Source: Paramicrosporidium saccamoebae KSL3 (taxonomy: Eukaryota > Fungi > Cryptomycota). Taken from it: DNA of 14,495 nucleotides. A program made the position numbers and the translations under genes. Position 1 is the stretch's first letter, and every line of letters begins with the position of its first letter. The notes beneath the pieces were generated by a model, which was given only the letters and a program-made list of their open reading frames with translations, did not search any database and was not told where the DNA came from. Of this stretch, positions 1 to 14,495 are shown piece by piece. Where the stretch lies: contig MTSL01000007.1 in NCBI GenBank assembly GCA_002794465.1, positions 1 through 14,495 on the forward strand, read 5' to 3'.

Positions 1-162
1 ACAAACCCCTCTTCCCCGCTTGACAGTCCATACTATTTATCCCCACTACGCGGTACCGCAGACCTATATGGCATAGCGCATCGATATACCGGGATTCACA
101 GTCTACAATCCTATTAGATGTTATTCTAAACACTCGAGATGATCAAATGTATTTACAACGGG

Positions 163-1701
163 CTAGGGGAAAAAGTATGAGGCAAAATGATGACGCAGCA
201 GGATGGCAGATAGATTACAAATAGTTTGGACGGACATGAGTAGCATGGCAAGACGATCCTCACGCATGGACCCACCATGGACAAGCAGCAGATTGAGCAG
301 TGTCAGATTATTCGTGGTAATCTCATCCTTGTTTCGTGCATAGATCCGAAGCAGTCCTATCCGACTTAGAACGGCAATGATGGGGGCATTTCGACGATCC
401 AGAACAAAGGTAACTTTGCTGGGTTCGAGGGCACCGGTGATGGGATTGAGGGAGGGGAGTCGATGACGGGGACAGGACACTAAACCCAACAATTGTGGCA
501 TTGAATAGAGGAAATTGAAGATTTGTGGCACAAAAAACAACAACAGCGTCTTACCAAAATGGCCAAGAATACCGACAACGGCAAAGGTCATACCGGCAAA
601 GTAACAATAAGTGTCTCCCACAAAGACGGTGGCAGGCCACCAGTTGTGACGCAAAAGAGCGAGACTGACGGCAACAAAGGGCAGAATGAGAGTGAGGGAA
701 AAGACATGTTCAGTGGGGGGCTCGCCATGACGGAGTGCCATGAGATTGTGCAACACAATACTCAATGCCACCACTACTGACTGACCCACCTCGACGCCAT
801 TGACACCTGCGAGGATGTTGATGGAGTGGGTGCAAAAGATGGCTAATAGGGCCATATACACATAATAAAGTACGCCGAGTTGCAGGAAATGGCCCAATAA
901 GGGCCGTAAAGGCAATGGAACAACCACTTCAGTACGTCCACTGGTGACACTGTAGATCATGAGCAGTGGGAGGACACTCATAGCGGGCAATAGGATCTTA
1001 TGACGCCACTTTACATTCAAAACATCGTCAGTAAAGCCCAGAAACAACATGCATGTGATGGACAACAGGGCGGCGGTATATGCGCCCAACTGTTCAAAGG
1101 GGAACAGCATTGTGCGTTCCAAGACAAACGGCACGGGAATGAAAAGAAACATGGTTACCAGATACACTGTGCCGGCCGCCATTCCCAAGGACTCGGGCAG
1201 CACTGGGTTTTTTGGCTTGTTCAGGTCTCGACCCCGTCTACCGGCGTGGAGGAGCAGTCGACCAAATCCGGGAATACATTCATGCGCCACCAATCCTGCC
1301 ACTGCTGCAAATGCCGTTGACAGAGGCACCAACCCTCCCATATTAGCAGCCAACACTACCGGAAGTAGCACCGTTAACAACCATTTAACTCGTGTCCAAA
1401 AGGAGGCAGTAAAGACATTTAGCGAAGTGGATGGTCGTTTAACCCTTGGCGACGATGGCAAAGTTCCTGTGGGTGAAACTCCAGGCTCTGCGAGCTCTGC
1501 GAACTCTGCAAACTCTGTGGACCTTGCGAACCCAAGTTTTCGAAGCTTCATGGTTTCAGGTTCTGTAAAATCTTCAAGTTCCATGGCTTCAGGCTCTAAA
1601 GTTTCAAGCTCGGTGGTTTCACACTCGGTAGCATCCCCAAGTTTTGTGGATGAGACCCCAACTGTCTCAAACTCTGGGGACGCCGGCTCTGTTTGCTCCA
1701 T
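163..1701 (-). CDS. ALG7: UDP-GlcNAc:dolichol-phosphate GlcNAc-1-phosphate transferase (ALG7/DPAGT1), about 512 aa, with an acidic N-terminal extension
   Basis: Hallmark motifs are present: GRDLNK, PESLG, LGFTDDVL (MraY/GPT DD), NSINILAG-like HSINILAGVNGVE, VFVGDTYCYFAGM, HFGKTLLLFF, PRHRLP, plus about 10 hydrophobic helices. The ORF track starts at 1959, but that extension overlaps the opposite-strand gene and promoter. ATG 1701 (MEQTEP) is preferred; internal ATGs at 1584 and 1551 are alternatives. Confidence 0.95.
   Translation of the reverse strand: MEQTEPASPEFETVGVSSTKLGDATECETTELETLEPEAMELEDFTEPETMKLRKLGFARSTEFAEFAELAEPGVSPTGTLPSSPRVKRPSTSLNVFTASFWTRVKWLLTVLLPVVLAANMGGLVPLSTAFAAVAGLVAHECIPGFGRLLLHAGRRGRDLNKPKNPVLPESLGMAAGTVYLVTMFLFIPVPFVLERTMLFPFEQLGAYTAALLSITCMLFLGFTDDVLNVKWRHKILLPAMSVLPLLMIYSVTSGRTEVVVPLPLRPLLGHFLQLGVLYYVYMALLAIFCTHSINILAGVNGVEVGQSVVVALSIVLHNLMALRHGEPPTEHVFSLTLILPFVAVSLALLRHNWWPATVFVGDTYCYFAGMTFAVVGILGHFGKTLLLFFVPQIFNFLYSMPQLLGLVSCPRHRLPSLNPITGALEPSKVTFVLDRRNAPIIAVLSRIGLLRIYARNKDEITTNNLTLLNLLLVHGGSMREDRLAMLLMSVQTICNLSAILLRHHFASYFFP
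1486..1632 (-). repeat. Coding tandem repeats in the ALG7 N-terminal extension
   Basis: A 9-bp unit CTCTGCRAR-like occurs x4 at 1486-1521 (encodes TEFAEFAELAE). Degenerate 30-33 bp units begin CATGGTTTCAGG (1549) and CATGGCTTCAGG (1582) and encode ETTELETLEPEAMELEDFTEPETM. Confidence 0.8.
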
Positions 1702-1877
1702 CCCGACAATCTGATTGGCTGCTGGCAGATGTTCTCCTAGACTATTTACCAGCCGAGGGGAGGGGCAATGTATGCGTTTGGATCCCATCTCGCGCCAATA
1801 ATCAGCGATTTGTCCTTCAACGGGAGCCCTGTAGACGGTATGATGGTGCGACCACGCTGCTGCCGGGGTATCTGACG
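1702..1877. promoter_or_regulatory. Probable bidirectional promoter (ALG7 / LDB)
   Basis: 176-bp head-to-head gap with an inverted CCAAT (CTGATTGGCTG, ATTGG 1714-1718), a forward CCAAT (1795-1799) and a GAGGGGAGGGG tract between them. Confidence 0.55.
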
Positions 1878-2582
1878 ATGAGTGTCGCAGCCAGCGCCGA
1901 TTTAGGAAGTGGCGCTCCCTCCCCCCTCCAGCCGATAATGCCGACGAAACACTGGACACCGCGGCAGCAACTACAGAACCTCAACGACTTTCTCTCACTG
2001 GGCCCACTGGACCGATGGGACTTTTGGGCATCCTTTGCCTCGTCCTTTTGGGCACCCGGAGCTGTGGCTCTGCGCATACGTCTGGGCCTTGAGGAGAATG
2101 ATGGCGTGTTTGAAATACCCTCCACCCTCGTTTCACAATTCTTCTGGACATGGAGTTCCAGCGGGGCCATGCGAAGACTGTTCTTCGACACAACGCAGGC
2201 CACTGAAGGCAGCAGCGTAACAGGCCCCACTCTTGCCTCCTCCCACGCCGTCATCGAGTCGATCCTTCTGGAAGGTGCTTTGCTCGTCCGTCAGCAAGCA
2301 CGAATACGCTGCATTTTTGACCTTTATGGCCGGATCACTCTGCTAGACCTGCAGGTGCATGCCCATGATGAATATGTTCTTTCAGCCGTGGCGGGATCGG
2401 TTTTAGCCAGTAATGGTCTGTCCATGTGTCGCTACGGGTTCCCAATGAGTGTATATCGTCAACTAGAATTGCTACTGGTAGTACGTGAAATGTTGGGCGA
2501 AGTGACAAAGGTGACTACTGTGCCTTGGCAAGCGATGGGATCCAAGCGGGCCCGCAAGAAGAAACACCATTCGAATGAGTAA
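1878..2582 (+). CDS. LIM-domain-binding (LDB/SEUSS/Adn1-type, LIM_bind domain) transcriptional cofactor, about 234 aa
   Basis: The pattern WDFWASFASSFW..ALRI..FEIP..LVSQFFWTWSSSG..L..RCIFD..GRI..LDL..HDEY..GF...YRQLE...V.EM follows the LDB dimerization domain. A C-terminal basic NLS (KRARKKK) is present. ATG 1878 is chosen because the upstream in-frame part overlaps ALG7; ATG 1938 is possible. Confidence 0.75.
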   Translation: MSVAASADLGSGAPSPLQPIMPTKHWTPRQQLQNLNDFLSLGPLDRWDFWASFASSFWAPGAVALRIRLGLEENDGVFEIPSTLVSQFFWTWSSSGAMRRLFFDTTQATEGSSVTGPTLASSHAVIESILLEGALLVRQQARIRCIFDLYGRITLLDLQVHAHDEYVLSAVAGSVLASNGLSMCRYGFPMSVYRQLELLLVVREMLGEVTKVTTVPWQAMGSKRARKKKHHSNE

Positions 2583-2687
2583 TTGTATAATAATATTTGT
2601 AGATAATGCGAGCCTGCTATCCCAAGGGCTCTCATTGTGAATTGTAAACCATTTAATAGATTATAATCAAGTTTTTGGGACCTGTGC

Positions 2688-2735
2688 TTTAGGTTTGGTT
2701 TTAGGTTTGGTTTTTGGATTTGTTTTTAGTTTTAA
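2688..2735. repeat. Degenerate 12-bp T/G-rich tandem repeat
   Basis: TTTAGGTTTGGT x2 exact, followed by TTTTGGATTTGT and TTTTAGTTTTAA. Confidence 0.75.
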
Positions 2736-2868
2736 GCTGTCCTTTGGATTTATCGGATCCGTCTTCTATTCATTGCATTTGATCATACAATGAGTCGGTT
2801 AATATGGATTGGAGTGATCACACAATCAGTGTTATAGTGCTGGCTTTATTTTTAACTTTATTTGTGAC

Positions 2869-4132
2869 ATGGAGTGCACCATATGTCTGGCGCCGCTGGA
2901 ACGACACCTGGCTGCTATCCAATGTACCACCAAACTGTCATTGATTGGTAGGTGGACATGTGTTTCATAAGGTCTGCGTACAGGCGCTGCGTCAGACAAG
3001 CCGAGAACGGGCCAAATGTCCACTGTGTCGTGCCTCCCTCCGCACCATTGTCAATCTCTTCCTCGACGGTCCCCCAGGAGGCGTTGTGCTTGAAGACGCA
3101 ATTTTGGAAGAGACAGCACTTGATGGGACGGTGGAAAGAGGAGAAGAGTCTATTAACGAGTCCATGCACGCGTCTATGCACGAGTCCACAGAATCAGAGG
3201 ATGAATTAGAGTCCATGAGACTGGATTTGGAAGAGGCCGAGGCAGAGATTGAGGCTTTAGAAGAAAATCTGCGGGTGGCCATGACACAACTCCATCGACT
3301 CACTGAAGAACGCGCCTCTCACGAGGACTCACTACAGGGTGCCTTGGCGGGGATGCAGCAAACACTCTTTGCCGCCACACAGCGCTGGGACAAGGAAAGG
3401 AAAAGTCTTGAGCGAGAAGTCATTGGAGCCAAAATGGCAAAGGAAGATGTGACACGACTGTTGGAGGAGAAGGAATCAAAATTGATGCAGCTGGGACGCG
3501 AGTTGGAAGAGCTGCAATCAGTGCGACTGTCGCGCGAGATGGAACGCGTCTTGACTGATCTCAATGAAACACGCACAAAGGAGCATCTCGAGTCTCTGAA
3601 AGCGTGGTCCAAACACGACCTGATTTCCCATTGCTCCCTCCTCACTATTAATGGACGACGTCAAGAAACGTATATTTACACTGGAATAATGATCTTTAGG
3701 GACTTGGAAAAGATGGGAAAAGAGCTTCGAAAGGCCAAAATTGAATTGGAACTGGCCGAACGACAATTACGAAAACTGAGTCACAATCAGTCAATTCAAC
3801 AAATTGAGAAGAATATTCAGAGTGAGAGAAATGTTCAGAGCGGGAGAAACATTCAGAGCGAGAGAAATATACAAAATCTTTCCACGAATATTGGTCCAGT
3901 TCCGATGAAACGCAAAATTCTGTTGGAGGAATCCTCTTTGATTACTATTCCACAGCCCGTTGGTCACACCGTGTTAGAAGATACATCCACGCTCGTCACT
4001 CCACGAGCAATTAATCGTACTACAAGTATTGCGATCCCACCAAAGTTTACAACCACTAGGCTAAATTCTACGGTGGCTGATGGATGTGGTGGGACCAAAA
4101 AGGTGATTCATTTTCCAGATCGGCGTTTATGA
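2869..4132 (+). CDS. TRAIP: TRAIP-like RING-H2 E3 ubiquitin ligase with coiled coil; join(2869..2923,2952..4132), probably also lacking intron 3670..3699 (401-411 aa)
   Basis: Splicing a 28-nt intron gives MECTICLAPLERHLAAIQCGHVFHKVC...KCPLCR...IVNLFLD, a complete RING. A long coiled coil follows, and the C-terminus contains DGCGGTKKVI. RING/coiled-coil E3 is secure; TRAIP orthology rests on remembered motifs (AAIHCGHTFH, KLFFD, DGLGGRTKFI). Confidence 0.7.
2924..2951 (+). other. 28-nt spliceosomal intron (RING gene)
   Basis: GTACCACCAAACTGTCATTGATTGGTAG; removal joins T+GT into the third RING Cys (IQC-GH). Confidence 0.9.
3670..3699 (+). other. Probable 30-nt in-frame intron (RING gene)
   Basis: GTATATTTACACTGGAATAATGATCTTTAG is AT-rich and has the same size and ends as the other introns. 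Its translation YIYTGIMIFR interrupts a coiled coil (RRQET|DLEKMGKELRK). Confidence 0.7.
3812..3877 (+). repeat. 18-bp coding tandem repeat (about 3.7 copies)
   Basis: Encodes NIQSER NVQSGR NIQSER NIQN. Confidence 0.85.
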
Positions 4133-4282
4133 CTGGCAAACATGGCACAGATTCATTTATTCGCTTTTGACTATCAGCAGTACACTGGATCCAGCTGTTT
4201 ACTGTCAAGACTATTCCGGATTCAAGCGTTTATTTTCCACTGCCAAGGCTACGACGAATCTAAATGTCCGCTTTCCCGCTCT

Positions 4283-4366
4283 CCAATCAGCGGAGAGAGA
4301 TTCTGATACTCGTACCCAGCTCCTTTCGCCGATTGGACAAATCCTCACATGACCACCAATCATAAG
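4283..4366 (+). promoter_or_regulatory. Cluster of three CCAAT boxes upstream of the 7TM gene
   Basis: CCAAT 4283-4287 (CTCCAATCAG), ATTGG 4332-4336 and CCAAT 4356-4360 (CCAATCATAAG). Confidence 0.5.
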
Positions 4367-4422
4367 GGCGCTCGTTTCACGGTAATAAGTAGCGCGTGGC
4401 ATTTGCAGTCTGTATTGAATGG

Positions 4423-5574
4423 ATGTCAGCGACGGATCGTGACCCACTGATAGATGTCCTGGGGCGGGTCCTGGAGGTGCGTGCCTCCCCCCTCGACATG
4501 CTGCTGACCACTTTTAGTGTAGGCTGTATACTGATTATGGTAGCTCTCTATCTGATATATCTTGTGCTGAGGAGAATCCGTGGCAAAACACACCACAGGA
4601 GCAAAGCGGATCGTCCCGCTTGGATTGGAGCACTCATATTGGCCGGATCGACGTGGATCGTCTCCAACTTGACGTTGGCGGGTGTCATATCCTTTGCACC
4701 GGAGGACGAGTATAGCTGCACTTATCTCACCTTTCTCGGCTCCCATATGGCCTACATTTTCTGGCTCGCCTTGGTGCTTTACAAGTTGGTGCGCAAATTC
4801 TGGCAGCTTCGACTGGTGGGGAAGAAGCCCCCACATGCTCTCCTCGCCATTTTCCTCCTTGTAATCCCTTATATCGTCCTACTAGGCGTGGCCTCTTATT
4901 ATTCTCCATCAAAACGCGATGAATTTGATATTTGCCACGTGGAGGTGAATTGGCAATGGCCCGTGTTTATGGCGCTGGTCTTGTATTTGCTGCTGTTTGC
5001 CTTTCTCGTGGCCAAGATACAAAAGACAATTGGCGAGCATCACGAAATCATCCGCTATACCATCTTCCTGGCCACATCGTTTGTTTTCCCACTTGCAGAA
5101 CTAATAGTCTGTATGACTTCTATTGACGAATCTATTGTAGCGCATCGCTGTCTACTGACGCTTGTTGTGCTGATTGTCCTTGGGAACATGGGACACATAT
5201 TCATTCTCGTTCTGCGTGGAAGATATGCTAAAACAGCGGGCATTCTGCCTCAGGACACATTACGCGAACTGCCAGCCATGTCCATATCCTCCCTCTCCTC
5301 CACCCCCATCGTTGACGTTCTCAATACCACTCTCACCGACTCGCCCCTTGAGCTGCTCTCCATTCCTGCAAACCTGCCGCCAATGCTGCAACGGCCCAGG
5401 AGGGAAGGCGAATTGATGCCCGAGTTTGAGAGGTTTGTGGAAGGGCTTCCCGAAGATCTTGCAAGGGAGGTTGATCGTAATCGTGGCTACTTTGCCTACA
5501 AGACGCGACCGAGGACCCGAACTGTTGTGGAATTTGACATAGACAAGGCAGAATCGTATGTAAATCCAGATTGA
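4423..5574 (+). CDS. Seven-transmembrane GPCR-like protein resembling the TM region of 7TM-RGS1, about 383 aa
   Basis: Seven hydrophobic segments, with Cys before TM3 (EYSC) and Cys in ECL2 (DICHV). It also has LYKLVRKFWQL..GKKPP, LLVIPY, CHVEVNWQWPV, LVAKIQK..GEHHEI and VAHRCLL, a short N-terminus and a 119-aa cytosolic tail. ATG 4423 is used in place of GTG 4396. Confidence 0.7.
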   Translation: MSATDRDPLIDVLGRVLEVRASPLDMLLTTFSVGCILIMVALYLIYLVLRRIRGKTHHRSKADRPAWIGALILAGSTWIVSNLTLAGVISFAPEDEYSCTYLTFLGSHMAYIFWLALVLYKLVRKFWQLRLVGKKPPHALLAIFLLVIPYIVLLGVASYYSPSKRDEFDICHVEVNWQWPVFMALVLYLLLFAFLVAKIQKTIGEHHEIIRYTIFLATSFVFPLAELIVCMTSIDESIVAHRCLLTLVVLIVLGNMGHIFILVLRGRYAKTAGILPQDTLRELPAMSISSLSSTPIVDVLNTTLTDSPLELLSIPANLPPMLQRPRREGELMPEFERFVEGLPEDLAREVDRNRGYFAYKTRPRTRTVVEFDIDKAESYVNPD

Positions 5575-5763
5575 TTGCTTTGCTGTAACATATACAAATT
5601 TATAAAACGAGTTTATGACCCGAAGAGGGACCAAATTCAGTCTGGTAGACTTGCCGATATGCTAGCGAGGCTGATCTATTGACTGCGGCTTTTGTCGCAA
5701 GTCACAACTTTACACTTCAGTTGGATGGGCGTGATAAATAGTTAATCAAAGGAAAACTCGAAA

Positions 5764-6978
5764 ATGGAGAATCTCTTAGACTGCCTGGTGGATGGGACCA
5801 TCTCTTCAGGGCAATTAGATTCTCTTCGAGAGCTTTGCAGAGAACCCATCAATGCCGAAGCAGTGCTCGCCCGGAACGGAACTTTTGATGCGTTATTAAG
5901 ATTGCGAGAGGTAAATGCGATGAAGACGATGGCCAATCTGCTGTATCACAGTCCGGATGCGCGCGCCCGCTACACTGGCGAGAATGCCAATGAATTGGTG
6001 GAATTTGCCAAGGAGAATGGCGGCGAGGAGAGGTTTGTGGCACTAAGACTGCTGTTCCTCGTGTCTATTGAGAAGGACACTGCGATTGCGTTAAAAGATT
6101 CCGTGTCGACATTAATGCAGTTGGCGGGAGATGACCGTGAGGTGGTGGAAGTTTTGAGGATTCTCTATAACACCTCAAAGTATTCCTCTGCGCCCAACTA
6201 TTCTGCCTTTGCCTGGAAGTATTTAGAGTCTGGCGATCCGGTAATAGTTGGGAATGTGTATAATCTATTCCTCAACATGTCCGTCTCCACGCTACGACAC
6301 GAGACTGGTCATACAGCAGAACTGCTTCAGTCCTCTTTGAATATTCTTTTGCGCCATTATGAGACACCTGATGGACATTGCGATGCTATAGCCTTCTTGC
6401 CCGCTGCCTGTCTCACCATTCACAGGCTGGCAGAGGCTTTCCCCGACTTGCGCAAGACGCTCCGCAGATCCATACTACCGTCCACCTTGTACACTTGGGA
6501 ATCTCTTAATATTTTAGTGACCGTACTGTGCCAGTCGATCAAGGTGACTCGACGAAAGCTCGACTGGCTAGGCTACTAAAGAGTCCCGACGATCGGCTTT
6601 CAAGTTCGACTGGCGATCTCTTTTTCGTCCTCTGTACCAGAAAAGGTACTGGCTAGCCCCACGTTAACTGTAGTGCTTCGGCTCTTGTATCATCTGGGAT
6701 ATGGTCGGATCGCCGGTTTCCTTTACGCGCAAGATCTACTGCCCTCGGCTGACATATTGACTCAAACTGCTGACCTCGGCTCCTCCTCCGATGAAGAGGC
6801 GGTCAGAAAGGATGGAATGAGTGGCATCGATCCGGTTACTGCTCAGACCATCAAAAACTCGCACGAATCAAATGAAATGACCGAGACAGAAAAGGAGGAG
6901 GAATCCAAGCGATTACTGGAGCTGTTCGACCGACTTGAAAAGACTGGTATTAAAGTATTTCCGGCCGGTCCGCCCTAA
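5764..6978 (+). CDS. RIC8: Ric-8/synembryn G-alpha GEF and chaperone; join(5764..6488,6518..6645,6674..6978), 385 aa
   Basis: Motifs AMKTMANLL and RFVALRLLFL are present. Splicing gives ILPSTFDRTVPVDQGDSTKARLARLL...LFFVLCTRKVLRLLYHLGYGRIAGFL, followed by SSSDEE, GIDPVTAQ and MTETEKEEESKRLLELFDRLEKTG, all typical of Ric-8. Confidence 0.92.
6489..6517 (+). other. 29-nt intron (RIC8)
   Basis: GTACACTTGGGAATCTCTTAATATTTTAG; removal restores the frame with the LP..DR.P..G motif. Confidence 0.9.
6646..6673 (+). other. 28-nt intron (RIC8)
   Basis: GTACTGGCTAGCCCCACGTTAACTGTAG; removal joins LFFVLC to the GYG..AG motif. Confidence 0.9.
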
Positions 6979-6984
6979 ATAGGA

Positions 6985-6990
6985 AATAAA
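6985..6990 (+). terminator. Putative polyadenylation signal for RIC8
   Basis: AATAAA lies 6 nt after the stop codon, in the same AATAAAGCT context as the signal after SCC3. Confidence 0.5.
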
Positions 6991-7005
6991 GCTGATGGTT
7001 GTGTA

Positions 7006-7079
7006 GTCTCGTTGGTGTAGATGGTTATCACGCCTGTCTAACACACAGGCGGTCCCCGGTTCGAGTCCGGGACGAGACA
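7006..7079 (+). tRNA. tRNA-Val (anticodon AAC), intronless
   Basis: Acceptor stem GTCTCGT/ACGAGAC, D arm TGGTGTAGATGGTTATCA, anticodon stem CCTGT/ACAGG with loop CT-AAC-AC (anticodon 7040-7042), T arm GGTTCGAGTCC, discriminator A. CCA is not encoded. Confidence 0.97.
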
Positions 7080-7081
7080 TC

Positions 7082-7085
7082 TTTT
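7082..7085 (+). terminator. Pol III T4 terminator
   Basis: TTTT begins 3 nt after the tRNA discriminator. Confidence 0.5.
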
Positions 7086-7482
7086 GCCAATATTGAAATG
7101 CGTAATGGAGATTTAGTATGATTTGCTGTGTTGTTGTGTGCGGGCTTGTTGATGCGCGAGGTGAGTATCAAGATCCTGTCAGTATGTGGGTTAGTATTAT
7201 TATTAATGGGGCGATTATAGACATAGACTTAGATTAGCCACCCTCAACACTAGATTTTGGGGTAGCACAAATGTCTGGGGTTGGGCCGCCAATCATAAGC
7301 GGACACTGTTTGGTGGATCTTTTGTTGCGGGGCTCTGATCCGTAGATAAATACATCCGCCCGATTTGACCCGCTAAATAATTCCCTCTCAAAATAGAACC
7401 TTTATCTTTGGGCCAGAATAGATTATGAATCACACATTTTATTTACTAGTCAGACTACATGTTATGCTACTCGTACACGATA

Positions 7483-8001
7483 TTAGAGGAGCTCTTCGAT
7501 TTTGGATGTCATGGCCTTTGGCTCATCGTTGGGAGCAAATCGGGCGACAGGGTTGCCTGATTTGTCAATGATAAACTTTGTGAAATTCCACTTGATGGCA
7601 TCAACTAGGAAGCCGGGACACTTGTCTTTAAGGAATTTCCAGAGCGGATGAGCATCAGAGCCATTGACATCAACCTTTTCTGCCAGGATGAAGCGCTTAT
7701 CGTATTGTTCCGCAAAGGCTTTGATCTTCTCCGCCTCGTCCTTTTCCTGGTTCATGAACTGATTGCAGGGGAACATCATAACTCTTAGTCCTTTGTCATA
7801 GTACTTGTCGAGTAGCTCGCTGAGACCAGAGTAGTTGCTCTTGGTATATCCACAGTAGGTGGCGGCATTGACAACAATGACCACCTGACCGCGGAATTGC
7901 GAAAAGTCGAGCTGCTGGGACCCGAGAATGTCACGGGCGGAAAAGTCGTAGAAGGTTTTGGGGGGACTGCTCATGAAGCGACGGGCCGCGGTTCGGAGCA
8001 T
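7483..8001 (-). CDS. GPX: Cys-type glutathione peroxidase, GPx4/PHGPx-like; starts at 8001 (presequence-bearing) and 7974
   Basis: FYDFSARDILG, VIVVNAATYCG (Cys = TGT at 7852-7854), FPCNQF..QE, KVDVNG..AHPLWKFLK, IKWNFTKFIID. The ORF-track extension to 8304 is antisense shadow of DCC1. Confidence 0.95.
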   Translation of the reverse strand: MLRTAARRFMSSPPKTFYDFSARDILGSQQLDFSQFRGQVVIVVNAATYCGYTKSNYSGLSELLDKYYDKGLRVMMFPCNQFMNQEKDEAEKIKAFAEQYDKRFILAEKVDVNGSDAHPLWKFLKDKCPGFLVDAIKWNFTKFIIDKSGNPVARFAPNDEPKAMTSKIEELL

Positions 8002-8035
8002 CTTGTACGGGGTAAACTCTGATTGGCCAGGAGAC

Positions 8036-9076
8036 ATGTTGAGGTTCTCGGGGGATTTGGATTGTGGCAAGAGGAGGTATTTTGAGTTGAGTGATTCAAA
8101 ATTGGAAGAGTTGGTTAGGAGGGGCGATAAGCTCCATGTAAAGGGAAGCGGTGACGAGGAACTAATAATATGTTCAGAGGAACACACGTTTCGGGTGCGA
8201 GAGGTGCACACTAGCAATTTGCAGCTGCTTGTCTCACAGGACACTGTGACCGAGATGGCCACATCGTTCCTGGAGGCGAAACGGATACCTGGAAAGCTGG
8301 TCAAGCTGAAGGACTGGCTGGAGGCGTGTCCTTACGACGGACCCGACGAAGAGCCGCAGCCTGAAGCATTGGCCAGACTACGGGTTGGAGGGCTCTTTGG
8401 AGATGTGCAAGCAAGTGATTGCGAGATTCGAAATTTCCTATCAGATTCCGGCGCAATTCTCATCAATGGATGTTATCGGCTGGTCAGTGCTGGGCATCTT
8501 TGTCGATTCTTCAAGATGCTCTTTGCGTTACTAACAATGAACGATCTCTGCAGTTGCAGTGTTTTGGAAAAGTGCACAATTATGACATTATTTGCCTCTG
8601 ATTCCGAGGGTGAAGAGTTTCCTCCAAACGTAGTGGAACATTTATTGTCAGTATACATGGATTCCACTAGTCGATTGGATCAGCGGAGGATTGGGCGCTT
8701 CTTTGCGGAGGAGCTATTAAAGGCGCGTCCGATTTGGCTTGAAAGCGAGTTTCTTTCCGCTTGGCGGCAACTCCTCGGCGACCTTGAGCCCTCCATTTCC
8801 TACCTCGGCGATCTCATCCTCAAAGAACCAGTACCGGGCATGACTGAAACCCGGCTTGCCTACTTTCCTGCTTCACGACTGCCCTTAGAGCCGGAAGCAC
8901 GGTTTGCACGGTTATTTGAAGTGCGTCCTAGGTGGGAATTGACTGAAATTGAGCCCTTTGTGGAAGGTGCGGCACGGGCTTTGGAAGTAGAGCTATTGGA
9001 TTTATTAGTGAAACATGCCAGGATTAGTACTACACCCAACGGCATTAAAATAGTGACGGCCCTCCTATCCGTCTAA
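8036..9076 (+). CDS. DCC1: Sister chromatid cohesion protein DCC1 (Ctf18-RFC subunit), about 346 aa
   Basis: FEL..LEELV.RG..L.VKG...EELIIC....TF.VREVHTSNL.LL, ASD.EI..FL....AILING, W...EF..AW..LL, LP.EP..RF..LF.VR.RW...EI.PF, and a C-terminal LLVKHAR. Confidence 0.9.
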   Translation: MLRFSGDLDCGKRRYFELSDSKLEELVRRGDKLHVKGSGDEELIICSEEHTFRVREVHTSNLQLLVSQDTVTEMATSFLEAKRIPGKLVKLKDWLEACPYDGPDEEPQPEALARLRVGGLFGDVQASDCEIRNFLSDSGAILINGCYRLVSAGHLCRFFKMLFALLTMNDLCSCSVLEKCTIMTLFASDSEGEEFPPNVVEHLLSVYMDSTSRLDQRRIGRFFAEELLKARPIWLESEFLSAWRQLLGDLEPSISYLGDLILKEPVPGMTETRLAYFPASRLPLEPEARFARLFEVRPRWELTEIEPFVEGAARALEVELLDLLVKHARISTTPNGIKIVTALLSV

Positions 9077-9114
9077 CAATAATAGATTATCATGTGATAT
9101 GTGTTGTGATGCAT

Positions 9115-9139
9115 CATGTCATGTCATGTCCTGTCATGT
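9115..9139. repeat. (CATGT)5 microsatellite with one variant unit
   Basis: CATGT CATGT CATGT CCTGT CATGT in the gap between the convergent DCC1 and pirin 3' ends. Confidence 0.8.
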
Positions 9140-9255
9140 TGAGAGATTGTTGTAAATATCTCTGGTTAGTAGATGATAATATATATTCACTCGCGCTATC
9201 AGAGATACTTGATCGCATTATGAATTATACTCACACTCGCGCGCTTTTTACTGAA

Positions 9256-10221
9256 TTAGTGGGCAATTTTGGAGGACCAGGTGGCACCGCGCGCAAACCC
9301 ATTGCTCCTTGAATCAAAGTCACGGATGGCGTTGTTAGTTTCCTCCTTGGTGCAGCAAATAAAATATCCATCGACGTCGATATTTTCTTTGATGGGCGCA
9401 CCTGCAAACAGCAAAAATCTCATTTCACCCTCACATTGGAGCAGAGTGTCGCCTGACGAGCCTGCCTTTGAGGTCGCCACAGAGTGGGGACAGAGGGATT
9501 GGGCGCCAACTGTGCCAGTGCCGGAAAGATTGTACACTCCAAGGAAATATTCTCCTGGGATGGTGAGTGCTGTGCTGCCCGTCGTGACCACGTCCATCAT
9601 GAGGATGGGGGTGGCAGACTTGACAGTACTCTCCTTCCCTGCGTACTTTCCAACCAGCAATCTGATCGTCGCATTTTCAGTCTTGATGATTTCCGTCTTG
9701 GATGCCCGCAGGACCTGGTTGCCCGGCTCACACTCTTTAAGCTCTTTGGGCAGATTGATCCAGAACTGGACATGTCTATTGGCGGCCTGTTTGCCCGGAA
9801 CTTGCGCATGGATAATGCCCTTTCCTGTGGTCATCCAGTGCACATCACGCTCCCCAAAGGTCTCTTTCCAGCCCATAAAGTCTTCATGTACAAATTCACC
9901 TACACACCGTATTTAGATTCAATCCGCTCATCTACCGTCGATAACATACAGCATCATGTCATGACCACAGTGGGGGTGGTCCGGAAACATGAGAGGTGGG
10001 CCCACGGTAATGTCGCTGCAGGTTAGGAAAGGACTGAATTGATCGTATTGGTGACAATTGAATCCACGGACTCCCACCTCACGGCCTTTGAATAACTCAT
10101 CCCCCAACTTGTCCATGTAGCGAGGAATGAAAGCTGCAGCGGGGATCGTCTCCGAGGCAACGTAGTGGGCATCAATGGTTCGAGTGGTGGTGGATGGCAT
10201 TCCAGTCACAGGATACCCCAT
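9256..10221 (-). CDS. PIR: Pirin (bicupin); complement join(9256..9899,9936..10221); start uncertain (10221, 10200 or 10116)
   Basis: Splicing gives SPFL..D..FPDHPHCG..MMLYVIDGEFVHEDFMG..VHWMTTGKGIIHAQ.P..VQFWINLP..K..EP. The C-terminus FLLFAGAPIKE...G.F...T.EE...AI.DF....NGF.R..TWSSKI is typical of animal/fungal pirins. Confidence 0.92.
9900..9935 (-). other. 36-nt intron (pirin), contains an in-frame TGA
   Basis: Minus strand GTAGATGAGCGGATTGAATCTAAATACGGTGTGTAG; removal yields the conserved G..HED.G. Confidence 0.9.
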
Positions 10222-10430
10222 GCTACTTAAAGGTCTGTCGGATCTGCTGTTCCGGGTCGTCCCGATTAATTGCAATGGTGTGATTGGGGGACGGGCCGTG
10301 TCACTTTACCATTTCAGTATCCATTAATGATTAGTTGGCAGTATTGGGTAGAAATCACATTCTGTGTAGTAAAACGACAACAAGGGATATTAAAAAGCAT
10401 GCGATTATGATTATGAGCAGAATAGTGCGG

Positions 10431-10698
10431 GGTAGAATAATCTCAACTCTGACACTAGTGTAGGTAGAATAATCTCAAATCTGACGCTAGTGTGGGGAGA
10501 ATAATCTCAAATCTGACGCTAGTGTGGGGAGAATAATGAATAATCTCAATCCTGATGCTAGTATGGGTAGAAAATAATCTCAATCCTGATGCTAGTGTGG
10601 ATAGAATAACGAATATCCCAACCTCAACGCTAATGCGGGTAGAATAATGGATAATGAATGATGAATAATGGATAATCTCAACCTCGGCAGTAGTGTAC
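10431..10698. repeat. Degenerate 32-bp tandem array (about 7 units), non-coding
   Basis: Consensus is roughly GGTAGAATAATCTCAAWYCTGAYGCTAGTGTG. Units start at 10431, 10463, 10495, 10527, 10566, 10600 and 10638; later units are lengthened by GAATAAT slippage. Confidence 0.9.
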
Positions 10699-10798
10699 GA
10701 CTCGACCGCATCCTGTCAGGGAATAATCGTCTCAATCACCAATTATAGGGTGGGACTCGACCATGGTCTGCTGTAAGATGGTCGCATGAAAAAGGAAA

Positions 10799-13700
10799 AT
10801 GTATTTACAATTTGGCGGGATGTTGAGCAGCACTGCTGAAAACGCACTGTACTTTCCACTGTACTCATGCATGACTATTAATAGGAGCAGGACACGCACC
10901 CGTCGATCCCTTACCAAACCCAATTATGTCGAACATGGCAGTTCAGCATCGGAGCCCGAGTCGGAGAGTGATTCGGGGCCTATAGTGGATGTTCTAGTAG
11001 AATCACAGGATTCCGTTGAGACTAAACAAGCTCGACTGAAATCTCATGGACGGCTTGGTAGACTTGCCCGCGATGAGCAGACTTCTTCAGGAGAAAAAAT
11101 TTACGATCAGTTGAGTGGGAGTGGAACGGCTATCAAGCTGGTTGTCGATGAATGGACAATGTTGTGGGATGATAGTCCCGAAACGGCTGCTCTGCAGCTT
11201 GTCAATTTCGTATTGCTAACAAGCAGCATCCGACAACCGATGACACGTGCAGATTTGGAGCATCCCGACCCTGCGGCTGTCCTTGCTGAGCTCCAGGAGA
11301 CTTGGACTTCTACTGGAAGCGAATATCTCTTGTCGTCAAAGCTAAAAACAAAGCCGGCAAAGAGCATGAAGCTGAATTTTGCCGAGTTCTGGGGACGATG
11401 GTCAAATGTTGTACTGATTGAGGATGCGTCGCGGCTAGTGATAAGCTGGCTTATGACAATGAGCAGCTCTGGATATCGACCGTTGCGACATGCAGCCTCG
11501 CTGGCGTGTTTTAATATTCTGCGTGGATGTGCGGTGCATTGCTCTACTTTGGCCAAGGAATTGGACAAGGTCAGTCGTCTCAAGAGCAGCGGAATGGTGG
11601 ATTCCATATCATCGCAACTTGCCTTGTTAGAAAAGACGATCCAAATGATCTTTGATGGTGTCTTTTTACAGCGTTTCCGTGATGTTGACTTTAATATTCG
11701 CATCGAAGCCGTGACTAATCTGGAAAAATGGATCGAGTCGTATCCCGAAGTGTTCCTGGACAATTCATACCTCCGCTATATTGGTTGGGCTCTCTCTGAC
11801 CGCATCTCTGCCGTGCGCTGCACCAGTCTGGAAGTTTTTTCGGTCCTTTACCGCGATGGTTCGATGAGAGATGGGATGGACTCGTTCACTCAGCGTTTCT
11901 TACCACGAGTCCTGGAGATGGCTGAGAGAGATGTGGAACTTGCGGTGCGTGATGAGGCGTGTCTTCTAGTTGCTGAATTGTACCGCTTTTGTGAGGATAA
12001 GGGTGAATTTAAAGAAAATCTTGGCTTTCTGTTGGATTTGGTGCGGTTCGCCCAGCCGATTACCAAATCTGGCCTTGAGGCGCTCTTGACTGTTATCTTT
12101 GACGGAGAGTCCTACGAGTCATTTAGAAAAAAGGCAGAGCTTGCTGTCAGTCAAATTAAAGACCCGCATGCGGATGATCATCCAGAAATGTTGATATGCT
12201 GCCAGATTGCCAAGTTTGCCGATGCTGTGACTGATGGAATTCCTGTTGATCGTCGTCTGCTTTGCGTGGAGCATTTTATTGGGGTTGCAAAGCGGACGAT
12301 CCCTGCCCTCCGAGATATAACTCTATGGGTCCGCCTCACTGAGGCTGTGCTACTCGGAAAGTCATTCAAGTCCAACGTCGCTGATCGCCAGCAATGGGAA
12401 TCCCTGTTCAACAATATTGCCAGTGTTAATGGATTCATGATGGTGTTGGAAGCAGTGACAAGATACTCCTTTGTCTATGTCAATTCCATGGCCGATTCAA
12501 CGCGACAGATGCATTGTGGACTCAATAAGAGCAACTCGAGGGATTTGTCCAATCTTCTCGTCTCCATCGTCCCCAACTGGATGCCGGAAGTAGTGAAGCA
12601 GTCTGGCTGTTTGGCAGCCTTCCTGGATCTGCTGGGTCTGGCAGATGCCGTCAGTCTCTGTGCTGGCTGGACTGATGCAGTTGCTGCCATCGGCGGAATT
12701 GCTGTTCTCTGCAACAACTCTGCCACGGCCGAATCGTTAGTCAGCTTGGCGCGTTACTGGCAGCAAGAAGAGATTACCGGGGCGTTTACCATTTTCCTCA
12801 AAACCATCCCCGAAGATTCTGCCTGCTGCCAACGCTATGCTAGAATGGCACTGGGAAAGATTCCATGGTCTGAAGTGATCCGCGGTGGCTTCTGGGCTCG
12901 GCTTGGCGCAGCTGCGCCTTTTGTTCCCGTGCCGGATTGGATTCGCTTGTCTAGCGCTCTGAAGGATCTGGTGGACAAGATTTACATTCTATTAGAAGAT
13001 GGCAAATCGTTGTCGTTGAGCGACACGCCGGAAGAGTATATTACTCTCGAGTCAACAGTCTTACCGGCCCTACTCACAGCTCTGGTCAAGGGATCGGCAT
13101 TTTCCGAGAGCGATGAAGATTTTTATTCGGTACTGACTGGACACTTTTCTCAGAAAACGATCCACACCGGTGCACATGTACTCGGGTTGCTCTGTGACCT
13201 CAAAGATGCCAAAGTTGACAATGACACAGAGGAGGAGATGATAGAGTTTATTGAGCAAGTTGGGGCCACTGAAGAAGGACTGATCCCTTCGCTAAGTCTT
13301 GGCAAGCTGTTTTTAAATGGAGCCGTGAGCGAAAAGGCCTTGGTGGCAGTCATGACCCTATATGGCCATCATTACAAAGGAGTTGTTGCCCAAAAGTGTT
13401 TCCTTTCATTGTGGAACTCTACCGTGAGCAAAGTAGGCGATCAGACTGTCGACCTGATTAGCGTCATCTTTGGCGCCTTGGGGAGCGACTTGGAAAACGA
13501 CTTGGAGGGACTTGCGCTATTGAGTAGTCTCTTTGCCGATTCTCTAAGAGATAATCCACAAGCTCGCAATTCCAACTCATTAGTACGCCTCTTTATCAGC
13601 ACTATTGAGGCTGGAAAGGATGGAGCTCGTCTAGACGCTCTCCTCACGAGTCTCGCAGTTTGGCTCACCCCTAATCTCGCTGCTGAAGTGTTGACATCTT

Positions 13701-13969
13701 ATCGTCGAGATGTGGATCGTCGTCCCGCTTTGGCCTCTGACACACTAACCAAAGCACTGATCAAAGCATCAACTAAGCGAACCGTTCCTGCGCGTCGTAG
13801 ACCCGTCACTGGGGGAAGTAAGCTCTGCAAGGAGGTCTCGGATGACGAAGATTTGATAAACTCGGAGGCGGCTACCCCGACCAAGGAGTTTGCAGGACTG
13901 AAAATGTCCAGCGAGTTGGCATTGCCATCATCCCCTCTTCCCGCCCGCAAGCGTACCATCAAAATGTAG
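10799..13969 (+). CDS. SCC3: Cohesin subunit SCC3/STAG/IRR1; start uncertain (10799, 10820 or 10871)
   Basis: STAG domain WLMTMSSSGYRPLRHAASL and SCD GVFLQRFRDVDFNIRIEA...LEKWIESYPEVFLDNSYLRYIGWALSD...VR, then RVLEMAERD, a HEAT-like helical body and low-complexity termini. Confidence 0.95.
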   Translation: MYLQFGGMLSSTAENALYFPLYSCMTINRSRTRTRRSLTKPNYVEHGSSASEPESESDSGPIVDVLVESQDSVETKQARLKSHGRLGRLARDEQTSSGEKIYDQLSGSGTAIKLVVDEWTMLWDDSPETAALQLVNFVLLTSSIRQPMTRADLEHPDPAAVLAELQETWTSTGSEYLLSSKLKTKPAKSMKLNFAEFWGRWSNVVLIEDASRLVISWLMTMSSSGYRPLRHAASLACFNILRGCAVHCSTLAKELDKVSRLKSSGMVDSISSQLALLEKTIQMIFDGVFLQRFRDVDFNIRIEAVTNLEKWIESYPEVFLDNSYLRYIGWALSDRISAVRCTSLEVFSVLYRDGSMRDGMDSFTQRFLPRVLEMAERDVELAVRDEACLLVAELYRFCEDKGEFKENLGFLLDLVRFAQPITKSGLEALLTVIFDGESYESFRKKAELAVSQIKDPHADDHPEMLICCQIAKFADAVTDGIPVDRRLLCVEHFIGVAKRTIPALRDITLWVRLTEAVLLGKSFKSNVADRQQWESLFNNIASVNGFMMVLEAVTRYSFVYVNSMADSTRQMHCGLNKSNSRDLSNLLVSIVPNWMPEVVKQSGCLAAFLDLLGLADAVSLCAGWTDAVAAIGGIAVLCNNSATAESLVSLARYWQQEEITGAFTIFLKTIPEDSACCQRYARMALGKIPWSEVIRGGFWARLGAAAPFVPVPDWIRLSSALKDLVDKIYILLEDGKSLSLSDTPEEYITLESTVLPALLTALVKGSAFSESDEDFYSVLTGHFSQKTIHTGAHVLGLLCDLKDAKVDNDTEEEMIEFIEQVGATEEGLIPSLSLGKLFLNGAVSEKALVAVMTLYGHHYKGVVAQKCFLSLWNSTVSKVGDQTVDLISVIFGALGSDLENDLEGLALLSSLFADSLRDNPQARNSNSLVRLFISTIEAGKDGARLDALLTSLAVWLTPNLAAEVLTSYRRDVDRRPALASDTLTKALIKASTKRTVPARRRPVTGGSKLCKEVSDDEDLINSEAATPTKEFAGLKMSSELALPSSPLPARKRTIKM
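10849..10884 (+). other. Candidate 36-nt in-frame intron near the SCC3 5' end
   Basis: GTACTTTCCACTGTACTCATGCATGACTATTAATAG has the same GTAC...TAG signature and size as the verified introns. Removal keeps the frame (AENAL|SRTRTRR), but no conserved motif tests it. Confidence 0.45.
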
Positions 13970-14058
13970 TCGGCCTACACTGGATGCTGTAAACCTATAA
14001 TGCTGTGCAATTTCATACGCTCAATTGTTTATAGGGCAGCCAATCAAAAGTCAGACTC

Positions 14059-14064
14059 AATAAA
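14059..14064 (+). terminator. Putative polyadenylation signal for SCC3
   Basis: AATAAA(GCT) lies about 90 nt after the SCC3 stop and 23 nt before the next ATG. Confidence 0.4.
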
Positions 14065-14087
14065 GCTTGTAGCACCCCTTGGCGGTC

Positions 14088-14303
14088 ATGGACCTCGGCA
14101 CCCTAATCGGCGTGTGCATCATTGCCGTCGCGGCCTTTCTCCTTGCCCTCCTTGGGCTGTTGTACCTGTGCATACACCTGGGACGCGTGAGGGCCCGCAG
14201 GCGCCAGAGGAGACTACTATCGCCCTCACCCTCGCAAGGCGACGCTTCTGTTGTGCTACCAGTTCTGCCGCACCCACTCAGTTCACCCTCTTCTGAAGTC
14301 TAG
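14088..14303 (+). CDS. Small single-pass membrane protein of unknown function, 71 aa
   Basis: MDLGT + about 24 hydrophobic residues + GRVRARRRQRR (positive-inside) + Ser/Pro-rich tail. CCAAT at 14040-14044 lies upstream and AATAAA at 14371-14376 downstream. Confidence 0.6.
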   Translation: MDLGTLIGVCIIAVAAFLLALLGLLYLCIHLGRVRARRRQRRLLSPSPSQGDASVVLPVLPHPLSSPSSEV

Positions 14304-14495
14304 CCGCTTCCTGCTGTATTATTTCGTTGTATTTTATAGTCTCGTTAACGTTGTGCGTCCAATTGTGTTCAATAAAAAGGTTGTCGAAGGTTGAATGTGG
14401 GTGAGATGAATTCTGGTGGGTTGAATTTCGGCGAGGTGGGATATCGAGGGTTGAGTCCTAAAGATTTAATTTTGGTGAGTTGAACACTAAAGGTT

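Follow-up and report, generated by a model that had tools for sequence, protein, structure and literature searches.

An intron-less gene of Paramicrosporidium saccamoebae (Rozellomycota), a tiny and reduced intracellular fungal parasite of amoebae, encodes a seven-transmembrane (7TM) protein whose membrane core is, on profile and motif evidence, homologous to the 7TM domain of RGS1, the plant sugar-sensing regulator. Its cytoplasmic tail lacks an RGS box and carries short motifs that are conserved throughout a small family. These findings lead us to favor a model, which we regard as fairly probable, where the protein is an RGS1-type receptor standing on its own, with a tail that would bring in a cytosolic partner.

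The gene lies on contig MTSL01000007.1, from which we analyzed one stretch of 14,495 nucleotides (the window). An open reading frame pointed out in an earlier note on this DNA proved genuine, forming a complete coding sequence at 4423..5574 on the forward strand with a translation of 383 amino acids plus stop. Homologues could be aligned with the protein starting at its NVR.S..D N-terminus. The existing gene model (deposited or collection) covers 4537-5574, begins at M39, and cuts off TM1; in practical terms, the deposited model is truncated and the proper start is at 4423. All motifs that the earlier note had quoted were found in the translation (FWQLRLVGKKPP at residues 126-137, LLVIPY at 145-150, CHVEVNWQWPV at 171-181, VLYLLLF at 186-192, and VAHRCLL at 239-245), and the tail encoded by 5215-5574 has the 119 residues given there.

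No Pfam family matched the whole protein. The family to which it belongs is small and unannotated: among about 15 billion proteins, it forms 27 clusters at 50% identity. Apart from the present protein, its members are all environmental sequences or belong to unannotated assemblies. We gathered 29 members in total. A second profile search with the 29-member alignment against a set of 5.8 billion proteins added nothing new, a scan of metagenome contigs with a 9-sequence alignment produced no confirmed relatives, and a literature search pairing Paramicrosporidium with GPCR found nothing. The 29 gathered sequences of this family, which has neither Pfam nor other annotation, could seed a new family model.

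With the 9-sequence alignment as input, AlphaFold2 (AF2) predicted seven confident helices (residues 23-53, 63-85, 98-130, 139-160, 178-203, 207-236, and 238-264) with pLDDT values of about 80-95 and assigned low confidence to residues 265-383, bearing out the seven transmembrane segments claimed previously. On the forward strand, these helices place TM1 at 4489-4581, TM2 at 4609-4677, TM3 at 4714-4812, TM4 at 4837-4902, TM5 at 4954-5031, TM6 at 5041-5130, and TM7 at 5134-5214. The seven-helix core, delimited by the AF2 helices and supported by Foldseek matches and homology to the plant RGS1 7TM domain, thus spans residues 23-264 (4489..5214). Only 22 residues precede TM1, and the protein is without an extracellular domain; a large ligand-binding domain of the VFT or Cache type is absent, as it is from GPR156 and plant RGS1. 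Foldseek searches with the AF2 model returned GPCR transmembrane domains on top, class C first, with an E value of about 3e-4. The best 13 matches (E<=1e-3) were all class C (GABAB, CaSR, mGlu3, and GPR156), with class A close behind, in keeping with a seven-helix protein of GPCR fold.

The earlier note had likened the core to Arabidopsis RGS1 by its motifs, and such motifs do exist in real RGS1 proteins, as a consensus of 16 plant RGS1 sequences contains AFQLYYIFVKRRLPP, LILLPW, RCHMG..W.IPV, ALYVAAL, and VASRFLL. A transmembrane HMM built from the 29 family members scored a mean of 24.7 bits (maximum of 41) against 112 real RGS1 N-terminal regions, versus a mean of -6.5 bits for reversed sequences and -5.3 bits for 15-aa window shuffles. 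Comparing the family with plant RGS1, hhalign gave 93.8% probability (E 1.8e-7) for whole profiles and 90% for transmembrane domains only, with 0.2% for the reversed control. The RGS1-like resemblance of the core is far above chance, as the earlier note had led us to expect. This resemblance is also specific to RGS1, with the family HMM reaching 27-34 bits on plant RGS1 (29-34 bits for TM3-7) versus no more than 9.3 bits on class C transmembrane domains (GPR179, 9.3; GPR158, 2.9; mGluR1, 2.7; GABAB2, -4.4). Overall, the family HMM scores ran from -4.4 to -5.1 bits for GABAB2 and from -4.2 to 2.7 bits for mGluR1. The comparisons with AtRGS1, GABAB2, and mGluR1 used real sequences that the searches had returned or confirmed. 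Together, these profile comparisons show the membrane core to be a homologue of the plant RGS1 7TM domain.

Individual positions of the core, all given on the forward strand, could be matched to RGS1 and, in part, to the class C orphan receptors GPR158 and GPR179. Cys99 at the top of TM3 (4717..4719) is invariant in the 9-sequence alignment and has Cys171 as its presumed disulfide partner; its aligned counterparts are Cys84 in plant RGS1, likewise invariant, and the first Cys in the GPR179 fragment. The ECL2/TM5 signature CHVEVNWQWPV (4933..4965) aligned residue for residue with RGS1, placing C171, H172, W176, P180, and V181 opposite the RGS1 invariants C153, H154, W159, P162, and V163; GPR179 has LCHHDRW at this place. 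The end of TM3 together with ICL2, YKLVRKFWQLRLVGKKPP (4780..4833), matches RGS1 AFQLY..KKRLPP and contains the invariant residues K121 and R124. These two residues fit a K-x-x-R pattern resembling class C K3.50-x-x-R, with a register relative to K3.50 that is ambiguous, HMMER placing K121 two residues from K3.50. The ICL3/TM6 motif HHEIIRY (5038..5058), in which H206, H207, R211, and Y212 are invariant, aligned with FHEPRY of GPR158/179, and E208 fell opposite GPR158 E609, which ICL3 contributes to the K3.50/K7.51 ionic lock (PMC8611064). The ICL1 motif SKADRP (S60-P65; 4600..4617) is invariant in the nine closest members and constitutes a signature of the family.

Our profile analyses further indicate that the core is homologous to class C (7tm_3) GPCRs, more remotely than to plant RGS1. 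One family member (P0009) matched Pfam 7tm_3 (PF00003) with 36.8 bits at a gathering cutoff of 33.5, over profile positions 70-243 of 251. A 7tm_3 match at E<=0.01 occurred in only 2 of the 29 members, and the protein of 4423-5574 had none; plant RGS1 scored 26-28 bits across the whole 7tm_3 profile. The class C TM7 motif [FL]-x-P-K-x-x is absent from the family, which has H-I-F-x-L-V-L-[RK] where GPR179 has IFIPKFWK.

The earlier note had described the protein as having no full RGS box and a degenerate or remodelled RGS tail, and these two parts of its description fared differently. Pfam detected no RGS domain (PF00615) in the whole protein at E<=1 or in any of the 29 members, and the tail alone gave nothing at E<=10. 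When the tail was aligned with the plant RGS box by hhalign, the probability was 0.1%; real RGS1 proteins match PF00615 at 47-55 bits. An intact RGS box is thus missing, as proposed. The same searches give no support to the "faint RGS-like pieces" or to a degenerate RGS fold in the tail, most of which AF2 predicted to be disordered. We rejected an RGS remnant as an account of the tail, given the empty Pfam result for the tail, RGS matches in 0 of 29 members, and hhalign probabilities of 0.1-0.2% against the RGS box or the RGS1 linker.

An additional 3' exon encoding an RGS domain was likewise rejected. The homologues end alike (...A..Y[LIV]), with stop codons within a few residues after the last conserved tail motif, and the start codon of the neighboring Ric8 gene lies 189 bp downstream of the stop codon of the 7TM gene, so that no RGS exon fits. 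The GTATGT at 5556 that had been raised as a possible donor site is present in the sequence, but a role in splicing did not stand: it shares letters with a conserved Tyr codon and is missing there in 8 homologous loci. The two real introns found in the window measure 28-29 nt and begin with GTAC. For practical purposes, these comparisons exclude an extra RGS exon.

In the AF2 prediction, the cytoplasmic tail (residues 265-383; 5215..5571, forward strand) is largely disordered and forms short helices, and we recognized five conserved short motifs within it, here called B1 to B5. B1 is a Ser-rich patch, SISSLSS (5281..5301), with an SLSS.SS pattern in most members, making it a candidate phosphorylation cluster. 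B2, VDVLNTTL (5311..5334), corresponds to a short AF2 helix at residues 297-304 with the family consensus LDDiN.Lm.E. The basic cluster B3, LQRPRR (5386..5403), is the most conserved block of the tail. B4, PEFERFVEGLPEDLAREVDRNRGYF (5419..5493), is predicted to form two short helices plus a hairpin, contains D351, R352, and G355 that are invariant in the close set, and is the best candidate for a docking motif. B5, RTRTVVEFDIDKAESYV (5512..5562), is predicted to form a strand and a helix at the C-terminus and closes with the conserved Y[LIV]. The majority-residue fraction was 0.53 for B3 and 0.43 for B4, compared with 0.44 in the transmembrane domain and 0.19-0.25 in the linkers, meaning that two of the five tail motifs are conserved as strongly as the membrane core across the 29-member family. 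The motifs were still present in members only about 25% identical. Since these motifs are conserved family-wide like the core, the conservation pattern identifies the tail as a functional module of its own and not a relic.

Two other readings of the tail motifs were tried and discarded. The plant RGS1 linker (KKRE.FEFQRMGQALGIPDSG) as a homologue of B3-B4 yielded a BLAST HSP with an E value of 0.94, an HMM score that was not significant relative to shuffles, and an hhalign probability of 0.2%. The stretch F..FV..L.......VDRNR was also likened to the GoLoco consensus, and Pfam gave no match at E<=10.

A further comparison was with GPR158 and GPR179, class C orphans that dock RGS7(-Gbeta5) through their tails. 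In an unbiased PDB-wide profile search with the family, GPR179 was the only significant match (E 1.2e-5), with an alignment running from TM3 into the tail. The full family HMM gave 26.5 bits for GPR179, a score reached by 0 of 1000 window shuffles, and 18.2 bits for GPR158, reached by 3 of 1000, with -4.9 bits for GABAB2 and -9.1 bits for mGluR1. With a tail-only HMM, the scores were 12.1 bits for GPR179 and 9.3 bits for GPR158, and 0 of 1000 shuffles reached either. By hhalign, the tail alone against GPR158/179 reached a probability of only 30% (E 5.5e-4; 0.1% when reversed), and a tail-only profile searched against the PDB returned nothing at E<=10. B4 aligned with GPR179 GRSFMRYLAEFPEALARQHSRDSG with 10 identities over 26 residues, and the tail motif is better kept in GPR179 than in GPR158. 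The aligned GPR158 segment falls within residues 665-775, a region that suffices for RGS7-Gbeta5 binding (PMC8611064). The similarity of the tail to GPR158/179, weak on its own, is no more than suggestive. No direct similarity was detected between the transmembrane domains of plant RGS1 and GPR158/179, and a literature search pairing AtRGS1 with GPR158 found nothing.

Immediately downstream of the 7TM gene lies a gene for Ric8/synembryn (5764..6978, forward strand), a G-alpha GEF/chaperone, which we identified from Pfam PF10165 matches (2e-11 and 9e-19) and by comparison with the Ric8 gene of another locus (L001). It contains ultra-short introns at about 6489-6517 and 6646-6673, and its collection model is 386 aa long. 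Ric8 adjoins the 7TM gene in 3 of 9 loci and is separated from it by an intervening gene in one more; three otherwise syntenic blocks (L010, L013, and L004) are without Ric8, and linkage to the 7TM gene is no less frequent for Dcc1. We consequently downgraded Ric8 adjacency as a sign of functional coupling, and it is probably just inherited gene order.

In the model that we favor, the protein would reside in the plasma membrane, its N-terminus facing outward, and would act on heterotrimeric G-protein signaling, for which the Ric8 gene next door offers a context. Its tail would serve as a docking platform, in which a Ser-rich patch open to regulated phosphorylation, a basic cluster, and the F-E-x-F-V-x-x-L-P...D-R-x-x-G-Y-F helices may together bring a cytosolic protein to the receptor. 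An RGS protein acting in trans would be the likeliest candidate, by analogy with GPR158/GPR179 and RGS7-Gbeta5 and with yeast Ste2, which recruits Sst2; G-alpha itself or an arrestin-like adaptor would be less likely partners. Two polypeptides in this family would then do the job that one does in plant RGS1.

Some of the evidence above could be read in other ways. The protein might be an ordinary class-C-like orphan GPCR working as a GEF, whose intracellular loops couple directly to G-alpha, which Ric8 chaperones, and whose tail serves only desensitization or trafficking through Ser phosphorylation and adaptors. The GPCR fold with class C at the top of the Foldseek matches, the 7tm_3 match of P0009, the conserved TM3 Lys/Arg and ICL3 Glu motifs, the Ser-rich tail patch, and the presence of Ric8 next door are all consistent with this explanation, and GPR156 offers a precedent, as it belongs to class C, has no extracellular domain, and can be constitutively active (PMC11621567). 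However, the closest families by sequence are the RGS1 7TM domains and GPR158/179, whose known output is an RGS protein and not GEF activity (PMC8611064, PMC3718340); the TM7 PK motif is missing; and the conservation of B3-B5 is much more elaborate than a phosphorylation tail would need, leaving us to consider a GEF of this kind rather unlikely. A function outside G-protein signaling, as a transporter-like or trafficking protein whose likeness to receptors reflects helical-bundle architecture only, would suit a protein without a Pfam family in a reduced intracellular parasite. We consider this highly improbable, as the sequence homology is well above the composition and topology controls, GPCR hallmarks such as the Cys pair and the ICL3 Glu motif are conserved, and the top Foldseek matches are all GPCRs.

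An RGS1-type receptor-GAP with a decayed RGS box, its 119-residue tail combining a degenerate linker with an RGS remnant, would account for the RGS1-type core. 7TM-RGS fusions have been reported in chytrid fungi, filastereans, and ichthyosporeans (PMC3971589), making an RGS-bearing ancestor in early fungi plausible, and the two halves of Setaria RGS1 have been separated by transposons (PMC3386157), indicating that uncoupling does happen. Against decay, RGS similarity is undetectable in the tail, not one of the 29 members keeps an RGS box as the sign of a recent loss, and family-wide short motifs in a predicted non-globular tail fit a selected linear-motif region and not a decaying helical bundle. 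We therefore view this reading of the tail as improbable and retain a stand-alone receptor with a docking tail as the preferred explanation.

The role of the 7TM half of plant RGS1 by itself has been debated since its discovery, and the family offers a comparative handle on this question: selection has kept an RGS1-type core in a family with no RGS box at all, which implies a function that the core performs by itself, possibly in sensing, scaffolding, or trafficking. To our knowledge, no animal GPCRs other than GPR158/179 are known to act through a docked RGS complex, and the place of these two as second-best relatives of the family raises the testable idea that receptor-plus-RGS signaling of plants and of animal neurons may share a root. 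A wider scenario, which we put forward as doubtful, is that the plant RGS1 7TM domain, the Rozellomycota family, and GPR158/GPR179 descend from one ancient class-C-like lineage that held an RGS protein at the membrane by G-alpha, with the RGS domain in cis in plants and many protists and docked in trans in animals and here, and with B1-B4 homologous to the RGS7-binding helices. If true, the protein from Rozellomycota would constitute the first "missing link" combining an RGS1-type core with a GPR158/179-type tail.

Compared with known systems, the family shares with class C receptors (GPR156, GABAB, mGluR, and CaSR) the fold, with GABAB, CaSR, mGlu3, and GPR156 as best Foldseek matches, as well as the TM3-ECL2 disulfide cysteines, K..R at the end of TM3, and E..[KR]Y at the start of TM6. 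In contrast, sequence similarity to canonical class C receptors is essentially nil (GABAB2 and mGluR1), and the family has no FxPKxY in TM7. The 7TM-RGS proteins of chytrids, filastereans, and ichthyosporeans and the fungal GprK-type (class VI) receptors are similar in being opisthokont 7TM proteins linked to RGS function, with reports from early-branching fungi (PMC3971589). They carry an RGS box, which the family lacks; none of these proteins came within reach of single-sequence HMMER searches among 1.84 billion representatives. GPR158/179 have in common with the family the CH...W of ECL2, the [FH]HE..RY of ICL3, and an order of elements after TM7 consisting of a Ser/acidic patch, a short helix, a basic cluster, and then [SE]F.R[FY][LV]..[LF]PE.LA. 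They differ in possessing a Cache/EGF extracellular domain and the TM7 L/FxPK motif, both missing from the family, in a weak similarity when only transmembrane domains are considered (the 9.3 and 2.9 bits above), and, for GPR158, in a long Leu/Ile-rich coiled-coil helix Ha, belonging to the Ha/Hb pair to which the RGS7 DHEX domain binds, where the family has short predicted helices. Relative to plant RGS1, the family is found in Rozellomycota and environmental relatives instead of plants, lacks the RGS box, has a tail unrelated to the plant linker, and possesses motifs of its own in ICL1 (SKADRP) and the tail (RPRR, FERFV..LP, and DRNRGYF). In both, a short N-terminus leads into a 7TM core, and the two cores are significantly similar by profile between TM2 and TM7. 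Both also have the Cys at the top of TM3, the ECL2/TM5 pattern C-H-x4-W-x2-P-V, a basic ICL2 that gives way to a Pro-rich start of TM4, and an acidic position at ICL3/TM6, and both lie on the edge of Pfam 7tm_3.

We found that the uninterrupted ORF at 4423-5574 (+; 383 codons plus stop) encodes a 7TM protein with an RGS1-type, class-C-related core bearing GPCR hallmarks and a conserved linear-motif tail (aa 265-383), with neither an extracellular domain nor an RGS box. All 7TM motifs quoted in the earlier note were present in the translation in the order given there. The collection gene model of this protein (P0001; 345 aa) starts at M39 (4537), inside TM1. The alignments of homologues begin at an N-terminal NVR.S..D motif, so we favored the ATG at 4423; starting there adds 38 residues (window 4423-4536) and completes the seventh helix. 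Searches of Pfam and of PDB sequences with the 7TM protein returned no match.

To compare the core with plant RGS1, an AtRGS1 sequence was used only as a search seed; it recovered 320 real proteins, and every one of the best 120 was a plant protein named "regulator of G-protein signaling 1" with PF00615. An alignment of 16 of these 120 was compared with that of the 29 family members. Whole-profile hhalign gave 93.8% (E 1.8e-7) over 184 columns covering TM2-TM7, and the transmembrane domains alone gave 90%, versus 0.2% for a reversed RGS1 control. The family transmembrane (TMD) HMM scored a mean of 24.7 bits (maximum, 41.4) against 112 real RGS1 N-terminal regions, compared to -6.5 (maximum, -0.5) for reversed sequences and -5.3 (maximum, 16.9) for 15-residue window shuffles that kept TM positions. 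Family residues C99, C171-H172, W176, and P180-V181 superposed on RGS1 C84, C153-H154, W159, and P162-V163, all of which are invariant across the plant RGS1 sequences. C99 at the top of TM3 and C171 in ECL2 were invariant in the close set and are probably the counterparts of the two cysteines that form the standard GPCR disulfide.

The same TMD HMM gave 29-34 bits for RGS1 TM3-7 but 9.3 for GPR179, 2.9 for GPR158, 2.7 for mGluR1, and -4.4 for GABAB2; the GPR179 and GPR158 fragments were reconstructed from search output, and the mGluR1 and GABAB2 transmembrane sequences were checked against PDB chains (100% identical). Because RGS1 so exceeded the class C receptors (at most 9.3 bits), the central observation of the earlier note, an RGS1-like 7TM core, was right. 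The core thus resembles RGS1 specifically and is not just a generic class C domain, although both the family and plant RGS1 lie on the class C fringe. One family member, P0009, matched Pfam 7tm_3 at 36.8 bits, above the gathering score of 33.5, and several plant RGS1 proteins, including P0049 and P0052, reached 26-28 bits, below that score. As the 7TM halves of P0049 and P0052 spanned the whole 7tm_3 profile (positions 7-249 of 251), the RGS1 7TM is itself a fringe class C-like domain.

AlphaFold2, run on a 9-sequence alignment, produced seven confident helices at aa 23-264, mostly with pLDDT of 80-95, and assigned low confidence to the tail. Foldseek of this model against the PDB returned only GPCRs, and the top 13 matches (E≤1e-3) were all class C transmembrane domains (GABAB, CaSR, mGlu3, and GPR156), with class A receptors close behind and GPR158 lower in the list. 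Basic residues read from the sequence clustered in ICL1, ICL2, ICL3, and just past TM7, a distribution that fits a predicted N terminus outside and C terminus inside.

The tail had been interpreted as a degenerate RGS domain, a reading that our results did not support. Pfam RGS was not detected in the whole 7TM protein, in the tail alone at E≤10, or in any of the 29 members, versus 47-55 bits for plant RGS1 on the same model. In profile-profile comparisons, the family tail matched the RGS box, linker, and entire C terminus of the plant proteins at only 0.1-0.2%. Furthermore, five blocks, B1 (SISSLSS), B2 (LDDiN.Lm.E), B3 (RPRR), B4 (P.FE.FV..LP......DR..GYF), and B5 (RTRTV.EFD.D.A..Y[LIV]), persisted down to members at 20-30% identity. 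B3 (0.53) and B4 (0.43) were as conserved as the membrane core (0.44), compared to 0.19-0.25 for the connecting stretches; this is not a decaying tail. When 11 orthologous tails were aligned and modeled with AlphaFold2 (pTM 0.24), the prediction contained no more than short helices (at tail residues 33-39, 71-83, and 109-116) and a small hairpin. We also rejected an intact RGS domain in an extra 3' exon reached via the GTATGT at 5556. This hexamer overlaps the Tyr codon of the terminal Y[LIV] and was found in 0 of 8 homologous loci, homologues end a few residues past the common Y[LIV], Ric8 begins 189 bp past the 7TM stop, and the two real introns nearby are 28-29 nt and begin with GTAC; therefore, there is no hidden RGS exon. 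Of the proposed RGS1-type receptor with a degenerate RGS tail, the receptor core held and the degenerate tail did not.

Unexpectedly, the family also resembled a second group of receptors. When the family profile was run against the whole PDB with hmmsearch, only GPR179 was significant (8d1b_B, E 1.2e-5; 8irj_A, E 1e-4), with an alignment spanning TM3-TM7 and continuing into the tail. The full family HMM scored 26.5 bits against GPR179 (reached by 0 of 1000 window shuffles; maximum, 14.0) and 18.2 against GPR158 (reached by 3 of 1000), versus -4.9 for GABAB2 and -9.1 for mGluR1. The tail-only HMM scored 12.1 and 9.3 bits against GPR179 and GPR158, respectively (0 of 1000 shuffles each), and the transmembrane-only signal was weak (9.3 and 2.9 bits). 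With hhalign, the full family gave 73.5% and the tail 30% (E 5.5e-4) against GPR179/158, compared to 0.1-0.3% for the reversed control; the tail-only profile found no PDB match at E≤10. Family HHE..RY aligned with GPR179 FHEPRY, the Glu of which equals GPR158 E609, the ICL3 member of an ionic lock (PMC8611064), and the ECL2 motifs also aligned (CH....W versus CH...W). Family B4 (ELMPEFERFVEGLPEDLAREVDRNRG) aligned without gaps with GPR179 GLGRSFMRYLAEFPEALARQHSRDSG (10 identities in 26 residues), and both proteins have a basic cluster (RPRR in the family, KKRG in GPR179) and a Ser-rich/acidic stretch upstream at nearly equal spacing. In GPR158, the B4-like motif is less well kept than in GPR179, and the long Leu/Ile-rich helix Ha is without a clear family equivalent. 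The aligned GPR158 segment falls within residues 665-775, which suffice for RGS7-Gbeta5 binding and hold the Ha/Hb helices contacting the RGS7 DHEX domain (PMC8611064). We regard possible tail homology between the family and GPR158/179 as a lead; a literature search found no paper naming both AtRGS1 and GPR158.

An exact protein match places the gene on MTSL01000007.1 of assembly GCA_002794465.1, a compact eukaryotic contig of the genome (MTSL00000000) of Paramicrosporidium saccamoebae, a nonflagellate, intranuclear amoeba parasite of the Rozellomycota (PMC5701793). An ALG7-like glycosyltransferase (-), a LIM_bind protein, and a RING protein precede the 7TM gene, which is followed by Ric8/synembryn, a G-alpha GEF/chaperone (5764-6978, +), tRNA-Val with anticodon AAC (7006-7079, +), glutathione peroxidase (-), Dcc1 (7958-9076, +), pirin (-), and STAG/Scc3 (10799-13969, +). 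Removal of two ultrashort Ric8 introns, at about 6489-6517 (29 nt, GTACAC...TAG) and 6646-6673 (28 nt, GTACTG...TAG), yielded a 386-codon model matching the intronless Ric8 of a relative's contig (L001). The RING ORF (2945-4132, +; collection model of 398 aa starting at 2883) opens with a RING finger of the C-terminal type, then has a long coiled-coil-like region, and gave only weak Pfam matches. Dcc1 and STAG/Scc3, two sister-chromatid-cohesion genes, lie no more than 3 kb apart and are linked in relatives too (L010).

Homologues were rare: a word-indexed search detected 9 among 5.8 billion proteins, and exhaustive phmmer detected 27 at E≤1e-3 among 1.84 billion representatives. None had an informative name, and their sources were metagenomes, Logan assemblies, and two NCBI assemblies that lack annotation. 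The family as a whole is likewise unannotated, and its sampling is very sparse. The order ALG7-LIM_bind-RING-7TM-(Ric8)-GSHPx-Dcc1-pirin-STAG was largely retained in environmental relatives (contigs L001, L003, L007, L010, and L013), and the block ALG7...7TM...(Ric8)...GSHPx...Dcc1...STAG was kept even at ~25% 7TM identity (L010). Gene order has therefore been conserved far better than the 7TM sequence, and the family represents one orthologous gene that evolves fast within a Rozellomycota-like lineage. A neighboring Ric8 fits a G-protein context, but we gave it little weight since this adjacency is limited to the closest relatives. Contig L010, which belongs to a distant relative from an activated-sludge metagenome, also carried flagellar/ciliary Pfam matches (CCDC39 and WDR90/IFT122-like; 2455-3102 and 15405-16147), which indicates that zoosporic organisms are among the sources of the family. 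As flagellar genes are reported missing from Paramicrosporidium (PMC5701793), the family spans flagellate and nonflagellate members of the lineage.

We propose that the 7TM protein may regulate heterotrimeric G-protein signaling, with the tail serving as a putative docking platform. Its most likely partner would be an RGS protein in trans, because the two most similar families have RGS as a known output and because fungal DEP-domain RGS proteins (Sst2/FlbA) bind receptor tails. Plant RGS1 carries its RGS domain fused in cis (PMC3718340), and GPR158/179 bind RGS in trans (PMC8611064). RGS7-like architectures are reported throughout opisthokonts, and chytrids, filastereans, and ichthyosporeans have 7TM-RGS fusions (PMC3971589). 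Among the 1.84 billion representatives, no such fusion was within HMMER reach of the 7TM protein. The lineage may have lost an RGS box or may never have had one. A common origin of plant 7TM-RGS and animal GPR158/179-RGS7 signaling, with this family as an intermediate form, seems unlikely, and the family is best described as an RGS1-type 7TM protein that has a dedicated, putative docking tail where plant RGS1 has its RGS box.
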